Shown: one piece after another, positions 1 through 64,000 of the stretch | How the letters are laid out: the number at the start of each line of letters is the position of its first letter | Position numbering within the stretch: position 1 is the first letter of the stretch | Assembly (NCBI GenBank): GCA_963723235.1 | Contig: CAVRPV010000020.1 | Location: 19,250 to 83,249, forward strand | From: an uncultured delta proteobacterium | Lineage (GTDB): Bacteria; Desulfobacterota; WTBG01; CAIYCZ01; CAIRTM01 | Reading direction: 5' to 3' | Length of the DNA stretch: 64,000 nt | Position numbers and translations under genes: made by a program | The notes under the pieces: generated by a model | Database searches by the model: none | The model's input: only the letters and a program-made list of their open reading frames with translations | What the model was told of the DNA's origin: nothing

Positions 1-1598
1 TTGTACACTCACGCTGGTAATACTCGCGCTTTTCCTGGCAGCTCCGTCCACATCACAGGCTGAAATCGCGCTTATGGACGGGAAGTTGATTCTCAGCGGC
101 TTTGTCAAGAACACCACCTATTACCGCTTAAATGGATCCGACCGCGAATTCAAACAAGGCCACCCGTACTCAAGATGGTAACTACTTATCAAATCACGAT
201 ACCAATTTTGACTTCTCAAACTTCTCGGCTTACATTGAAGGGCTTTACACTATCAAGGAAGATCAGGAGAGCACATTCCGTATCTTCGGCGGTTTCAAAA
301 CCTGGTATGAAATGGCCACGAGCTATGATGACAGCTTAGCCCGCAGCATGTATTCAACAGATCGCCAGCAATATCAATTCCCGCAAAGAATCGATGATGT
401 AATCGCTGAGTTGTACACGGATTATATCAACGGCCCCTGGCAGGTACGAACCGGTAAACAGATTGTAATCTGGGGCCAGCTTGACATGAGCCGCGTGGCT
501 GATGTGGTTAACCCGCTTGATCTGCGCTGGGGTGTACCGGGCGTTGATACCTGGGAAGAGGTTAAACAGGGACTGTGGATGATCAGGACCTTTTATCAGT
601 CACAGCTTCCCGGCAACCTGCTGTTTGAGTTTATCCTGAACCCGGGCTACTACGCGTCTTTCAAGCTGCCCTATGAAAGCACCCACTGGGGACCTGCAAA
701 TTACAAGAATAACCCATTTCCTGCGGAGAGAGATCAGGGCTATTTCTCCTATATGCAGAATAAATGGTTCGAAGACGAACCATCGAGATGGGCGCTTGAC
801 AACTATGAAATTGGCGGCCGGGTTCAAGGCTACACCTACGACGTTGACTGGACCTTTCTGGTCTGGAATGCCAAGCAAGACGCTCCCGGCAATGTCAATG
901 TCACACGAGCGCAGCAATTCAACGGGGCCTACTTTGATACAACTGCGTATCCGGAGACACCTAATTCAGGAGACTTTGGAGACGTCTATAAGTATAAACG
1001 TTACACCACCATAGGCGGTACAGGCCAGACCTTTACAAATTTTCTTAACACGGTCTGGCGCGTGGAATGGTTCTTTGAAAAGGACAGCCCCGTAGTCAAA
1101 GGTCTCTATGGGAATAAGAGCTATCTATACGCCAATGACCGCGTCGACATTCTCGGAATTGCCCTGCAGGGCAACTGGAACCTTGATATACCCTGGTGGA
1201 CACAGGTCATCGGCACAGGCAAACAGGCTTCTTTGTCATTAACCTACTTTAATGAACGGGTTCTGGACTACGATAAAGATCTGTGCCTGGATGATCGCAA
1301 TTACAAACCCAACAGCAGTACTGCAGAATCATGGACACTTTTTTTCATGCAGCAGATGTTTAATGCCAGCTGGACGTTCGTGTTCATAGGCAACTACTAT
1401 CCCCAGATAGGAAAATGGATGGCGGTTCCCTCGTTCACCTATGTATTTGCGGATTCAGGGCCATTCAGCGGATTCAGGGCTGATCTTGGAGCGAAGTTCT
1501 ATGGTGGTGCGGAACGCAAATACAAAGACATAACCGGAATTTCGAATGCATATTCCGATAAAGGCAGCTTGATACTGCGGCTGCGATATGAATTCTAA
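1..1598 (+). CDS. DUF1302-family outer-membrane beta-barrel protein, 5' partial, with one frameshift near 172
   Basis: Frame 2 from base 2 reads a signal peptide plus EIALMDGKLILSGFVKNTTYYRL and stops at 179-181. Frame 3 continues DGNYLSNHDTNFDF to a C-terminal aromatic strand LILRLRYEF. It contains GKQIVIWGQLD and DVVNPLDLRW and lies directly upstream of a DUF1329 gene, the usual pairing. Confidence 0.8.
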
Positions 1599-1626
1599 TA
1601 ACACTTTTTATCAGGTAAGGAGGTTT

Positions 1627-2904
1627 ATGAACATGAGAACAATCGCAACCAAAACCCTCGTATGTGTCTGCACTGCGCTCCTCTTCATGGCAATGCCGGC
1701 TGCAGCCCAGGAAATGCAGAAAGCCTATACTGATGCAGAGCTGGCCAAGGTGCGTGAATGGGAGAAAACCTGGGCAGGGAAGAAAATTGACAAAACCAAT
1801 GTTGACCAGGTAGCCGAGTTAATGCTTCCTACATTTGTGGACATCATTAAAAATCCCGACAAATGGGGCTCATCGCCTGAGGGCTTTTTTTTCATGATAC
1901 GGCCGTATGAGTTTGTACCGGAGACACCCAACTTCATCGCTGCCAGCAAGGCCAATGCAGGCAAGGCCAAACTGGGCGCAGACGGCACAATCGAAAACCT
2001 GGGTGAACTTGCCGGCAGGCTGTTCATGGATCCCGGTGAAGACGGCATGAAAATGGCCTGGAACTTCGAGATGCAGAACCGCGGCGACGCCTTTACCTAT
2101 CGCAAAAACTCACCAAACGTCAACCCCAAAAACAAAACCGAACGACTGGCAGACCAGCAGTACAGCGAGTACTACTTTGTCAACCGTACCGAACTTGACC
2201 CCAAGCCGGCCCTGCCCAATAATCCCAAGGGATATCGCCGCGGCATGTTTTTGCACATGTACCTGCCGGCCGAATTTATCAACACGCGCATGTATACCCT
2301 GCGCTACATTGATCAGAAAAAGGAAGATGACTCCTACCTGTGGTACAGCCAGTTCAGGCGCATTCGGCGCATGAACACCTCTCAGCGAACCGATGCGATT
2401 GACGGCTCCGACCTGATCTATGACGATGAATACCTGTGGGACGGCCAGTTGTTGCGCAATAATTACTCCTATAAAGGTAAAAAAGAACTGCTGACACAGC
2501 GGCATGATGGACTGGCCCAGACCACGCGTGAATCCGGCATTGGATTTTCAAATGATATGACATTTGAGCGCTGCAATCTGCTGGTAGTTGAGGCCGTGAA
2601 TAAAGACCCCAACTACATCTACGGCAAGCGTATATGGTACCTTGATCCCGAAACCTATTACATCATGCATACCGAAATCTATGATCAGCAGGGCCGTTTT
2701 TGGAAGCTATTTTTCAACAGCACCCAGCCGATCAAGACCTCAACAGGCGTGATGAAGCCGGTGATCGTAGGAACACATTTTTACGATGCCCAGCGCATTC
2801 ACTCCGGAGTGGCTAATTCACAAAACATTAATCAACCGATGGTTTCTGACCCCGCCGTCACGGCTGACTGGTTCACGACTTCGTACCTGCAAAAAACGTA
2901 CTAA
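1627..2904 (+). CDS. DUF1329-family periplasmic protein (LolA-like fold)
   Basis: RBS AAGGAGG precedes ATG 1627. It has a signal peptide and typical segments WLYSQFRRIRR, DAIDGSDL and YDQQGRFWK. The ORF track start at 1588 lacks an RBS. Confidence 0.85.
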   Translation: MNMRTIATKTLVCVCTALLFMAMPAAAQEMQKAYTDAELAKVREWEKTWAGKKIDKTNVDQVAELMLPTFVDIIKNPDKWGSSPEGFFFMIRPYEFVPETPNFIAASKANAGKAKLGADGTIENLGELAGRLFMDPGEDGMKMAWNFEMQNRGDAFTYRKNSPNVNPKNKTERLADQQYSEYYFVNRTELDPKPALPNNPKGYRRGMFLHMYLPAEFINTRMYTLRYIDQKKEDDSYLWYSQFRRIRRMNTSQRTDAIDGSDLIYDDEYLWDGQLLRNNYSYKGKKELLTQRHDGLAQTTRESGIGFSNDMTFERCNLLVVEAVNKDPNYIYGKRIWYLDPETYYIMHTEIYDQQGRFWKLFFNSTQPIKTSTGVMKPVIVGTHFYDAQRIHSGVANSQNINQPMVSDPAVTADWFTTSYLQKTY

Positions 2905-2920
2905 GTTATCCGTCACTTAT

Positions 2921-2960
2921 AAAAACCCCCTGCGGCAACACAAGCCGCAGGGGGTTTTTT
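2921..2960. terminator. Bidirectional intrinsic terminator
   Basis: AAAAACCCCCTGCGGC-aacacaa-GCCGCAGGGGGTTTTT: perfect stem with an A-tract on the left and a T-tract on the right, 16 nt after the DUF1329 stop. Confidence 0.9.
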
Positions 2961-3164
2961 ATTAATATGCCGTCCATGTGTTTAAAATCCGCCTTTCCTC
3001 CTCCCTGGATTTTCATTTTTTTCAACACAGTCCATCCTTGTCGTGCTGCATCGGGGCGTTGACAAGACAGGCATTACCTGCATACCTATGCCTTATCATA
3101 GACTTGCATACACGGTCACACGCCTGCTGCCTGCTTGACAAAAAAAATACTCCGGAACCCTCGA

Positions 3165-3173
3165 ATTATACCA
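3165..3173 (-). promoter_or_regulatory. Extended -10 promoter pointing leftwards
   Basis: The minus strand reads TGGTATAAT, a perfect TGnTATAAT. Confidence 0.45.
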
Positions 3174-3275
3174 TGTCCTGTCAAGTGTTCGGTCGCATTC
3201 GCCAAAGCTGCTTATATGTGAACGAAACTATATAAGATTAACCTTAATTTTGAGCAAAAAAATAACCACTACATA

Positions 3276-3303
3276 TTGACAACTAAGATTAAATAACTAC
3301 AAT
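3276..3303 (+). promoter_or_regulatory. Near-consensus sigma70 promoter
   Basis: TTGACA(3276-3281)-N16-TACAAT(3298-3303), upstream of RBS GAGGA and ATG 3337. Confidence 0.7.
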
Positions 3304-3336
3304 ATATAGTAGAAACCAGACAATGAGGAATTTCTT

Positions 3337-3522
3337 ATGAAAACTCTACTCTTTATACTGTTGCTTGTATCAGTATGCGCTGCGCTTGAAGTGCCGGAAG
3401 ACTACCAGCTTGCCCCGAATGCTTCACGCCTGGCTGTGCTGAGTACACGTGGTGGTAGCGGGCGCATATGTGCAAACATGCCGGCAGATATGAAAGTATC
3501 TGAGCTGATTAAGCCCTTATAG
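3337..3522 (+). CDS. Small exported hypothetical protein (61 aa as written, possibly about 90 aa if frameshifted)
   Basis: It has a strong promoter, an RBS and the Sec-type signal MKTLLFILLLVSVCAA. No family recognised. Confidence 0.55.
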   Translation: MKTLLFILLLVSVCAALEVPEDYQLAPNASRLAVLSTRGGSGRICANMPADMKVSELIKPL

Positions 3523-3811
3523 CCTTTTGAAGCTGAAACAGGTATATGCCGGTAATACCAATGCGCTAAGAACCAGATATACCGAATATGCTAGAGCTCG
3601 TGCATAGTCGAACCGGGATTGAACTCAAAAGTTATTAAACACTGCATTGAATCAGTCAGGCCATCAAAGCAGAAAAGACCTCCGGATAGCTTCGCTCCTG
3701 CCCCACACTCTGACAAAAAAAACGGCCCCTGAGATCTCAATAACAAATCCTATCGAATGATCCCAGACGCAGCTCAAATGTATTGCCCTGTGCGGTGAAT
3801 TCAACTGAAAG

Positions 3812-4201
3812 TTACTTTTCTGAACGCTTGCGGGCCAGAAGCTTGTCCAAGCCCTCAAAAGGTTTGAAATCTTTTGAGGTTTTTTTATCGATTGTGGCGG
3901 GTTCAGCATACCATTGCGCATCAGCTCCGCGCTCATGCAGCTCGTCATGGCAGTATATGCACAGCAACTCCCAGTTGCTGCCGTCCGGCGGGTTATTGTC
4001 GTGATTGTGGTCTTTATGGTGTACGGTCAGCTCACGCAGCTTTTTACCCTCAAACTCACGGCTGCACACCGCGCACACATGCGGCAGAATGCTGAGCGCC
4101 CGGTCGCGGTAGCTGCGATGGGTCTGCTGACGCTCACGGCGCACATCATCATAAAAACGCCTGAGCTTCTCATCTTCATCCGGCTGCTTCGCTGAACTCA
4201 T
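3812..4201 (-). CDS. yajD: YajD-family HNH nuclease
   Basis: YRDRAL..CAVCSREF..LRELTVHHKDHNHDNNPPDGSNWELLCIYCHD matches the YajD signature. Confidence 0.9.
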   Translation of the reverse strand: MSSAKQPDEDEKLRRFYDDVRRERQQTHRSYRDRALSILPHVCAVCSREFEGKKLRELTVHHKDHNHDNNPPDGSNWELLCIYCHDELHERGADAQWYAEPATIDKKTSKDFKPFEGLDKLLARKRSEK

Positions 4202-4237
4202 GCATACCTCCCCTGCACCAGCAGGTCAAACCGTGAA

Positions 4238-5043
4238 CTACAAACCAAATTCGCTCAACAAATCGCGGCTGAGATAGGCCTCATCCTCGAAACGCTGTTG
4301 GGCTTTTTCATCATTTATCCATTCAATCCAGGTTCCGGAAACCTGATTGTTAAGCATTTCCTCTACCAGCCAAGGCGTGACCGTTTCAACCGTGTCTGCC
4401 AGAATATTGAATATCACCCTGGCCTGTTCGCGCTGCTCAGTATCCATTTCCTGCCAATCAGAAACCAGCAGATCCGTTATCACCATGCCCGGACTGATGA
4501 CGCCGACCTGTACATCACTGCCTTCGGTCTCCTTGACCAACGCTTGCGTAAAATAGCGCACCGCCCTTTTGCTGGCGCCGTACACGCTCATGCCGGGCAG
4601 AATCATATCATTGCTGCCGTGGCCCTCAGTGTTGTACACAGCGCCCGATCCCTGCTCCCGCATGCCGCGCAGGGCTACCTGACATCCGTTCATCATTCCG
4701 GTAACGTTCGTATCAACCACCTGGCTAAGCTCGGATGCGATCAAGCTCCCAGAGCATTTTGCGGGCATGACTGATACCGGCATTGTTGATCCAGATGTCC
4801 ACCTTTTCAAAAAATGTACAGGCATGATCCCACAGGGCCTGAACCTGGGCAATGTCGGTTATATCGCACGGCAGGCCGGTCACACGGCCCTTCCCATACT
4901 GAGCTTCAAGATCAGTACATACCTGCTGAACCGCAGTCAGCGCTGCGCGAACTGATAACGACCCTGCAGTCGCGCTTCAAAAATTCACGGGCAAGCCCCA
5001 GCCCGATACCCTTGGTGCTGCCGGTTATTACAACTGACTTCAT
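4238..5043 (-). CDS. SDR-family oxidoreductase (paralogue of 5075-5878), broken by two apparent +1 insertions
   Basis: ATG 5043 with RBS GGAGG reads MKSVVITGSTKGIGLGLA. The middle frame gives CDITDIAQVQALW..DIWINNAG, and the last frame gives YGASK. Shifts lie near 4945 and 4740. Confidence 0.85.
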
Positions 5044-5074
5044 CGTATTTCCTCCATATAACAGGCCCTAGAGC

Positions 5075-5878
5075 CTATAAACCATAGTGTGAAAAAAGAT
5101 CCCGCGACAGGCGGCTTTCATCTGCAAAATATGCATTCGCCTTTTCCTCGGGCATCCACATTATGCGGCGGCCGTTTTCGGTATTGGCCAACACCTCCTG
5201 GACCAGAAACTGCGTTACGGTTTCAACATCATCAGCAAGCACATTGTAGACCGCCTTGGTAATTTCAAGCTGCTCAGGGGCCATCTTGCGCATGTCATCA
5301 ATAAGGAAATCGGTCAACACGATTCCGGGGCTGATTGTTCCGACCTGCACCGGACGGCCCTCAACTTCCTGCGCAACAGCCTCGCTGAAATAACGCACCC
5401 CGCGCTTTGTGGCGCCGTATACACTCAAACCATTGACCAGCATGTCATCGCTGCCGAAACCTTCAGAGTTATATACCCGGCCAAAGCCCTGGGCCAGCAT
5501 GCCCTGCAATGCAACCTGAGTTCCGTACATAACACCGGTGAGATTGGTGCTGACCACCCGGGGAATTTCACGGCTTTCAAGCTCCCACAATTGGCGCGTT
5601 GTGTTGGCAATGCCGGCGTTATTCAGCCAGATATCAACCGCTCCGAACCGATCAACAGCAGCCTGCCACAAAGCGCGCACCTGCTCAATATCGGTAACAT
5701 CGCAGGCAAAACCTGCAACTTTTTCTGATCCATACTGTTCCCGGGCCTTGAGCAATTCCTGTTCCAACTCCTGTCTGGCAAAACTGCTCAGCATGACCTG
5801 ATGGCCGCTCTTGAGAAAGTGCTGAGCCAGGCCAAGCCCAATTCCTTTTGAACTACCGGTAATAACAGCTGTTTTCAT
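5075..5878 (-). CDS. SDR-family oxidoreductase
   Basis: TGxxxGIG Rossmann motif, NNAG, and catalytic YxxxK (YGATK). Confidence 0.95.
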   Translation of the reverse strand: MKTAVITGSSKGIGLGLAQHFLKSGHQVMLSSFARQELEQELLKAREQYGSEKVAGFACDVTDIEQVRALWQAAVDRFGAVDIWLNNAGIANTTRQLWELESREIPRVVSTNLTGVMYGTQVALQGMLAQGFGRVYNSEGFGSDDMLVNGLSVYGATKRGVRYFSEAVAQEVEGRPVQVGTISPGIVLTDFLIDDMRKMAPEQLEITKAVYNVLADDVETVTQFLVQEVLANTENGRRIMWMPEEKANAYFADESRLSRDLFSHYGL

Positions 5879-6023
5879 ACATTCTCCTCACACATGCAGG
5901 GCGTATCGTGCAGAATACACTGATCTTCGTATCATATTCGCCTCTGATAAACAACCCATAAGCCCGCACAATTACAGCCATACTTCATTGACGTACGCGC
6001 TGCCTTACTCTCCATAAAACGTC

Positions 6024-6830
6024 CTATGGCGTCCAGCGCTGATATACCCGCATACCTTCTGCCCGGAACTTCTGATTCGCAATTGTAATCTGCGTTGGTG
6101 TGATCTCGCTGATGACAAAAGCTTTTTTCACTCCCTGCCTGAATGCTTTCAAGCGGGCCTCACGCTGCTCCGGCGTAGCGTCGGCTGGAACCCGGGCACC
6201 GAATTCATAGGGCAGCAACTCAATCATGATGCGTTCAAAATCAGGATCATCGCCATGAAGCAGGCGCGCGGTACCGCGTATCTGCACACACAGGAAGTCC
6301 TTAAAGGTCTCACTGTCGAACTCCTTGTGATAATTCATGCTCACTTTTGGATTGGCCTCGATATGGCGCAGTTTCTCGGTGCCGGCCTCATGAAATCCAT
6401 AGAGCTTGCCTGTTTTCGGATCAAGGGTCCATTCGCAGGTGGTCGACAGGGGCACATTGTTGAGGCTTGTGGCCAGGATGAATGTTTTTGAGTCGTGTTT
6501 CAGGCCGCCGATAGCTTTTTCAATTTCAGCCCAGACGCGCTCTTTGGACATCACGCCCTCACCCTCGCTATGGCCGGGCGACTGACCGAACAGGTAGACC
6601 TTCGTGGCGGTAGTAGTGGCGTCAAGCTTGATTTCATGGCAGTCATTGCAGCTCAGTCCCGGCTCGATCTCGGGATGTCCGCTGTCGACTTCCGCAGCCG
6701 CGACAATCGCCTGCGCCTTTGGTGTCTCCTGCGCCTGCTGCACAACCGTATCAGCCGCAAAGCGTCCGCAGCCGAAAACAGCAAAGAACAATGCACTGAT
6801 AATTAACACACTACTCGCTCTTTTTTTCAT
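6024..6830 (-). CDS. Lipoprotein with one CxxCH heme-c motif fused to a pyridoxamine-5'-phosphate-oxidase-like split-barrel domain
   Basis: Lipobox VFGC, GHP..SCNDCH, and split-barrel segments TEKLRHIEANPKVSM and VQIRGTARLL. Confidence 0.8.
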   Translation of the reverse strand: MKKRASSVLIISALFFAVFGCGRFAADTVVQQAQETPKAQAIVAAAEVDSGHPEIEPGLSCNDCHEIKLDATTTATKVYLFGQSPGHSEGEGVMSKERVWAEIEKAIGGLKHDSKTFILATSLNNVPLSTTCEWTLDPKTGKLYGFHEAGTEKLRHIEANPKVSMNYHKEFDSETFKDFLCVQIRGTARLLHGDDPDFERIMIELLPYEFGARVPADATPEQREARLKAFRQGVKKAFVISEITPTQITIANQKFRAEGMRVYQRWTP

Positions 6831-6845
6831 ACCATGCTCCTTCCC

Positions 6846-7442
6846 TTAATGCTTGATAAGACCGTCTATGATTGTTGTAATGTTCAGCCTGTGCTGTTCC
6901 TGCAAATCAAAATCCAAAGGTACGGTAAAATAGCTCAGGAAAAAACCCATCGAAAGAAAATACAGGGTGCGGGCGACTCCTTCCGGCGCAACCGGCTTAA
7001 AAATGCCTGAATCGATCCCCTCCTGAATCAGCGCGGCGATCGTAGCAACCCGATGCCTGTACATTGAGGCAACTTCATCACGGAAGTCAGGCTCCCGCGA
7101 ACTCATGGCCACAAAATCAAGACAGAAACGCAGGATCGGCTCATGTGAGAAAAATATCTCGCCTGACTTTTCCACCAGCAGGCTCAGACGTTGGGCCGCA
7201 TCAGAGCGGCTGCCAATCTCGGCGGTCAGGTACTCAAAGTAGCGGTTGACCCTATTCCTGAACAGCTCAATACCAAGCTCTTTTTTAGACTTGAAATGAT
7301 GATAAATGCCGCCTTTAGAAATGCCGGCCTGGGCGGCGATTTCATCAATGGAGGTCTGATAGTACCCGTTGCTGTTAAAACAGCTCAGCGCAGCCTCAAA
7401 GATCTCTTCGCGCCGCTGTTCCGGCGCCTTGTTGACAGCCAT
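6846..7442 (-). CDS. TetR/AcrR-family transcriptional regulator
   Basis: N-terminal HTH RREEIFEAALSCF..TSIDEIAAQAGISKGGIYHHFKSKKEL. Confidence 0.95.
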   Translation of the reverse strand: MAVNKAPEQRREEIFEAALSCFNSNGYYQTSIDEIAAQAGISKGGIYHHFKSKKELGIELFRNRVNRYFEYLTAEIGSRSDAAQRLSLLVEKSGEIFFSHEPILRFCLDFVAMSSREPDFRDEVASMYRHRVATIAALIQEGIDSGIFKPVAPEGVARTLYFLSMGFFLSYFTVPLDFDLQEQHRLNITTIIDGLIKH

Positions 7443-7444
7443 AG

Positions 7445-9122
7445 TTACACCAAATAAATTCCGACCAGTCGGTATGTATTATAGAAATTAACACTCGTCA
7501 ATACATATTTTGTCAAGCCGTACCAGTTTTTTAATACCAATAGCATCACCGCTACAGCAGCAGACTCAACGCTCCGCAACCCGTCAACTGCACTTGAAAC
7601 AATGCCGCCTGAATAGCCTGCCCCCTCGCCGACCGGAATAAGGCCGGCAATGCCGATAGCCTGAAACGTTTCCGGATCGCGCAACATGCGCACCGGCGAG
7701 GATGTGCGGGTTTCTACGCCTATCAAAATGCCCTGTTCGATAAAGCCGGGTATTTTTTTATCAAACGCAGCAAGCGCCCGGCGCAGCGGCTCAACAACAA
7801 AACCGGGCAACAGCCCGGCAAGATCAGACGCGGTCACCCCGGGCTTAAATGAAATATCCGAGACAGGAAGTGTCGTGGAGGCCTGCCCGCGCATAAAATC
7901 AGCGGCCCCCTGTACCGGTGCGTAATATGGGGAGCTGCCTGCGGTATAGGCTAGTCTTTCTATGTGCTCCTGAAATGCAAGGCCGCCCAGGACGCCCCCG
8001 TCTGTATAATCATCGGGTGTAACCGTCACCACAAGTGCGGCATTGGCACGGGCGCTGCCGCGATTTGAAAAGCTCATGCCGTTCACGCACAGCGTGCCCG
8101 GCTGTGAAGAACAACCGATAACCAGGCCTCCCGGGCACATGCAAAAACTGTACACCCCTCTGCCGGAAGCCTTGTCGGCATGTGTCAGGGCATACTCAGC
8201 TGGTCCGGCGACAAGGCGCGTATGCTCGTCGCGCCGCATACTGCGATCAATCAGAGCCTGGGGATGTTCAATGCGAACTCCCACGGCAAAACCCTTGGGC
8301 TGCAGACACATGCCCCTGCCAGAGAGCATCCGTAACGTATCACGGGCGCTGTGGCCGACGGCCAGCACAAGTAGCCCGGTTTCGATGTGCCTGCCGGAAA
8401 CTCGTATACCCTGCACCTGCCCCTTTTCAATCTCGATATCATCCATACGGGTGTTAAATCGAAACTCAACACCCTTTGTGCGTAAACGTTCAACCAGCGC
8501 CGGAATAACCTGCCGCAAGCGGTCAGTACCCACGTGCGGGCGGGCCTCATACACTATGCTTTCATCCGCCCCGCAGGCAACCAGTTCCTCAAACACCCGC
8601 TGTTTCAATGGTGAGGTACTGCGGGCAGTCAATTTCCCGTCTGAAAAGGCCCCGGCCCCGCCCTCCCCGAACACGACATTCGATTCAGGATTAAGTGTGC
8701 CGCGATTCCAGAAAGCCTGAACCTCCGCAATACGCTCAGATATCCGAGCCCCCCGTTCAATCACCAATGGGGGACATCCGCGCTCTGCAAGCCCCAGGGC
8801 CGCAAAAAGACCGGCCGGGCCGGCCCCGACCACAATAGGGCGCTGTTGAAGGCACAGGCGCGGTCCAGGCGACGGCAAGGGCTCATCCTGAAACAGGCTC
8901 ACCCTTGATTCGGAAAGCATCCGCGCCAGTTCCTGCTGATCAAGGCACACATCAGCTGCAAGGCTGTATTCGTAGAGCAGCGTGCGCTGGCGCGCGTCAA
9001 GTGAGCGGCGCAGGATACGCATGGATTTAATGCGGCTCAGCTGCAACGCCAAGCACCTGGGCAAGCGCTTCCAGCAGCGCGGGCTCATCCGTGACGCTCA
9101 GGCGCAGGCCTGTGATTTTCAA
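7445..9122 (-). CDS. FAD-dependent oxidoreductase (HI0933/YhiN-like uncharacterised dehydrogenase), with apparent indels near both ends
   Basis: VVGAGPAGLFAA, GEGGAGAFSDGKL and GEGAGYSGGIVSSAVDG. The N-terminus LKITGLRLSVTDE lies in another frame from TTG 9122. The true stop is probably the TAG at 7552-7554, since the ORF-track tail runs through the tetR promoter region. Confidence 0.85.
7459..7474. promoter_or_regulatory. Probable TetR operator palindrome
   Basis: TTCCGAC-CA-GTCGGTA, 17 nt upstream of the tetR start codon. Confidence 0.6.
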
Positions 9123-10553
9123 TCGGTAGGTCTCTGATTGTGCAGCCATGCTAAAGCGCCTTCCCTGTCCTGAAGAGTTCCATTGCGCTCAAGCTGGGCA
9201 GCCTGCCTGAGAACACGGCCGACATGCGGGCCCGGCCCACGACCCAGCGCATTGATGACATCAGCGCCTGTGAGCAAAGGCGCGGTCTCATGCAAATCCT
9301 GCGATGTAAAAATACGCCCGCACAGTTCCCGGGCGATATCCCTGACGCGCTGACTGGAGTCTTGAAACTCAGGCATGGAACCGGTTGCCAGGCTGTCGGC
9401 AATCGCAAGCAAACACACGCCGGGTGCAACCGTGCCGCAATCGCGCACAAAGCGCAGTTTCGCGCGTTCACTCAGGCTCTCAAGCTGAGACATCTGCAGA
9501 ATGCGCATATGGTTTTCAACCAGACAACCGAGCACATGCTGTGCCTTGCGGCCAAGCCCTGTCTCGCGCGCAATGCGCCGGATGATGGCAGCACCGGCTT
9601 TATCATGGCCGTAAAACCGCATCCTGCCGTTGTCTTCAAATGCACACGCAGGCTTACCGATATCATGCAGCAGGGCTGCAAACGAGAGCAGCGCCGCCAT
9701 GGTGACGCCTTCTTCAAAGCTCTGGTTTAGATACTCGTCCATCTTTGAACGCACACCGTCGAACCGGGCATCACGGCATCCGCTGAACTTCCTACAGAAA
9801 CCGCACGGTAAGCAGGCAATGTTCCAACAGCATATGCTCATGGGGGCGACTCTGGCGCACGCCGGACATCAGCATGATATCCGGCAGCAGGCGCTCAAGC
9901 AAACCGCAGGCAAGCAGCTCTCGCAGCGATTGTTCCTGGGCGGGCCCGTGCAGAATCATAAACAGCTCTCGCTTGATACGTTCCCGGGCACTGCGTGTGA
10001 TCAAAGCGCTGTTGCGGCGCATGCTCTCTTGTGTCCGGGGCTCAATATCGCATGACAGCTGGCGTGAAAACCTGACAGCTCGCAGCATCCTCAGCGGATC
10101 AGCTTCAAATGCCCCCTCCGAGCACATGCGCAGACAACGCGACTTCAGGTCAGCCTGCCCTCCGAGCGGATCAATCAAATCTGCGTCGCTCACATGCACG
10201 GCAAGCGCCATGGCATTAATCGTAAAATCACGCTGGTGCAAGTCACGGAGTATGTCAGGCTGGTGCATGCGTGAAAAATCAACCGTGACCCGCTCACTAC
10301 CCTGGCGGAATACGATACGCTTTTGATCAACATCCCAGGGAATAACCTTCCCGCGCTGCGCGCGGGCAAAAACCGCAACCAGCTCATCAAAACCATCGGC
10401 CAGTGCAAAATCAAAATCATGCGCACGCTCATTGCCGCGCAATGCGTCCCGCACTGCTCCCCCGACCAGATAGACCGGCACGCGCAGATCGGACGCAATC
10501 CGGGCAACATTTTGGATGAGAGGGTGCAGCCTGAGACGGCTGAGGAGACACAT
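9119..10553 (-). CDS. CCA tRNA nucleotidyltransferase / poly(A) polymerase family with HD domain, interrupted at about 9775-9795
   Basis: LVGGAVRD, DFDF, DLHQRDFTINAMA, DPLRMLRAVRF and then LLHDIGKP in a second frame. An in-frame TAG at 9792 and a +1 base separate the halves. Confidence 0.85.
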
Positions 10554-10558
10554 ATATG

Positions 10559-11839
10559 CTACTTCCGGTCAAGCCTGACGCTGACACTGCCGGCATGCGC
10601 ATCCAGATTTTCGCAGCCAGCCAGCCGGATAACATCGTCACCGAGTGAGTCAAGGGCTTCAGGCGTAAAGCAAAGCAGGCTGATTTTCTTTATAAAATCA
10701 TCCACGGACAGGGCTGAATAAAACCGTGCGCTGCCCCCGGTAGGCAACACATGATTGGGCCCGGCCAGGTAATCACCCAGAGGCTCGGGCGTGTAATATC
10801 CCATAAAAACCGCGCCGGCATGCCTGACCCGGTCGACAATATCCCATGGCCGCTCAACAAACAGCTCAAGGTGTTCCGGGGCCACCTGATTGGCCAAATC
10901 CACAGCTGTGTCCAGGTCTGAAACAACAATAATTGCTCCATGGTCTTCAAGAGATTTCCGTGCGATTGCCTCCCGCGGGAGCTGTACGAGCCGGGCCTGC
11001 ACTTGATCAAAAACACGGGCGGCAAACTGTTCATCCGTTGTAATCAGAATGGATGACGCCATCTCGTCATGCTCGGCCTGGGAAAGCAGATCAGCAGCAA
11101 CCCAGGAAGGCTCCCCGCTGCCGTCTGAAATAATCAAAATCTCACTCGGCCCGGCGACCATATCAATATCAACATCGCCGTACACAAGCTTCTTGGCAAG
11201 CGCAACGTAAATGTTTCCCGGCCCGGTTATTTTATCAACCCTCGGCACGGACTCTGTGCCATAGGCCAGGGCTGCTACGGCCTGGGCCCCGCCGATCTGA
11301 AAAATTTTCCTGATACCGCACAGGTCTGCTGCTGCAAGGATCAAGGGATGCAGGCCACCAGGTCCGGCCGGACTGACCATGATGATCTCGGACACCCCGG
11401 CAACCATGGCCGGAATTGCGTTCATAAGCACGGAGGACGGATACAAAGCCTTGCCGCCCGGCACATATATGCCCACACGCTCCAGAGGGCGCACAAGCTG
11501 GCCGAGGATTTCGCCGGTGCTCTCCGTAGTCTGCCAGGAATTGCAAACCTGCCGGCGATGAAAACGCTCAATCCGGTCGCGGGCCAGCTGCAGCGTTTCC
11601 CACACAGCGGCATCAATTTTTTTAGACGCGCTCGAAATATCGGCCGGATCAACCATCAGATTTTCATGGCCGTCGAATTGCTTTGTCAGGCGCCGTAAAG
11701 CAGCATCCCCGCCGGATCGCACTTCAGAGATAATCTCCCTGACAGCCTGCTCGGCAACCTGCGTCGGCAGGCTTTCGCGATCGCACAGTGCAGCAAAAGC
11801 AGCGTCAAAACCATCATCGTGATACCGTAACATCTGCAT
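10559..11839 (-). CDS. hisD: Histidinol dehydrogenase
   Basis: GIYVPGGKALYPSSVLM, IDMVAGPSE, QAEHD, APEHLEL and GPNHVLPT. The start is placed at MQMLRY. Confidence 0.97.
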   Translation of the reverse strand: MQMLRYHDDGFDAAFAALCDRESLPTQVAEQAVREIISEVRSGGDAALRRLTKQFDGHENLMVDPADISSASKKIDAAVWETLQLARDRIERFHRRQVCNSWQTTESTGEILGQLVRPLERVGIYVPGGKALYPSSVLMNAIPAMVAGVSEIIMVSPAGPGGLHPLILAAADLCGIRKIFQIGGAQAVAALAYGTESVPRVDKITGPGNIYVALAKKLVYGDVDIDMVAGPSEILIISDGSGEPSWVAADLLSQAEHDEMASSILITTDEQFAARVFDQVQARLVQLPREAIARKSLEDHGAIIVVSDLDTAVDLANQVAPEHLELFVERPWDIVDRVRHAGAVFMGYYTPEPLGDYLAGPNHVLPTGGSARFYSALSVDDFIKKISLLCFTPEALDSLGDDVIRLAGCENLDAHAGSVSVRLDRK

Positions 11840-11873
11840 ACGTGTATGTTCCTGTAAAAAATCCCGACCTTTT

Positions 11874-13123
11874 CTATTCCTGTCCGCGGCGAATATCAGC
11901 CCCCAGATGCTGCAGTTTTTTCTCCAAAGCCTCATAGCCGCGGTCAAGGTGATAAATGCGCGAAACAACGGTTTTACCCCGCGCGGCCAGCCCGGCCAGA
12001 ATCAGAGACGCACTGGCGCGCAGGTCCGATGCCATGACCCGGGCGGCTTCCAGCTGAGCGACACCGGTCACAACCGCACAATCGCGCTCAACCCGTATGT
12101 GCGCACCCATACGATCAAGCTCGGCAACATGAATAAAACGGTTTTCAAAAATTGTTTCACGCATCAGGGATGTGCCGTTTGCCAGGGTCAACAGCGACAT
12201 CAGCTGCGCCTGCATGTCAGTCGGGAATCCCGGATACGGGTTCGTTGTGACTTCTACCGATTTCAAGGGACCGGTGACACGTATTCGCACACTGGTCCCC
12301 TCTTCCTCGACGATACAGCCGACCTCACGCAATTTTTCAAGCGTGGCTGCCCATATACTCAACCGGACAGTTTTCAACCGTCACATCCCCGGCTGTAATG
12401 GCCCCGGCAATCAAAAGTGTCCCGGCCTCAATGCGGTCAGGCATGACCGTATGAATGATCGGCGCCAACTCCTGAACACCTTCAATCGTTATTGTTCCGG
12501 TACCATCACCGGAAATGCGGGCCCCGGCCGAACGCAGGGCCAGGGCCAGATCGGAGATTTCAGGCTCGCGGGCTGCATTTTCAATCACGGTAACCCCGTC
12601 AGCCAGGCAGGCAGCCATCATGATATTCTCGGTTCCGCCCACCGTAGGCATATCGAGCAGAATACGGGCTCCGTGCATACGCTCACAAACAGCGTGCACA
12701 TAGCCGTTCTCAATCCTGATGTCCGCGCCCATGGCCTCAAAAGCCTTGATATGGATATCAACCGGCCGCAATCCAATGGCGCAGCCTCCGGGAAGCGAAA
12801 CACGTGCGTTTCCAAAACGGGCCAGCAGCGGCCCCAGTACAAGAAAGGAGGCGCGCATGGTTTTCACCAGCTCATAGGGCGCATCAACGATATCAATATG
12901 CGTAGCGTCAAGTCCAAGCTCGCTTTCCCCGTAATGCGCACACCCAGGTGTTCAAGCAGCCGCTTCATGGTGCTGATGTCGCGCAGATCAGGAACCCCGC
13001 TATGCGGTGCTCTCCGCTGCTGAGCAGGGTTGCGGCCATAATTGCCAGAGCTGAATTCTTCGCCCCGCTGGCTGAAACCCTGCCATGCAGGGGCCGGCCG
13101 CCGTTCACAATAATACATTCCAT
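11874..13123 (-). CDS. murA: UDP-N-acetylglucosamine 1-carboxyvinyltransferase, split by about three indels
   Basis: Successive frames give [63 protein letters not shown], and [28 protein letters not shown]. Confidence 0.95.
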
Positions 13124-13310
13124 GCAATAACTCCCGTTATGTTAACCAGCGCGGTTTGCGCGCCTGCCGGCGACACTCTGTAAAAATCAAAATAGCCTTG
13201 CGAAACATCCATAATCGTTATATTGTATAAGCCTGATTTTTACAAGCAATTCCTCAAACCGCCCTGTTGCACCAGCAGCAGCACGCAGACACGGCACGTG
13301 AAAGGTCCCC

Positions 13311-13592
13311 ATGGCTAAAGTAAATTCAGAGGCACGCGAACGGCTCACCGCAATCATAACGACCGATTATGAGGAATGTCATTTCTTTGCAGTTTCGGCC
13401 CAAATGCTGATAAACAAAATAAAGGACTTTTCAGAGCGGGTGCAGGAACAGGAAACAACCTTTGAGCAGCTCCGGGATGAAATCGGGCAGATCGGTATTT
13501 TCCTCGGCAATGCGGAAAAGCGCCTGCAGGAGGTTGAGGACTGCTACACAAAACTTGTTGAATGCCTCTCGGAAAACATACAACACCAGTAG
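13311..13592 (+). CDS. Hypothetical coiled-coil protein
   Basis: RBS GAAAGG, 93 aa with heptad-like Glu/Gln/Leu pattern, 13 nt upstream of the nitroreductase start. Confidence 0.7.
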   Translation: MAKVNSEARERLTAIITTDYEECHFFAVSAQMLINKIKDFSERVQEQETTFEQLRDEIGQIGIFLGNAEKRLQEVEDCYTKLVECLSENIQHQ

Positions 13593-13605
13593 GAAAGCAG
13601 ACTGC

Positions 13606-14259
13606 ATGGATGCACTCACCTGCCTGCGCGAACGCAAAACCTGTCGCGGCTTTCTGCCGAATGCCGTACCCCCTCTCCTGATTGATGACATGCTCACCGA
13701 TGCTGCCTGGGCGCCCTCGGCTTCAAACCAGCAGCCCTGGCATTTCCACGTCATTGAAGGTCCGGCCCTGGAGTTCCTGAATCAGGCAGTCAAACAGGCC
13801 CATCAGGATCAGCGCAAGGGCTATGACCCGTCCAAGGGCAAAACCATTCCTGCCTGCTATGTCGAGCGGACAAAACAACTCTTTAAGGGCATACGCCCGT
13901 TTATTGCACAACTGGGCGACGGACATACATCGTTTATTGAAAGCGGCAGTTTCCGTTTTTATGATGCCCCTACCGTTGTGCTGATAACCATGCACCACGA
14001 CATGCCGGTTGTGCGCTATATGGATATCGGCATGGCCGCCCAGAACATGATGCTGTCTGCCCATGCCCGCGGACTGGGCTCCTGCGCGATTGCCCTTACC
14101 CTGATGTATGCCGATGCAATCCAAACAGCTTTAAACCTGCCGGCCGATACACTGCCTGCACTTTTTATCGCCATAGGCTATCCTGATCCGGACTTTGTGG
14201 TCAACCGCTTTCGCTCCGGACGCGAGAGCCTGGAAACGCTCGTTACCCGCCACACATAG
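13606..14259 (+). CDS. Nitroreductase-family flavoprotein
   Basis: RKTCRGF, APSASNQQPWHF and DIGMAAQNMMLSAHARGLGSC. The start is placed at MDALTC. Confidence 0.93.
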   Translation: MDALTCLRERKTCRGFLPNAVPPLLIDDMLTDAAWAPSASNQQPWHFHVIEGPALEFLNQAVKQAHQDQRKGYDPSKGKTIPACYVERTKQLFKGIRPFIAQLGDGHTSFIESGSFRFYDAPTVVLITMHHDMPVVRYMDIGMAAQNMMLSAHARGLGSCAIALTLMYADAIQTALNLPADTLPALFIAIGYPDPDFVVNRFRSGRESLETLVTRHT

Positions 14260-14291
14260 CACCGCACCAGGCGGATTACAACAAACAGCAT

Positions 14292-15125
14292 ATGCACGCA
14301 CGCACACCCAACCTGATTGATGATTTTCGCAGCATGGCATGCGACCTTGCTGCAAATTTCAATATTCCGGACATCGCTGAAGTATTCCTGCCCCCGCTTT
14401 TCAAGGGAGGACAACCGCATGACTCCGAGTTCATGGCCCTGCGTCTGAAAGATGATTCGGTCGGGATCAGCTACGTGCTGCTGCCGGAGGAGTGCCGCCA
14501 TTCCTATGACAAGTTGCGATCAGAGCCTTTACAATCGAGTTCACCCGCAGATTTGGCTGCCTGCTTCGGGAGTTCCGATCCCCTTGAACACATGCTGGCA
14601 ATGGCAGCGCTGAACGCACTATGCAGCCATGTCATGCGCACGGGCCATGTTGCGCTTGACATGGCAACCGACTCACTGGGACTGCTCAACATAGGCGCCG
14701 GAGACCATATCGGCATGGTCGGATTTTTCAGCCCGCTGATTGACCGGATTGAGGCCTGCGGCGCGCACCTGACTGTCATTGAACTGAATGATGCATACCT
14801 GGAGCGCTTTCCCAACATCCATGTCACTCTTGATACGAATGAACTGCGCCACTGCAACAAAGTACTGTGCACCAGCACCACTGTTTACAACAACACGCTT
14901 GATTCAATCCTTGACCATTGCAGGGACGATGCATTTATTTCCGTTGTCGGCCCGACTGCAGGGTTCTTCCCTGACCCGCTTTTTGCTCGTGGTGTTGACG
15001 TGGTCGGCGGAACCCTCATCCATGACGGCTCCCTTTTTATGCGTCTGCTGAATGACAAACAGCGATGGACAGGTGCCCGACGTAAAATATGTTTTCAAAA
15101 AAAAACCTATGCCGGTCTTCTGTAA
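14292..15125 (+). CDS. DUF364-family (Rossmann-like) protein
   Basis: MAALNAL, IGMVGFFSPL, CTSTTVYNNTLDSIL and VVGPTA are typical of DUF364. Confidence 0.8.
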   Translation: MHARTPNLIDDFRSMACDLAANFNIPDIAEVFLPPLFKGGQPHDSEFMALRLKDDSVGISYVLLPEECRHSYDKLRSEPLQSSSPADLAACFGSSDPLEHMLAMAALNALCSHVMRTGHVALDMATDSLGLLNIGAGDHIGMVGFFSPLIDRIEACGAHLTVIELNDAYLERFPNIHVTLDTNELRHCNKVLCTSTTVYNNTLDSILDHCRDDAFISVVGPTAGFFPDPLFARGVDVVGGTLIHDGSLFMRLLNDKQRWTGARRKICFQKKTYAGLL

Positions 15126-15269
15126 AACGCACACACACCCGGCAAACGGCTTTCAGCATTCATATCCCGGCACGCAACCCGTTTCAAACCGCTTCAATGG
15201 GGTTATTTCCGAACCCCGCAATACAATGCTGCACCATGCAGACATCCAGAACCCCTCGGAGATACAACC

Positions 15270-15920
15270 GTGCATGGCAAGAATAATGAAACAGACCTGA
15301 GCCGCATTATCAGGAATGCCGTCTGTTTAAAAAATTTCGACACCCCGGGCACACGACTTGCAATGTCCCCGCTCGGCCGCATACCGCAGCGTCCTGCCGG
15401 CCTGCCGGGCGAACCCCGCTACGGAGCCGTCCTGATCGTGCTGTTTGAAGAAGCACAAAGACTGCATAGTATATTAATTAAACGCTGCGATGGCCTGCGC
15501 CATCATCCCGGGCAGATATCCTTCCCCGGCGGACGCCGGGAAAAAGATGAAAATCCGCTTGCATGCGCTCTGCGTGAAACCCGTGAAGAAATCGGCATTG
15601 ACCCTGAAGCCCTGGATATCGCCGGGGGTCTGGATGCTGCATACATCCTTGCTTCAGATTTCCATATACACGCGTTTGTCGCCTGGCACCCCGGAATCCC
15701 GGTCTGCACACCCGACCCGCGCGAAGTTGCCGCCATTGTTCCGGTTCCGCTTAACCTGTTGTGCACACCCGGTGCACGCACATACGAACTCAAAAATATC
15801 CGCGGCACGGTACGCAAGGTTCCGGGCTTTTTATTTCTTGATCATCATATCTGGGGTGCAACCGCGATTTTGCTGCATGAAATCATTGAACGGCTCAAGA
15901 TAGCAGGATGGCAGGACTAG
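15270..15920 (+). CDS. Nudix CoA pyrophosphatase (NudL/CoAse type)
   Basis: HPGQISFPGG and the Nudix box CALRETREEIG, plus IWGATA. Confidence 0.92.
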   Translation: MHGKNNETDLSRIIRNAVCLKNFDTPGTRLAMSPLGRIPQRPAGLPGEPRYGAVLIVLFEEAQRLHSILIKRCDGLRHHPGQISFPGGRREKDENPLACALRETREEIGIDPEALDIAGGLDAAYILASDFHIHAFVAWHPGIPVCTPDPREVAAIVPVPLNLLCTPGARTYELKNIRGTVRKVPGFLFLDHHIWGATAILLHEIIERLKIAGWQD

Positions 15921-15951
15921 CACACGCGCAAAAAGCATGGGCGTAGGGGGC

Positions 15952-16872
15952 TCAAAGGTAAAGGGGCGGCGCTGTCTGCGAGGCAGCCGAAACAAGCAAC
16001 GCGGCACCGCTTGCGCGGACCATGGCGGCGCATGACTGCAGCTGTTCTTCAATCTGCATGTCGCTGCGCTGCGGATCGTGATGAAACAATACAAGGTGTT
16101 TTACCTGTCCGTATATGGCTGACTTTACCGCTGTTGCAAAACTGGAATGTCCCCAACCGACTCGTACGGAATATTCCCCTGGCGTGTACTGCGCATCATG
16201 GATCAAAACATCGGCTGAACGGATAAAATTGAAAAAACTCTTTTTCTGGTCAAGCAGACAGGCAAGCTCAATATCCGGGTTATCGGGATCAACGCTTTGT
16301 TCGCTAAAAACCCTGGCCGAATCAAAGCGCGCAAACGGTTCATTGTCGGGAAGATACACAATGCTTTTGCCTTTATACCCAACCCTGAAACCGAGCGTCA
16401 TGCCCGGATGTTCGGCATAGCGTGATGTAACTGAAACGCCGTTGATATCAATGGTTGTCTCGGCAATGGATTTTATCGTAATGTCGGCCTGCCAGCTTTT
16501 CAGTTCAACCGGGAAATAGGGACTGCTCATCTGTTGGCGCAATATATCTCTGAATGAAAACGTTCCCTGATTGCAGCCAAAAAAGGAAAGATGATGGCCC
16601 GGCACAAACGCCGGCGCAAAAAAAGGCAGCCCCTGAATATGATCCCAGTGCGCATGGGTTATAAAAACGGCGCAGTGCCGGGGCATCCCGTTTTTCAAAT
16701 AATGCCTGCCCAGAGCATGAATACCTGTTCCGGCATCAAGAACGATATGGGTGCCGTTATCAGCGATTATTTCAACGCATGATGTGCAGCCGCCGTATCC
16801 TACCACCTCCGGCGAACAGACCGGCATTGATCCCCGAACGCCCCAGAAACGAATTTCAAGTTCACTGTTCAT
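15952..16872 (-). CDS. MBL-fold metallo-hydrolase (phosphodiesterase/RNase BN-like)
   Basis: FWGVRGS, LDAGTG, THAHWDHIQG, HDAQY, GWGHS and FHHDP. Confidence 0.92.
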   Translation of the reverse strand: MNSELEIRFWGVRGSMPVCSPEVVGYGGCTSCVEIIADNGTHIVLDAGTGIHALGRHYLKNGMPRHCAVFITHAHWDHIQGLPFFAPAFVPGHHLSFFGCNQGTFSFRDILRQQMSSPYFPVELKSWQADITIKSIAETTIDINGVSVTSRYAEHPGMTLGFRVGYKGKSIVYLPDNEPFARFDSARVFSEQSVDPDNPDIELACLLDQKKSFFNFIRSADVLIHDAQYTPGEYSVRVGWGHSSFATAVKSAIYGQVKHLVLFHHDPQRSDMQIEEQLQSCAAMVRASGAALLVSAASQTAPPLYL

Positions 16873-16920
16873 AGCACCTTCACGGTAATATACTTCCGCG
16901 GACGAGACGTAGCAGGCTGA

Positions 16921-17292
16921 TCAGGGCACGCCGATAACCGCAGAAACCTTTGCCAGCAATTCTTCGGCATTAAACGGCTTTATCAAAAAATCATCAGCAC
17001 CCAGCGTTTTGGCCCGGTTAAGGTCCTGCTCAAAAACTTTTGTAGAGCACATCAATACTTTGGCCCGCGGGCAGGTATTGATCTTTTTGGCCATTTCCAG
17101 AACATAGAAACCGTCAAAACGCGGCATATTGATATCAAGGATCACCAGGTCAGGGTCAAATGCCGTAACGCGACCATCGAAAAACGTTGCGCTTTCATGC
17201 AGCGTATCGACCGTATACCCTGCGCCCTCAAGTGAACGCTGCATTGCTTTGGCGATCGTAGTACTGTCATCAACAATCAATATCTTTTTCAT
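16921..17292 (-). CDS. Single-domain response regulator
   Basis: IVDD, phospho-acceptor DINMP, and KPF. Confidence 0.93.
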   Translation of the reverse strand: MKKILIVDDSTTIAKAMQRSLEGAGYTVDTLHESATFFDGRVTAFDPDLVILDINMPRFDGFYVLEMAKKINTCPRAKVLMCSTKVFEQDLNRAKTLGADDFLIKPFNAEELLAKVSAVIGVP

Positions 17293-17298
17293 GCGGTA

Positions 17299-18726
17299 TT
17301 ATTTCTTCTTCAAACCCAGATAATCAGCCACGGCTCCGGCGGATGCCTCAAGCTGCACCGGCGCATTGACGAGTTCGTTGCGGGACGTAATTTCGTAATC
17401 AGCCGGAAAAGCATCCTCAAAATACATCTGCTGAAAATTAGAAAACTTGAGCTGATGCGAGGTTGAATCGACAACGAATGTTCGCTCGGGCGCAACCATG
17501 CCGTTCGCCAGGGCCTTGCGCAGCCCTGCAATCGACTCGCCGCCCTGCGTGCACACCACGCTGCCACAGCGGTTGGCCTGAAGCATGCCTTCAATAATCT
17601 CCTGTTCCTCGACATCAATACAGGTAAAACGGTCATCGAAATCGCTTGTAACCAGCGCACGCACCTTGGGAAACGAAACCGGATCACCGATCATGGCCGC
17701 CTGGGCCACGCTCGGGCTGACCGTCATGGGACGGTAATCACCTGACGCGCGCCACAAGGCTACCGGATTTGCGTGCCGGCTCTGTACGGCCAGAATATGC
17801 GGCAATGTTTCTATGATGCCCAGGCGCTGCATATCCAAAAAGCCCTCCATGATCGCGGTAATATTGCCGGCATTGCCGACAGGTACCACCACCGTCAGGT
17901 TCTCCGTTTCATAGCCCAGCTGCCGGGCAACTTCATAGGCATAGGACTTCTGACCCAGAATGCGAAGCGGATTTTTAGAGTTCAGCAGACAGACCTGGTA
18001 TGTTTCAGCCAGCTGTTCCACAATGCGCATGCAGTCATCGAACACGCCCGGTATTTCCAGAACCGTGGCCCCGCTGCCAAGCGGTTGCGAAAGCTGCTGC
18101 GGCGTAACTTTACCCCTGGGAAGCAGTACGACCGACTTGACAACCGTGCTGTCAAGGTAGCTCAGATACAGCGCCGCAGCGGCCGACGTATCGCCTGTAG
18201 AGGCGCAGATGCCCAGCACTTCAGTAAGACCACGCGTGCGGATTGCGTTGTTGATATAGCTTACGGCGCAGGCCATGCCGCGATCTTTAAAACTGGCTGA
18301 AGGATTAAAACCATCGTTTTTTATAAAAAAACCAGCCCCGACATAACGGCTCAGCTGTGCGTTGGCGCGCACCAGGGCTGTATGGCCTTCACCCAGGTAA
18401 ATGACATCCTGCAGCGGCATAGCAGGAAACAGCAGCTCCTTAAACAGGAAAATACCCTGCAAAGCTTCAACACGCAGCAGACTGCGATAATCAAAAATAT
18501 CGCGCCATACAGACCCGGGTATTTTTTTCAGTTCACCAAAGGAGCGGTCCGTAATTTTAAGCAGGCTGCCGCACGTGGGGCAGGTATACAAAAAGCTTTC
18601 CAGCGAGCCGGTAAACACGCAGGAAATGCATTCATACACGCAGTCACCCGTGTACTCGGGTATCAAGTACGGCCGTACATGCGCGGGAAACGCGCTCACA
18701 TCGACCTCTGTGCAAAGCTTTGTCAT
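17299..18726 (-). CDS. thrC: Threonine synthase
   Basis: LGEGHT, NPSASFKDRG (PLP lysine), CASTGDTS, NSKNPLR and PVGNAGN. The start is placed at the ATG with RBS GGAAGG. Confidence 0.93.
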   Translation of the reverse strand: MTKLCTEVDVSAFPAHVRPYLIPEYTGDCVYECISCVFTGSLESFLYTCPTCGSLLKITDRSFGELKKIPGSVWRDIFDYRSLLRVEALQGIFLFKELLFPAMPLQDVIYLGEGHTALVRANAQLSRYVGAGFFIKNDGFNPSASFKDRGMACAVSYINNAIRTRGLTEVLGICASTGDTSAAAALYLSYLDSTVVKSVVLLPRGKVTPQQLSQPLGSGATVLEIPGVFDDCMRIVEQLAETYQVCLLNSKNPLRILGQKSYAYEVARQLGYETENLTVVVPVGNAGNITAIMEGFLDMQRLGIIETLPHILAVQSRHANPVALWRASGDYRPMTVSPSVAQAAMIGDPVSFPKVRALVTSDFDDRFTCIDVEEQEIIEGMLQANRCGSVVCTQGGESIAGLRKALANGMVAPERTFVVDSTSHQLKFSNFQQMYFEDAFPADYEITSRNELVNAPVQLEASAGAVADYLGLKKK

Positions 18727-18772
18727 GACATCCTTCCCAATACTCAATCAGACGTGACGGAACGCGCCTGTT

Positions 18773-18949
18773 TCACTGTTTTTTGCGCGAAATCGCCACA
18801 TTCGGACACACACGGGCGCAGGCCCCGCACTCAACACAGGTATCCTCATCAATTGCATAGTACCAGTCAAATTCTTTAATGGACTTCGTGGGACAGATTT
18901 CCCAACAGGTCCCGCACATAATGCAGCGATCGGTTATAAAATAGGCCAT
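18773..18949 (-). CDS. 2[4Fe-4S] clostridial-type ferredoxin, 58 aa (absent from the ORF track)
   Basis: Translated by hand: MAYFITDRCIMCGTCWEICPTKSIKEFDWYYAIDEDTCVECGACARVCPNVAISRKKQ, with two CxxCxxCxxxCP motifs. Confidence 0.95.
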   Translation of the reverse strand: MAYFITDRCIMCGTCWEICPTKSIKEFDWYYAIDEDTCVECGACARVCPNVAISRKKQ

Positions 18950-19021
18950 GTGTCCGCAGGAACGTCCTGTATTCTATACACCTTGTTGAAAATTCATGTC
19001 AGCAAAACAGCTGGGCACTGG

Positions 19022-19085
19022 AAAAATTTCATGCCGTTATCCGTGGCATGAATCGATCCTAGCGTCAGCCCACTGCACGGGCTGA
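19022..19085 (-). terminator. Tandem hairpins after the gamma-carbonic anhydrase gene; the second is followed by a U-tract
   Basis: TCAGCCC-N7-GGGCTGA (19065-19085) and TTCATGCC-N9-GGCATGAA (19028-19052), then ATTTTT on the minus strand. Confidence 0.6.
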
Positions 19086-19095
19086 AGATCTAAAA

Positions 19096-19647
19096 CTAAA
19101 GTGAGAACTTGTAGCGGATCGGGTAATCGCGACTTTCGCCAACTGCCCGCCGCATGAATTTTTCTTCCTCCACAGTAATCTGGCGCAGTCGGTCAACATC
19201 CTGTTGCTGAGTTATACAGGAACCAATCTCAATAAAGCAGTCTGAAGGAATAGTAACCGACTCAACAACGCAATTGCTACGCACAAAAACATTATTACCG
19301 ATATGGGCATAATGCAAAATTGCCTTGCAGCCTATAAAACAGTTATCTCCGACCGTAGTCGGCCCGTGAATCACTGCCCCGTGATTAATAATACTACCTG
19401 ATCCCACATGAATGGCTGTTTCAGTATGCGCATGAAGCACAGCAACATCCTGAATAACGCTTCCATCTCCAATGATAATGGAGCAGCTCTCATCCTCAAG
19501 GGAGAAACGATCGGCACGAATAACGACACCCGCGCCGATAAAACAGTTTGCGCCGATGAAAACCCTCCCGATAATTACAGCATCGGGGTCAATATAGGAT
19601 GTACTGTCCACCTGCGGCATATCTTTTACGACATTGGCACGAAGCAT
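19096..19647 (-). CDS. Gamma-class carbonic anhydrase-like hexapeptide-repeat protein
   Basis: IDPDAVIIGRV, VIRAD, IQD and three His ligands (LH, NH, IH). RBS AGGGGG. Confidence 0.88.
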   Translation of the reverse strand: MLRANVVKDMPQVDSTSYIDPDAVIIGRVFIGANCFIGAGVVIRADRFSLEDESCSIIIGDGSVIQDVAVLHAHTETAIHVGSGSIINHGAVIHGPTTVGDNCFIGCKAILHYAHIGNNVFVRSNCVVESVTIPSDCFIEIGSCITQQQDVDRLRQITVEEEKFMRRAVGESRDYPIRYKFSL

Positions 19648-19874
19648 ACATAACCCCCTATAATATGAATGCACGTCATTTTAGCCAGACTTTATGCGTG
19701 TACAATACCTACCATACTATATATTTTTTTCAATTGCTTCAACCAAAAACCGTTCTTTTATGCCTGAGTCACAAAAAAAACATTTACATCTGCCATATCT
19801 TTAGTTTAAGGTTGCAAAATAATCAAAAAATCACACTATGTAGACTCCTTACGCACCGGGGAAAGGTAGCGCAC

Positions 19875-20249
19875 ATGGCACTTGAAAGCAAACTGGCCGA
19901 TATTAAAAAGTATATTTCGTTAAAGCAAGAGACACATATCGGCGATATAGTGATAGTGGGAAGAGCTGAGGGTATTGTCTACGCTACAGTGTCGGACATC
20001 AAACCGGATATTAAAAAAACCTGGTACTCAGTGCGCTTTACCATGCTTATGTTGCCGCCAGTCGAACTTACATGGAAACTTCGCCAACCGCAGATGTGCG
20101 GTGAAATTTTTACCATCAACGGTGAAGAACACTTTATGGCGGCTGTTGCATTTACAACCGGAGAAGCGGACATTGCTTTAAACAACCGCGATAGCGACGC
20201 TAAGAACGACCGACCCGGAAAGGTTTTACAGTTCACACCAAAACAATAG
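19875..20249 (+). CDS. Hypothetical protein (124 aa)
   Basis: RBS GAAAGG before MALESKL. The ORF-track extension from 19599 crosses AT-rich intergenic DNA. Confidence 0.75.
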   Translation: MALESKLADIKKYISLKQETHIGDIVIVGRAEGIVYATVSDIKPDIKKTWYSVRFTMLMLPPVELTWKLRQPQMCGEIFTINGEEHFMAAVAFTTGEADIALNNRDSDAKNDRPGKVLQFTPKQ

Positions 20250-20381
20250 CCCGTGAAACAGCGTAACGATTGAAGGCACATGACACCCATGTGCCGCGCT
20301 GGCGGCACCGCACAACAGGCAACAGAGGCTCTATCATTGGGGGTGTTCAATACACCACACATAATCTTATAGGGAATACCC

Positions 20382-20711
20382 ATGTCGGACAAACGCGTTT
20401 TTAAACGAATCAAAAAAACTCTGCAGGTAACCATAACCTCAGAAAACGGCACCCATAGCGCCCTCACCGAAGATGTGTCTGCAGCGGGTTTCTTCATTAA
20501 AACCCAAAAGGTTTTCCCGCCCGGCAGCATACTGAATATTAGCCTGAAAGGACCATCAGACACCATTGAAATGTCCTGCCGAGTGGTTTGGGCCCGCAAG
20601 GTACCGAGCAACCTGTTTCATCTGGCAAGCAAAAACGGTATGGGTGTCCTGATCACCGAATTTCAAAAAGGGGAAGATGAGTATCACCTGCTGTATCAGA
20701 AAAAAGTATAA
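20382..20711 (+). CDS. PilZ-domain protein
   Basis: KRVFKR (RxxxR) and DVSAAGFFI (DxSxxG), plus the C-terminal strand GMGVLI. Confidence 0.88.
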   Translation: MSDKRVFKRIKKTLQVTITSENGTHSALTEDVSAAGFFIKTQKVFPPGSILNISLKGPSDTIEMSCRVVWARKVPSNLFHLASKNGMGVLITEFQKGEDEYHLLYQKKV

Positions 20712-20939
20712 AAAAACAGCTCCTTAGACAATAAAATCAACTTCCGCTCTTGATTTTTCCACACATTCAGGTAATACTGTAAATATAGCGGGAAGGATAG
20801 GGGTTGCCCCTCCGCTTTTTCCCTGAATAGCCTGCCAATAGGCCTTCCTTCCCCTTTTCTTTTACCCCCTACCAGCCGGCCAGGCAGTTTCGATAGCCCC
20901 ATTGACAGTGATTTTTTTTCAAAAGAGAGTAATTTTTGA

Positions 20940-20967
20940 TTGATGTATGTACCAATTTTGATATAAT
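20940..20967 (+). promoter_or_regulatory. sigma70 promoter of rpmB
   Basis: TTGATG-N16-TATAAT with extended -10 TG at 20959-20960. Confidence 0.7.
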
Positions 20968-21027
20968 GTTTTATTTAACACAAGGACAATCAGAACGCAC
21001 AGCAGCTATCTATGGAGGTTATATACA

Positions 21028-21252
21028 ATGGGAAAAGTATGCAGTATTTGCGGTAAAGGGCGACAAGTTGGATACAGCGTCAGCCACGCGCACAATAAAA
21101 GCAAAAAAGTATGGAAACCCAATGTTCAAAAGGTTCGCTCAATGAACAGCGGAACTGCAAAAAGGGTTTATGCATGCACCCGCTGTATACGGTCAGGCTT
21201 CATAGCAAAACCCCTGCGTAAAACAGCCAGCCCCGTCGACGCTGCGGTATAA
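21028..21252 (+). CDS. rpmB: 50S ribosomal protein L28 (zinc-ribbon form)
   Basis: VCSICGK..GYSVSHAHNKSKKVWKPNVQ..CTRCIRSG. RBS GGAGG. Confidence 0.97.
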   Translation: MGKVCSICGKGRQVGYSVSHAHNKSKKVWKPNVQKVRSMNSGTAKRVYACTRCIRSGFIAKPLRKTASPVDAAV

Positions 21253-21382
21253 TAGCGGCTTGAGCAGCCGTTAAAAGTCCAGAAATTCTCAAGGGAAGCC
21301 ATTAGCAAACAACTGAGCACACCGGGCCGCGCGCCACTGTTACCGGGGATGCAACTGGCTCAGTGTATCGACTACCAGGGAT

Positions 21383-23542
21383 TCAGGGCCGCAGACGCGA
21401 AACCTTCAGAACACCCTTAACCTTTTTGATTTCCTGAATCACCGCATCCAGCATAGCAAGACTGTTGATTTCAACGGTAAAAACACTGATAGCCTTTTTC
21501 TCAGGGGTTGTCCTGACACTTGCGTTCAGTATATTGGTTTCAGCACTGGCAATTGATGAAGTAATCGATGCCAGCAAACCTTTTTTATCCTCACAGATTA
21601 CCTCAATCGGCACAACCGCCACATGACGCGAGCACTCATCCCACTGTGCGTCGATAACGCGTTCAGGATCGGCCAGTTTGAGAAACGAGCAGTCACGGGC
21701 ATGTACGGTTACACCCCTGCCCCGCGTGATAAACCCTTTGACTGCATCACCGTGAATGGGGTTGCAGCACTTGCCGAACCGGACAAGCAGGTCATCCATG
21801 CCCTGCACCAGCACCCCGAGATTATTTTTCCGCTCACGTGCCTTTACCGTACGTTTTGAAGGTTCGGGCGCTGCAGGCTGTTCAGCCGGTTCATCAGGCA
21901 TAACTTTATTGATGACCTGCCTAATGCCGATACGGCCCTGCCCGATTGCGGCCAGCAAATCATCAACATTCTTAACCTTATTTTTACCCATTTTTTCAAC
22001 CAGCTGGCCATCCTTAAGCATTCGGGTAAAATTGAGCTTATGCTTGCGAAACTCCTTTTCCCCGATTTCACGACCCAGGGCAATACTGCGCTCAAGTTCC
22101 TGCTGGCGTATCCAGTTTCTGATTTTCGTCCTTGCCCGGGATGTTTTAACGATTTTAAGCCAGTCACGACTGGGATGATGGCCGGACTGGGTCAAAATTT
22201 CAACGACATCACCACTGTGGATTTCAGAGCGTAGCGGCACAATACCGTTATTGACTTTGGCACCCACGCAGCGGTTGCCGACATCAGTATGAATGCAGTA
22301 GGCAAAATCTATGGGAGTAGCCCCTTTGGGGAGTTCGACTACCTCTCCGGCAGGCGTAAAGGCAAAAACCTCATCCGGGAATACCTCAACCCTGAATGCA
22401 TCTAAAAACTCTCGCGAATCGTTCATCTCCTTCTGAGATTCAAGAATATTCTGCAGCCAGGTAAAGCGCTGATCATCCTTCTGTTCGATCGTACTGCCTT
22501 CTTTGTATTTCCAGTGAGCGGCGATACCATGTCTGGCCACCCGATCCATATCCCCTGTTCTGATCTGTATCTCAATGCGCTGCCCGTATGGACCGATTAC
22601 GATCGTATGCAGCGACTGATACATATTAGTCTTAGGCAATGAAATATAGTCCTTGAAGCGTCCGGGAACCGGCTTCCACAAAGCATGGATAATACCCAGC
22701 ACCTCGTAGCACTCCGGCCGCTCCTCCACAATAATGCGGAACGCGGTTAAGTCATATATCTGGCTGAAATCAAGGTTCTGCGTCTGCATTTTGCTGTAAA
22801 TGCTGAATAGATGCTTATGCCGACCGGTAATACTTGCCTTAATGCCTGACTGGGCAAGCTTGGATTCAATAATCCCGATTACCTCATTGACATAGCGTTC
22901 GCGCTGCTCAGATGAACGCGCAAGATTGTCCCTGATTTCGTTATACATCTCAGCATGCGTATAGCGCAAGGACAGGTCTTCCAACTCGCGTTTCACAACA
23001 TAGAGCCCCAGGCGGCTGGCGAGCGGAGCATAAATATCAAGTGTCTGCCTGGCGGTTCGCTCCTGCTTCTCTACAGGCATGTATTCAAGTGTGCGCATAT
23101 TATGCATGCGGTCAGCCAGTTTGATCAAAAGCACGCGTATGTCTTTCGACATGGCCAGTATCATTTTACGAAAGTTATCTGCGTGTGTGTCCTTTTTGCG
23201 ACCACTTGTAATTTTACTGATTTTCGTCACACCGTCGACCAGAAAGGCGACTTCATCGCCGAACATGGCCCGGATCTCATCAAGGGTCGCATACGTATCC
23301 TCAACGGTATCATGCAGCAATCCCGTTACTACGGTGTACACATCAAGGTTGAGATCGGCCAGGATCTTGGCCACGGACAGCGGATGGTTCAAATACGGTT
23401 CACCCGACATACGGGTTTGCCCCTGATGAACTTTTGCGGAAAAAACATAGGCCCGGCTGATCAGACCAAGATCAGCCTCGGGGAAATACGAGGTCACCTG
23501 TTCAATGATATCATTTATGCGGACTATCTTTGACTCAGCCAT
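21383..23542 (-). CDS. spoT: Bifunctional (p)ppGpp synthetase/hydrolase
   Basis: SGEPY..HP, LLHDTVED, IKLADRMHNMRTL, EIQIRT and AAHWKYKE, plus TGS and ACT domains. Confidence 0.96.
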   Translation of the reverse strand: MAESKIVRINDIIEQVTSYFPEADLGLISRAYVFSAKVHQGQTRMSGEPYLNHPLSVAKILADLNLDVYTVVTGLLHDTVEDTYATLDEIRAMFGDEVAFLVDGVTKISKITSGRKKDTHADNFRKMILAMSKDIRVLLIKLADRMHNMRTLEYMPVEKQERTARQTLDIYAPLASRLGLYVVKRELEDLSLRYTHAEMYNEIRDNLARSSEQRERYVNEVIGIIESKLAQSGIKASITGRHKHLFSIYSKMQTQNLDFSQIYDLTAFRIIVEERPECYEVLGIIHALWKPVPGRFKDYISLPKTNMYQSLHTIVIGPYGQRIEIQIRTGDMDRVARHGIAAHWKYKEGSTIEQKDDQRFTWLQNILESQKEMNDSREFLDAFRVEVFPDEVFAFTPAGEVVELPKGATPIDFAYCIHTDVGNRCVGAKVNNGIVPLRSEIHSGDVVEILTQSGHHPSRDWLKIVKTSRARTKIRNWIRQQELERSIALGREIGEKEFRKHKLNFTRMLKDGQLVEKMGKNKVKNVDDLLAAIGQGRIGIRQVINKVMPDEPAEQPAAPEPSKRTVKARERKNNLGVLVQGMDDLLVRFGKCCNPIHGDAVKGFITRGRGVTVHARDCSFLKLADPERVIDAQWDECSRHVAVVPIEVICEDKKGLLASITSSIASAETNILNASVRTTPEKKAISVFTVEINSLAMLDAVIQEIKKVKGVLKVSRLRP

Positions 23543-23590
23543 GATACCTGACACCTGCACCCCTGACACGCTGACGGCCCGGCTGCGCGA

Positions 23591-25303
23591 CTACAGCTTC
23601 GACAATGCTTCCAACACCTTTCCAACAGTGTCACCGATTGCGACCTGCACCTGCTCACCGTTTTTACGCCACTTTATATCAATTAAGCCATCCTGCACTG
23701 CATTGCGGCCAACGGTCACACGAAGGGGTATACCGATAAGGTCAGCATCCTTAAACTTAATGCCGGGCCGCTCGTCGCGATCGTCAAGCAACACGTCTGC
23801 CCCGTGTCCAAGAAGCGCTTCATACAGATTCACGGCAACATCATTTTGCTGCGCATCAGTCGGGTTAACCAGAACAATCAACACGGAAAACGGCGCAATC
23901 GGGACAGGGAATATTATCCCGTCCTTGTCATGTGACTGCTCGATAGCCGCGGCCACTGTACGCCCGACCCCGATTCCGTAACAACCCATCACCATCGGGT
24001 GCGACTTCCCCTGGGCATCAAGGAACTCCGCATGCATGGCAGTGCTGTACTTGGTGCCGAGCTTGAATATATGCCCCACTTCAATGCCGCGGGTAGTCGT
24101 GAGTGCCTGCGCACAGCGTGGGCAGGCATCACCCTCGACAGCAAGCCGGATGTCGGCAAAGGCATCAACCTTAAAGTCGCGGCCGATGTTGACATTCACT
24201 ATGTGCACATCACATTCGTTGCCGCCGGCGACCATATTCGTAATTCCTTTAAGACCATTGTCTGCAATAATGCGGACATCCCGCAAGCCTGCCGGTCCGG
24301 CAAAGCCCCGGGGAGCACCGGTGACACGTTCAATCAAGGCTTCATCAGCCAGAACAAGTTCACTGCATTTTAGATAATTTTTAAGCTTGATTTCATTGAT
24401 ATCATGATCCCCTCGCACCAGCGCGGCTACTGCCCCGGACCCGGTATCAAAAATCAGTGTTTTTATGACCGCAGCAGGCTCAACTTTTAAAAACGAACAC
24501 ACCTCGTCAATCGTCCGCACATTCGGTGTGGCCACGCGTTCAAGCACGCCAAACTGATCCGGGCTCGATTCGCAAACATCAGGCGCGAGTATCTCCGCCT
24601 TCTCAGTGTTCGCAGCGTACTCACACGAAGTGCAGGTAACAATCATATCCTCACCAGTATCAGCCAGCACCATGAACTCATGCGAAAAGCTGCCGCCGAT
24701 CGGTCCGCTGTCAGCCTCCACTGCCCTGAAACTCAGGCCCAGACGGGCAAAAATATTCGTATACGCAGCAAACATTTTCATGTAGCTCCGCTCGGCTCCA
24801 GCCTCATCGACATCAAAACTGTAGGCATCCTTCATTATGAATTCCCGCGCGCGCATAACCCCGAAGCGAGGACGGATTTCATCCCGAAACTTAATATGAA
24901 TCTGATAGAGATTGACGGGCAGCTGCTTATAGGATGAGATCAGCCCCCGTACAACATCCGTTATGACTTCTTCATGTGTGGGCCCCAGGCAAAACTCGCG
25001 TTCATTCCGGTCCTTCAGGCGCACAAGCTCCTTGCCGTATACATTCCAGCGCCCGCTTTCATGCCACAGCTCGGCAGGCTGCACAAACGGCAGCGTCAAC
25101 TCAAGCGCGCCAGCCCGATTCATTTCCTCGCGCACGATCTGTGCGGTTTTTTGCAGCACACGCTCTCCCAGCGGCAGGGTGGCATATATTCCTGCTGCCA
25201 GTTTGCGAATCATGCCTGAACGCAGCATCAGTTGATGGCTGATGACTTCAGCCTCCGCCGGAACCTCGCGCAAGGTCGGTATAAGAAACTGGGTATAACG
25301 CAT
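23591..25303 (-). CDS. proS: Proline--tRNA ligase (with editing domain)
   Basis: LGPTHEE, FRDEIRPRFGVMRAREFIMKD, GIEVGHIF and MGCYGIG. Confidence 0.98.
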   Translation of the reverse strand: MRYTQFLIPTLREVPAEAEVISHQLMLRSGMIRKLAAGIYATLPLGERVLQKTAQIVREEMNRAGALELTLPFVQPAELWHESGRWNVYGKELVRLKDRNEREFCLGPTHEEVITDVVRGLISSYKQLPVNLYQIHIKFRDEIRPRFGVMRAREFIMKDAYSFDVDEAGAERSYMKMFAAYTNIFARLGLSFRAVEADSGPIGGSFSHEFMVLADTGEDMIVTCTSCEYAANTEKAEILAPDVCESSPDQFGVLERVATPNVRTIDEVCSFLKVEPAAVIKTLIFDTGSGAVAALVRGDHDINEIKLKNYLKCSELVLADEALIERVTGAPRGFAGPAGLRDVRIIADNGLKGITNMVAGGNECDVHIVNVNIGRDFKVDAFADIRLAVEGDACPRCAQALTTTRGIEVGHIFKLGTKYSTAMHAEFLDAQGKSHPMVMGCYGIGVGRTVAAAIEQSHDKDGIIFPVPIAPFSVLIVLVNPTDAQQNDVAVNLYEALLGHGADVLLDDRDERPGIKFKDADLIGIPLRVTVGRNAVQDGLIDIKWRKNGEQVQVAIGDTVGKVLEALSKL

Positions 25304-25342
25304 GCTGTCTCCTTCTCACAGGGCCGTGTGGCACCCGAGTCG

Positions 25343-26441
25343 TTAATGTTTTTTCTTTAAGCCGTCCGCATCTGATACGGTCTCACGCTCAAGCAATTCA
25401 AGCTCACGCAGGAACTCCTCCAACACATGATCCTGAGGGCACGTTTTCACAATCCGGCCTTTCTTGAATATTACGCCACGGTTGCGGCTGCCGGCAATAC
25501 CGATATCAGCCTCGCGCGCCTCACCGGGCCCGTTGACCTCGCAGCCCATAACGGCAACCGTGATGGGCGCGCGACTGCGGCCCAAACGTTTTTCAACCTG
25601 GCTCGCCAGCCTCACAACATCAATCTGTCGACGGCCGCAGGTTGGACAGGAAATAAGTTCAGGGCCGCGCCGGCGCAGTCCCAGACACTGCAATATCGCA
25701 AAACCAGCCCGAACCTCTTCAACCGGGTCTGCCGAAAGAGAAACCCGCAGCGTGTCACCGATACCTTCATGCAGCAGAACCCCCAGGCCGATTGCCGACT
25801 TTATGGTACCTGAAAACAGCGTTCCCGCCTCAGTCACTCCGATATGCAGCGGATAGCGCGTTTTTTTCGAAACCAGCCGATAAGCGTCGATTGTTGTAAG
25901 CACATCCGCAGACTTGATTGAGATCTTAATCTGGTCAAAACCCATACGCTCAACCAGCTCAACATTGCGCAACGCGCTTTCCGCTAAGGCTTCAGCACAG
26001 GGGGAACCGTACTTTTTTAAAATGTCCTTTTCAAGAGAGCCTCCATTAATGCCGATCCTGATCGGCACACAGCGCTTCCTGGCCGCATCAACCACCTGAC
26101 GTACGCGGCTGGCAGCTCCGATATTGCCGGGATTGATACGCAATCCATGCACCCCCGCTTCCAGACTCTGCAGCGCAAGCCGGTGGCTGAAATGAATATC
26201 GGCAATGACAGGAATGCGAGCGGCCTTGACTATTGCTAGTCAAGGCTGCAACAGCCTTTTCATCCGGCACGGCAACACGCACAATATCACATCCGGCACG
26301 CTCAAGCCGCCTGATCTGGCGTATGGTCGCAGCAGCATCCCGGGTATCAGTACTGGTCATGGACTGCACGCTCACCGGGGACTTCCCACCCACCGGTACA
26401 TTGCCGACCATGATTGTCTTCGTATGTCTGCGCTTTTTCAT
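25343..26441 (-). CDS. ispG: (E)-4-hydroxy-3-methylbut-2-enyl-diphosphate synthase, one +1 insertion near 26238
   Basis: [39 protein letters not shown] and [11 protein letters not shown]. Confidence 0.96.
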
Positions 26442-26514
26442 ACTGAAGGCTCCTGCCACGCCAAATCCGCACTGCAGGACATGCGGTTTACCTGAACGCT
26501 TCCGCGCGGCACAA

Positions 26515-27430
26515 TCATACCATTAAACTGCCAACGACCTGTTCGAGCCGTTCAAAGCCATGCTCGGACATGTACGCCTCAATCCCGGCCACGATGCTTG
26601 CAGGAATTGAGGGATCAACAAAAAGTCCCGTGCCGACCTGAACTGCACAGGCCCCGGCAATCAAGAACTGGAGGGCGTCATCTGGCATTCATAATGCCTC
26701 CCAGACCAATAACCGGGATACGTACCGCTTGACACACCTGCCAGACCATGCGAACGGCAATCGGGCGGATCGCCGGCCCGGAAAGACCACCGGTTATGTT
26801 GGCGAGAACAGGCCTGCGGGTTGCAGGATCAATCACCATACCGGTCAGGGTATTAATAAGCGAAACCGCGTCCGCCCCACCCTGCTCAACGCTGCGTGCT
26901 ATCAGCGCAATATCGGCTACATTGGGAGTCAGCTTGACAATCAGCGGCAAACGGGTAACCGATCGTATGCGCGCGGTAATCTCTCCAGCCATGCGCGCAT
27001 CAGTACCGAAGGAAATACCGCCCTGTTTAATGTTCGGACATGAGATATTGGCTTCAAGCGCAGAAATGCCCTCAACCGCCGAAAGACGCTTAGCGAGTTC
27101 AACGTACTGTTCAACTGTATTGCCGTAAAAATTAACGATTACCGGCGTTGAACCCGTGCGCAACAAGGGCATTTTTTCGGCAATAAACACCTCAAAACCG
27201 ACATTTTGCAACCCAATCGCATTCAACATACCCGAAGGAGTTTCAATAATCCGGGGCACTGGATTGCCAGCCGAAGGCAGCAACGAGATGCCCTTGGTGA
27301 TCAAAGCCCCAAGGACGCTGTTGTCGATCAGGGATGCATATTCCTGGCCATACCCAAAGGTTCCGGAAGCAGCCATGACCGGATTCTTTAAATTCAGCGA
27401 GCCGATTCGTGTTGAGATGTCAGGTTTCAC
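26515..27430 (-). CDS. pyrD: Dihydroorotate dehydrogenase family 1B catalytic subunit, one +1 insertion near 26686
   Basis: [26 protein letters not shown] and GGLSGPAI. The C-terminus continues in another frame as [18 protein letters not shown] to TGA at 26515. Confidence 0.95.
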
Positions 27431-27436
27431 GGCCGA

Positions 27437-27602
27437 TCACCAATGCGTGTACCCGCCTGCTGGCACACCGGGACTGCTTTCGAGTTCATAGTATGTTTGC
27501 TGCATCAGCGTTAAAAATATACTCTAATTGCGCATTCCCGTCTACAATCTTTTCATTTTCAGCCCTCTCGCCTTTGCGAATACGATACCAGATACCGTTC
27601 AT
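27437..27602 (-). CDS. Small hypothetical protein (38 aa as written, 54 aa if one base is removed)
   Basis: AAGGA RBS and ATG 27602. The reconstructed stop lies 6 nt before the pyrD start. Confidence 0.35.
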
Positions 27603-27675
27603 AACATCCTTGACGCCTGCGTTTAAGGTTGCTAATCTGCAGAAATAAAAACAAAGCGATAGGCACAGGCATGAA

Positions 27676-28275
27676 GTGATCATGGAGAACCCGCAAATGC
27701 CGATTGAAATCACCTCCCCAATGAACCCCGCCTGCATTGAGCAACTGCACAGCGGTGATCCGGTACTGATCACCGGCATACTCTATGTTGCGCGCGATGC
27801 GGCCCATAAACGAATTATTGAAACTATGGAGAGCGGGCAACAGCTTCCCTTTGAAATTGCCGGCCAAACCATCTACTATATGGGTCCGTCACCGGCACGA
27901 TCCGGCCACTGTATCGGGTCTGCCGGCCCCACAACCAGCGGACGCATGGATGCCTATACCCTGCGTCTGCTTGAAGCCGGACTGTGCGTCATGATCGGCA
28001 AAGGCCCCCGCTCGCATGAAGTAAAAACGGCCATACAACGCTGCCGCGCTGTATATTGTGCGGCACCTGGCGGAGCCGGAGCCCTGCTTTCAAAATGCAT
28101 CCGCCGCAACGACGTTATCGCCTATCCAGAGCTTGGAGCCGAGGCCCTGCGCCGGATTGAGGTTGAACTTTTTCCGGCAATCGTTATTAATGATATATAC
28201 GGCGGCGACCTGTATGAATCCGGCCGGGCGCTGTTCGCGCAAGAACCCTACTGCACGAACGACACAACCAGATAA
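27676..28275 (+). CDS. Fe-S hydro-lyase beta subunit (fumarate hydratase / tartrate dehydratase beta)
   Basis: ARDAAHKR, GSAGPTTSGRMD, MIGKG and YPELGAEA. Confidence 0.93.
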   Translation: MIMENPQMPIEITSPMNPACIEQLHSGDPVLITGILYVARDAAHKRIIETMESGQQLPFEIAGQTIYYMGPSPARSGHCIGSAGPTTSGRMDAYTLRLLEAGLCVMIGKGPRSHEVKTAIQRCRAVYCAAPGGAGALLSKCIRRNDVIAYPELGAEALRRIEVELFPAIVINDIYGGDLYESGRALFAQEPYCTNDTTR

Positions 28276-28428
28276 CAACCGGACATGAATCGGCAGAAGG
28301 TTTGCCGGTTAAATCATGCAACGCAATCAGCGTTGCACCACCCGGCCCTGCAACGATAAAAAGGCATGAAGGAGTTCTACGGAAACAAATGGACTCCGCT
28401 ATGGTGCAAGGCGTTGTAATGACAGGAA

Positions 28429-29646
28429 CTACAAAGTCGAACCGCGGGCAATCACGACGATACCCGATTCAGTAACAGTGAAAGTGCGGGCATCACGTTC
28501 AAGATTGCAACCGATCTCAGTGCCGTCGGGAACCACAACTTGCTTATCAATAATTGCATTCCGAATGGTGCAATCCCGCCCGATAGTCACATTGTCAAGA
28601 ATAATTGAGCCTCTCACGGTCGAATACTGGTTCACGGTCACATTGGGTGAAAGGATGGAATTGCTGATATGCGCGCCCCGTACGTAACAGCCCTTGGATA
28701 TCATTGAATCCGCAACCATGCCGTACAGCGTATTGTTACGCTCTTCAAAACCGGTAATCCTGGCAGAGGGGGCCTGCTTTTCAAATGTATAGATCGGCCA
28801 TTTTTTATCATGCAGCTGTATACCCGCCTCATCGGTTAAAAGATCAAGATTTGCTTCATAGTATGCTTCAATGGTCCCGACGTCTTTCCAATAGGCCGGC
28901 CTGCCGGTGGCAGGATCAGTATGGGAATAGGCAAATATACGATCATCCTTGAGCATTGAAGGGATAATATTCTTGCCGAAATCATGCTCCGTGTCAGCCT
29001 GCCTGGCATTTTCAATCAAACGCTTAACCAGCACATCGGTATTAAAAATATAAACACCCATGTTAACCAGTATTCTATCAGACGTGCCGGGAATGGTTTT
29101 TGGTTTTTCAGGCTTCTCCTGAAAGCCCTTGATACGTTGTGTCCGGTCAATCTGAAGCACGCCGAAATGGCATGATTGCGATGCGGGAACCTCATAGGTC
29201 GCAATGGTTAAATCAGCCTTTTTCTTAAGGTGTTCCTCAATCATCGGGCGGTAGTCCATTTTGTATATATGGTCGCCCGAAAGCACCAGTACCAGATCGG
29301 GCCGCTCCTGCTGCAGGGTATAAAAATTCTGATAAATGGCATCCGCCGTACCCTTGTACCAGGTCTCATTTATGCGCTGTTGCGCATGGATAATGTAGAC
29401 AAATTCACCGACACGACTGCTAAGAAAATTCCAGGCCCTTTGAATGTGTCTGTCGAGCGACAGGGACTTATACTGAGCGAGGATGTATATTTTGCGGATA
29501 TCGGAATTGATACAATTGCTGATGGTGAAATCAATAATACGGTGGGTTCCGCCGAACGGCACTGCCGGTTTGGCACGGTCGCGGGTCAGCGGATAGAGCC
29601 GTTCCCCCTTGCCTCCGGCCATTATCATTGCGAGAACTTTTTTCAT
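28429..29646 (-). CDS. glgC: Glucose-1-phosphate adenylyltransferase
   Basis: MAGGKGERLYPLTRDRAKPAVPFGG, LSGDHIYKMDY, EKP, NMGVY and YWKDVGT. Confidence 0.97.
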   Translation of the reverse strand: MKKVLAMIMAGGKGERLYPLTRDRAKPAVPFGGTHRIIDFTISNCINSDIRKIYILAQYKSLSLDRHIQRAWNFLSSRVGEFVYIIHAQQRINETWYKGTADAIYQNFYTLQQERPDLVLVLSGDHIYKMDYRPMIEEHLKKKADLTIATYEVPASQSCHFGVLQIDRTQRIKGFQEKPEKPKTIPGTSDRILVNMGVYIFNTDVLVKRLIENARQADTEHDFGKNIIPSMLKDDRIFAYSHTDPATGRPAYWKDVGTIEAYYEANLDLLTDEAGIQLHDKKWPIYTFEKQAPSARITGFEERNNTLYGMVADSMISKGCYVRGAHISNSILSPNVTVNQYSTVRGSIILDNVTIGRDCTIRNAIIDKQVVVPDGTEIGCNLERDARTFTVTESGIVVIARGSTL

Positions 29647-30017
29647 GTCCGGACGTTTTTTTTCGCGAGCACTTCGCGAATGGTTGCCTTCAGGGTATCA
29701 AGGTCGTATGATTTTACCACATAGGCATCAGCAGCCCAGCTCATAAAATCATCCTTATACGTTGAATAGGCGGAATTAATAATGATAGGAATATTTTTAT
29801 TCAACTCTATAATTTTTCCGATCGCTTCCAGCCCGTCCATCCTCGGCATGCGGATATCGAGAAGAACGACATCAGGATTTTCTGCTGCGACCTTTTCAAG
29901 GCATTCCTTACCGTCACGCGCGAGTATAGTCTGATATCCCTCGTCAATGAGTTCCTGCTCATACAAGAAACGGACGTTTTCTTCATCATCGACGATTAAA
30001 ACTTTTTCACCGGCCAT
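29643..30017 (-). CDS. Single-domain response regulator
   Basis: IVDDE and DIRMP. The start at 30017 gives correct spacing from AGGAGG, and the stop overlaps the glgC start. Confidence 0.93.
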   Translation of the reverse strand: MAGEKVLIVDDEENVRFLYEQELIDEGYQTILARDGKECLEKVAAENPDVVLLDIRMPRMDGLEAIGKIIELNKNIPIIINSAYSTYKDDFMSWAADAYVVKSYDLDTLKATIREVLAKKNVRT

Positions 30018-30150
30018 GATGCGCATCCTCCTGTATAATAGACTTTAGTTCGGAAGCCCCGAAAAATAAATCATGCTTTGAAACTCAATACAAAATACAA
30101 TAAACCGATTCTGAAATCTATCAAAGTACAAACATACGGCTATTCAACCG

Positions 30151-31131
30151 TCACACTTCAGCAAGCAGGTTCGCGTAATATGTAACTGTCTCTGCCAGTG
30201 CATCTTCAAGGCCATAAACCGATTGCCACCCGAGCAAACGTCCGGCCTTATCATTGGATAGGTACTGGTCCTTGATCTCGCCGTGTGCCTCGTTGAGTAC
30301 CCGCACCGGATGATCCGGCTTGCTCATCACTGCAAGAATTGCTTTTGTCATCTCAAGTACGCTGATACGCAGACCACTACTGAAGTTAAAAGCCTCGCCG
30401 AAAAGGGATTTCCCCTCCATGTTTTCAGCCAGCATCACATAGGCATTGACCGCATCCCTGACATAAAAATAATCACGCACCAGTGTACCGTCGCTGCGAA
30501 TCACAACCGGTTCGCCCTTTAATACCCAGGTTATGATTCCCGGTATCAACCGGTTAAGGTTTGTATCCCCGGGACCGTAAATATTGCCGCAGCGTGTTAT
30601 GCATACGGGCAGTCCATAGGTATTATAGTAGGTGTATGCCAGCAAATCCGTACAGCTCTTGGAAACATCATAGGGATGGCTTCCCTGCAGAGGGGCTTCC
30701 TCGGTATAGGGGAGTATTGCCTGATCACCGTAGGCCTTATCACTTGATGCGACCACAACACGCTTAACAACGGAAGAGTGCACACGGCAGGCTTCCAACA
30801 GGTTCCAGGTACCCCTGATATTGGTTTCAAACGTTGCCAGCGGGCTGCGGTTGCCGACCCCTACCTGGGTCTGCGCGCCCAGATGAAAAACCGTGTCGAT
30901 ATCGTACTCATTCAATGTGCGCTCCAGCAGGGCATAGTCCTCAAGCGCGCCGGCAACCGTAACGATACGATCACCGAGACGACAACGGGAAAAATTTGAC
31001 TGCGGTACGCAATCGCGAACCAACCCGACAATAAAAGCCCCGCGCTCCAACAACTGCTCTGCAAGCCAGTAGCCCACAAACCCCGTAATTCCGGTAATAA
31101 AAACACGTTTGCCAGACCAAAACACACTCAT
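30151..31131 (-). CDS. rfbG: NDP-sugar 4,6-dehydratase (CDP-glucose 4,6-dehydratase-like)
   Basis: FWSGKRVFITGITGFVG, SSDKAY, YDVSK and RCGNIYGPGD. It lies directly downstream of rfbF. Confidence 0.8.
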   Translation of the reverse strand: MSVFWSGKRVFITGITGFVGYWLAEQLLERGAFIVGLVRDCVPQSNFSRCRLGDRIVTVAGALEDYALLERTLNEYDIDTVFHLGAQTQVGVGNRSPLATFETNIRGTWNLLEACRVHSSVVKRVVVASSDKAYGDQAILPYTEEAPLQGSHPYDVSKSCTDLLAYTYYNTYGLPVCITRCGNIYGPGDTNLNRLIPGIITWVLKGEPVVIRSDGTLVRDYFYVRDAVNAYVMLAENMEGKSLFGEAFNFSSGLRISVLEMTKAILAVMSKPDHPVRVLNEAHGEIKDQYLSNDKAGRLLGWQSVYGLEDALAETVTYYANLLAEV

Positions 31132-31135
31132 AGTA

Positions 31136-31915
31136 TCACCACATTTTCCACGCCGGTTTATCCTTCTGCCACTCCTGTTCAAGCATATCACGATCACGCA
31201 CCGTATCCATGCAGTGCCAGTAACCATGATGATAGTATACCATCAACTCTCCCTCACGGGCCAGTCGCTCCATGGGTTCACGCTCAAACACACAGTTTTC
31301 AGTATCATCCAGATAATCAAACACCCTGCGGTTCAATACAAAAAAACCTCCATTGATATGGCCTTCCTCAATCTGGGATTTCTCACTGAAGGCCGAAACC
31401 CGGCTGCCGTCGGTAGAAAGCACTCCGAAACGCGCCAGAGGCCGGACCCCGGTTACCGTGGCAAGGCCTTGATGGCCACGATGAAATTCAACCAGTTTGC
31501 CGATGTCGATATCAGCCACGCCGTCGCCATAGGTCATCATAAAGGTATCATCCTGAATAAAAGGCGCAATTTTTTTGATACGCGATCCGGGCATGGTATT
31601 AAGACCCGTGTCAATCAGGGTTACCTTCCAGTTTTCACGCGTGCGGGAATTATGCACGTCGATCTGTTGATGATTATCGCCAAAGACAATTGTAAAATCA
31701 CTGTTCATCAGCTCAAAGTTCAAAAAATATTCTTTAATTAAGTCCCCTTTATACCCCAGACAAAGAATAAACTCATTAAAGCCGAAACAGGAATAAATTT
31801 TCATGATATGCCACAGTATCGGCCTGCCGCCGATTTCAACCATGGGCTTCGGCTTGAACTCAGTTTCTTCAGCCAGTCTGGTACCTTTTCCACCGCACAA
31901 AATTACTACTTTCAT
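31136..31915 (-). CDS. rfbF: Glucose-1-phosphate cytidylyltransferase
   Basis: ILCGGKGTRLAEETEFKPKPMVEIG, TYGDGVAD, INGGFFV and WHCMDT. Confidence 0.95.
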   Translation of the reverse strand: MKVVILCGGKGTRLAEETEFKPKPMVEIGGRPILWHIMKIYSCFGFNEFILCLGYKGDLIKEYFLNFELMNSDFTIVFGDNHQQIDVHNSRTRENWKVTLIDTGLNTMPGSRIKKIAPFIQDDTFMMTYGDGVADIDIGKLVEFHRGHQGLATVTGVRPLARFGVLSTDGSRVSAFSEKSQIEEGHINGGFFVLNRRVFDYLDDTENCVFEREPMERLAREGELMVYYHHGYWHCMDTVRDRDMLEQEWQKDKPAWKMW

Positions 31916-32093
31916 ATGAACCACATATCCTTTATTAGGTTTTGTTACGGCAGCCTCGATACGCATGCCCGCAAATCTGTACCTGTCATCCGCTGGCCGC
32001 CGCGGCGGCTACAGGAATATTTTTCATCCGTTAACATGAATTGACTTTGTTTCAGCTTCAAATTATAATTAGATTTTTACCATATGTAAACGA

Positions 32094-32130
32094 ATATTAA
32101 CACCTGACCGAAAACTGTCAAGACGGTCAG
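32094..32130 (-). promoter_or_regulatory. rfbF promoter overlapped by an inverted repeat
   Basis: The minus strand reads TTGACA-N16-TAATAT. CTGACCG (32104-32110) and CGGTCAG (32124-32130) flank the -35. Confidence 0.5.
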
Positions 32131-32194
32131 CAACCGGTGCCGTTACACAAGCGAAAACATCAGATCAATACCCCTACAGAAAGTACATATAACC

Positions 32195-32887
32195 GTGAAA
32201 CTCTCCGTAATTATCTGTGTCTATAATGAAAAAAACACAATCCTCGAAATTCTCAAAAGAGTACAGGAAGCCGACCTGGGACATGGCTGTGAAAAAGAAA
32301 TTATCATTGTAGACAATTGCTCCACCGATGGAACCCGTGACCTGCTGCAAACAATCACTGCACAGAACGTGAAAACCGTGCTGCAACCACGCAACCTGGG
32401 CAAGGGCAATTCCATCAGAACGGCCATCCCTCTCTGCACCGGCGAGTACACGATCACTCAGGATGCAGATCTTGAGTATCACCCCCGGCAATACAGCTCA
32501 CTGCTGCAAAAAGCGCTGGACGAAAATCTTGATGTCGTGTACGGCTCGCGCGTGCTTGGTAACCGGCGCTATCATAATTACGCGGCTAATTACTGGGCAG
32601 TCAGATTCCTGACGTTCCTGACCAATCTGTTGTTTAACAGCGCTTTTACCGACGTAGCCACAAACTACAAACTTGTACGAACATCGCTCCTTCAATCCCT
32701 TCAGCTGCGCTGTTCAGGGTTTGACCTGGACTTTGAAATCAGCAATAAACTGGCCATGCGTACAAAAAAAATATCCGAGGTGCCGATTGAATTTGAACCG
32801 CGCACGTACAACGAAGGGAAAAAAATACATGCGGGAGACGGCTTGCAGGCACTCTTTGTGATCCTACGTGACCGTATTTGTGGTTAA
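32195..32887 (+). CDS. GT2 glycosyltransferase (polyprenol-phosphate sugar synthase type)
   Basis: VYNE, VDNCSTDGT, GKG, QDADLEY, VYGSR, DFEIS and EGKKI. Confidence 0.93.
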   Translation: MKLSVIICVYNEKNTILEILKRVQEADLGHGCEKEIIIVDNCSTDGTRDLLQTITAQNVKTVLQPRNLGKGNSIRTAIPLCTGEYTITQDADLEYHPRQYSSLLQKALDENLDVVYGSRVLGNRRYHNYAANYWAVRFLTFLTNLLFNSAFTDVATNYKLVRTSLLQSLQLRCSGFDLDFEISNKLAMRTKKISEVPIEFEPRTYNEGKKIHAGDGLQALFVILRDRICG

Positions 32888-33104
32888 GAAACCCCTGATT
32901 CCACAGGGTGCTCAGCCTCCTCATCCATCAGTGTTGCGTTCGGCAGACAGATTACAAAATAGAGCGTTAACAAGCTGCTAAACATTACCAGTACGATGCC
33001 GACCACATCGAGACATCCGGTTATTCGAGGCTGTACGCCTGATAATGACCTCACTGGGCAGTAACATTGCTCGCATGCGTGATTCAAACCCAGGATAACA
33101 ATTC

Positions 33105-34923
33105 ATGCTCCTGCCCCGAAAAAAATACTTATTCACGCTGCTGTTACTTCTACTGCTTACCGTTCATTCATTTCTGATGAACGGCTACTACTCCTCGCAT
33201 CGCTATCTGACGGTTGCGACGTATTTCTCTTCAATCAGGAACCAGATTGACCCGGAACTGTTCAAAAACTCCATTTATATTCAAGCGGTAAATAGAAACA
33301 ACCTGCGTATCGGCATATTCTATGATGTCCTGCCATATGTGCTCAAGCACATTGATCTGGAAACATTTGCGCTGCTGCATACCGCGGCAAGCCTGTTTTT
33401 TATGCTTGCCGGCATATATGCCCTTGCAATCACGCTTACGCGTTCACGCTCCACTGCCATCGTTGCCACGCTTCTCTACACAACACAACTCAACAACTGG
33501 ACTCTGGGATCCCCCGCTCCATATCTCAATTTTTTCCACCACGGACTGCCATACACCTATCCACTCATTGTCTGGTCAATGCTGTTTTTTTTCCGCAGCC
33601 GTTACTGCATCGCCCTTCTGCTCACCGGCCTAAGCTACAATTTCCATCCCATGTGTACTCTGTTTCTTCTGTGCGCGTACTGTCTGTATGGATTGCTGAA
33701 CCTTAAGAAATTTCCCCTCACGTTGATCATGCTCTGTCTGCTCGCCTTTGTGCTGCCGGCCCTGCCCGGAATAGCAAAAACAATCAGTTATATGGGCACA
33801 GGCGGCCAGGGTGAGCTGTGGCTTGAAGGAGTGCGCTGGGTTGCCGGGTATACCTGCAATCCGTCTACCTGGACACGCCGGCAACTACTGCATGCAGGAC
33901 TGTTCCTGATTCTCGCCTGCGCATCCCTGTTTGCATTCCCAAGACGCACCTTTCGCCGAACTGTGATGATATTCTGGAGCGCGGTCGCGCTCATGTGCCT
34001 GGCAGGCACGATTTTTGCCGATTTCATTCCAATACCCTTTATCATCAAACTGAGCCTGTGGCGCAGCACGGTCATGTATCTCTTTCTTGCCATCATCTTC
34101 ATTGCCTGGGCCTGTCTGCATATTGCCCGTCGTTCCCGCACGCACGCTCTTCTGGCCGCCACGATGATACTGCTGCTCACAGGTTATCTACCAGAACTAC
34201 CGCAATTTTATTGTGCACTACTTCTTCCCGTTTTTATCTACACTCTGTTTGCGGGGCAAACCGCCACCGTCTGCAAACGCGGTGCAATCCTTGCAGGGAC
34301 TACCCTGGCCCTGCATGTATTTCGCGGCCTTCATTTCCCTGCCAACCACTGCATGGCTAGAGCTCTTTATAAGCTCGGCACTCCTTATTATAATTATCAA
34401 TGTACCAACATACGTACCCAGGGCAAGAACGCTGCTGCCGTGGGCACTTGGACTGCTGATATTTGACGCTGCCGTGCTGACAGCCCAGGGAGGACCAAAA
34501 ATTTATTACCATGGCCGTTTGCAGGGAAAACTTGACCCCTGGGCCGACGTACAATTTGTCGCACGCGACATATCAGACACGGACGACCTGTTTATTGTAC
34601 CACCGCTTAACAATGACTTTTACCACTATTCTCTACGCGCGGTTCTTGGTGACTGGGCAGAAGGGTCAACCCTGCTCTACCTTGATAACCGCTTTACAGA
34701 AGAGTGGTTTGAACGCATGAATGACCTTGGATGGACCAAACCCTACAATGCCGAAGCAGGGTTTAACAGTCTCACGACCGCCGACATTATCCGGACTGCC
34801 CGCAAGTACGGTGCCGTGTTTGTGGTGACCGAAAAACCAAAGGAGTTTGATCTGCCGAAGGCCTATGAAAACAGCCGCTTCATTCTGTACCGCTTCGACG
34901 ACGCCGACAGCAGCAATCAATAA
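33105..34923 (+). CDS. Polytopic membrane protein with a soluble C-terminal domain (GT-C-like), one frameshift at about 34213-34330
   Basis: About 12 hydrophobic segments followed by DPWADVQF..LFIVPP..DWAEG..EWFERM, in two overlapping frames. Confidence 0.7.
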
Positions 34924-36833
34924 CCGTTATAAATGGTGAGTGTTTCGGGAGGATTTTTAATCTTTATAAAACCGACAGGATCGTCTCCGATCATCACGCG
35001 CTCAAGCTGCGCCCCACTGTCGGTCACGAGAAACTGCATCCAATGATACGAAATAATTACTTCATCGTCCTCAGCCCGCACGTTTGAAAGCTCTATGCGG
35101 TTATAATCAGCCTGCACAGTACCGCTTCCTTTAAGAAAAAAAGACGCCTTGCGCAGCACTTCATAGATAGTAAACTTATCAATAACTCCAATCGGACGAA
35201 AATAACCCGGAAAAGAATCGAACACCTTCCGGGACTCGTCAAACCAACATACAATCCAGCGCACATTAAAAAGATCAAAAGCAGCCTGCAGTTCATTTGA
35301 CGAATAGTCACCAACCGGCCGGTCAAACAGCACGCCCCGGGTAAAACTCGCAAAGCTATGTTTGATCGGATACATGGGGCGCGGCCCGCAAAGATATTCA
35401 CGCTTGAGAAATGCCGGAAACAACCCCGGCAGATGCGTCCCATAATATGCCTCGCGTTCAAAAAAACCTGGCCGGTTAATTGCCTCAGAATCCTCGATCA
35501 GAATCCGACCATCCCGGTTGGTATGCCGGGCAAGAAATTCAGTCAGTTCACTAATCGGAGTCGGCATGCTGCACGTAAATCGATAATAATCATTCCGGAT
35601 GATAATTCCAAAAGGGCGCAGCACCGGTTGGTAGGCAAGTACGCATAAGAGAGCAAAAATCACAATCTGAACAAAACGGGAACGCACCTGCCCGAAAGCC
35701 TGCATACACACGCACAGTGATACGCCTGCAGGAATCAACAGAAGTGCGTTCAGAGCAAGTGCAAAGCGCTGAGGCTGAAGCTGTGCAAAGAACTGAGTAT
35801 GGGAGCCGTAAAACGTTACCAGAAAAATAAAAGCTGCCCCGCTGCCGAAAGCCACCGCAAGCCGGCGCCTACCTTCTCTCCACCACATCAGGCAACCCGC
35901 AGCTCCAAGCAGCAGGAGGGCCGCATCAACAAACGTACTGTTCAATGCCGGTATACTATGCAAAAGACTGCGGCGCTGTCCGAAGTAGACATTAAACGGT
36001 TCAAGCATATTCTTAATCTGCAACGCAAACTCATAGTGCTCCGGGTTCGTAGTCTTATCGTTAAAAAAATCAAACACCGGAACAAGCCAGAAAATATTCG
36101 CAGCAGCCACAAAAAGCGGCACTATGGCAATCAACAGGTTCCTGCTTTTGCTGTTACAAGATAGGTACAATACATACAAAACCCCGACCGGGATGAAAAT
36201 GTGCACCGGAGAGAGGATATGATTCAAAAAAAGAAGACTCGAACAAAAAACCACAAAAAAATACCGCAACGGGGAAAAAGACACAGCCATGAGTCGGTAT
36301 ATAAGCGACAGAACATAGATTGAAAAAAAACACATGAGAAGATAGGCCACCATGCCCCACAGAACAAAATCCTTGGGAAGCGAAAGGTAAAAGAAGAGAA
36401 ACGACAGGGACGCACTGCAAAGAGCCTGTGCCCGGCTAAACTCAAAATTGCGTGCGGCAGCATATATCAGAAGCGGGAAAAAAAACAAAAGCCCAAGAAG
36501 ATATCCTTTAAAGGCCCGGGCGGTTCCCACAAGCGGAGCGAAAGCCATTACAAACAACTCCCAGGCCTTATTATCGGCATTCGCAAGCGCGCAACTCGGA
36601 TATCCGGCCAGAAGGTACGGGTCATACCCCCAGCAGCGACCCCAACCGCTCCAAAACGTACGGGCCGCAAGCGCGTTTGAATAATGCAGGGCATAATCGT
36701 CAGAATATACCGGCTCGTTCGAAACCATGTCACGCGGCGTCAAAAACACAAGGCTCATAGCGAAGCAGACCCCGACAAGCAAAATCAACGCTATAGTTAC
36801 CGTACTTTTATGAAGCATGTCATCACTATACAT
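34917..36833 (-). CDS. GT-C-like membrane protein (YfhO / PTPS-related-like)
   Basis: N-terminal TM, then DDYALHY..WGYDPYLLAGYP loop, many TMs, QPQRF and a periplasmic C-terminal domain. Confidence 0.75.
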   Translation of the reverse strand: MYSDDMLHKSTVTIALILLVGVCFAMSLVFLTPRDMVSNEPVYSDDYALHYSNALAARTFWSGWGRCWGYDPYLLAGYPSCALANADNKAWELFVMAFAPLVGTARAFKGYLLGLLFFFPLLIYAAARNFEFSRAQALCSASLSFLFFYLSLPKDFVLWGMVAYLLMCFFSIYVLSLIYRLMAVSFSPLRYFFVVFCSSLLFLNHILSPVHIFIPVGVLYVLYLSCNSKSRNLLIAIVPLFVAAANIFWLVPVFDFFNDKTTNPEHYEFALQIKNMLEPFNVYFGQRRSLLHSIPALNSTFVDAALLLLGAAGCLMWWREGRRRLAVAFGSGAAFIFLVTFYGSHTQFFAQLQPQRFALALNALLLIPAGVSLCVCMQAFGQVRSRFVQIVIFALLCVLAYQPVLRPFGIIIRNDYYRFTCSMPTPISELTEFLARHTNRDGRILIEDSEAINRPGFFEREAYYGTHLPGLFPAFLKREYLCGPRPMYPIKHSFASFTRGVLFDRPVGDYSSNELQAAFDLFNVRWIVCWFDESRKVFDSFPGYFRPIGVIDKFTIYEVLRKASFFLKGSGTVQADYNRIELSNVRAEDDEVIISYHWMQFLVTDSGAQLERVMIGDDPVGFIKIKNPPETLTIYNGY

Positions 36834-36870
36834 CTATTCGGATCAATTTTTGATTGGCCAGCGTTGCTGC

Positions 36871-38386
36871 TCAACCGCCCTCAGGGGAAGCAGCAATCTT
36901 ACTCGCGAGGTCTGCCTGCAATGCAAGAACATCAGGATCGTTCGGACTCTTGGTTAAAAATTCATCAGTCATGCGTTTCAGATCAGCGAGGTATCCTCTT
37001 TCAAAATATAGCTTCGAAATTTCCAACAAAGCGGGCTTGTAGGACGGCTTTTTTCTCAAACATTCCTTAAAAGACTGCTCGGCATTGGCCGTTTTCGGCA
37101 CGTGCCATATGAGCCAGACCTATATAATAATCATAGTCCGGGTTCTCCATATCCTCAGAGCCAAGTGCACGCAATTCAGATATTGCCAGAAGAGTCCGCC
37201 CCTCATCAAGCGATATACGGGCGAGTATAAACCGTGCGAAGTTGTTGTTCTTGTCGAGATCAAGAATCCAGCGCGCAACACCCTTGGCCATCTCCCTATT
37301 ATTACTCCCGTAATAAAGCCGGGCCAAAATATTCATAAATTCCATCTGGAGGTCAAGGGCTTCTTCTTTTTCAATCCGGCTCAAAACATCCTTGGCAACC
37401 TGAATGGCATCGTTGTAACGATTCGTTTTTTCATATACATCAATCAAACAACGTGAAAAGTCAAAATAGCCTGACCCCTGTTCTAAACCTGCGCGGATGG
37501 CCTCCTCAGCGTCTGCAAACTGCCCGTAGTGTACGTAAAAATTTATCAGTGCGAGTTTATAGCGAATCTGCTGTCCATCGGCGGCAATTAAAGAAACAAG
37601 CAGCTGTCTCTCATCTTCTTTACTGCCGGATCTACGCATAAGAGTAAGCAGTTGCTCTATGTCCTGAGTGCTGTCCGGTTGCAGTTCCAATACCTTTCTG
37701 TAAATCCTTACCGCTGCTTGATAATCGTTAAGGGCAACATATTTATCAGCGAGCAAACGCATAACAAAAAACCAGTCCTCAATAGCAATGGCATGTTCCG
37801 TTAAAATCAGCTCCGCCTTCTCAAGGTTATCATTTAAAATATGAAATTCCGCCAGCAAAGCGAATGCCTGATCGCTATATTGCTTCTCGTCCAACAGTGG
37901 TTGCAGAATGCTATCAACCTTAGCCCAAAACTTCAACTTGCGGGATCGAAGACGTATACGTACATCCAAAAAACGAGCTCGGGCATTGCCGGGATCCTTC
38001 TCCAACATGAGACGAGTTCTCTGTATTCCATTACCCCATTTTCCGCACCTCAAAAATGCCTCTGCAGCCTTCAGCGACAAATCATCATTGGGGTCACCAA
38101 GCAATAGCGCCTCTTCAAAAGTAAACGCGGCAGATTCATAATTCTTCAACTCATACTGGCACATACCATACAAAATGCTCGCGTCTAAATAATTTGGATC
38201 AAATGCAAGCGCGAAATCAATTTGGCCAAGCGCTTCCTTATACTGCTGTCCTTCATAAAGCTCCAAGGCCTTTTCATAGTACGCCTTTTTGCGATAGTCT
38301 TTAATCTGCTCACATCCGGGAACGAAAAAAAGTACCTGGCCGGCAATCATAATCAGCATAACAAAGCGAAGAAGCATACACTGCAC
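36871..38386 (-). CDS. TPR-repeat lipoprotein, one +1 insertion near 37085
   Basis: Lipobox-like VPGC, repeated TPR helices, and an in-frame continuation NAEQSFKE..QADL to TGA at 36871. Confidence 0.85.
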
Positions 38387-38428
38387 TCCTGTAAAAAGTT
38401 GTTACCAAGGTAGGTATCAATATATAGA

Positions 38429-38457
38429 GTTATATTATCTGTTGCCTAAAGTGTCAA
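38429..38457 (-). promoter_or_regulatory. Probable sigma70 promoter of the TPR gene
   Basis: The minus strand reads TTGACA-N17-TATAAC. Confidence 0.5.
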
Positions 38458-38691
38458 TACATGTTAAACATGCACAGTCGGTGAAACACACAATACCGCA
38501 ACAGTCAGGCAGGCTACAAATGCCGATTTTGCTTGTGTTGCTTAAAAACGGCACTAAAAAATGGCTGAGCTGTTGCAAAACGTCTGACAACAGAGACAAT
38601 GCAACCACAATCAAAACCGCTTGCATGGCCTCGCATCTTTTAAACTGAAAATGGTTCGCAGAACAGACCAATAATCTAAAAGGAGACCACC

Positions 38692-39132
38692 ATGAATCCG
38701 ATGGAAATGTTTAAGAAAAAATTTGAAACCTATAAAAGCATCATGGATAAGGACGGTGAGCAGAAAGCCTGGGACACCCTGATGGAGGGCTACGCAGAGC
38801 GTCAAAAAAAGAACATGGGCCCGTTCATTGACAACAGCACCCTGGCTGAAGGTTTTACCAAGGCAATTCCGGCCTATAAAATGCTCGGCATGGACATGGC
38901 TGTGGTTGATATCTCCAACAACAATATGGATGCAGTGGTTGAAGTCCAGCGTGTATGCCCGGTGCAGGAGATGGCCAGGGAGTTTGGATTTTCAAAACCC
39001 TGTAAAGTAATTTGTGAAATGGATGTACAGGCGACCAAGGATGCCTTCGAGGGCATGCGGGGCGGAATTATCGCCGCAATTGCCGACGGTGACTGCGTAT
39101 GCCTGTTCAAATACGAACGCGCAAAGAAGTAG
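38692..39132 (+). CDS. L-2-amino-thiazoline-4-carboxylate-hydrolase-like (V4R-related) small Cys protein
   Basis: RBS AGGAG, with Cys pattern VCP..PCKVICEMD..GDCVCLFKY. Confidence 0.7.
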   Translation: MNPMEMFKKKFETYKSIMDKDGEQKAWDTLMEGYAERQKKNMGPFIDNSTLAEGFTKAIPAYKMLGMDMAVVDISNNNMDAVVEVQRVCPVQEMAREFGFSKPCKVICEMDVQATKDAFEGMRGGIIAAIADGDCVCLFKYERAKK

Positions 39133-39139
39133 CTGACAG

Positions 39140-39177
39140 CGCCCGGCTGTTGCAGCGCTCACGGCCGGGCGTTTTTT
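39140..39177 (+). terminator. Intrinsic terminator
   Basis: CGCCCGGC-N16-GCCGGGCG-TTTTT between convergent genes. Confidence 0.7.
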
Positions 39178-39204
39178 AACATTTCCGCACAATCTCCACG
39201 CACA

Positions 39205-39378
39205 TCACTGTTCTTCTTCAGTTCCAGCTTCAGCTTCAGCATACAATTGCACGAGTTCCTCGTACGTATCCCGAAGATTTTTTGCAATGCGAGAATAGTT
39301 GAAATTAGGATTAGCTCCATGCGCTTTGATAATCTCAACAGTATCACGCAGTGCATTCTGCCGAACAGCATTCATCAT
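39205..39378 (-). CDS. Small hypothetical protein
   Basis: Purine-rich RBS before MMNAVRQ. Helical, acidic C-terminus. Confidence 0.55.
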   Translation of the reverse strand: MMNAVRQNALRDTVEIIKAHGANPNFNYSRIAKNLRDTYEELVQLYAEAEAGTEEEQ

Positions 39379-39474
39379 GATTCCCTTTCCGCTGAATACA
39401 TAAAACGTTTGCCTGTCTCTTTGAACCTGCGACATATAAAAAAATGAAAGCCGGTGCGGTGTTGCCGAAGATAC

Positions 39475-39930
39475 TCACCTCACCCAGTCAACGACATGCT
39501 CCGGCCAGTCCTCACTTTGGACATCCTCTTCGGACACAACCCTGCCGCGAACCGAAATCCCGGCACTATGCACGGAGCCGGGCTCACCACTCACAAGCGG
39601 ATGCCAGAATGGCAGTTCCTGCCCCTGGGCCAGCAGACGATAGGCGCATGTTTCAGGCATAAAATAAACATCCGTGAGGTTATCCGGCGTAAGCCGGTGA
39701 CAGGACGGAACCAGGCGCGTGCGCTTCGCATACACACGACAGCGGCAACGTTGCTGATCGAGGTAGCGGCATACTATGCGCGTATACATCATTTCTCCCG
39801 TGTCTTCAAACTCAATCTTATGCAGACAACAGCGCGCGCATCCGTCACAAAGACGCTCCCACTCCCGGCGGCTCATCCGCCCCAAATCATTTTTCAGCTG
39901 TGCCGTTTTAGCAGTCATCGCACGCACCAT
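39475..39930 (-). CDS. YcgN-family (UPF0260) cysteine-cluster protein
   Basis: WERLCDGCARCCLHK, CRYLD..CRCRVY..R...VPSC, MPETCAY and WHPLVSG. Confidence 0.92.
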   Translation of the reverse strand: MVRAMTAKTAQLKNDLGRMSRREWERLCDGCARCCLHKIEFEDTGEMMYTRIVCRYLDQQRCRCRVYAKRTRLVPSCHRLTPDNLTDVYFMPETCAYRLLAQGQELPFWHPLVSGEPGSVHSAGISVRGRVVSEEDVQSEDWPEHVVDWVR

Positions 39931-39966
39931 TACACATCATTCATGGATACAGGCAGACACCGGAAT

Positions 39967-42192
39967 TCACTCCCGGACAGCCTCCTGCCCATGTGACACC
40001 TCACGGGAGGAACCCTCCGACGGCGCAGCCGAATGCCTGCGCAAAATCCAGCTCTGATGAATGCGCGGTGTCCGCACAAAGTCCTGAGGTATGGTACGGG
40101 CGGTAATATCTTCAACACTGAAAATCCGCTCCAACCTCTCATCCAGCTTGAACCGCCTGGCATGTGTTGAAAAAACGATCAAACCGTCCGGCTCAAGCCT
40201 GCGGGCGGCTGATTCAAGCAGCCGGCAATGATCGCGCTGCACGTCAAATACCTCCTCCCTCCGTTTTGTGTTGGAGAATGTCGGCGGCGCTATAAACATG
40301 AGGTCAAAATGGTCTGTGCTGGCTGCAAGCCACTGCATGCAGTCCTCCCGCACGAAACGGTGCTGGTCACCGCCCAGCCCATTCAGGTACAGGTTGCTCT
40401 CGGCGCGGGCTAGATACTGCGCTGACTGGTCAACCGTAACGGTGCGCGCGGCACCGCCAAGCGCAGCATGCACGGTGGCTGTTCCGGTATAGCCGAAAAG
40501 ATTGAGGAACCGTTTTTGACGGGCCATTTCACCCAGCATAAAGCGCACACTGCGATGGTCAAGAAAAAGTCCACTGTCAAGATAGTCGCTCAAATTGATT
40601 AAAAACCGGCAATTGCCTTCATGCACCTCAAAGAGTCTTCCGTCTTCGGCGTGCTTGCGATACTGGGATTTCCCCGTTTGCCGGCGGCGCACTTTTAAAA
40701 AAATGTTGCGCGCATCAATCTGAAACACCGCCTCAATATCGCGGCGCACGGTCTCAAGCCGGCTTTCCGCCTTCCGGGCGTCAACGGATGCAGGAGCGGC
40801 ATACTCCTGCACATGCACCCATTTATCGTACACGTCTACGGCCACATTGTACTCAGGAATATCCGCGTCATAGAGACGATAGCAGCTCACACCGCTTTCC
40901 TTGAGCCACGATTGCAGCCGTGTGCGATTCTTGCGCAAGCGGTTGGCAAAATCACCTTCACCCTCAGAGGCAGGACGCGAGCGCAGATAACGCGCGCCGC
41001 TGGAAAACTGCTCATCAGTGGTAAGCTCACCGCAGCGCAGCTCACAGGCCAGGGGGCCATTATACAGCGCGTGCGTACTATGAATATTCATACGCAACTC
41101 GCGCAGGCATTGCTGGTCAGGGCTCAGGACCGTGCAGCGCCAGCCGGCAAAACGCTCGTGAAAAATCCTGCCCATAGATCGATACAGATAGCGAACCTGC
41201 TGACTGCCGCCATGGCGCTCGCCATAGGGCGGGTTTACCACGATAAAACCGCTGCCTGAGCTGAAATGATTTTCAAGCTGCGCCAGGCTGCGCCGCTCCA
41301 CATGTATGCGGTCGCCAAGCCCGGCCCGTTCGCAGTTCGCAAGCGCAGCCCTTACCGGCCCCAGTCCGGAATCAAAACCGACGAATTTCGGCCAGGGCCT
41401 CTCCTGGGCCGCGCGACTTATATCACGGGCTTCAGCCGTCAAATCATCCCACACCGCGGCATTATGTCCGCGCCATTTTTGAAAGCCCCAGGCACTGCGG
41501 CGCAGCCCGGGAGCAATACCGGCCCACATAAGCGCAGCTTCGATCAGAAGTGTGCCTGAACCACACATGGGATCAAGCATGACCGCATCCCTGCCCGCAT
41601 CAGCCGACCAGCCCGACAGGCGCACAATTGCGGCTGCCAGGGTTTCCTTCAGCGGGGTCGCACCGCCCGATACCCGATACCCGCGCTGATGCAGGGACTC
41701 CCCGGCCATATCCAGGCATAAACGGGCTGAATTGTTTTCGAGCAGGAGATGCAGCTGAATATCCGGCCGGGCAGTGTCAATCGAGGGACGCCGGTACTTG
41801 CTCTCCATAAACTGATCGACAACCCCGTCCTTGACCCTCAGCGCTGCAAAACGCGAATGATTGATGTCTGAACTTTTGACTGTCGCCTCAACGGCAAATG
41901 TTTCTCCAATACCGAAATGTTTATTCCAGTCAATCGAGCGCACGCCAGCGTACAGTGCATCGGTGTCCGGGGCTTCAAACTGAGCGAGCACCATCAAAAT
42001 ACGGCTCGCATACCGCGACCACAGACAGGCCCGGTACGCTGCGGGCATGGCAGACTCAAAAAAAACCGCGCCCGGTGAGTGCGTAACCTGTCTGCCGCCG
42101 CAGGCTTCAATCTCCTGCGCCGTCAACTCCTCAAGCCCTGCCGCGCACATTGCTATAAACTGTTTGTGTTGTCTAATCATGCTGCCTGCCAT
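39967..42192 (-). CDS. rlmKL: Bifunctional 23S rRNA methyltransferase RlmK/RlmL
   Basis: THUMP domain, PLKETLAA, DPMCGSGT, NPPYG, LYDADIPEY, DSGLFLDHR and LNLFGYTG. Confidence 0.95.
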   Translation of the reverse strand: MAGSMIRQHKQFIAMCAAGLEELTAQEIEACGGRQVTHSPGAVFFESAMPAAYRACLWSRYASRILMVLAQFEAPDTDALYAGVRSIDWNKHFGIGETFAVEATVKSSDINHSRFAALRVKDGVVDQFMESKYRRPSIDTARPDIQLHLLLENNSARLCLDMAGESLHQRGYRVSGGATPLKETLAAAIVRLSGWSADAGRDAVMLDPMCGSGTLLIEAALMWAGIAPGLRRSAWGFQKWRGHNAAVWDDLTAEARDISRAAQERPWPKFVGFDSGLGPVRAALANCERAGLGDRIHVERRSLAQLENHFSSGSGFIVVNPPYGERHGGSQQVRYLYRSMGRIFHERFAGWRCTVLSPDQQCLRELRMNIHSTHALYNGPLACELRCGELTTDEQFSSGARYLRSRPASEGEGDFANRLRKNRTRLQSWLKESGVSCYRLYDADIPEYNVAVDVYDKWVHVQEYAAPASVDARKAESRLETVRRDIEAVFQIDARNIFLKVRRRQTGKSQYRKHAEDGRLFEVHEGNCRFLINLSDYLDSGLFLDHRSVRFMLGEMARQKRFLNLFGYTGTATVHAALGGAARTVTVDQSAQYLARAESNLYLNGLGGDQHRFVREDCMQWLAASTDHFDLMFIAPPTFSNTKRREEVFDVQRDHCRLLESAARRLEPDGLIVFSTHARRFKLDERLERIFSVEDITARTIPQDFVRTPRIHQSWILRRHSAAPSEGSSREVSHGQEAVRE

Positions 42193-42220
42193 TGGTCCTC
42201 AGAAAAAAAGTGTAATCCGG

Positions 42221-43159
42221 TCAATGCCCCGCAGGCGTTCGGGCGGCAAGCATCTGCCTGGCCCTGACCAGGTCGGCCAACATGCTGTTAACCGGCACGT
42301 CCACGCTCAGGGCAAGGGCCTCGCGCACGACAGCACCGTTCATATAATCAATTTCGGTTCTGCGCCCGGCGCGTATATCCTGCAGCATTGAACACAGGTT
42401 ATCCTGCGTTGCCCGGCACACGCTTTCAACGCGGGCAACCTGCTCATCAGGGTCAAAACTGATCCCTTTGGCAGCAGCGACCGCTACCCCCTCCTGAACC
42501 GCCTGGCGCATGATGCGCCGAATATGTTCGAGCTCCATGATACGCCCGTTGTTGATATTCAGAATTGCCGCCAGCGGATTTATGCCGATATTAACAAGCA
42601 GCTTGCCCCACAGCAGCGCCTGCATATCATCAACACGTCCGGTGCATATACCAGCCGATTCAAAAGCATTGAGAAGTTCAATAGCGCACGTGCGTTCCTG
42701 CGGCCGTAAAGGGGCTATCGCAGTCTCTCCGCAACCGGCATGCCGTACATGACCGGGGCCCAGCAATGTAGCGCCATGCGCGGTTGTGCCGGCCAGAACG
42801 GGCTGTTCGGGGAAATACTCCGCAAGAAACTCAACATTGCCGATACCGTTTTGCAGCGTAACAATAACCGTGTGCGGCCCGACACAACCAGCAGCGGAAA
42901 CTGCAGCCTGTGCAGTATCAAAAGCCTTTACAAAAAAAATCACATAATCGGCATAACCGATAGACGCGGCATTCCCTGTAATGGAAATACCGTCAACCGC
43001 ATGGGTACCGGTACTGTTTTCAAGCGTTATGCCATGGCGAATGATGGCCGCCACGGACGCATCATTCCTCGCAAGCAGGCATATATCCAGACCGGCCCGG
43101 CGCAACAGGGCCGCAAACAGGCATCCCATGGCCCCGGCGCCGACGAGTACGATTTTCAT
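42221..43159 (-). CDS. panE: 2-dehydropantoate 2-reductase
   Basis: VGAGAMG, VKAFD, LQNGIG, WGKLLVN and SMLQDIRAGRRTEIDYMNG. Confidence 0.95.
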   Translation of the reverse strand: MKIVLVGAGAMGCLFAALLRRAGLDICLLARNDASVAAIIRHGITLENSTGTHAVDGISITGNAASIGYADYVIFFVKAFDTAQAAVSAAGCVGPHTVIVTLQNGIGNVEFLAEYFPEQPVLAGTTAHGATLLGPGHVRHAGCGETAIAPLRPQERTCAIELLNAFESAGICTGRVDDMQALLWGKLLVNIGINPLAAILNINNGRIMELEHIRRIMRQAVQEGVAVAAAKGISFDPDEQVARVESVCRATQDNLCSMLQDIRAGRRTEIDYMNGAVVREALALSVDVPVNSMLADLVRARQMLAARTPAGH

Positions 43160-43472
43160 AAGACACCACTCTTAAAAATCCGGGCTCCTTTCACCCGCTG
43201 GCAGCCTCGAAGGTATGGCCCCGCACGGTACATCTCATCCATTTCCAGCACGGGGCTGATCGGCCTGCTGACAAACGATATCAGAAAACAATCCGCATTA
43301 CAATGCGTGTGTCGGCAAACAGTGCCACGAGCCCGTTTCCATTGGCCGTTATGACAAAAAAACGCTTGACAATCTAAGCATATAACGATACTGTTGGCGC
43401 TTTAAAATAACCACCACATCAACCCGGCTGTAGCAGATGTGTGTGCAACCCTAACTGACAGGAGACCAAACG

Positions 43473-43760
43473 TTGGCAACCAAAAGTTCAAAACAGATGA
43501 CTGCTGTTTCCAAATTGCTGGACGGGCTCATAGCCGGCGGAAAACTTCAGGCATACACCCCTGAAACAAAGCCGCTCAAACCGGTCTGGGACAAACTGAT
43601 ATGTGCCCGTTGTGCGCTGTGTTATCTCTACTGCCCTGACGCGGCGATAAGCAGGCAGGCAGACGGTTATTTTGATGCTGATCAGGACCTGTGCAAAAGC
43701 TGCGGCATCTGCCACAGGGAATGCTGGTTTGGAGCCATCAGCATGCAGGAGGTGGAATAA
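43473..43760 (+). CDS. PorD-like (2-oxoacid:ferredoxin oxidoreductase delta-type) 2[4Fe-4S] ferredoxin
   Basis: RBS AGGAG and TTG start. KPVWD..CARCALCYLYCPD and CKSCGICHRECW. Confidence 0.9.
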   Translation: MATKSSKQMTAVSKLLDGLIAGGKLQAYTPETKPLKPVWDKLICARCALCYLYCPDAAISRQADGYFDADQDLCKSCGICHRECWFGAISMQEVE

Positions 43761-44473
43761 TGGATACCTACAGCCTTTTTGCAGGACAATTCCTGCCGTT
43801 TACAGAACGCTATCTTCCGGGCGGCCACAATGCCTGTGCAGGAAGCGGCACCGCACTTGCTCTGCGTCAGGTGTATAAGGCGCTTGAGGAAAAAAACGCT
43901 GATCTGGGAAAAGCACGCTGGGATGAAACACCGGCAGGCATATTCGCACAGCAGGAAATACCCGCTGCACCAGTCCTGATAATTCCCAAATCAGGCGAAA
44001 GCATCCTCTACATCTGTTTTGATGCTGAAGCGGCCCCTAAAAAAATCAACCCGGACCTCCTTGTCAAGAAAAACCCGGCCAAGGCCGCTGCCAGCGGTTG
44101 TGCGTATGCCGCCACCGCCAGTCCCAGCCACCCGTTTGACCTGATCGAAAAGGTACGCCGCGGATGGAATGCAGCCGGTTCGGCCTATATCCACATTCTA
44201 TGCCCCTGCCCGGCATCATGGGGCTTTGATGCTGAAAACACTGTCAGAATCGCCCGTATTGCTGTTGAGGCACGCGTATTTCCTCTGTATGAAATCGCTG
44301 AAGGCCATTACAACATTACCGTTGAGGACAAAGCTCCACGCACGGTCGCAGACTATGTCCGCAGGCAGGATCGTTTTTCAACATGGAAAAAAAATCAGGT
44401 TGCAGCGTTGCAGCAGCAGACCGACGGTGCGTATGCACAATTGAAGAACAACGCCGCGCACGAAATGAACTAA
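43760..44473 (+). CDS. Degenerate PorB-like protein lacking the TPP-binding motif
   Basis: TAATG overlap with the upstream gene. GHNACAGSG, YICFD, ATASPSHPFDLIEKV, HILCPCP..W and FPLYE, but no GDG or NxxYxNTG. Confidence 0.85.
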   Translation: MDTYSLFAGQFLPFTERYLPGGHNACAGSGTALALRQVYKALEEKNADLGKARWDETPAGIFAQQEIPAAPVLIIPKSGESILYICFDAEAAPKKINPDLLVKKNPAKAAASGCAYAATASPSHPFDLIEKVRRGWNAAGSAYIHILCPCPASWGFDAENTVRIARIAVEARVFPLYEIAEGHYNITVEDKAPRTVADYVRRQDRFSTWKKNQVAALQQQTDGAYAQLKNNAAHEMN

Positions 44474-44552
44474 GCCGGGCATGCACGCCCACACGCTGTT
44501 AACAACAACGAATGTGCATCTACATACGTAGAGCACACAAAGGGAGAGTGGA

Positions 44553-45455
44553 ATGTCAGAGGTAACCTGGACGCCGGAAGGTGAAAAACTTTTTGAAAAG
44601 CTTCTCGCTGCTGTTCCGGAAGCAATGCGTGAGACTATCAAGCCAAAACTGATCCAGATGCTGGCACAGCGGGCAGGGTCCGCTGCGATAGATGAGGCCG
44701 TAATCAAAACCATGGTTCAGGAAGATCTCCCCGAACCCCAGAAAAGCGCGCTTATGATGGCCATCGGCATGCAGCCGCCACCGCCGCCACCGCAGGAAGG
44801 CCCCGCGCTTGAATGGAGCGGTAAAAGTGAAATCATGTTTGAGCTGATGCTGGGTGAGGTTCCCGAAGGCATGCGCGCAATCTTCCGCGGAAAGCTGAGC
44901 GCTGTTATAGCGCAAAAAACCCAGGGCGGCCCGGTTGTCGAGGAGCATGTCAACGCAGTGGTTAATGAAATCGTGCCCGAACCGTTCAAAAGCAACATTC
45001 TTAAAAAATTCAAAACACTGGGCGATTTTGATCCGGCCATAATAGGCGTCATTGTCGCGCGCTTCGGAACGTCCCGTGACAAGTTGATGTTCATCATGCA
45101 TGCTGTTCAGGATGAAATCGGGTATCTTCCCCGCGAGGCCATGCTTGCAATCAGCGACAAAACCGGCATCCCGGTCAGCGCAATCTACAGTGTTGCCAGC
45201 TTCTACAAGGCCTTCCGCATGGAAAAACCCGGAACGCATCATGTCAAGCTCTGTTGCGGAACAGCCTGCCACATTCACGACACGGCGAGCACCGGTGCTG
45301 CGATCGAAAACAAAATCGCCGCCAGCACCGGCGTTTCAATCGAAAAAACGCTGTGTCTTGGCTGCTGCGACTGCGCACCGGTTGTTGAGATTGACGGCAA
45401 AGTGTATAAAGGCGCCGAGGCCCAGGCAAAAATCGACTCCATAACGCTTGGATAA
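44553..45455 (+). CDS. NuoE/HydC-like [2Fe-2S] subunit with a tandemly duplicated N-terminal helical domain
   Basis: QDEIGYLP, VASFY, CCGTAC and CLGCCDCAP. Two N-terminal W..E....F...L..VPE.MR repeats are joined by QPPPPPPQ. Confidence 0.9.
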   Translation: MSEVTWTPEGEKLFEKLLAAVPEAMRETIKPKLIQMLAQRAGSAAIDEAVIKTMVQEDLPEPQKSALMMAIGMQPPPPPPQEGPALEWSGKSEIMFELMLGEVPEGMRAIFRGKLSAVIAQKTQGGPVVEEHVNAVVNEIVPEPFKSNILKKFKTLGDFDPAIIGVIVARFGTSRDKLMFIMHAVQDEIGYLPREAMLAISDKTGIPVSAIYSVASFYKAFRMEKPGTHHVKLCCGTACHIHDTASTGAAIENKIAASTGVSIEKTLCLGCCDCAPVVEIDGKVYKGAEAQAKIDSITLG

Positions 45456-45491
45456 GCATCAAACGGTTTTTAACGAACGGGGATTATTACC

Positions 45492-47186
45492 ATGAAGCTT
45501 ACATGTGCAGAAGACCTTTCCAAATTAAAAAAACAGGGCAATACGCGCCTGTTCAGCGGCAAAATTCGCGTTAATGTCGGAACATCCACCTGCTGCCTGG
45601 CAAAGGGCGCAGAGCTGACCTACAATGCGCTTGCCTACGGTATGAAATCCCGGAACATCGACGCCGAACTGGTGAAAGTCGGCTGTAACGGCATGTGCTG
45701 GGCTGAACCCGTTGTAGAGATTCACCAGCCCGGAAAAGCCAAAATCATCTATGGCAAGGTAACGGAAAATGAAGTCCCGCGCCTGTTGGATGCGCTTGCA
45801 TCCGGCGACGTCATCGCAGACCTGGCCATCGCCCGCATAGACACTGAAGACCATGTTCTGGTCGGCAGCATTGACTATGCCACGGACGGCACCGCCCTTA
45901 CAGGCAAACACATTGCAAAACTCGAAGAAACCGACTTTGGAAAGCTGCAGCACAAGGTCATCCTGCGCAATGCCGGAGCCATTGATCCTGAAAATATTGA
46001 TGAATACATCGCCCGCGGCGGCTACGCTGCGCTTGCAACGGCCCTGGGCATGAAGCCTGCAAAAATTGTGCAGGAAGTCATTGACTCCGGCCTGCGCGGA
46101 CGCGGAGGCGCAGGTTTTCCCGCCGGCATCAAATGGCGCATGTGCCGTGAAGCTGCCGGAGACGTGAAATATCTCATCTGCAACGTCAGTGAAGGCGAGC
46201 CCGGCATCGGCATGCACCGCAGCTTTCTTGAATCAGACCCGCATGCGGTTGTGGAAGGCCTTATAATCGGCGGCTTTGCAATCGGCGCGCAGACGGCCTA
46301 CATGTACGTAAGAGACAACTACCGGGTTGCCCTGCAGCGCATTACAAAAGCCGTGCAGGATGCTACTGAATCCGGACTGCTCGGAGAGAACATTCTCGGC
46401 TCCGGGTACTCCATGAATATTATCGTCAAAGAAGGCGGCGGCCGCTATGTCTGCGGTGAAGAAACCGCGCTGCTCTCCTGCATTGAAGGCAAACTCGGCG
46501 AACCGCGCCAGCGTCCGCCCTTCCCCACCAACAGCGGCCTGTTCGGTAAGCCGACCTGTATCAACAATGTTGAAACCTGGGCAAATATCCCGGTCATCAT
46601 TCAAAAAGGCAGTTCCTGGTTCAGCGCCATCGGCTCAGAAAAAAGCAAGGGGACAAAAGTTCTGTCCCTGGCCGGTAATATCAGCAGGGCCGGTATGATC
46701 GAAGTTGCCATGGGCACGAAGATCAGCCAGATCATCAAGGTCATCGGCGGCGGTATCCCCGGAGGCAAAAAGCTCAAAGGCATACAGCCCGGCGGGCCCT
46801 CAGGCGGTGTGCTGCCTGCCTCCATGGACAAGCTCACTATCGACTACGATGAGTTGGCCGGAGCAGGTTCAATGCTCGGCTCGGGCGGCATGGTCATCAT
46901 GGATGACAGCAACGACATGGTTAAACTTGCCCGCTATTTTACAGACTTTTTTGTCAACGAGTCCTGCGGCAAATGCGTCCCCTGCCGTGAAGGTGTCTGC
47001 CGCGTGCGCGACATGCTTGATGAACTTATCAGCGGCCGGGCCGACAAGTCTATGCTGAAAACCTTTACTGCCATGGCGGATCCGATCACCAAGGCCTGCG
47101 CCTGCGCGCTGGGCAAAACCGCCATGGTGCCGGTAACATCAACCATGAAACATTTCCGCCACGATTACGACGCCTATTTGCAATAG
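45492..47186 (+). CDS. NuoF/HydB-like FMN/NADH-binding flavoprotein with an N-terminal thioredoxin-like [2Fe-2S] domain
   Basis: TCC..VGCNGMC, GLRGRGGAGFP, EGEPG, CGEETAL, NNVET, GGPSGG and ESCGKCVPC...CALG. Confidence 0.93.
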   Translation: MKLTCAEDLSKLKKQGNTRLFSGKIRVNVGTSTCCLAKGAELTYNALAYGMKSRNIDAELVKVGCNGMCWAEPVVEIHQPGKAKIIYGKVTENEVPRLLDALASGDVIADLAIARIDTEDHVLVGSIDYATDGTALTGKHIAKLEETDFGKLQHKVILRNAGAIDPENIDEYIARGGYAALATALGMKPAKIVQEVIDSGLRGRGGAGFPAGIKWRMCREAAGDVKYLICNVSEGEPGIGMHRSFLESDPHAVVEGLIIGGFAIGAQTAYMYVRDNYRVALQRITKAVQDATESGLLGENILGSGYSMNIIVKEGGGRYVCGEETALLSCIEGKLGEPRQRPPFPTNSGLFGKPTCINNVETWANIPVIIQKGSSWFSAIGSEKSKGTKVLSLAGNISRAGMIEVAMGTKISQIIKVIGGGIPGGKKLKGIQPGGPSGGVLPASMDKLTIDYDELAGAGSMLGSGGMVIMDDSNDMVKLARYFTDFFVNESCGKCVPCREGVCRVRDMLDELISGRADKSMLKTFTAMADPITKACACALGKTAMVPVTSTMKHFRHDYDAYLQ

Positions 47187-47217
47187 GCCGCAAACAGCAA
47201 CTCTTAATGCAGCACTC

Positions 47218-47259
47218 AAAAAAAGGTTTTCCGCACGCATACTGCGGGAAACCTTTTTT
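47218..47259 (+). terminator. Intrinsic terminator closing the redox operon
   Basis: AAAAAGGTTTTCCGCA-loop-TGCGGGAAACCTTTTTT. Confidence 0.88.
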
Positions 47260-47363
47260 ATGAGCGTCATTTCACATTGCATGACACAGCCGCCTGCTGC
47301 AAACAACACACAATGACGGCGCATAGAGCATTTATCCTAAATAGTATAGCCTGCAATACAACA

Positions 47364-47445
47364 CCGTCCGTTCGCCCGAGCTGTCGAAGGGTGAACGGAC
47401 GGGTTTAATACTGAAACCCGTTCATGGTTCGACTGACTCACCGCA
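47364..47445. repeat. REP-like palindromic cluster
   Basis: CCGTCCGTTCGCCC-N11-GGGTGAACGGACGG, then the hairpin CGGGTTT-N7-AAACCCG, then CCGTTCATGGTTCGACTGACTCACC. Confidence 0.6.
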
Positions 47446-47628
47446 AACAGCACACCAATGGAACAGAAAAAAAGCACAGCTTAGCAATGGCCCGGCTGCA
47501 ATTAACCTGTTGCTGTCTGGAGATAATTTTGATAAACAGATGCAACAACATGTCAATCCAGGTTCGACAGCAATCGCGTAAAATAATTTCCAACACATTT
47601 CAGGTTTCTTTTGTCGCGGAATCAGATC

Positions 47629-48680
47629 ATGCAAAACTGCCACTCCTCCATTTGATGCCACCAAGAAACCAAGACTTGTATGGATTGATATCGCCAAGGC
47701 AATCGGACTTTTTTTCATCATCATCGGACACCTTACAATCAATAAATACAATGGCAGCTAAATACATTTACTGGTTTCATGTCCCGTTTTTCTTCCTTAT
47801 CAGCGGGTTGCTCCATTCATCAGCCCAAAAGATCCCGAGGTTCATTGCTGCCCGATTCAAGCACCTGATGGTTCCCTACTGCGTACTGGTCTGCTGCGCC
47901 CTGATCATGATCGTGACAGGCCTGTACTGGACAGCTGTCGGTAAAAAACCTGCTGCTGGGCGGTCAATTCCTGCGTGACACTGCCTGCTGGAAATGGTGG
48001 TTTATACCCTGCCTTTTTTTTACACAAATTGCCGGCAGTTTTATTATAAAAACAGGCAGGCGAAGATTTGTGCTCTATGCCGCCCTCCTCTGCTATTATG
48101 CTGCGGAAATGCTGCAAATAACAAATACCGTGTTTATGTGGGGGTGTCCCGTTTGTTATATTGAAACTGCCGCTTGCGCTCGAAATTGTCCCCATGGCGC
48201 TTGTATTCTATTGTGCGGGATTTCTCTTGAGGGCCCGGTTCTTATCCGAAGACCATCTGCCGCTGCCGGTCACCATGCTCTTGGCCTGCGCAGTAACTGT
48301 GACCATACTGTTAGACTGGTATAATATAGTTCATGTGCCTTACTATTTTATGATGAGTGCCAGGAATATGGCCTCCCTCTTTTCAATATAATCATACCCC
48401 TTATCTTTTTTTCTTGATACGGGAGCTCTCAATAACGCTCGCGCGGTTCAACCCTGTAAAAAAAATACTTTCATCTATCGGACGGGCTGCGCTGCCGATT
48501 ATGTTTTTACACCTTATCCTTTCTGAATATGCCTTAAGCATTTTACCCAAGTTTGCCGATTTAAATAGCGGCAATCTCATTGTCCGGGCGCTATTATGCG
48601 TCCTGCTGCCCTGGGGGCTCTATTATCTGCTGAAAAAAAATCAGCTGCTTAAAAAACTGGTTTTGGGTGAGTGGCATTAA
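47629..48680 (+). pseudogene. Acyltransferase-3 (OafA-like) membrane protein with five or more frameshifts
   Basis: Successive frames give RLVWIDIAKAIG..IIGH, YWFHVPFFFLISG, RFKHLMVPY, WWFIPCLF, and SIGRAALPIMFLH. Confidence 0.75.
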
Positions 48681-48742
48681 AAGGTTCTCTGATAGTCAGT
48701 TGCTTTGAATGGCGGCAGGTAAATCGTATTGGGATATATAAC

Positions 48743-50229
48743 ATGAGAAACGCGCACGCCCCTTCACGAAGAGACTATACCATCCTGTTTGCCCTGTTTT
48801 TTATCACCTATGCCTATTTTTTCCAGGGCGGGGGCTGGAATCAAAATACCAAGGTCTGCCTGATGCGGGCCATGATTCACCAGCAGAGTTTTATCATTGA
48901 CCATTACCGCGAAGACGCAACCAACCCCTATTTTAAATTTGTCAACACCGGCGACTGGTCATACCGCGATGGTCATTATTATACCAACAAGTCTCCCGGC
49001 CTTTCTTTCATGGCTGCCGCCCCGTTTGCGGTCTCAGAATTCATCCTCAAAAAAGCACTGCCCGGAAATGAAGAACGGCAGATCCTGCTCAGCACATACA
49101 TCGCAAATCTCTTTTCAAACAGCCTGCCGGCCGCACTGCTGTGCCTGATGCTGTTTTACGCCGGTAGCGTTTGTTTCGCACTCACAAGGAACCAGGCTCT
49201 GCTGTTGAGCCTGTCTTTCGGGTTTGGAACACTGATTTTTCCCTACAGTACCGTGTTTTACAGCCATGTCCCGGCAGCGGCCCTTTCATTTTTCCCTTTT
49301 CTCTATGCAATGGCCCTCAGGAATACCGCAATCCAGCCACAAAAAAAGACTGCCCTCGTTGCAGGGTGTGCAGCCATGCTGGCTGTTGTGGTCGAGCCGT
49401 CAACAATAATAATGCTGTGCTGCGTGGGCATGTATCTGCTGTCCTTCCGGAACGGCAGGCGCCATATACTCTATTTCGCGGCCGGTTGTATCCCGGCAGC
49501 AGCGCTGCAGCTTTTTATAACAGTGTATGTTTTGGCGGACCCCTTCAGTCAGGATACGCGTTTGCAAACCCTGACGTAATGATCTACGTCAACGGCCGGC
49601 TCTTTGGACGGCCGGGGATAAAAGATTTTATCGGCCTGCTTTTCCTGCCGCACCGGGGCCTTTTTATTAGTTCTCCAATATTGGTATTTGCAATTCCGGG
49701 AGCCATTCTTTTTTTTAAGGAACGCCCCATACTGCGGGATGCTTTCACCTGCCTGCTCATCTCAGCCGGATTTCTTGTATTTATTGCGAGCTTCTATTCA
49801 TGGGACGGGGGCTGGACGCCCGGTCCGCGCTACCTGCTGCCTGCCTTCCCTTTTGCGTTTGTATTGACGGTGCCGATGCTGAAAAAGTTCCCTAAAGCCT
49901 TTGTGTGCGCTGGACTCATTTCTATTGTGATCAATCTTTCAATAACCCTGGTTGCCACGGAGATCCCCCGTGAGCTTCGCAATCCGCTTGTTGATATCAT
50001 ATTTCCAAGCATTGCCGAGGGTAAAGTCTCAATCAACCCGGTTCCCGTCTCGCATTTCAATAACTATCCGGGGATATATGAGCTGCGGGAGCCAAAGAAC
50101 TGGACTCCGAACTTTAACTCATTTAATATGGGCGAACTGCTGTTCCCTCACCATCCGGCAAGCATCCTGCCGCTGCTTGGCTTCTGGCTTGTCTGCGGCT
50201 GGCTATGGCGACGGACAGCAAAACAATAA
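48743..50229 (+). CDS. GT-C-fold membrane glycosyltransferase-like protein, one frameshift near 49515
   Basis: GDWSYRDGHYYTNKSPGLSF, PYSTVFYSH, RGLFISSP and WDGGWTPGPRYLLP. Confidence 0.8.
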
Positions 50230-50340
50230 GGCAATGAAGAGGCATTCTGAACATGCGTGAGAGCGCGGTCAGAGTAGACTCAACACGGCTTGCATAATCC
50301 TTTCTACCAAACGATAACAACTATTTTCAAGGGGCCCTCC

Positions 50341-51493
50341 ATGAAAACGCACGTATCACAGCTTTCCGATATTCCGGTTTTCAAACCTTCATACGGCGCT
50401 GCTGAGTTTAAAGCTCTCAAAAAGGTGCTTCAATCGGGGTGGACCGGGCTCGGCCCGGAGACTGAAGCGTTCGAAAATGAATTTGCTGAATACATCGGGG
50501 TACGTTATGCCGTTGCGGTTAATTCCTGCACAGCCGCTCTGCACCTGGCGCTGAAGGTTGCTGGGGTTGAGGGCGGTGAGGTGATAACAACACCCATGAC
50601 CTTTGTTGCCACAAACCATGCCATTCTTTACAACAGTTCAATTCCCGTTTTTTGCGATATTGAGCCCGACACCCTGAACATAGACCCCGCGCGCATAGAA
50701 GCTCTGATTACAAAAAAAACGCGCGCTATCATGGCCGTCCACTATGGCGGCCATGCCTGCGACATGGATGCCCTGCGCAAAATTGCAAAAAAATACCGTC
50801 TGCGGGTGATCGAGGACTGTGCGCACGCCTGCGGCGGTGAGTACAAAGGAATAAAACTCGGCTCTGTTGGCGATATCGGCTGCTTCAGCTTTCAGGCAGT
50901 AAAAAACCTGTCAACCGGTGACGGCGGGATGATAACGACAAACAGCAAATGTTGGCATGCTGAACTCAAAAAGCTGCGCTGGATGGGAATAACACAGGAT
51001 ACCTGGACACGTGAAAAAAAACGGTATCGACATGACTGGAAGTATAACGTTGAATCAGTCGGGTTTAAATATCACATGAATGACCTGACTGCAGCACTGG
51101 GGACGGGTTCAGCTCAGCAAGCTTGAAAGGCTCAATGAACGCAGAAGAAGGATTGTCCGTGAATATGACCGGGGTCTGCAGCAGCTCTCACACATCGAAA
51201 AGCCGTTTGAAAAGGACTATGCAAAAAGCGCCTGTCACAGCTATGTCATTAAGCTGTCAAAACGCAACGCTCTGCATCTTTTTCTGCAGGAACGGGGCAT
51301 TTCAACCGGCATTCACTATTACCCCAACCATCTGTATCCCGTCTATCGCACGCATTACAGAAGGTTGCCTGTTGCAGAGCGTGTCTGGAAGAAAATTCTG
51401 AGCCTGCCGCTGTATCCGGACTTATCTGTACGCGAGGCCCGCAGAATTGTTGCCTGCATCAGGGAGTTTTATGAAAAAGAATACGTACAATAA
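50341..51493 (+). CDS. DegT/DnrJ/EryC1/StrS sugar aminotransferase, one frameshift near 51105
   Basis: AVNSCTAALH, VHYGG, EDCAHA, FSFQAVKNL..GDGG and GFKYHMND. The next frame continues to SLPLYP and a stop at 51493. Confidence 0.92.
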
Positions 51494-51540
51494 CCTCGCA
51501 CATGCGAAAAAACATATCCGTCACATACGGCGTGCCATGC

Positions 51541-52242
51541 TTAATGCCTTGCAAAAAACGATTTCAGAATGACCCAGTATGTCTGTATGAAATACACCAG
51601 CCCCGTTCGCCAGTTCACCGAAGACATGTCTTCAAAATATTTTGCCGGGACGTCGATATTGACAATGCCCAGCCCTGTGCGAACCGCCCACACATTCAGC
51701 TCCTCGTCAAAAATAAAACCGTCGCTGAAATGCATGAGGGGTGCTACTGCCAGCAAACCGACACTGTAGGCCTTGTACCCGGTCGCAAAGTCCCTGATGC
51801 GTGTCCCGAGCAGGATGTTCATCAGAAATGCGTGCACATGGTTGCCGACAATTTTATACAGCGGCATGCGGCCATTTCGCGCCGTCTTCATGCGATTGCC
51901 CAGCACAAGACCAATCCCTCCGTCGGCAATCGGCTGTATCATGGCAGGTATGCATGCGGGGTCATACTGATAATCGCCATGCACCATGACGGCAATATCA
52001 TATCCATGTTCAACGGCATAGCGGTAGCACGTTTTTTGGCTGGCACCATATCCCATGTTGCGGGGATGGCTGATAACCGTCACACCGGCTCGCATGGCAC
52101 ACGCACAGGTTTCATCAATTGATCCGTCATCAACGACAAGGACCTCATCGACGCAATCCGGCATATCGCCGAGCACGCTCCCAATTGTCCTTTCGGCATT
52201 AAATGCCGGCACAACAGCAATAACCCGTTTGTTCCCAACCAT
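51541..52242 (-). CDS. GT2 glycosyltransferase (polyprenol-phosphate type)
   Basis: PAFNAE, VDDGSID, NMGYG, HGDYQY, LGNR and DFATGYKAY. Confidence 0.93.
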   Translation of the reverse strand: MVGNKRVIAVVPAFNAERTIGSVLGDMPDCVDEVLVVDDGSIDETCACAMRAGVTVISHPRNMGYGASQKTCYRYAVEHGYDIAVMVHGDYQYDPACIPAMIQPIADGGIGLVLGNRMKTARNGRMPLYKIVGNHVHAFLMNILLGTRIRDFATGYKAYSVGLLAVAPLMHFSDGFIFDEELNVWAVRTGLGIVNIDVPAKYFEDMSSVNWRTGLVYFIQTYWVILKSFFARH

Positions 52243-52283
52243 GATGCACCTTTCGCTGCTTGAACGCGATTCACAGCCGCAAA

Positions 52284-54227
52284 CTATTCTTCCTCAGTCA
52301 GAACATCAATCACCAAAGGGCTTATCCACTGAACACCTGTGCCGTCCGCTGCAGCAACAATTCTTGTTTTCCGTTTTTTAGCTCCCGCTTCTGTGAGCCT
52401 GCATGACCATGTTATTTCCTTAAAGGAAAATGCCGGCACCGAAAGATCGACTGTCCGGTCTCCGTCAATTTCCAACCCTGCATCGTCTGGTGTAATACTG
52501 AGAGTAATGCCGCAATCAGTGCCCGAAAAATTATTTACCCTGATGCATAGCGGAAAAGCCCCTGCACGTCCGGCACGCGGCCTGTATCCCTCAACGGATG
52601 CCTGTATCTGTTCTGGATTAAAAACATGCTGGAGAACAATAGGCGACGGATCGGGTTTTCTGTCTGCCCTCCCCTTGCCTGCGGCATAGAGCTGCATTGC
52701 GCGCGTATCTGTTTTCAGCAGCGGGGCAATGCTGTGATAATCAGTCCATATGTAGGTTATTCCGTCCGATGTCGGAATAGTTTGCTGTGAGGATGCGTTG
52801 ATTATGCGCCCGTCAATTCCCTCAATTCTCTGACAGGGCAGGCGACTGTCGAGCATGACATGCCCGGCCCGGGGTCCTGCAAATACTACGATTACGCACT
52901 GCTCATCTGAGGCAAACACCCTGGCCCGCTTGATGGATGCATGAACAACGGCGAGATCGCCGACATAGGAGAGATTTGAAAGAGCCCTGACCGCCTGTGC
53001 ATAAGCCGCAAAAAGGAGCAGGGGCGAATAATTTTTGTCAAGCATGCCATAGTTCCTGCCTGCTTCAGAATAGGGTATGAATAAAAAGGGGAAGAATCTT
53101 TCTATGCCGCAAGCCCGCGATTCAACCGTTTTGGCAGCCAGGTCAAGAGCGCCGGCATGCGCCTCACTGTCAAGACCCGGCCTGATGGTATCATCAGCCC
53201 AGGGCAGGATTGATTCCGTGAACCATATCGGCATATTTTTTCTGCCATACGTGTTCAGCTGCGTTCTGAGGTGCGCAACCTGTTCTTCAAACTCATCAGG
53301 ACTTTTATACGGATGAAAGGTAAGGACATCCAGATGAGAGAAGAGTTCATTCGCCCCGCAGGCATCAATAAAGCTCTCGGGACAGAAACCGGCAAAGCCG
53401 CCCCCGGCCAGGGGGCGCATATCGGCCTCGCTGCATGCATAGGCAGCTGCTTTCATGAAGGAGCAATACTGATCAGCCGGAAGGTTGCCGCCATGAGGCC
53501 CCCATTCCGGTTCGGTCCAGGCTTCAAGAGCCCCCCAGTGTTTCTGCCAGCGTCCAATAACAACTTTCAAGGAACGGACTGCCGCGACAAGATCCTGCGG
53601 ATAGGGTTTGCCTGTCGTGCACATCCATGCGGGGGCATTGTGGAACAGATCCGCCACTCGCAAGCCATACGCAGAATAAAGCTGACGAAGGTGTTCTGAG
53701 GCATTGTTAGCCTGCCAGTTCCACTGTTTGCCGGCAATCTGCAGGGCCTTCCAGTCCAGCCTGTCTTTGACACAGCCAATCCCCGTTCGTTTTAAAATGG
53801 AAAGCAGAGCAATGCGCACGGCGGTTGGCAGATCAATATTTGAAAGCGCCGCATCGATAGAAAAAAATTGATCAGGCTGTGAATGCTGGGCCGGCAGGGA
53901 CACAATACCATAGCGTTGCCCAGTCTCACGAAAGGTGATTTCGAAAAAACCCTGGGGAAGTGTAACGGGCACGGTAACAGTGCCATTGTCGGCCGGGTTG
54001 ACTGTCGAGCTGGCAATAGTCGTTCCGGTGCAGTCGGAAATTGAATAATGCAGCGTTTGTTTGTTGCCCGGTCCGGTAATGTTCCATGACATGAATGTTT
54101 TTTCACCCGGAACGCAAAAAAACTGTTCGGGGCTTGCGGGCTCAAGCATATACACGCGCGGATTTAATCGAAAAAACAGCAGCACTGCAAAAACGATTGA
54201 CGCACAAATAAAAATTTTAGTTTTCAT
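52284..54227 (-). CDS. Membrane-anchored clan GH-A-like glycoside hydrolase (GH39/GH5-like) with flanking beta domains
   Basis: N-terminal TM, DRLDW, EAWTEPE (acid/base region), TFHPY and IWFTES (nucleophile region). Confidence 0.6.
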   Translation of the reverse strand: MKTKIFICASIVFAVLLFFRLNPRVYMLEPASPEQFFCVPGEKTFMSWNITGPGNKQTLHYSISDCTGTTIASSTVNPADNGTVTVPVTLPQGFFEITFRETGQRYGIVSLPAQHSQPDQFFSIDAALSNIDLPTAVRIALLSILKRTGIGCVKDRLDWKALQIAGKQWNWQANNASEHLRQLYSAYGLRVADLFHNAPAWMCTTGKPYPQDLVAAVRSLKVVIGRWQKHWGALEAWTEPEWGPHGGNLPADQYCSFMKAAAYACSEADMRPLAGGGFAGFCPESFIDACGANELFSHLDVLTFHPYKSPDEFEEQVAHLRTQLNTYGRKNMPIWFTESILPWADDTIRPGLDSEAHAGALDLAAKTVESRACGIERFFPFLFIPYSEAGRNYGMLDKNYSPLLLFAAYAQAVRALSNLSYVGDLAVVHASIKRARVFASDEQCVIVVFAGPRAGHVMLDSRLPCQRIEGIDGRIINASSQQTIPTSDGITYIWTDYHSIAPLLKTDTRAMQLYAAGKGRADRKPDPSPIVLQHVFNPEQIQASVEGYRPRAGRAGAFPLCIRVNNFSGTDCGITLSITPDDAGLEIDGDRTVDLSVPAFSFKEITWSCRLTEAGAKKRKTRIVAAADGTGVQWISPLVIDVLTEEE

Positions 54228-54577
54228 AAAGCGTATGCTAAACGACTGGTTGGTTTTTATCTATCATCAAGTGGTATTGAACAATAATAAGAGAAAGGAA
54301 CAAAGGTGTCAAGAATCCAAGGCGGCACGGAAGTCTCCGTTCAATCCCAGGAGATATCTCACTTTTTATGAAATCACTGCCCCCTGAAACCGCAAGACGT
54401 CTTTCTATATAGTGTGCACGCTCACGTGCATGTCAGCCGGGAAACGCTGTTGTGCATTGTTCAGGACCAGTGCACAGCAGTATTTTTTTCGAGGTTCATG
54501 ACTTGATTTCAAACATCAAAACTGCTATGTTTTAAAAACACTGCACAACAAAACCATCAGCATGAAAGGTACTGACA

Positions 54578-55345
54578 ATGCCCGCAAAAACAGCCACGAT
54601 CCGCTGCCTGTTGATATGCCTCATTCTGGCGGCAGCGCCATACTCGTACGCCTCAGACGCCAGTACAACACCGGCCCGCACAGCTGACGCCGGTTCATCC
54701 GTTAATGATGACCCGTTCGGAAACGAAACCGATGACAGCGCAATTTCCGGCCAGGATTTCCCGGACCCGATTCAGGGCTTTAACCGGCCCATGTATACCT
54801 TTAACGACAAAATGTACTATTATGTTCTCAAGCCTACCGCACAGGGCGTTGCCTTTGTGCTGCCCAGGCCATCAAGGGTATGTGTGGTGAATTTCTTTTA
54901 CAATCTGTCCATGCCGATCCGGGCGCTCAACTGCCTGTTCCAGGGCAGAGGGCCCGATCTCGGCGTTGAGCTCTGGCGCTTCATCATCAATTCAACCGCC
55001 GGCGTTGGCGGGCTGTTCGATCCGGCCAACAGTTTCTTCCATCTGCCGACATACAAGGAGGATACGGGTCTGACCTTCGGACACTACGGTGCGGGGCCTG
55101 GATTTTATTTAATGATTCCGGTGCTTGGAGCCTCAAGCGGAAGGGATGGTACAGGAACAGTGTTCGACTTCGCCATGGATCCGCTCACATACATGCCCGT
55201 CCCCGGCCTCAGGTTGCTTGAAACAGTATTCAAAACCTCTCTTGAACCGGATGCCTATGATGAGATCAAGGCTGCCTCGCTTGATCCCTATGTCGCGATC
55301 CGCAACGGCTACCTGCAGAAGCGCGAATCAGAAATTAAGGAATAA
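54578..55345 (+). CDS. mlaA: MlaA/VacJ-family protein
   Basis: DPIQGFNRPMYTFND, RFIINSTAGVGGLFD, EDTGLTFGHYG and DPYVAIRNGYLQ. Confidence 0.92.
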   Translation: MPAKTATIRCLLICLILAAAPYSYASDASTTPARTADAGSSVNDDPFGNETDDSAISGQDFPDPIQGFNRPMYTFNDKMYYYVLKPTAQGVAFVLPRPSRVCVVNFFYNLSMPIRALNCLFQGRGPDLGVELWRFIINSTAGVGGLFDPANSFFHLPTYKEDTGLTFGHYGAGPGFYLMIPVLGASSGRDGTGTVFDFAMDPLTYMPVPGLRLLETVFKTSLEPDAYDEIKAASLDPYVAIRNGYLQKRESEIKE

Positions 55346-55366
55346 ATTTTTCGAGGTCCGGTGACC

Positions 55367-56216
55367 CTACTTCCAGGCAACAATCAGACTGACATTGGGC
55401 AGTCCGATTGTTGCCTGCACCTGCCGATCGACGATGATGTGCTCTGAAAAGCAGCGCTCCAGCAGAGGCTGCACATCACGGTACATCAGCGGCTTCAGAC
55501 CTATCCGCTCAAAAAGCAAGTCATAAGCAAACAACTCACCGGTATAATTGAAATAATCCCCCAGCACCAGTACGTCTGCGACCCGTGCCAGATTCTCAAT
55601 CGCCCCGAAATTGGCATACGTTAAACTGGCCCGTTCATACAGCAGCACAGGTGCGCTCAACGCATCAAGCTGCTGCGGAGCAGACTGGTTAACATCCCAG
55701 AGAACCGTGTCGATCTGCCGGCCGGGAAACTTCGCATGCAGACCGGACAGGTTGTCAAGCACGGTCGCATGCGCATCAGTAATTACAAGCGGCTGATTCA
55801 TATTGTTTTTCTGCAAAGCCTCCAGCATGAACCCTGACAAGTTGCCGCGCCCTGCGCCGATCTCCAGCATGGTTTTAATACCGCCGGACGTTGCAAGCGC
55901 GGTCGCAATCCCCACAATGGTATCACCCCACAGCTTGTAAAACGGTGTCTGTGACCGCTTTCGCAAAAAGCCGCGCAATGCGGGGATCATTCCAGTTGAA
56001 TTGCTCTTCGCCGCCCATATCGAGCACAACGTCGGCCCACTCGTAATCAGACTTAAAAAAATCAGGCACATCCTCAAGCCTGACCTGTTTACCCGCTACC
56101 ATGCTGTCGGACTGTTCGGCCCAGGTACGCCACAAAGCCGCATGCCTGCTCAAAAAATCAACATATGGTTCCTGCCAGCCGGCGATTGCCTGATCAACCT
56201 GCCCACGAGTTATCAT
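55367..56216 (-). CDS. Putative class I SAM-dependent methyltransferase, one frameshift near 55985
   Basis: MITRGQV..NWNDP joins ALRGFLRKRS..LEIGAGRG..ITD..WDV. RBS GGAGG. Confidence 0.65.
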
Positions 56217-56280
56217 ATACACCTCCCCTGTCTGCGCTGATTTATCTGATCTTTGTTCTGATTTCACCCCACCCTGATAG

Positions 56281-57417
56281 TCAAGCCTGCCTGCGAGTCC
56301 GGGATGCGGACTTTGGCTGCAGACCTGAAAGTATGCGGTCATATTTTTTTGTTGCAGGATACGCTGACGTTGCAGCCATATCAACAAGCTGCTGTATCAG
56401 TTTTTTCTCGGCCCGCGTCATTTTAGCGGGCATTTCCACAACCAGACGGATAATCAGATCACCACGGCGCTTGGCTGTCGGCATATACGGCCCCTGGCCC
56501 TGCAAACGGATTTCCTGCCCGTCACATGCTCCCGGCGGCACATCAATGGTTGCAATACCGTCGAGCGTCGGAACATCGATTTTTCCTCCGGCAAGCGCCC
56601 GGTACACCGGAACAGGAACCCGGCATACCAGCCTGCCGTCTTCGAGTTGTAACAAGGGATGTTTTGCCACCTGTACCACCACCAGAAAATCTCCGTCCTT
56701 CCCGCCCGCGGCCCCGCGGGTTCCAAGCCCCTTTAAATGCAGCCGCGTGCCTGTTTCAATGCCTGCAGGAACGTTGACCTGAATTACGCGAAATGATTCA
56801 ACCTTGCCGTTGCCGCTGCAGCGTCGGCAACGATCCATGTACACCCGGCCTGATCCCCGGCAATTATCACATTGCTTCCGAATTCCCGCAGTCAGCGGGT
56901 TGCGCCCGGTGCCATGGCAATGCGTACAGCGATGCTGCCGCGCACCGGCCGGAATACCTGAGCCCCCACAGCGCGGACAATCCACTGAAATCGGAAAACG
57001 AATCTCCTTCACACAGCCCAATGCCGCCTCATGAAAGGCAACTTTCACGTTGAGGCGCACATCCGCTCCCCGCTCCCCGCGCCGGTGTCCTGATGCGCTG
57101 CTCGAACTGTAAAAACCCTTAAAGAAGTCGCTCAGTTCGCTGTCAACCGGATGAAAATCATCATACCATGCGGCTGCCTGTCGGGGTGTTCTTTTTGGCT
57201 GCAGCCGGTTTAAATACCGATCATAATCCGCGCGCCTGTCAGGATCGCGCAACTGGTCATAGGCCTCATTGATAAGCTTGAAACGCTCTTCGGCATCCGC
57301 GTTGCCGGGGTTGCGATCCGGATGAAACTTTTTAGCAAATTCGCGAAAATTTTTTTTAATTTCAGCGGCAGTGGCCTCCGGACGCAGATCAAGCAGCTGA
57401 TAATAATCAGGCTTCAT
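56281..57417 (-). CDS. DnaJ-family (class A-like) co-chaperone
   Basis: J domain with HPD, four CxxCxGxG repeats, and C-terminal VPAG..G.GD domains. Confidence 0.92.
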   Translation of the reverse strand: MKPDYYQLLDLRPEATAAEIKKNFREFAKKFHPDRNPGNADAEERFKLINEAYDQLRDPDRRADYDRYLNRLQPKRTPRQAAAWYDDFHPVDSELSDFFKGFYSSSSASGHRRGERGADVRLNVKVAFHEAALGCVKEIRFPISVDCPRCGGSGIPAGARQHRCTHCHGTGRNPLTAGIRKQCDNCRGSGRVYMDRCRRCSGNGKVESFRVIQVNVPAGIETGTRLHLKGLGTRGAAGGKDGDFLVVVQVAKHPLLQLEDGRLVCRVPVPVYRALAGGKIDVPTLDGIATIDVPPGACDGQEIRLQGQGPYMPTAKRRGDLIIRLVVEMPAKMTRAEKKLIQQLVDMAATSAYPATKKYDRILSGLQPKSASRTRRQA

Positions 57418-58403
57418 AGCAATTCCGGGTAATAGCACATGAAGGGCCGGCAGCTTCGCTCGTATACGCTCCCGTACAGTGTGCGCGCATGCTGCAGGTA
57501 GCAGTCGCGCTCAACGTTTCCCGAGCGCACCTGTTCAAGCAGCGTGCTGATAAAGCGCACATCCTTGAGCTTGCGATCAAGCGGGTTGCCGCGACCGACA
57601 ATTTTCACACTGCCAATCCCCATCGCATACAGATCAAAAAGCGCGCACGCACCGCAGGGATGGTCATCAACATGTACCCGTTCCCAGAGTTTTTGTCGCT
57701 GTATTTGGGGCGAATCCGCAGGCAGGATACGCGTTTTTCCGGACGTCTGTATGCTGAAACCGCTCACCTTAAACGGCAGCATACAGGCATTACGATACAT
57801 GGAAGGTATTTCACGACCGGACAGCCCGTGCTGAAACGTGCAAAAGCCGTCAATATTAACGCAGCGTGAATTCAGGATAAAAACCGTACAATCAATATCG
57901 CGGACATTGCCGCTCAGACGGCGTATTTCTTCGACCGAAAGATGGCGCGGCAATGTAATATTGGCCACACCCAGCTCTTTAAAAAATTCTACGCTCCTGT
58001 GGTTAAACACGGTAGTACCCGTACTGCAGTGAAGCGGCACACTGTATGCGCGTTCCTGCAGCGCGGCGATCAGGCCGAAGTCGCTGACTATGAAAGCATC
58101 CACCCCGGCCTCAAGCGCACCGTCGATATACTGCCACAAAAGCTCATACTGCTCTGCTGTGTAATAGTGCTCATTAAGCGTAAAGTACACCGGAACCGAG
58201 CGATCGTGCGCGCGACTGACAGCATCTTGCAGATCGGAAAAGGTGCGGAAATGTCCCTTGCCGGCCGGTCGGCGGTTAAGGGAAATAACCGGGTAGCGCT
58301 CATGCCAGCGCTCATCCAGCAGACCGCAGTAAAATTCACCGGCGCCCGCATCAATGAGCACATCTACCTCTGCGGCGCTGTCAAGGGGCGATAGGATTTT
58401 CAT
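57414..58403 (-). CDS. U32-family Fe-S protein, UbiU-like
   Basis: GAGEFYCG, HCSTGT, TLPRHLS, Cx6C (CVNIDGFC)..NAC..CGAC and VKIVGR. Confidence 0.85.
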   Translation of the reverse strand: MKILSPLDSAAEVDVLIDAGAGEFYCGLLDERWHERYPVISLNRRPAGKGHFRTFSDLQDAVSRAHDRSVPVYFTLNEHYYTAEQYELLWQYIDGALEAGVDAFIVSDFGLIAALQERAYSVPLHCSTGTTVFNHRSVEFFKELGVANITLPRHLSVEEIRRLSGNVRDIDCTVFILNSRCVNIDGFCTFQHGLSGREIPSMYRNACMLPFKVSGFSIQTSGKTRILPADSPQIQRQKLWERVHVDDHPCGACALFDLYAMGIGSVKIVGRGNPLDRKLKDVRFISTLLEQVRSGNVERDCYLQHARTLYGSVYERSCRPFMCYYPELL

Positions 58404-58442
58404 GACACACGGGGCTCCTGCGCGCTGCAGTGCGCGCGATCA

Positions 58443-59264
58443 TCAGGCCGGAATCTCCGGCTGTACCACAATGCGATCGAATTGGCCGTCTGCAAGATTA
58501 TCAGGCACGTTGTCATTCACGTAAAACATGGCGTTGCCCTTGCGCAACAGGGGAACGCGCATTACCGGATTGTCGAGCTGAAAAATATATTCCCGGCACT
58601 GCTGAGCGCAGGCCTGCACACCCACAAAATCCATACGCTCAGGATTATCGCAGTCGGCTGCCAGACAAAACCGGGTGGTGGACACAAAAACATACGGGAT
58701 ATACAGCGACTTCATGATTGCCGGGTCAGTATCCTCAAGCCGGATGCCCTGCAGCTGATTGTCAAATTCAACCCGGTACACAGAACGCTTTTTCAAGAAA
58801 GAGCAGGCCGCGTCAGCGCTCAGCACGCAGGACTCGAAATAATTGCGGCAGGATCCCGGAAGCTTGTCAATAATGTTCATAATACGCGGGCCGCGCTTGG
58901 TTTTATTAAGCAGACGTCCCATCACCGGCACAAACTCCGGATACTCCTGCCGCAGCAAATCAAGCACGCCCCAGTCATTAAAAACCACTTCCACCTGCAT
59001 ACCCATATCGCGCACGGCATCAAGCAGGGACACCAGGCGCTCAAGGCCGGTGTCAGTGACGTACGGAGTCATCAGGGTCAGCCCAAGGGCACGCCTTTGA
59101 ACAAATGCTGCGATTTTGCTGACATCATCAAGCGAAGGAATCAACCGCTCACAGAATTCCGCACCAAAATACATCCGGGCAAAGCCTTCCCGCACGTATT
59201 CAAGCTGGTGAAGACGGGTTATGTAGAGTGCCTGCTCCATAACGATACTACAACCTGCGAATGA
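58443..59264 (-). CDS. U32-family partner protein, UbiV-like
   Basis: YFGAEFCERLIP, VVFNDWG, RFC and ACAQQC cysteines. It is adjacent to the UbiU-like gene. Confidence 0.7.
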   Translation of the reverse strand, partial: SFAGCSIVMEQALYITRLHQLEYVREGFARMYFGAEFCERLIPSLDDVSKIAAFVQRRALGLTLMTPYVTDTGLERLVSLLDAVRDMGMQVEVVFNDWGVLDLLRQEYPEFVPVMGRLLNKTKRGPRIMNIIDKLPGSCRNYFESCVLSADAACSFLKKRSVYRVEFDNQLQGIRLEDTDPAIMKSLYIPYVFVSTTRFCLAADCDNPERMDFVGVQACAQQCREYIFQLDNPVMRVPLLRKGNAMFYVNDNVPDNLADGQFDRIVVQPEIPA

Positions 59265-59278
59265 GAAACGCTGCACCG

Positions 59279-60139
59279 TTACCTGATGTGTTTCAGCGCA
59301 TCTTCGGAATGAAAGGAACTGCGCACGAACGGAGCTGAAGCAACATACGTGAAGCCCAGCTCAAGCGCGCTGTCCCGGTAGCAATCAAACTGCTCAGGGG
59401 TAACAAATTCTTTAACGGAAAGATTATCCCGGGAGGGGCGCAGGTACTGGCCGATGGTCAAAAAATCACAGTTGATCGCGCGCAAATCGCGCATTACTTC
59501 GAGCACCTGCTCGGGCTTTTCTCCCAGGCCGACCATCAGGCCACACTTGGTGAGCTGTGCCGGATCAATCTGCTTGGCATATTCCAAAACACTCAATGAG
59601 CGTTTATAGTCGGCCTGACGCCGGCAGGTCGAGTACAAATGCGGCACAGTTTCAAGATTATGGGCAAAAATACTGGGTTTTTCCTCGAGCACGATGGCAA
59701 CATTATCCCTGCTGCCCTTCAGGTCGCTTACCAGCACGTCGGTGGTCGCATCAGGCAGCAGGTTCCTGATCTCACGCAACGTCAGGGCAAACTGAGCCGC
59801 TCCGCCGTCTTCGAGATCATCGCGTGTAACGCAGGTGAGCACAACATGCTTCAGGCCCAGATCACGGGATGCCAGGGCCACATTACGCGGTTCATCAGGG
59901 TCAGGCGGCAAAGGATGTCCGCTTTTTACACTGCAAAAAGCGCAGTTGCGCGTACAAATTTCACCAAGCAGCAGGAAGGTTGCCGTACCGCAGGCAAAAC
60001 ACTCTCCCATATTCGGACACGTTGCCCCCTCACATACCGTATGCAGCTTATAGCGCTCAGTAAGGGATTTCATTTTTTCAAGCACGGACCAGTCAACGCC
60101 CTTAACCCTGATCCAGTCAGGTTTTTTTGTCTCTACCAC
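59279..60139 (-). CDS. lipA: Lipoyl synthase
   Basis: CEGATCPNMGEC, CTRNCAFC, HNLETV, GQYLRPS and RSS. Confidence 0.97.
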   Translation of the reverse strand: MVETKKPDWIRVKGVDWSVLEKMKSLTERYKLHTVCEGATCPNMGECFACGTATFLLLGEICTRNCAFCSVKSGHPLPPDPDEPRNVALASRDLGLKHVVLTCVTRDDLEDGGAAQFALTLREIRNLLPDATTDVLVSDLKGSRDNVAIVLEEKPSIFAHNLETVPHLYSTCRRQADYKRSLSVLEYAKQIDPAQLTKCGLMVGLGEKPEQVLEVMRDLRAINCDFLTIGQYLRPSRDNLSVKEFVTPEQFDCYRDSALELGFTYVASAPFVRSSFHSEDALKHIR

Positions 60140-60816
60140 GGCAGGTCCTCCAATGTAATGCGCTGCATTGTCCGGTTAAAAATTTTGCCGTAATGCACGC
60201 TCAATTTGTCTTTCACATCCGCAATATCAATAGGGCGACCAGCAAGCTTCTGCAGCGTAGTAACACCGCGGTCACGGATACCGCAGGCAATAATCATAGT
60301 ATAGTGGCTCATATCCGGATGAATGTTAAAACCAAAACCATGCATCGTGATCCAGCCGCTCTTGACCGCAATACCGATTGCTGCCACCTTCTCCATACCC
60401 ACCCAGACGCCGGGATTAATGGAATCACGACCGGATGCAATGCCGTAGTCGGCAACCGTGTCTATCAAAACCTGTTCAACGTTGCGAATGTATTGATGCA
60501 GATCACGGCCCTGTTTCTTTAAATCCATGATGCTGTATCCCGTAATCTGGCCGGGACCGTGATAGGTGACATCGCCGCCCCGATCTGTTTTGCAGACCTC
60601 GATACCGCGCTCAACAAGCACCTCAGGCGACGCAATGATATTCTTCAGCGTCACATCACGATTAGCGGTAAATACCGGGTTATGCTCGAGCATGATAAAG
60701 GTGTCGGGAATTTCATCCCGCCCGCGTGCGGCAACGCATTTCCTCTGCAGCTCAAAGGCCTCTTCATAGCCCATGCGTTCGATACTAAGCACCCAGGCCG
60801 GTTCATGTATTTGCAT
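60133..60816 (-). CDS. lipB: Lipoyl(octanoyl) transferase
   Basis: LEHNPVFT, DRGGDVTYHGPGQ, KVAAIG, HGFGFN and CGI. Confidence 0.96.
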   Translation of the reverse strand: MQIHEPAWVLSIERMGYEEAFELQRKCVAARGRDEIPDTFIMLEHNPVFTANRDVTLKNIIASPEVLVERGIEVCKTDRGGDVTYHGPGQITGYSIMDLKKQGRDLHQYIRNVEQVLIDTVADYGIASGRDSINPGVWVGMEKVAAIGIAVKSGWITMHGFGFNIHPDMSHYTMIIACGIRDRGVTTLQKLAGRPIDIADVKDKLSVHYGKIFNRTMQRITLEDLPW

Positions 60817-60941
60817 AACATTTTCCGCAAAAAGTTATTAAAAAAACACGAGCTAGTATAGCACAAAGGCCCGGCTTTGTCTAAAGTTGCAACACATGTC
60901 CACAGCTCTCATTACGTCCCGGGGCACTGCGGAGGGCTTTT

Positions 60942-61883
60942 TCAGGGTCTCGTTAGCCAGAAAAGAACAGGAACCACAAACACCAGGCAGGCAACCGTGT
61001 TGACAACAAACAGGGCTGAGGCCAGACGCTCCTCAAGATCAAACAGGAGAGCGGTAATAACGGAATAAATAGCAGCGCTCATGCAGGCCTGAACCAGAAT
61101 AACCTTCTGCATGAGCGGATCAAGCCCGCTGTGTCTAAGCACCAGCCATGCACAGGCCGGTACAATAATGAACTTGATCAGAGCAAGGCAACAATGCGCC
61201 CTCCCGGCAGCGAATATATCGGCACCCCGAAATGTTACTCCCAGGGTAAAATAGTACAATCCGATCGAAACAAACAACAAGGGCGCAATCGGCAGATTAA
61301 TTTCCGGACGTGGAATCTGCAGCATGCTTAAAAGCAGCGCAATACCCAGGGCTGCCAGGGGCAGGTTCTGCGGAGCAAGAAGAATATCACGCCAGCGGCT
61401 GAGCCCGGCATCAGCCCTGTGAGCGGCAAGCCTGGCGGCTGGAAAAATAAACCCGAACACATAGGGCATAAAATACAAAATCAGAAAAATCGCATACCCC
61501 AGCCCGGTTTCACCCAGCAGCATGAAACACAAAAAACCGCCCAGGGTAAAACCATGATTGGACAGCGTACTGCTGATCAGAAACGTCTGCCGGCCACGGC
61601 CGGTAAGGCCGGTCAGCGGTGCCAGAACCACCCCGACTCCAAGGCTGAACAGCGCAAGGGCAAACCCGGCGCACGGCAATACCAGCAGCCTGGCCTGCAC
61701 ATCAAGATCCCAGACGCACCACAAGACGATCAACGGTTCCAGGCCGGCTATATTGATGCGCACCAGTCTGCGCGTTGTTTTCAGGGGGTCGCGAAATCGT
61801 CCGCGCAACAGCAACCCGGCAACAAAAGGACCGATCACGGCGAATTGAATAACAAAAAAAAGGATCAAAGGCGGGGCAGTCAT
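60942..61883 (-). CDS. AEC-family (auxin efflux carrier-like) membrane transporter
   Basis: About 10 TMs with SNHGFTLG, KFIIVP and QACMSAA half-repeats. Confidence 0.75.
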   Translation of the reverse strand: MTAPPLILFFVIQFAVIGPFVAGLLLRGRFRDPLKTTRRLVRINIAGLEPLIVLWCVWDLDVQARLLVLPCAGFALALFSLGVGVVLAPLTGLTGRGRQTFLISSTLSNHGFTLGGFLCFMLLGETGLGYAIFLILYFMPYVFGFIFPAARLAAHRADAGLSRWRDILLAPQNLPLAALGIALLLSMLQIPRPEINLPIAPLLFVSIGLYYFTLGVTFRGADIFAAGRAHCCLALIKFIIVPACAWLVLRHSGLDPLMQKVILVQACMSAAIYSVITALLFDLEERLASALFVVNTVACLVFVVPVLFWLTRP

Positions 61884-61923
61884 GGTATTCCAAAAAAATG
61901 CAGTGTTGTAGCGTACGAGGGAC

Positions 61924-62817
61924 TCAACGTTGTTTGAGTAAAAACTGGTAAAATTCCCTGACAATCGGCGGCAGCGACCGTTTCTTGTGCCGGACAATAT
62001 AAAAACTGCGCTTGATCTGCAGCCCCCTGACCGGCAGGGCCATGATCACATGCATGTTGATTTCATCCTCCACGGAGCGTTGTGAAACAAATGAGAAACC
62101 GAGTCCTGCTTTGACTGCCTGCTTAACGGCTGAATTGCTGCCGAGTTCGGCGATGATGTTCAACCGGGCCGCCTGTATCCCTGCCCTGCTCAAACCCTGC
62201 TCCACCATCATGCGGGTACCGGAGCCGGACTCCCGCATGATAAAGGGGAGCGTTACAAGCTCGGCAACCTCGACACTCTGCCGCCCGGCCCAGGCATGAT
62301 GCGGAGATATGACCAGGCACAGCTCATCGTCCAGAAAACGTGAGCACAGCAGTTGGTCATGCTTGATACGGGCACCGATGACACCGAAATCAATTTCATA
62401 ATTTACCAGTTTATCAACAATACCAATGGTGTCAGCCTGTTGAATCGAAACAGCTATCTCAGGATAGATGATTTTGAACCGGCCCAGGATCTCAGGCAGT
62501 ATGTATTCGCCGGGTATGTTGCTCGCACCGATCACGATCGTACCGGACTTTGTGCCCTTAAAAAAAGCAACTGCCTGCTCGGCATCATCAGCCATGCGCA
62601 GCAAACGCAGTGCGTAGCTGTGCAGAATGCGCCCCGCTCGGGTCGGCCGCACCTCTTTTCCGAGGCGGTCAAACAATACAACGCCCAGATACTTTTCAAG
62701 AAAATTAACATGCTGGCTGACCGTGGGCTGTGTCAGGGACATACGCTGGGCTGCTTTAGAAAAACTCTTGAGCTCAACAATGTTAATGAAGATATTTAAA
62801 CGATGCAGGTCAAGCAT
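61924..62817 (-). CDS. LysR-family regulator (CysL / selenium-associated-like)
   Basis: SFSKAA..LTQPTVSQH..LFDR, IGASNIPGEY, RESGSGTR and VKQAVKAGLG. Confidence 0.93.
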   Translation of the reverse strand: MLDLHRLNIFINIVELKSFSKAAQRMSLTQPTVSQHVNFLEKYLGVVLFDRLGKEVRPTRAGRILHSYALRLLRMADDAEQAVAFFKGTKSGTIVIGASNIPGEYILPEILGRFKIIYPEIAVSIQQADTIGIVDKLVNYEIDFGVIGARIKHDQLLCSRFLDDELCLVISPHHAWAGRQSVEVAELVTLPFIMRESGSGTRMMVEQGLSRAGIQAARLNIIAELGSNSAVKQAVKAGLGFSFVSQRSVEDEINMHVIMALPVRGLQIKRSFYIVRHKKRSLPPIVREFYQFLLKQR

Positions 62818-63023
62818 ATTGATAACTCCGATAGTAATAATAGGTTATTATTATACAATGCTATAGAATTCCCTACGACAAATCAATCTATAATAAATTT
62901 GAAACCCTTTGCTCTCAGCGTTTTTAGGCAGCGTTCTAGGCTGATTTTTATGATTTTAAAAACCTCAGTGCTGTGATACGATATTTTAAAAGCAACAAAC
63001 ACTGACCTGTACGGACGCCTCAC

Positions 63024-63539
63024 GTGGCGCAGCAAAACAAGAAAACCTATGCATATCGCGGCCTTGGTATTGATCCGGGCCTTGCTGCCACGGGGTTTGC
63101 CGTTATCGGCAGCCTGAAACAGCGCGGTGATCTGTGCGACTGGGGCGCCATTACAACCAGGCCCGGCACGCAGCCTGAAGTTCGCCTGTATGAAATCTAT
63201 TGTGCAGTGCGCGAGCTTATCGTGCAGTGGCAACCGGATGTCATAGCGGTTGAAGATGTCTATGTGCTGAGTAAGTATCCGAACGCGGCAATACAGCTGG
63301 GCGAGGTTAAAGGCGCAATCGCCATTGCCGCTGCCGAGGCGCGCATTGAATATCTACAGGTCAAGCCGACTGAAATCAAACGCAGCCTGACCGGCAACGG
63401 CCGGGCCACAAAACAGCAGGTGCACCGCGCAGTGCAGCACAGCCTGGGCCTCACGCATGCCATTAGCCCTGACCACGCCTCAGATGCTGCGGCACTGGCC
63501 CTGATAGCCCTTTCACGAACCGGACGCTACACGTGGTGA
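63024..63539 (+). CDS. ruvC: Crossover-junction endodeoxyribonuclease
   Basis: GIDPG, AVEDVY, PTEIK..GNGRATKQQV and DHASDAAALA. Confidence 0.96.
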   Translation: MAQQNKKTYAYRGLGIDPGLAATGFAVIGSLKQRGDLCDWGAITTRPGTQPEVRLYEIYCAVRELIVQWQPDVIAVEDVYVLSKYPNAAIQLGEVKGAIAIAAAEARIEYLQVKPTEIKRSLTGNGRATKQQVHRAVQHSLGLTHAISPDHASDAAALALIALSRTGRYTW

Positions 63540-63546
63540 GGCATAT

Positions 63547-64000
63547 ATGATTCGCTATCTTTCAGGAACCGTCATCAAGGCTGAAGAGAACAAGATCGTC
63601 CTTTTGACCGGCGGTGTCGGCTACGAAGTGCTGCTGCCGGAAATCGTCCGTCATGCACTCATGCAGGATGATTGCCTGAACAAAACGGTCGAACTGTTTA
63701 TTTCATACCATCAAACCGTACAGCAGCCCAAACCGGTTCTCATCGGATTTACGACCGAACTAGAACTTGAATTTTTCGAGGCCCTGATTAAAGTTAAGGA
63801 TATCGGGCCCACAATGGCATGCAGGGCCCTTACGCTTCCGATCCCTTTGATCGCGCGCGCAATTGAGGACCGCGACACCATGAGCCTTCAGCAGTTAAAA
63901 GGAATCGGCAAACGCAAGGCGGATATGATGGTATCGGAGCTGCAGGGCCGGGTCGGCAAATTCGCCCTGATGCGCGCAGATGATGTGCCGCCCCCTGCCC
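63547..64000 (+). CDS. ruvA: Holliday junction branch migration protein, 3' partial (absent from the ORF track)
   Basis: MIRYLSG..GGVGYEV..LIGF..FEALIKVKDIGPTMA..LKGIGKRKA, downstream of ruvC. Confidence 0.95.
   Translation, partial: MIRYLSGTVIKAEENKIVLLTGGVGYEVLLPEIVRHALMQDDCLNKTVELFISYHQTVQQPKPVLIGFTTELELEFFEALIKVKDIGPTMACRALTLPIPLIARAIEDRDTMSLQQLKGIGKRKADMMVSELQGRVGKFALMRADDVPPPA

Follow-up and report, generated by a model that had tools for sequence, protein, structure and literature searches.

Background

How could a flavin-binding barrel of a normally cytoplasmic type hold its flavin in the periplasm? The question is posed by one gene on the minus strand of the window, by which we mean the whole 64,000-nucleotide stretch of DNA analysed here, from an uncultured delta proteobacterium. 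The complete coding sequence (6024..6830, 268 amino acids plus stop codon) specifies P0001, an exported protein in which a c-type haem site, a flavinylation-type motif and a PNPOx-like split barrel follow one another. An earlier note had read it as a periplasmic haem-to-flavin redox protein. The architecture and the general idea stand; the note missed an ApbE-type motif between haem site and barrel, and the haem proves to be an add-on of one branch of the family. ApbE recognizes the motif D-x-x-[S/T]-G-A-[S/T] and places FMN, through a phosphoester bond, on the final Ser/Thr (PMC12052999; PMC8238504). A motif of this type would answer the question of flavin retention, and the product is most likely an exported protein with two covalent redox cofactors, a c-type haem and a predicted ApbE-added FMN, 11 residues apart.

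Methods

Homologue searches covered 5.8 billion and 1.84 billion proteins. Alignment A1 contains 38 sequences and extends down to 32% identity to the window protein. A large branch of gut Firmicutes and Actinobacteria came in through a second search that started from a haem-less relative, and residue counts were taken from a wide alignment of 266 members, all of at least 200 amino acids. Counts of gene context are based on ORFs clustered from 53 related loci, recovered with A1, and from the window (54 sources); 735 unrelated ORF products of the same loci served as a control for motif occurrence. Distribution was surveyed in the order containing the window genome (21 species-level genomes, 12 genera) and in a phylum sample of 301 genomes. 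The structure model was generated with AF2 from 38 homologues and compared with the PDB using Foldseek. Domains were assigned with Pfam and NCBIfam at their curated cut-offs.

Results

An exported protein with a c-type haem site

The gene is preceded by a ribosome-binding site (GGAAGGAG, 6837..6844, minus strand), read directly from the sequence 6 nt 5' of the ATG. In the translation, residues 1-21 (MKKRASSVLIISALFFAVFGC) comprise a basic n-region, a hydrophobic core and the lipobox VFGC. The Sec-type signal peptide (residues 1-20; 6768..6830, minus strand) carries no twin-arginine motif and ends in V18-F19-G20-C21 (6768-6779), the lipobox already pointed out in the earlier note; A-V-F-G-C21 satisfies the relaxed PROSITE-type rule [LVI][ASTVI][GAS]C at the signal peptide end. 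A loose lipobox pattern occurs in 45 of 153 members, and the Cys itself is restricted to the closest relatives, apart from a few scattered occurrences elsewhere. The family-wide trait is an N-terminal export signal rather than lipidation.

A low-complexity linker leads to G51-H52-P53, six further residues and S60-C61-N-D-C64-H65, letter for letter the string GHP-x6-SCNDCH given in the note. The haem attachment motif C61-N-D-C64-H65 is encoded at 6636..6650 (minus strand; codons TGC AAT GAC TGC CAT), and the candidate distal axial ligand, His52 of G-H-P, at 6675..6677 (minus strand). Both are invariant in A1, where the invariant positions outside the barrel are H52, C61, C64, H65, D70, A75 and T76. 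Haem attachment at C61/C64 is strongly predicted.

In the wide alignment, 136 of 266 members carry C61-x-x-C64-H65; the other 130 lack CxxCH yet keep the downstream motif and the barrel. The H52 column has His in 131 of the 136 members with CxxCH and in no haem-less member, and any CxxCH at all is found in only 9 of the 735 unrelated ORF products, so the haem site is not a chance occurrence. The expectation that both lipobox and CxxCH would be conserved was thus borne out for the His and CxxCH within the haem branch, and failed for the lipobox beyond the closest clade and its few scattered companions. A relative, P0141, has two haem sites; the window protein has one. The note had likened this segment to one haem unit of class III cytochromes, which can be kept as an analogy only, as the segment reaches no cytochrome Pfam threshold. 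A class III (c3-type) cytochrome was accordingly rejected, the N-terminal segment giving no match to the Cytochrom_CIII, c3 or c7 profiles. N-terminal segments of the relatives show sub-threshold Pfam similarities only (Cytochrome_C7, Paired_CXXCH_1, MtrC/MtrF).

An ApbE-type flavinylation motif between haem site and barrel

Five residues past the haem His begins D70-A-T-T73-T74-A75-T76 (6603..6623, minus strand; codons GAC GCC ACT ACT ACC GCC ACG). DATTTAT fits the ApbE motif at D, S/T, A and the terminal T, with Thr in place of Gly, and T76 lies 11 residues past the haem His. The motif starts exactly five residues from the haem His in 122 of 131 members. CxxCH and the flavinylation-type motif are both on the exported chain, the latter at residue 70, after the Sec signal and lipobox.

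Across the 266 members, position 70 is D in 261, position 73 is S/T in 263, position 75 is A in 253, and position 76 is T in 145 and S in 119, such that a hydroxyl is present in 264. The Gly position (74) is variable, with T in 121, G in 110, S in 25 and A in 6. For comparison, the barrel core residues T151, K153, N160 and Q183 are kept in 262, 261, 263 and 260 members, respectively. The flavinylation-type motif is as conserved as the barrel core, and is the family's most conserved feature. A relaxed form of the motif was found in 51 of 54 family ORFs versus 3 of the 735 unrelated ORF products.

Some relatives have the exact canonical motif in the same alignment column. The haem-less branch shows DTVSGAS, DALTGAS, DTITGAS, DAVSGAS and the like, with 'GAS' in 98 of 130 members, and roughly 90% of haem-bearing members have Thr or Ser at the Gly position. 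P0198 (DALTTAS) and P0175 (DTVSGAS) are 75% identical, which demonstrates that Gly and Thr interchange between close relatives, and the haem-bearing P0104 carries a perfect DGATGAT. By reported mutagenesis, a Gly-to-Ala change in the ApbE motif halves flavinylation (PMC12052999).

On a maximum-likelihood tree the haem state requires at least three changes. Two haem-less clades (P0128/134/148/152/155/172 and P0122/125/130) are nested within the haem clade and keep D-x-x-[ST]-[TSAC]-A-T. The motif travels with the barrel, independent of haem, which was added in one branch. Many gut members consist of LysM, FMN_bind (PF04205, with its own DTVSGAT site) and the motif/barrel domain. In these fusions the FMN_bind carrier domain is N-terminal to the motif and barrel, the place taken by the haem site in the window protein. 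Three haem-less loci adjoin FMN_bind/FAD_binding_2 extracytosolic reductases with LuxR-type regulators, or molybdoenzymes.

Thr76 is the predicted FMN-phosphoester site, and we infer with moderate confidence that the window protein would be flavinylated.

A PNPOx-like split barrel

The remainder of the protein (residues 96-268; 6027..6545, minus strand) is a PNPOx-like split beta-barrel domain. PNPOx_N (Pfam PF01243) matches residues 105-222 (6165-6518) with an E-value of 6e-10 and 40 bits against a cut-off of 28.1, in agreement with the split barrel proposed in the note. The AlphaFold check that it had suggested also supports the barrel: the AF2 model has a mean pLDDT of 84, with most of the barrel above 90 and a helix at residues 2-28. 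Residues 30-70 are poorly defined, and pLDDT values of 55-81 for residues 61-90 give only moderate confidence around the motif. The best 50 Foldseek matches in the PDB are all PNPOx-like split barrels at a probability of 1.00 (best E-value 3.7e-8), and include FMN, F420 and haem binders. A PDB sequence search returned a single match, general stress protein 26 (GSP26, PDB 3ec6; E 0.0017), so no close template is available.

PNPOx-type barrels are dimeric and bind their flavin where the two subunits meet. Near-invariant barrel residues in the 266-member alignment are T121, P127, E148, T151, K153, N160, Q183 and G186. Within this set, T151-x-K153, N160 and Q183 make up what we take to be the usual flavin-contacting signature of the PNPOx family.

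A conserved operon with a TetR-family regulator and short-chain dehydrogenases

The first gene of the conserved operon encodes a TetR-family regulator (6846..7442, minus strand; Pfam TetR_N E 6e-17). Its stop codon (6846-6848) lies 15 nt ahead of the barrel-gene ATG, and this tight spacing suggests that the two genes form a coupled operon. The downstream partner is a cytoplasmic short-chain dehydrogenase/reductase (SDR; 5075..5878, minus strand; Pfam adh_short E 3e-40), separated from the barrel gene by a 145-nt gap in which the terminator scan found no terminator-like site; one hairpin follows the SDR gene at 5005-4988. The promoter and terminator scan was otherwise uninformative. A second SDR copy (4238..4883, minus strand) is split over two frames in the assembly (ORFs 4238-4852 and 4725-4883) and is intact in a 92%-identical locus, L005.

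Among the 54 sources, 23 have a TetR gene no more than 3 kb from the family gene, and 22 have an SDR gene. TetR, family gene and SDR, often with two SDRs, is the commonest arrangement. In variant loci an aldehyde:ferredoxin oxidoreductase or an aldo-keto reductase with Fe-S domains stands between the family gene and the SDR, and in others an exported Flavodoxin_5 protein stands between TetR and the family gene. Operons of other paralogues include two FAD_binding_4 proteins, a CCG/Fe-S protein, a thiolase, FAD-dependent oxidoreductases and FMN_red proteins. In the operon type of the window gene, a small-molecule-sensing repressor is paired mostly with cytoplasmic enzymes of carbonyl redox chemistry. 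The SDR partner matches generic ketoreductases only and thus gives no substrate clue of its own. Together, the TetR sensor, the SDR and the aldehyde:ferredoxin oxidoreductase or aldo-keto reductase of sister loci hint that the substrate may be a carbonyl or quinone-type electrophile, a tentative assignment.

ApbE, cytochrome maturation and distribution

A single ApbE (289 bits), exported and with an N-terminal hydrophobic anchor, is encoded in the window genome (83% complete), which also has a cytochrome c assembly gene of the CcsA/CcmC/CcmF type (PF01578, 186 bits). Rnf/Nqr was searched for in this genome and not found. Two exported proteins that end in an FMN_bind region are the only other candidate ApbE clients of the window genome; as judged by eye, two thioredoxin-like domains seem to precede that region. 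One carries DMITGAT and the other DAVTMAT, the FMN_bind region of the latter scoring 18.6 bits against a 22-bit cut-off. With DAVTMAT, this lineage has a non-Gly residue at the Gly position in an FMN_bind region as well, and such regions are the classic ApbE substrates.

Every one of the order's 21 genomes has both the family, at 1-11 and mostly 3-11 hits per genome, and ApbE (21/21). Rnf/Nqr occurs in 8/21 genomes and FMN_bind in 17-18/21, and the universality of ApbE in the order can therefore mostly be explained by FMN_bind proteins as well. In three genomes (G031-G033), ApbE accompanies 4-7 family copies and neither FMN_bind nor Rnf/Nqr gives a match, so that no other recognizable substrate is present. 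In neither the 53 clustered genome loci nor the other contigs looked up is apbE adjacent to a family gene; the single ApbE of each genome is located elsewhere than the family loci. What connects the family to ApbE is therefore the motif, together with their co-occurrence in genomes.

The searches returned 118 homologue clusters, of a length similar to that of the window protein, and only 79 representatives at 50% identity; so few representatives across billions of proteins mark the family as rare. Source annotations of homologues read 'hypothetical', 'general stress protein 26' or 'NimA-like'. In the 301-genome phylum sample, the haem-bearing form occurs only in the 10 sampled genomes of the order and in 0 of 291 other genomes. 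The 53 loci come from GTDB genomes, all of them uncultured Thermodesulfobacteriota or 'delta proteobacterium' MAGs, save a few with other or broader bin labels. We detected the haem-bearing form in a single uncultured order of Thermodesulfobacteriota and nowhere else. The region was detected in DNA metagenomes only, from freshwater, sediment and wetland, and no RNA runs holding it were found among the sequencing runs searched.

Discussion

A periplasmic haem-to-FMN reductase as the favoured reading

We consider it somewhat more probable than an even chance that the protein is a periplasmic flavocytochrome reductase, lipid-anchored in this case, that passes electrons from haem to an ApbE-tethered FMN in the barrel. 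Sec would export the chain unfolded, and two periplasmic maturation systems would then act on it. The cytochrome c maturation system would attach haem to C61/C64, with H65 as the proximal and H52 probably as the distal axial ligand, giving a bis-His, low-spin electron-transfer haem. ApbE would move FMN from FAD onto Thr76, and the tethered FMN would presumably occupy the flavin pocket of the PNPOx-type split barrel, in which T151-x-K153, N160 and Q183 are kept. With Thr76 just 11 residues past the haem His, haem and flavin would be close enough for electron tunnelling. Electrons may flow from the periplasmic cytochrome pool through haem and FMN to a small, diffusible substrate at the barrel, the direction of flow being a tentative part of the scheme. 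Counting against this reading are the Thr at the Gly position, the lack of an adjacent apbE, the FMN_bind proteins that can also account for ApbE in the order, the moderate model confidence around the motif, the cytoplasmic location of the operon partners, and the occurrence of the same fold in haem- and F420-binding proteins.

Other explanations differ in what they place in the barrel. The protein may be a mono-haem c-type cytochrome whose barrel holds a non-covalent flavin or no cofactor, with DATTTAT as a relic or as a structural or phosphate-binding loop and haem as the only fixed redox centre. This appears unlikely, although several facts agree with it: almost every haem-bearing member has Thr or Ser instead of the Gly that haem-less members mostly retain, apbE is not adjacent, and a substitution of 'modular flavin or cytochrome' has been described by Meheust et al. 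(PMC8238504). A relic would hardly keep D70, A75 and a hydroxyl at position 76 near-invariant to ~30% identity. The Gly/Thr swap between 75%-identical relatives also speaks against it. The haem-less paralogues nested in the haem clade are difficult to accommodate as well, since they retain the variant with Thr, Ser, Ala or Cys and lack any other site for a cofactor, and a Sec-exported barrel would have no evident means to retain a dissociable flavin in the periplasm.

A tetrapyrrole-binding barrel of the HugZ/ChuZ/NohD/PaiB type, serving periplasmic haem or bilin processing or scavenging, or providing a dock for haem c, would agree with the haem-bound barrels among the Foldseek matches (NohD, At3g03890, ChuZ, PaiB, MSMEG_6519). 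Proteins encoded near paralogues faintly resemble ferredoxin-dependent bilin reductase (E 9e-4), ferrochelatase (E 5e-3) and HemG-like exported flavodoxins; these similarities are all under curated cut-offs, however, and none occurs in the operon type of the window gene. By sequence the protein matches the flavin/deazaflavin PNPOx_N family, T-x-K, N-P and Q-x-x-G form a near-invariant signature, and such a function would leave the flavinylation-type motif and the FMN_bind fusions without a role, all of which makes it quite improbable. F420, listed in the earlier note among the possible ligands, is unlikely as the cofactor, and an exported F420-dependent PPOX-class oxidoreductase is very improbable indeed. 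The best NCBIfam matches are F420-dependent PPOX families (TIGR03618, TIGR03667, TIGR04023) and Rv1155-F420 is among the best fold matches, but the scores (24.9 vs 79.05, 18.7 vs 125.3 and 15 vs 85.6) are far under the NCBIfam cut-offs. To our knowledge F420 is a cytoplasmic, dissociable cofactor, and we know of no periplasmic supply.

Novelty and significance

The earlier note did not recognize the architecture as characterized, and we likewise found no paper or curated family describing it; Pfam and NCBIfam hold no family that covers the N-terminal module or the whole protein. Two systematic flavinylation surveys and a 2025 ApbE review make no mention of PNPOx or split barrels (PMC8238504, PMC11334425, PMC12052999), and the survey supplements contain one incidental PNPOx gene, classed as 'OTHER' (PMC8238504, PMC11334425). 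Full-text literature searches for ApbE or flavinylation with pyridoxamine, split barrel or PNPOx, and for PNPOx with periplasm and c-type cytochrome, returned nothing relevant. Judged from sequence, the protein would belong to an already known kind, the extracytosolic ApbE-type flavoproteins and flavocytochromes c, with the window architecture as a variant. Beyond this, we put at about even the chance that PNPOx barrels are a third class of 'converted' ApbE-flavinylated flavoproteins. Under that proposal a haem site was gained in one order, resulting in the smallest known covalent haem-FMN diad; its paralogues, mostly 3-11 in a genome and each with a regulated catabolic operon to itself, would form a periplasmic reductase toolkit, and ApbE would accept Thr, Ser, Ala or Met at the Gly position.

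If true, the range of ApbE substrates is wider and their motif looser than assumed, which bears on genome annotation and on 'flavin-tagging' and 'flavin-fixing' engineering. A compact natural haem-FMN module of ~25 residues would be transplantable. Cofactor tethering would be a route by which a cytoplasmic enzyme fold can move outside the cell. The proteins would represent an unrecognized periplasmic reductase family, its haem form universal and multi-copy in an uncultured freshwater and sediment order, and its haem-less cousins common in gut Firmicutes and Actinobacteria, beside respiratory flavin reductases.

Comparison with known systems

In its haem site the window protein resembles the minimal bis-His units of c7/c3, MtrC-type and magnetochrome proteins, which likewise have a His ~9 residues upstream of CxxCH and little fold; unlike them, it has one haem site and reaches no family threshold. 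Its fold and core signature are common to GSP26 (3ec6), Rv1155 and NimA-type nitroimidazole reductases, which differ in being cytoplasmic, in holding dissociable FMN or F420, and in having no signal peptide, haem site or flavinylation motif.

Regarding the flavin, FMN_red also has its pocket at a dimer interface, as do PNPOx-type barrels. FMN_red and Flavodoxin_4 are shown ApbE substrates in which a terminal or inserted motif puts FMN in the old non-covalent site, and the covalent bond has been argued to prevent flavin loss outside the cytosol (PMC11334425, 2024, mSystems). The likeness is that of extracytosolic kin of non-covalent flavoproteins that gained an ApbE motif. These proteins have a flavodoxin-like fold, whereas the window family has a PNPOx split barrel, with a motif that is N-terminal, has mostly Thr for Gly, and is preceded by a c-type haem site. 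Co-localization screens probably missed the window family because its gene is never beside apbE. NqrC, RnfG, PplA, NosR and PceC are extracytosolic FMN_bind carriers with FMN on the last Ser/Thr of the motif (PMC8238504, Meheust et al. 2021). The window protein shares with them export and the type of motif, and its gut relatives are fused to FMN_bind. It differs in that it has no FMN_bind fold, and its flavin would occupy an enzyme-type barrel, not a small carrier domain.

The flavocytochromes c, such as the Shewanella fumarate reductase Fcc3/FccA and flavocytochrome c sulfide dehydrogenase, likewise have a periplasmic, covalent c-type haem feeding a flavin domain. They hold FAD in a large FAD_binding_2 or glutathione-reductase-type domain, and their haem in a folded (multi)haem domain or a separate subunit. 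The window protein, in comparison, has a single haem site of ~15 residues, together with the predicted FMN site on a 25-residue peptide, ahead of a 170-residue barrel.

Additional copies of the operon genes

The genome that contains the window has further copies of the barrel gene and of its SDR partner. A second SDR copy lies downstream of the operon on the minus strand (4238-4883), its coding sequence falling into two reading frames (ORFs 4238-4852 and 4725-4883). Its counterpart in L005, a locus 92% identical to the window, is intact and encodes 267 aa; the split copy is either a frameshift pseudogene or the product of an assembly indel error. A paralogue of the barrel gene (L060 1495-2314; G000:C3:61241-62045) is interrupted by TGA stops and spread over three frames, and NHPEIPEGASCNDCH..DANTTAT can still be read in it. 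It is preceded by a Flavodoxin_5-like gene and followed by an SDR gene, and the barrel-SDR pairing therefore recurs. A third paralogue in this genome (L059, G000:C11) lacks the C-terminal end.

Genomic neighbors of the operon and of barrel-gene paralogues

Immediately 3' of the SDR pair, a small HNH-motif protein of 129 aa (3812-4201, minus strand; ...HHKDHNHDNN...CIYCHDELH) is encoded; sister loci L005 and L006 keep this gene (cluster c32) in the same position. On the upstream side, both in the window and in L005, the TetR gene is adjoined by a gene for a 547-aa FAD-dependent protein (7445-9088, minus strand; Pfam FAD-depend_C, PF21688, E 4e-66), which may or may not be part of the TetR-barrel-SDR unit.

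Three clusters of uncharacterized proteins are found repeatedly beside barrel-gene paralogues. Cluster c13 (L054 4784-6229, L047 7516-8184) has a faint similarity to ferrochelatase (E 5e-3, below cut-off) and cluster c7 (L033 13388-14128) to ferredoxin-dependent bilin reductase (E 9e-4, below cut-off). The exported protein of cluster c16 (L048 7432-9585) is large, carries an acidic Asp/Ser tail and matches no family. Judged from these sequence similarities, every one of them below cut-off, a tetrapyrrole theme among the neighbors is possible.

Other candidate exported flavoproteins and haem-less relatives

In L014 (9250-9936, P0314) and L025 (6304-7422), family members share their operons with exported, signal-peptide-bearing proteins of the Flavodoxin_5 (HemG-like) type, and the Flavodoxin_5 gene is placed between TetR and the barrel gene in L011 and L014. 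In P0314 the phosphate loop, D-T-K-H-G-A-T-S-S, closely resembles the ApbE motif, and this protein may thus also be an exported flavoprotein dependent on a tethered flavin. Besides the barrel family, the only candidate ApbE clients in the window's genome, which lacks Rnf/Nqr, are two exported proteins of ~560 aa on contig C10 (L072 331-1995 and L074 172-1887). Each has a C-terminal FMN_bind region, seemingly preceded, as read by eye, by two thioredoxin/peroxiredoxin-like domains. One carries the canonical flavinylation site DMITGAT and the other DAVTMAT, in which Met takes the place of Gly; the FMN_bind score of this second protein is slightly under cut-off.

Haem-less paralogues occur within the same order (P0122, P0125 and P0130; also G033:C8 and G041:C9). 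This type has a C-terminal extension of ~110 aa ending in a conserved T/MPRLIY..QR tail, a possible signal for sorting or anchoring. Relatives in gut Firmicutes (P0166, P0204-P0215; loci L064-L067) combine, in this order, LysM, FMN_bind, a flavinylation motif and the split barrel, with a copper-amine-oxidase-like domain as the alternative to LysM at the N-terminus. Their neighbors include an AraC regulator and N-acetylglucosamine utilization genes, and they are predicted to be cell-wall-attached, two-flavin proteins.

Follow-up and report, generated by a model that had tools for sequence, protein, structure and literature searches.

A conserved PorD'-PorB'-NuoE*-NuoF' operon of uncultured Thermodesulfobacteriota probably encodes an NAD(H)-linked flavin/iron-sulfur complex related to Por-Bfu enzymes

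The locus described here lies in a window of 64,000 nucleotides, the whole stretch of DNA that was analyzed, taken from a 107-kb contig of an uncultured delta proteobacterium (GCA_963723235.1 CAVRPV010000020.1:19250-83249). Four co-oriented, translationally tight genes, all with intact reading frames, stand between a divergent panE gene and a strong hairpin terminator, and our gene and profile reading of the sequence bears out the initial annotation on this layout. Positions are counted from the first letter of the window.

42221-43159, minus strand: panE/ApbA-family 2-dehydropantoate 2-reductase (TIGR00745, 275 bits; cut-off 141)
43160-43472, unstranded: divergent intergenic (promoter) region, read directly from the sequence
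43473-43760, plus strand: PorD', a 95-residue delta-subunit-type ferredoxin, 2x[4Fe-4S] (TIGR02179 PorD_KorD)
43760-44473, plus strand: PorB', a 237-residue OFOR beta-subunit derivative without a TPP site (profile search, alignment, AF2)
44553-45455, plus strand: NuoE* (BfuC*), 300 residues (PF01257, E 2e-30)
45492-47186, plus strand: NuoF' (BfuB'), 564 residues (PF01512, PF10531, PF10589)
47221-47259, plus strand: intrinsic terminator hairpin (fold -30.7 kcal/mol, z = -5.0)

PorD' starts at a TTG codon with an AGGAG ribosome-binding site 8 nt upstream; a scan of the 43160-43472 intergenic region called no consensus sigma-70 site. The ATG of PorB' overlaps the PorD' stop codon by 1 nt (TAATG), and a GTG at 43691 was set aside in its favor. 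The terminator hairpin, missed by a simple consensus scan, was detected by folding, with none of 200 shuffles folding equally well; it is flanked by A and T runs and is therefore possibly bidirectional. PanE is the divergent neighbor at 10 of 14 W-type (four-gene) loci (dN/dS 0.22-0.25) and is treated as context only, its membership of the redox system being putative. The only other conserved neighbor is a sigma-70 gene. No PorA, PorG, or NuoG/HydA-like gene is found anywhere on the 107-kb contig, and neither the operon nor the contig holds a POR_N or POR match.

PorD' scores 67.5 bits against TIGR02179 (cut-off 60.05) and carries two CxxCxxCxxxC motifs, CARCALCYLYCP and CKSCGICHRECW, in agreement with the earlier claim that the operon opens with a free 2[4Fe-4S] PorD-like protein. 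PorB' is more altered. PorB models match only its C-terminal ~130 residues, and Pfam TPP_enzyme_C (PF02775) gives no match, as against 64.9 bits for the PorB of a true Por-Bfu operon (L091). In the alignment, the GDG...NN segment and the "ATGC" cysteine, the third cluster ligand, are deleted. The family retains C26, C86, C148 and C150 almost throughout (97-99%); position 29, which aligns with the second cysteine of CxGCG in the other family members shown, is a serine. Two canonical cluster cysteines (C26 and C150) are kept, one is deleted and one is Ser in this genus; C148, a new conserved cysteine, sits in CPCP. PorB' probably binds one [4Fe-4S] cluster, with the serine making this cluster uncertain in this genus, and probably serves as an adaptor or electron wire. 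In its AF2 model (pLDDT 86), the OFOR beta fold is retained and the TPP segment lost; the closest PDB structures are the beta subunits of oxalate oxidoreductase (5exe_C, E 4e-12) and of PFOR (9bt4_C, rmsd 1.5 Å over 130 columns). At its N-terminus, PorB' has a motif, MDxYS(V/L)(Y/F)xPxLLxxxExF, in common with the PorB of true Por-Bfu operons and absent from a small sample of four PorB proteins that are not Bfu-linked. This motif appears to mark common descent with Por-Bfu and suggests a docking peptide.

The two remaining genes encode the flavin-binding part. In NuoE*, the thioredoxin-like [2Fe-2S] (C1) domain (residues 167-291, PF01257) is preceded by two four-helix repeats of ~70 residues (about 1-70 and 88-157), which match PCP_red weakly (E 0.039 only). 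C234, C239, C268 and C272 show no variation across 11 sequences, and the AF2 model (pLDDT 80) finds StnA (8oh5_A) and HydC (7p5h_C) as its best PDB matches, so the protein has the fold and C1 [2Fe-2S] ligands that define BfuC in the BfuABC family. NuoF', for its part, has the BfuB domains: an N-terminal Trx-like domain, the FMN/NAD(H) domain, SLBB, and the N3 (B1) [4Fe-4S] domain, with conserved GRGGAGFP (the FMN glycine loop), CGEETAL, and ESCGKCxPCREG...CALGKT (the B1 cysteines). The N3 domain ends at residue 561 of 564, and a Pfam search finds no C-terminal Fer4 domain; the 2x[4Fe-4S] arm (B3/B4, IPR017896) is absent and the protein is 69-70 residues shorter at this end than Por-Bfu/GGR2-type BfuB proteins, just as had been noted at the outset for a HydB-like protein stopping right after N3. 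The FMN loop takes a derived form, NVSEGEPGIGMHR: the GA(F/Y)MDR residues of Bfu proteins read GIGMHR, with Met retained, and NADE has become NVSE. This form is kept across the whole clade of BfuB proteins without the C-terminal domain (CTD), and the substitutions (D to S, A to I, Y/F to G, D to H) may change nucleotide or flavin chemistry.

The best PDB relatives of NuoF' are bifurcating BfuB proteins (NfnB 9n5u_B, 529 bits; 7t2r_B, 502 bits), ahead of the non-bifurcating FdsB (398 bits) and Nqo1 (336 bits). This bears on whether the operon could be the N module, now detached, of a Nuo complex of 11 subunits without nuoEFG, with PorD' and PorB' in place of NuoG. The genome does have a NuoD-like gene, on contig C19, without an adjoining nuoF, and its three Complex1_51K matches lie on C6, C7, and C20. 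However, NuoF' resembles BfuB far more than it does Nqo1/NuoF, and NuoD is missing from two near-complete relatives (G232 and G074) that have the four-gene operon; weakened by this phyletic mismatch, the assignment to complex I is very improbable.

This set of four genes, in the same order, recurs at 15 distinct loci in at least two families of uncultured Thermodesulfobacteriota, an arrangement far beyond chance, and these loci form a monophyletic clade (100/100 support). The dN/dS values are 0.06-0.18 for all four genes (PorD' 0.16-0.18, PorB' 0.08, NuoE* 0.06-0.07, NuoF' 0.11), with 0.12 for the adjoining housekeeping RlmL as a comparison. The orthologous operons never hold porA/porC or hydA. 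The four-gene operon is thus an old, stable unit and, given its 15 loci and the selection on its genes, not a recent deletion remnant. The missing catalytic parts, together with frame breaks in several other genes of this MAG, might have pointed to a decaying, functionless vestige of a Por-Bfu or GGR-linked operon; this explanation is effectively refuted by selection and conservation, as the four frames are intact, the cofactor ligands conserved, and the orthologues widely retained. Rather, as the initial annotation had supposed, PorD' and PorB' are parts of a 2-oxoacid oxidoreductase that no longer catalyze: the TPP segment and third cluster cysteine are gone, and both proteins are under purifying selection beside a NuoEF/HydBC-type module. 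Its further suggestion, that the module docks on a 2-oxoacid oxidoreductase from another locus, is unlikely, since PorB' cannot bind TPP and the genome has no other PorB of the four-subunit type.

Por-Bfu (PorGDAB + BfuCBA) is widespread in the phylum, where true operons were verified (e.g., L091, with PorA and PorG), and it stands at one end of an architectural series that continues with GGR-flanked operons with a TPP-less PorB and with six-gene, five-gene, and four-gene types. From gene content and motifs, the four-gene operon appears to belong to a lineage allied to the predicted Por-Bfu enzymes and to be the most reduced type within it, and its complex may have descended from the same stock. 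The tree does not prove such descent: the sole outgroup of the BfuB tree is a long branch and leaves the root unresolved, so the case is built on the common PorD/PorB content and N-terminal motif, and not on nesting. We found no published description of the four-gene system, in line with the initial annotation; what must be revised is the impression of an isolated invention.

The same genome contains a six-gene paralogue (C6:285344-291626), 44-50% identical to the four-gene proteins, which adds a HoxU-like BfuA' and a geranylgeranyl-reductase (GGR)-like flavoprotein. In all 13 sampled genomes that have a four- or five-gene type, the six-gene type is present as well, neither being found without the other. 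In addition, an orphan HoxU/NuoG-N-terminal-like BfuA', extended at its C-terminus by a 2x[4Fe-4S] domain, is encoded at G000:C6:213651-214604; it has the same architecture as the BfuA' of the six-gene paralogue (49% identity). Every one of the 11 genomes carrying the four-gene operon has an orthologue of the orphan (66-89% identity), none of three class members without it does, and such orthologues are absent where BfuA' is encoded in cis. The orphans form their own clade (100/100 support), whose internal topology parallels that of the operon. The earlier statement that there is no NuoG-type subunit is therefore true of the operon and contig, but probably not of the complex, in view of this co-distribution. 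The orphan could nonetheless serve something else: it is placed among housekeeping genes, an additional extended BfuA' occurs in one genome (G108), and the three-way branching differs between the BfuA' tree (WA,(C6,orphan)) and the BfuB tree (W,(WA,C6)). Lastly, GGR-like paralogues number at least six in this genome. Among the 11 genomes, none of the GGR lineages follows the distribution of the four-gene operon; the closest extra lineage occurs in 5 of them, with its own HdrCB-like/cytochrome context.

Based on the above data, we propose, with confidence somewhat above even, that the four operon subunits, most likely together with the BfuA' encoded in trans, form a soluble NAD(H)-linked flavin/iron-sulfur complex of Por-Bfu stock. 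NuoF' and NuoE* would provide a BfuBC-type core with FMN, the B1/N3 [4Fe-4S] and the C1 [2Fe-2S] clusters, having lost the B3/B4 ferredoxin arm of BfuB. PorD' (2x[4Fe-4S]) and the TPP-less PorB' (probably 1x[4Fe-4S]) would act as a three-cluster electron wire and docking adaptor, and the HoxU-like BfuA', with its extra C-terminal 2x[4Fe-4S], would most likely be the fifth subunit. At the FMN site, NADH would be oxidized or NAD+ reduced, and electrons would pass through the Fe-S chains to ferredoxin and/or a partner docked at the former PorA/TPP site, possibly by bifurcation.

The four operon products might instead constitute a stand-alone, non-bifurcating NADH:ferredoxin (or ferredoxin:NAD+) oxidoreductase, close to the first option of the initial annotation, in which PorD' and PorB' replace BfuA and B3/B4 as a single exit wire. 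We regard this as credible though unlikely. The operon is self-contained from promoter region to terminator, with panE and the sigma-70 gene as its only conserved neighbors and no GGR lineage following it, and in OFORs it is PorD that naturally interacts with ferredoxin. The BfuB arm has likewise been lost in an independent Por-Bfu lineage (L112/L113), whose BfuA bears no additional domain, indicating that B3/B4 can be dispensable when PorD is present. However, such an enzyme leaves the 11/11 co-distribution of the orphan BfuA', and its encoding in cis in sister lineages, out of account; Rnf is also present in half of the relatives, one of them from the same genus, so that there is no obvious need for a soluble ferredoxin:NAD+ enzyme, and uncoupled NADH-driven ferredoxin reduction is endergonic. 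Slightly more doubtful is a role as an alternative NADH-input module for the BfuA' and GGR-like flavoprotein of the six-gene operon, or for an orphan GGR-like reductase; the system would then in effect be one isoform among NADH(+Fd)-dependent double-bond reductases. The constant company of the six-gene type and the number of GGR-like paralogues would suit such a role, but the former may simply reflect shared ancestry within one class. The paralogues have been apart long enough for their interfaces to have changed, the four-gene lineage has a separate BfuA' paralogue, and the patchy closest GGR lineage has a context of its own.

The proposed five-subunit complex can be taken one step further, to a speculation that is improbable as it stands: the operon and the trans BfuA' would represent a new architectural class of flavin-based bifurcating enzyme, in which BfuA' has, at its C-terminus, taken over the ferredoxin-reducing arm from BfuB, and the thiamine-stripped beta/delta pair is a universal plug whose old TPP/PorA face docks exchangeable, separately encoded reductases such as GGR-like flavoproteins. 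One NADH/ferredoxin module would then serve several catalytic partners.

No class of electron-bifurcating enzymes is less well understood than the Bfu enzymes, and current models take the BfuB arm (B3/B4) as the obligatory ferredoxin route and BfuA as the obligatory entry for the third substrate. The four-gene lineage, which is natural, conserved, and under selection, has done without this arm yet still has the [B1-FMN-C1] core, retains two pseudo-enzyme remnants of a pyruvate:ferredoxin oxidoreductase, and has BfuA at another locus, and is therefore a minimal natural system in which to ask which clusters are truly needed for bifurcation, how modules are swapped, and how a subunit of a TPP enzyme comes to be reused as an Fe-S adaptor. 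The lineage further points to a redox system that has gone unannotated in widespread Thermodesulfobacteriota of freshwater and sediment; standard annotation wrongly labels its parts "pyruvate ferredoxin oxidoreductase beta subunit" and "NuoF".

Among known systems, Por-Bfu (Por-BfuA-G) is biochemically uncharacterized and has been predicted to be a type 2 enzyme within the BfuABC family (Schut et al. 2022, PMC9304861), whose members link NAD(H), ferredoxin, and a third substrate through electron bifurcation. The four-gene operon, from the same phylum, has in common with it the PorD-...-PorB-BfuC-BfuB order, with PorD-PorB directly upstream of BfuC-BfuB, the BfuBC core (FMN, B1, C1), the PorD dicluster ferredoxin, and the PorB N-terminal motif. 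It differs in having neither PorA nor PorG, and hence not the four POR subunits; a PorB' without the TPP segment (the thiamine-diphosphate domain) and one canonical cluster cysteine; a BfuB' without the B3/B4 arm and with a derived FMN loop; a BfuC* with two extra helical repeats; and BfuA outside the operon, as an extended paralogue encoded elsewhere. BfuA, which carries [2Fe-2S] and [4Fe-4S] clusters, is absent only in rare "type 4" enzymes of the family (PMC9304861). The census of Schut et al. requires IPR017896 in BfuB (PMC9304861), so NuoF' would go uncounted under that definition.

The bifurcating NfnABC (9n5u, 9bp5), HydABC (7p5h, 7q4v, 8a6t), and NiFe-HydABCSL (7t2r) give the best sequence matches of NuoF' (465-529 bits) and the best fold matches of NuoE*, and all ligands of their [B1-FMN-C1] "flavobicluster" are present here; what the four-gene operon lacks is their ferredoxin-reducing CTD (B3/B4), the B2/Zn linker, and the catalytic BfuA domain. 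FdsBG (6vw7, 6tg9), HoxEFU, and the NADH-dependent HydABC of S. wolfei likewise have a BfuB homologue without the C-terminal ferredoxin domain and, as the likely connector, a HoxU-like small Fe-S subunit, but NuoF' is less similar to this group (FdsB 398, Nqo1 336) and none of them has PorD/PorB-derived subunits. The complex I N-module (NuoEFG), which associates with a membrane complex containing NuoB/D, differs in its NuoG and in the distance of NuoF' from Nqo1 (336 bits, versus 529 to NfnB). The GGR-linked PorDB'-NuoEF(G) operon (C6:285344-291626), while it encodes in cis the BfuA' and GGR-like flavoprotein missing from the four-gene operon, has the same PorD', short TPP-less PorB', NuoE* with repeats, CTD-less NuoF, and derived FMN loop, and the two types are sister clades in the BfuB tree.

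The ORF list and domain scans confirm four co-oriented genes in the operon, which lies between a divergent neighbour, a bona fide member of the ApbA/PanE family, and a terminator hairpin. Its features, in window coordinates, are:

43473-43760, + strand: PorD', 95 aa, matching TIGR02179 (PorD_KorD) at 67.5 bits against a curated cut-off of 60.05
from ATG 43760, + strand: PorB', 237 aa, its start overlapping the PorD' stop in TAATG
43760-43822, within PorB': residues 1-21, the N-terminal motif
third gene, + strand: NuoE* (BfuC-type subunit), 300 aa, thioredoxin-like [2Fe-2S] domain at residues 167-291
fourth gene, + strand: NuoF' (BfuB-type subunit), 564 aa, with a Trx-like N-terminal domain, an FMN domain, SLBB and an N3 domain ending at residue 561
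47221-47259: terminator hairpin, fold energy -30.7 kcal/mol, z = -5.0

PorD' contains two complete CxxCxxCxxxC motifs. No PorA, PorG or NuoG/HydA-like gene is present anywhere on the 107-kb contig. A scan for consensus promoters and terminators detected no promoter, and it missed the real terminator too. Several genes of this MAG outside the operon carry frame breaks. Just 3' of the terminator, at 47424-50229, genes for an Acyl_transf_3 acyltransferase and a large membrane protein are split across several overlapping frames and are either pseudogenes or assembly frameshifts; comparable breaks affect PFOR and a HydA-like gene, both on contig C7, as well as a geranylgeranyl reductase (GGR) paralogue on C11.

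The order PorD'-PorB'-NuoE-NuoF was recovered again by contig look-ups, by a genome-contig scan and in a 401-genome sample of the phylum, and the four-gene type (15 distinct sequences) is monophyletic at 100/100 in a maximum-likelihood NuoF/BfuB tree. The matches to PorB' fall into 70 clusters (90% identity), almost all of them with lengths of 237-259 aa; the family is narrow, since a profile run against 1.84 billion representatives gave no more than about nine short full-length clusters (50% identity). Against two same-genus orthologues, dN/dS is 0.16-0.18 for PorD', 0.08 for PorB', 0.06-0.07 for NuoE* and 0.11 for NuoF', with 0.12 for the adjoining RlmL in the same comparison. The initial annotation had read the block as a redox module and not as a deletion remnant, and this reading holds: the orthologous operons do not carry porA or hydA, and all four genes, at 0.06-0.18, are not near a dN/dS of 1. 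Such selection leaves next to no probability for a decaying remnant. The operon is a conserved unit under selection.

Among structurally characterised proteins, NuoF' is closest to the bifurcating BfuB subunits (NfnB 9n5u_B, 529 bits; 7t2r_B, 502; HydB 7q4v_B, 494), whereas the scores against non-bifurcating FdsB (398 bits) and Nqo1 (336 bits) are lower. Its alignments to PDB relatives end at the start of the C-terminal ferredoxin domain (the 2x[4Fe-4S] CTD or arm, B3/B4). It retains the glycine loop, CGEETAL and the B1 cysteines, and throughout the CTD-less clade the NADEGDPGA(Y/F)MDR loop has become N(V/G)SEG(E/D)PxIGMHR. NuoE* keeps the four C1 cysteines in a fold like that of StnA/HydC, N-terminal to which lie two four-helix repeats; NuoE/HydC-type chains were the only matches to the whole model in a fold search. 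A PCP_red assignment of the repeats was rejected as a weak match (E 0.039, 14 bits versus a cut-off of 32.5).

PorB' is matched by PorB/OorB models only over its last ~130 residues, at 1e-36, well short of the equivalog cut-offs, and has no Pfam match to the TPP_enzyme_C domain. Its model (pLDDT 86) matches 5exe_C and 9bt4_C, two OFOR beta subunits. A deletion removes the third cluster cysteine ("ATGC") and the GDG...NN diphosphate motif; 97-99% of family members have C26, C86 and C150 together with a new cysteine, C148 (CPCP), and the second cysteine of CxxC is serine in this genus and cysteine in the other family members of the alignment shown. With this stretch deleted, PorB' cannot bind thiamine diphosphate (TPP), yet it plausibly still holds one [4Fe-4S] cluster. 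An N-terminal motif, MDxYS(V/L)(Y/F)xPxLLxxxExF, is common to the PorB of Por-Bfu operons and all TPP-less PorB'; it stands at the PorB N-termini of comparison loci L085-L099 and L102-L113, and is missing from PorB of ordinary POR operons that are not Bfu-linked (a small set, n = 4). In PorB' the segment is a candidate docking peptide, because its high conservation together with a modelled pLDDT <50 is the pattern typical of such peptides.

Larger regions fetched from the phylum show five architectures.

Operon architectures in the phylum
Por-Bfu proper: PorG-PorD-PorA-PorB(TPP)-BfuC-BfuB(+CTD)-BfuA; widespread
GGR-flanked type: TPP-less PorB of 302 aa, full BfuB, BfuA
Six-gene type: PorD-PorB'(228 aa)-NuoE*-NuoF(no CTD)-BfuA'(312 aa, extra C-terminal dicluster domain)-GGR-like flavoprotein
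Five-gene type: six-gene type minus the GGR gene
Four-gene type: the operon studied

Of another 12 full-length (TPP-type) PorB loci retrieved as a check, eight are in Por-Bfu operons. The six-, five- and four-gene types, all without the CTD, form one clade (100/99), and all three have the derived FMN loop. Their probable derivation from Por-Bfu rests on the gene content in common and the motif, not on the rooting of the BfuB tree. Two true Por-Bfu loci (PorG-D-A-B with TPP), L112 (G301:C57) and L113 (G326:C1), encode a BfuB of 562-565 aa without the C-terminal 2x[4Fe-4S] arm and a BfuA of ordinary length (241 aa). They were rejected as ancestors, as they nest within Por-Bfu and lost the arm independently; they suggest that the arm is dispensable where PorD is present. 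At a contig end (L070, G289:C16:1-3400), a 246-aa PorB' adjoins NuoE and BfuB pieces that retain the arm, in apparently broken frames. In the five-gene loci L004/L005, on metagenome contigs, the operon is followed at 5173-8607 by three opposite-strand genes, for a CxxCxxCC protein, a protein of the radical-SAM/SPASM type and an aldehyde:ferredoxin oxidoreductase (AFOR).

The longer, GGR-linked operon type is present in the window's own genome (G000; 2.8 Mb, 83% complete), as is an orphan gene for the HoxU/NuoG-N-terminal-like subunit, both outside the window:

G000:C6:285344-291626, - strand: six-gene paralogue, encoding PorD (93 aa), PorB' (228 aa), NuoE* (305 aa, two repeats), NuoF* (661 aa, additional N-terminal repeat, without C-terminal Fer4), HoxU-like BfuA' (312 aa, extra C-terminal dicluster) and a GGR-family flavoprotein (446 aa)
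G000:C6:213651-214604, - strand: orphan HoxU/BfuA'-like gene, 317 aa

Subunit by subunit, the paralogue is 44-50% identical to the four-gene operon, and every one of the 13 sampled genomes with a four- or five-gene operon also has the six-gene type. That the four-gene operon encodes an isoform using the paralogue's catalytic subunits in common is, in our estimation, quite improbable. The orphan BfuA' shares 49% identity and the same architecture, extra dicluster domain included, with the BfuA' of the paralogue. Its orthologues (66-89% identity) are found in 11/11 genomes with the four-gene operon, in neither of two five-gene-type genomes and not in a class member devoid of any such operon; they form a separate clade (100/100), and the branching within it runs parallel to that of the operon. 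The NuoG-N-terminal-like subunit has thus probably been relocated, not lost. The orphan is surrounded by housekeeping genes (gatCA, an amidase, type II secretion), and beside it lies a conserved divergent 209-aa protein with no Pfam match.

Several candidate partners were rejected. PanE, the divergent neighbour in 10/14 loci and in one family only, is faster-evolving and an NAD(P)H enzyme without an Fe-S requirement. Downstream, the sole conserved neighbour is a sigma-70 gene (8/14 loci), absent there in this genus. The Nuo N-module shows a phyletic mismatch, and NuoD is missing from two relatives, so that a detached Nuo N-module is very unlikely. At least seven further GGR-family flavoprotein paralogues are encoded in the own genome (C11:6420-7740, C11:13706-15037, C10:23105-24329, C10:209195-210343, C14:51720-52992, C17:246125-247440 and C20:13465-14802), one of them ~5 kb ahead of the window start; beside the C11 copy are HdrC/HdrB-like (CCG) proteins together with a c-type cytochrome. 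None of the GGR lineages shares the distribution of the four-gene operon; the nearest additional paralogue, with orthologues in only 5/11 genomes, is that on C11, whose frames are broken in this MAG, and it was discarded as a dedicated partner.

The cofactor-binding motifs for FMN, B1, C1 and the PorD' 2x[4Fe-4S] clusters are under selection in the operon, and the PorB' 1x[4Fe-4S] motif is probably among those present and selected. We propose a mechanism in which NAD(H) would react at FMN and two Fe-S exits would be available, BfuA' (A clusters plus the extra dicluster) and a PorB'/PorD' wire. One exit may substitute for the lost B3/B4 ferredoxin site, as known from NfnABC (PMC11829005), and the other may lead to what was once the TPP/PorA face, a possible docking place for a partner, a role that in the six-gene paralogue presumably falls to the GGR-like flavoprotein. 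A simple four-subunit NADH:ferredoxin oxidoreductase is an unlikely alternative reading of the same genes; absence of Rnf was dropped as support for an Fd:NAD+ role, Rnf being present in 7/21 relatives, one of the same genus.

The literature searched describes no TPP-less, arm-less or BfuA-less form, and Por-Bfu appears only in Schut et al. 2022 and one 2025 paper. The Bfu census of Schut et al. 2022 (PMC9304861) demanded a ferredoxin domain in BfuB, and NuoF'-like proteins would therefore have gone uncounted. The Por-Bfu predicted there has four POR subunits and a TPP site, whereas the four-gene form is TPP-less, arm-less and without BfuA in the operon; it adds a new form to the Bfu family and does not amount to a new category of system.

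Follow-up and report, generated by a model that had tools for sequence, protein, structure and literature searches.

A short PorB homologue without the thiamine-diphosphate motifs is a conserved partner of PorD-, NuoE- and NuoF-like genes in an uncultured class of Thermodesulfobacteriota

In this work, we analysed a 64,000-nt stretch of DNA (the window) from a member of an uncultured class of Thermodesulfobacteriota often found in freshwater sediments. The window carries a four-gene operon in which a shortened PorB homologue (PorB') is encoded between a PorD-like ferredoxin (PorD') and NuoE- and NuoF-like proteins (NuoE' and NuoF'). The features of the locus are:

42221 to 43159, minus strand: panE/apbA-family (ketopantoate reductase-like) gene, divergent from the operon (PF02558, PF08546)
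43473 to 43760, plus strand: porD-like gene for a 95-aa ferredoxin with two 4Fe-4S motifs (8 Cys; TIGR02179, Pfam Fer4)
43760 to 44473, plus strand: short PorB-like gene, 237 aa (sequence and motif alignment, AlphaFold, Foldseek, dN/dS)
44553 to 45455, plus strand: nuoE-like gene, 300 aa (PF01257, E=2e-30)
45492 to 47186, plus strand: nuoF-like gene, 564 aa (PF01512, PF10589, PF01257, PF10531)
47220 to 47259, plus strand: hairpin and T run (AAAAAGGTTTTCCGCA...TGCGGGAAACCTTTTTT), read by eye, closing the four-gene operon

The start of the short porB gene was placed at the ATG at 43760 rather than at the upstream GTG at 43691, because homologues open with MD(T/K)(Y/F), the porD-like stop codon overlaps this ATG by 1 nt (TAATG) and a GGAGG lies just upstream. 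The same 1-nt overlap was found in 38 of 60 related loci. Both the TTGACA-17-TACTGT upstream of porD' and the hairpin 3' of nuoF' are by-eye calls that the automatic promoter and terminator scan did not list.

The porD-like product scored 67.5 bits with TIGR02179 (PorD_KorD; cut-off 60.05), has two CxxCxxCxxxC motifs, and stayed below the cut-off of the archaeal PorD equivalog (68 against 120). An earlier note on this DNA had remarked that the protein keeps 8 Cys and lacks the usual TGxWR motif, and both observations held: the N-terminal TGxWR is replaced by PETKP in the window protein, given as (P/E)GxKP from the alignment with canonical PorD. NuoE' carries a thioredoxin-like [2Fe-2S] domain at residues 167-291, preceded by a helical repeat of ~75 aa that occurs twice, the copies being linked by a proline run and matching DUF2621 weakly; this combination of repeats and [2Fe-2S] domain recurs in related loci. 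NuoF' is composed of N-terminal thioredoxin-like 2Fe-2S, FMN/NADH, SLBB and 4Fe-4S domains and scored 474 bits with TIGR01959, under the cut-off of 558; no C-terminal two-cluster Fer4 domain was found in it by Pfam, and the protein ends with NADH_4Fe-4S (residue 561 of 564).

The ORF at 43760-44473 translates without a stop, and the motifs quoted in the earlier note, among them GHNACAGSG, LYICFDAEAAPKK, AATASPSHPFDLIEKV, HILCPCPASW and FPLYE, are all present in the translation. The parts of PorB that are kept are the N-terminal GHxAC stretch and the C-terminal half. An AlphaFold model of the protein (pLDDT 82.6, pTM 0.83) gave 5exd_I, 9bt4_C and 5c4i_C as best Foldseek matches (E 5e-11 to 1e-10; TMq 0.56-0.67), so that the predicted fold is that of an OFOR beta subunit, and in an HMM comparison oxalate oxidoreductase beta and PFOR beta matched its C-terminal half (131 bits to 5c4i_C).

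Alignment with canonical PorBs bore out the losses described in the earlier note. The GDG loop and the following helix are removed by an in-frame deletion, as is the 'ATGC' strand with Cys3, and the NTG loop is lost in frame, 'DNEAYMNTGIQRS...' being shortened to 'DAEAAPKK' with DNE changed to DAE. Cys1 is retained as C26, CxxC has become CAGS with Ser29 in place of Cys2, and Cys4 is retained as C150, preceded two residues earlier by the additional Cys, C148, that the note had seen in CPCP. Of the canonical four ligands of the proximal cluster, the window protein thus has Cys1 and Cys4 only, and it is ~70 residues below the canonical PorB length.

Membership of the PorB family was judged by the HMM cut-off, the motif GDG-x(25-30)-N..NTG, the four cluster Cys, a PorA partner and the beta fold. 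The NCBIfam models for PorB, VorB and oxalate-oxidoreductase beta aligned with residues ~105-231 only, at ~125 bits against cut-offs of 405-590; with NF008819 (PorB, pyruvate synthase subunit beta) the score was 125.1 bits against a cut-off of 405, and the control, a Por-Bfu PorB (L068), reached 416.6 bits. A Pfam scan of the window protein gave no match to PF02775 (TPP_enzyme_C), returning only sub-threshold noise, and among 24 clade members the best value for this family was E=0.22, reached by 2 of 24, leaving no usable Pfam family. Judged by its sequence, the window protein is a PorB homologue that is unable to be a normal thiamine-diphosphate-binding PorB, in agreement with the site loss put forward in the earlier note.

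It is very improbable that the protein is a working thiamine-dependent OFOR beta subunit whose PorA is supplied from elsewhere. Several PorA-type genes exist in the genome, but they lie on other contigs, at least the one on C7 with a PorB-like match ~2 kb downstream; neither PorA nor PorG is encoded in the window operon or in any of ~60 short-clade loci; and with the GDG and NTG loops deleted, PF02775 is undetectable. To judge from the lost motifs and the missing PorA and PorG, PorB' may be a non-catalytic scaffold, as the earlier note had proposed.

Homologues of the short PorB numbered 70, with identity down to 40%, and every one of them was 225-265 aa in length. More than 110 distinct sequences of this length form a single clade (SH-aLRT 98), in all members of which GDG, NTG and Cys3 are deleted in the alignment. 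The gene is present in all 21 genomes of the order and in 33 of the 42 genomes of the class, and was found in none of 387 genomes sampled from the remaining phylum. Its dN/dS is 0.07-0.14 and equal in the N-terminal and C-terminal halves, and the neighbouring nuoE has a close value (0.084). Metatranscriptome contigs with 95-99% identity cover the genes, one of them crossing the porD-porB junction. A tree and a test for purifying selection had been proposed in the earlier note, which had named a one-off decaying copy as the outcome that would speak against it; short homologues proved numerous, monophyletic and conserved, and the short porB is a functional gene under strong purifying selection rather than a one-off case of decay. 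A decaying pseudogene or an assembly artefact might be read from the missing motifs and from a length below the family norm, but we give this hardly any probability, as more than 100 independent assemblies share the short architecture free of internal stops, dN/dS stays at 0.086 at a dS as low as 0.17, and the gene is universal in the order and found in metatranscriptomes.

The pattern of constraint also bears on whether PorB' has become a new catalytic or substrate-binding subunit, with a remodelled pocket that takes a new cofactor or a third substrate. Selection on the degenerate N-terminal half is as tight as on the C-terminal half (dN/dS ~0.09), D88 and E90 on the old Mg-binding strand are invariant in 116 of 116 sequences, and the operon offers no other candidate for a catalytic subunit. 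However, nearly all the invariant polar residues (E16, R36, K40, D88, E90, K103, D127, K131, E178, Y199, Q203 and R205) recur in canonical PorBs, so they look like inherited fold or interface positions. Moreover, ~70 residues lining the former pocket are missing, and no family model points to another cofactor. We consider such a neofunctionalised subunit improbable.

Whether PorB' still holds a metal centre depends on its cysteines. In 63 GDG-bearing rows of the alignment, Cys1, Cys2, Cys3 and Cys4 are present in 59, 59, 57 and 62, respectively. In the short clade, C26 is conserved in 114 of 116 sequences, C150 in 115 of 116 and Cys2 in ~80%, and the majority of members have three canonical Cys (Cys1, Cys2 and Cys4, with CxGC) together with the new Cys (LCPCP); a Cys two positions ahead of Cys4 is seen in ~86% of short-clade sequences, as against 4 of the 63 canonical rows. 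The re-ligated cluster that the earlier note had proposed therefore fits the clade in general but fits the window's own subclade poorly, since Cys2 is lost there: CAGS is true of the window protein and peculiar to its subclade, in which Ser or Asn invariably takes the place of Cys2 and Ala that of the Mg-ligand Asn, whereas CxGC is found in most of the clade. As proof of re-ligation, the extra Cys was rejected, because gene-cluster type II and the long relatives of type IV do not have it, and because it occurs alongside Cys3 in one canonical archaeal PorB.

Because the subclade has additionally lost Cys2, and two of its members Cys1 as well, both a cluster in the window protein and a role of its PorB' as an electron wire are doubtful. 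For the window's own protein, we put the chance of a metal centre slightly below even; for clade members that keep CxGC, it is predicted to be higher. At least in the window's subclade, PorB' might be a cluster-free scaffold that just positions PorD', and perhaps the NuoE repeats, and holds no metal. This is consistent with the substitutions of Cys2 and of the Mg ligand, with the two members without Cys1 and with P0064, which lacks both Cys2 and Cys4; against it, nearly every member of the subclade retains C26, C148 and C150 and all of them have a Cys at C114, and the ~99% conservation of Cys1 and Cys4 clade-wide is difficult to explain without a metal site. We regard a metal-free PorB' as possible, though on the unlikely side.

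In every locus with enough sequence, the gene order is porD-like, short porB, nuoE-like, nuoF-like (D-B-E-F). This fixed partnership with NuoE/NuoF-type genes had not been seen in the earlier note. In the PorB tree, gene-cluster types I, II and III each form their own clade (support 99, 100 and 99), and in the NuoF tree types I to V do so as well (100 each); a BfuA-type (NuoG N-terminal-like) subunit is absent from the window operon and all type I loci and is present in types II-V, and type III clusters have geranylgeranyl-reductase-family subunits as well. A PanE homologue (by blastp label) is encoded on the minus strand, adjoining the operon or a few genes from it, in ~14 listed type I loci, Pfam ApbA having been confirmed for this neighbour in L006 only; panE was not found in the type II-IV loci and stands among housekeeping genes, and we considered it as a possible member of the system but treated it as synteny.

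The 79-nt gap between porB' and nuoE', compared with the 1-nt overlap of porD' and porB', would suit a free-standing ferredoxin-like pair, PorD'-PorB', that is merely co-transcribed with NuoEF. Against this, the order D-B-E-F is invariant over paralogous types that have diverged to ~40% identity, and the same types come apart in the PorB and in the NuoF tree, which makes mere co-transcription quite unlikely.

Given the loss of the site, the strong selection and the constant porD, NuoE and NuoF neighbours, PorB' is therefore probably a non-decarboxylating accessory subunit of a new redox complex. Our preferred reading, to which we assign a probability of roughly two in three, is that the window gene encodes a PorB-derived accessory subunit free of thiamine, which joins the PorD-like ferredoxin in an Fe-S module attached to a NuoEF flavoprotein. 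The short PorB would descend from an OFOR beta subunit and would have been retained, free of thiamine diphosphate and non-decarboxylating, as an accessory protein, its binding regions for thiamine diphosphate and for PorA all being lost; it would keep the region of the proximal-cluster site and, by analogy with PFOR structures, contact PorD. PorB' and the translationally coupled, two-cluster PorD-like ferredoxin would make up a small Fe-S or docking module on the NuoE/NuoF-type NAD(P)H-flavin module, and the resulting four-subunit soluble complex (D-B-E-F) may exchange electrons between NAD(P)H and a partner of low potential, for which ferredoxin is the likeliest candidate.

Electron transfer from NADH to ferredoxin is by itself uphill. 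The operon has no obvious third-substrate subunit, which we count against the proposal, as we do the absence from the window NuoF' of the C-terminal B3/B4 ferredoxin domain that is thought to serve ferredoxin in Bfu enzymes (PMC9304861; PMC12318220) and the departure of its nucleotide loop from that of BfuB (NVSEGEPGIGMHR against NADEGDPGAYMDR). The Bfu (BfuABC) family is defined as electron-bifurcating in the same two papers. In the window, a BfuC-type gene (PF01257, E=2e-30) lies directly upstream of nuoF'. PorD' and PorB' might be a new Fe-S adaptor that replaces BfuA and the BfuB C-terminal domain, in a minimal four-subunit flavin-based NAD(P)H:ferredoxin oxidoreductase that works by itself, perhaps bifurcating with a further partner, or else supplies the missing NADH-input module for the complex I of this lineage; we offer this only as a tentative and rather unlikely extension. 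In the genome that contains the window, nuoH comes immediately after nuoD, giving a complex I without NuoEFG, and RnfD was not found.

OFORs and NuoEF/Bfu modules hold a central place in the energy metabolism of anaerobes. Our preferred reading would have a thiamine enzyme subunit stripped of its cofactor site and kept as a constant partner of a flavin/Fe-S module, a natural example of a catalytic subunit turned pseudoenzyme or electron-transfer adaptor. At least three paralogous gene-cluster types of the short PorB occur within one uncultured class of Thermodesulfobacteriota, which widens the catalogue of Bfu-like architectures past the 2022 survey; by implication, an NAD(P)H-linked redox reaction would be core to a lineage in which 21 of 21 genomes of the order have the gene. 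The short PorB also gives a handle on which parts of PorB are required for cluster and PorD binding as opposed to catalysis. No description of it was found in the published work searched (Por-Bfu, NuoEF/PorB, thiamine-less PorB), which gave Por-Bfu alone, and a 2026 review of PFOR diversity does not mention a truncated or thiamine-less PorB.

Compared with known OFOR beta subunits (oxalate oxidoreductase beta, 5c4i/5exd; Methanosarcina acetivorans PFOR beta, 9bt4_C), the window protein shares the fold, an alignable C-terminal half, (E)xFxPGHxAC, the ICxDxE strand, the cysteine of PCP and translational coupling to a PorD partner; unlike them, it is ~70 residues shorter, is without the GDG/NTG thiamine-diphosphate/Mg loops, Cys3 and Cys2, has no PorA or PorG partner and fails the NCBIfam equivalog cut-off and PF02775. 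Type 4 Bfu enzymes such as Rub-Bfu are BfuA-less, and unrelated subunits are proposed to feed electrons straight into their core (PMC9304861). The window operon resembles them in having a NuoE/NuoF-type core without a NuoG-like BfuA, but their BfuB keeps the conserved Bfu cofactors and C-terminal domain, and the extra subunits in the window are PorD/PorB-derived. Non-bifurcating NuoEF-type modules are known from the NADH-dependent [FeFe] hydrogenases of S. wolfei and anaerobic fungi (PMC13556243); they likewise have a NuoE partner and a NuoF-type subunit without a ferredoxin-reducing branch, but there the catalytic partner is a hydrogenase, whereas the partners in the window are only PorB' and PorD', and the N-terminal 2Fe-2S domain is still present in NuoF'.

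The long PorB relatives of type IV (L070, L087, P0081) are also thiamine-less and fall in one superclade with the short PorBs (SH-aLRT 91): GDG is changed to IDR/LDR, NTG and Cys3 are lost, and the gene has a porD-like gene on one side and nuoE/nuoF-like genes on the other, PorA and PorG being absent. They still measure ~290-320 aa because the loops were replaced and not deleted, and their clusters differ from the window operon in having a NuoG-like subunit, a full BfuB with a C-terminal ferredoxin domain and two geranylgeranyl-reductase-family flavoproteins. The BfuB of L070 is 623 aa with Fer4 at 569-621, which the window NuoF' lacks. The best long profile matches were the thiamine-less type IV-like P0081 and P0084, followed by a canonical-motif PorB.

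Por-Bfu, which occurs mainly in Dehalococcoidia, is predicted to be a pyruvate oxidoreductase fused to the bifurcating BfuABC core (Schut et al. 2022, PMC9304861). The window has neither its full set of POR subunits (G, D, A, B), in which the thiamine site is intact, nor its BfuA, nor the two-cluster C-terminus of its BfuB; only D- and B-like subunits, the latter without the site, stand beside the NuoE/NuoF-type genes. Like the window operon, Por-Bfu has nuoE-like (BfuC) and nuoF-like (BfuB) genes that follow immediately after PorD and PorB genes. The thiamine-less superclade is separated from all other sequences with an SH-aLRT of 91, its sister relation to the Por-Bfu PorBs not being strongly resolved. 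The Dehalococcoidia clusters PorG-PorD-PorA-PorB-BfuC-BfuB-BfuA were the best canonical (GDG-bearing) genome matches, above archaeal and other PorBs, and an N-terminal M(D/E)K(F/Y)xVY (MxKFxVY) is common to Por-Bfu PorBs and the short clade. From these sequence comparisons, Por-Bfu enzymes are a candidate ancestor, from which the module in the window may have descended by losing PorA and PorG along with the cofactor site.

The short PorB-like gene porB' is the second member of an operon of four genes, all on one strand. Its ATG overlaps the stop codon of porD' by one base (TAATG), with GGAGG just upstream, and a hairpin and T run lie 3' of nuoF'.

Features of the operon and its upstream neighbour (window coordinates)
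42221-43159, minus strand: panE/apbA-family reductase (Pfam), divergent, adjoining the operon upstream
43473-43760, plus strand: porD', PorD-like ferredoxin of 95 aa with two 4Fe-4S motifs (TIGR02179, 67.5 bits, cut-off 60)
43760-44473, plus strand: porB', short PorB-like gene, open frame of 237 codons
44553-45455, plus strand: nuoE', NuoE-like, 300 aa (domain and family searches)
45492-47186, plus strand: nuoF', NuoF-like, 564 aa (domain and family searches)

All the motifs that the earlier note had quoted were found in the translated porB' frame, and alignments with canonical PorBs agree with its account of a lost thiamine-diphosphate site. The 'ATGC' strand with the third cluster cysteine (Cys3), the GDG loop with the helix after it and the 'AYMNTGIQRS...' loop are absent in frame, DNEAYMNTG has become DAEAAPKK, and CxxC has become CAGS. 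A Pfam scan detected no match to the thiamine-diphosphate domain, and the NCBIfam models for PorB, VorB and oxalate-oxidoreductase beta align to residues ~105-231 only, scoring ~125 bits against cut-offs of 405-590; as a control, a PorB of a Por-Bfu enzyme (POR + BfuABC) passes the PorB model at 416.6 bits. The best PDB structure matches of the AlphaFold model (pLDDT 82.6, pTM 0.83) are oxalate oxidoreductase beta and Methanosarcina PFOR beta (E ~5e-11, TM 0.56-0.67), which a profile search of PDB sequences returned again. As modelled, PorB' has the fold of a 2-oxoacid:ferredoxin oxidoreductase beta subunit; its thiamine-diphosphate and PorA-facing elements are gone. PorB' is homologous to PorB and shares its fold, but it falls outside the family in each functional feature compared. 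Conservation in the system extends to the PorD partner and, within PorB', to the C-terminal half, the first 17 residues and what is left of the cluster site. The fact that residues 1-17 are strongly conserved yet of low confidence in the model suggests that they form an interface peptide.

A search of 5.8 billion proteins gave 70 relatives of PorB' at identities down to 40%, nearly all of 237-259 aa. When 1.84 billion representatives were searched with a profile, ~10 full-length clusters scored 220-378 bits; the next matches, ~300-aa PorBs aligned over the C-terminal half only, reach no more than 181 bits, a steep drop. The short proteins come out as a single clade (SH-aLRT 98) in a phylogeny of 158 PorB-type sequences. 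Pairwise dN/dS is 0.07-0.14 (0.086 in a pair with dS 0.17), and the constraint on the degenerate N-terminal half of porB' matches that on the C-terminal half and on the neighbouring nuoE (dN/dS 0.084). Whole-genome searches found short porB in all 21 species genomes from the window's order, in 33 of 42 from its class, and in none of 387 sampled genomes from the phylum's other classes. The carriers, all of them metagenome-assembled genomes (MAGs), bear the label Thermodesulfobacteriota or 'delta proteobacterium' and come from freshwater, sediment or soil. The conserved clade under purifying selection that the earlier note had proposed to look for is thus present, and its monophyly, low dN/dS and occurrence throughout the order reject the view of porB' as a one-off decaying relic. 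Four metatranscriptome runs yielded contigs 95-99% identical to the operon, one of which crosses the porD'-porB' junction; this is modest evidence of expression, as DNA carry-over is possible in such runs.

In all related loci with enough sequence, the PorD-like, short PorB, NuoE-like and NuoF-like genes (D-B-E-F) keep a constant order, and porB' is never apart from nuoE'/nuoF'. Type I, the window's type, consists of D-B-E-F alone, usually with a divergent panE; in type II these four are joined by a NuoG-N-terminal-like subunit of 311 aa, and in type III by both this subunit and a geranylgeranyl-reductase-family flavoprotein. Two or three types coexist in many genomes. A type III cluster with all six genes lies outside the window in the same genome (contig C6:285400-291580, minus strand); it is a paralogous second copy whose short PorB is 44% identical to PorB' and whose nuoF-like gene carries an extra N-terminal repeat. 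Types I-III are each monophyletic in the PorB (99-100) and NuoF (100) trees, so the genes of each type have apparently stayed together, unshuffled between types. We regard PorB' as a genuine and conserved pseudoenzyme-type derivative of PorB, specific to this lineage, that probably serves a module of the NuoEF type.

The divergent panE/apbA-family gene also lies beside the operon in ~14 type I loci, amid housekeeping genes (rnpA, yidC and mnmE upstream; in many loci a sigma-70 gene downstream). The N-terminal half of nuoE' (44553-45050) encodes two helical repeats of ~75 aa each, separated by a proline run, with the pattern W-T/S-P-E/D-G...VPE.MR...LPEPQKS and a weak DUF2621 match as the sole family match. 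These repeats also occur in NuoE' of types II and III, and one is fused to the NuoF' N-terminus in locus L054 and in the C6 copy. The nucleotide-binding loop of NuoF' reads YLICNVSEGEPGIGMHRSF in types I-III versus YIICNADEGDPGAYMDRSI in BfuB of types IV and V, and GAGA is replaced by GGGR; the preference for cofactor or nucleotide may differ. In the type II locus L009, an aldehyde:ferredoxin-oxidoreductase-family gene adjoins the D-B-E-F-G cluster, and tblastn found at least 10 paralogues of this tungsten/molybdenum pterin family in the window's genome (contigs C1, C2, C6, C10, C11, C13, C15 and C19).

Among 116 distinct short-clade sequences, Cys1 (C26) is kept in 114 and Cys4 (C150) in 115, Cys2 is a cysteine in ~80%, and Cys3 is deleted in all. 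That Cys1 and Cys4 hardly ever vary speaks for a metal centre being retained in the family. An extra cysteine at -2 of Cys4 (LCPCP) occurs in ~86% of the clade versus 4/63 GDG-bearing PorBs, which fits, for the clade as a whole, the earlier proposal of a re-ligated Fe-S cluster. LCPCP is not proof of re-ligation, however, because types II and IV have three cysteines only and the extra cysteine also occurs alongside Cys3 in one canonical archaeal PorB. In the window's subclade (≥75% identity), C114, C148 and C150 are invariant, but Cys2 has been replaced by Ser or Asn throughout, Ala stands in place of the old Mg-ligand Asn, and two members have also lost Cys1. Judged from these residues, we give cluster binding by the window's own PorB' slightly less than an even chance; the earlier interpretation is supported in part, re-ligation being a candidate for the clade and doubtful in this copy.

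In the most likely mechanism, PorB' would hold PorD' in the way that domain VI of PFOR holds domain V, and the pair would make up a chain of two or three clusters that docks on the NuoE'F' flavoprotein and links NAD(P)H/FMN to a low-potential carrier, e.g., ferredoxin. Electron transfer from NADH to ferredoxin is otherwise uphill, and a partner of the minimal type I complex may possibly be encoded elsewhere in the genome. The genome's nuo operon (C19:66663-70829) has nuoA-B-C-D followed immediately by nuoH-I, nuoE/F/G being absent at the D-H junction, and no RnfD homologue was found in this 83% complete genome. In the electron-bifurcating Bfu enzymes, the C-terminal clusters B3/B4 of BfuB are assumed to reduce ferredoxin (PMC12318220). 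This C-terminal two-cluster ferredoxin domain is present in BfuB of types IV and V and absent from NuoF' of types I-III, where PorD' may therefore stand in for it in trans.

A branch with SH-aLRT 91 unites the short clade with a small clade of ~283-aa proteins and with type IV proteins of 287-319 aa, in which GDG has become IDR/LDR and NTG and Cys3 are lost while length is kept. Type IV clusters have the order flavoprotein, D, B, BfuC, BfuB, BfuA, flavoprotein, without PorA or PorG; those of two Thermodesulfobacteriota MAGs (L070:4275-11687 and L087; PorB of 309-319 aa, GDG to IDR, no NTG or Cys3) may be intermediate between Por-Bfu and the short clade. The top-scoring GDG-bearing relatives among the genome loci belong to Dehalococcoidia PorG-PorD-PorA-PorB-BfuC-BfuB-BfuA clusters, the 'Por-Bfu' enzymes predicted by Schut et al. 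(2022; PMC9304861). An N-terminal M(D/E)K(F/Y)xVY is common to Por-Bfu PorBs and the short clade and absent from P0087, the sole generic PorB aligned. These data are consistent with a stepwise origin in which a Por-Bfu enzyme first lost PorA/PorG and its cofactor site (type IV) and later also its non-functional loops (types I-III), the sequence of these steps being inferred; Por-Bfu PorBs as sister of the short clade are not strongly supported in the PorB tree. In an unrelated lineage, a reduced PorG(150 aa)-PorD-PorA(343 aa)-HTH-PorB cluster (L099:2847-5762, GCA_043799385.1) encodes a 253-aa PorB-like protein (P0163) without GDG/NTG that keeps all four cysteines, and the representative set holds more GDG-less groups (e.g., P0156, P0213 and P0090). 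Given these several groups, the thiamine motifs have probably been lost more than once.

The window's genome also carries a canonical BfuC-BfuB-BfuA set (C7:14926-17878), near a PorA-type match split over two frames (C7:23054-23717). One part of this match contains two in-frame TGA codons, which could reflect selenocysteine reading or a disrupted gene. Our literature search, which was incomplete in coverage and does not prove absence, found no description of a thiamine-less PorB or a D-B-E-F operon. The operon resembles those of Bfu enzymes but is without BfuA and the BfuB C-terminal domain, and is therefore not a member of the Bfu family as defined; its closest known systems are Por-Bfu and the BfuA-less 'type 4' Bfu enzymes.
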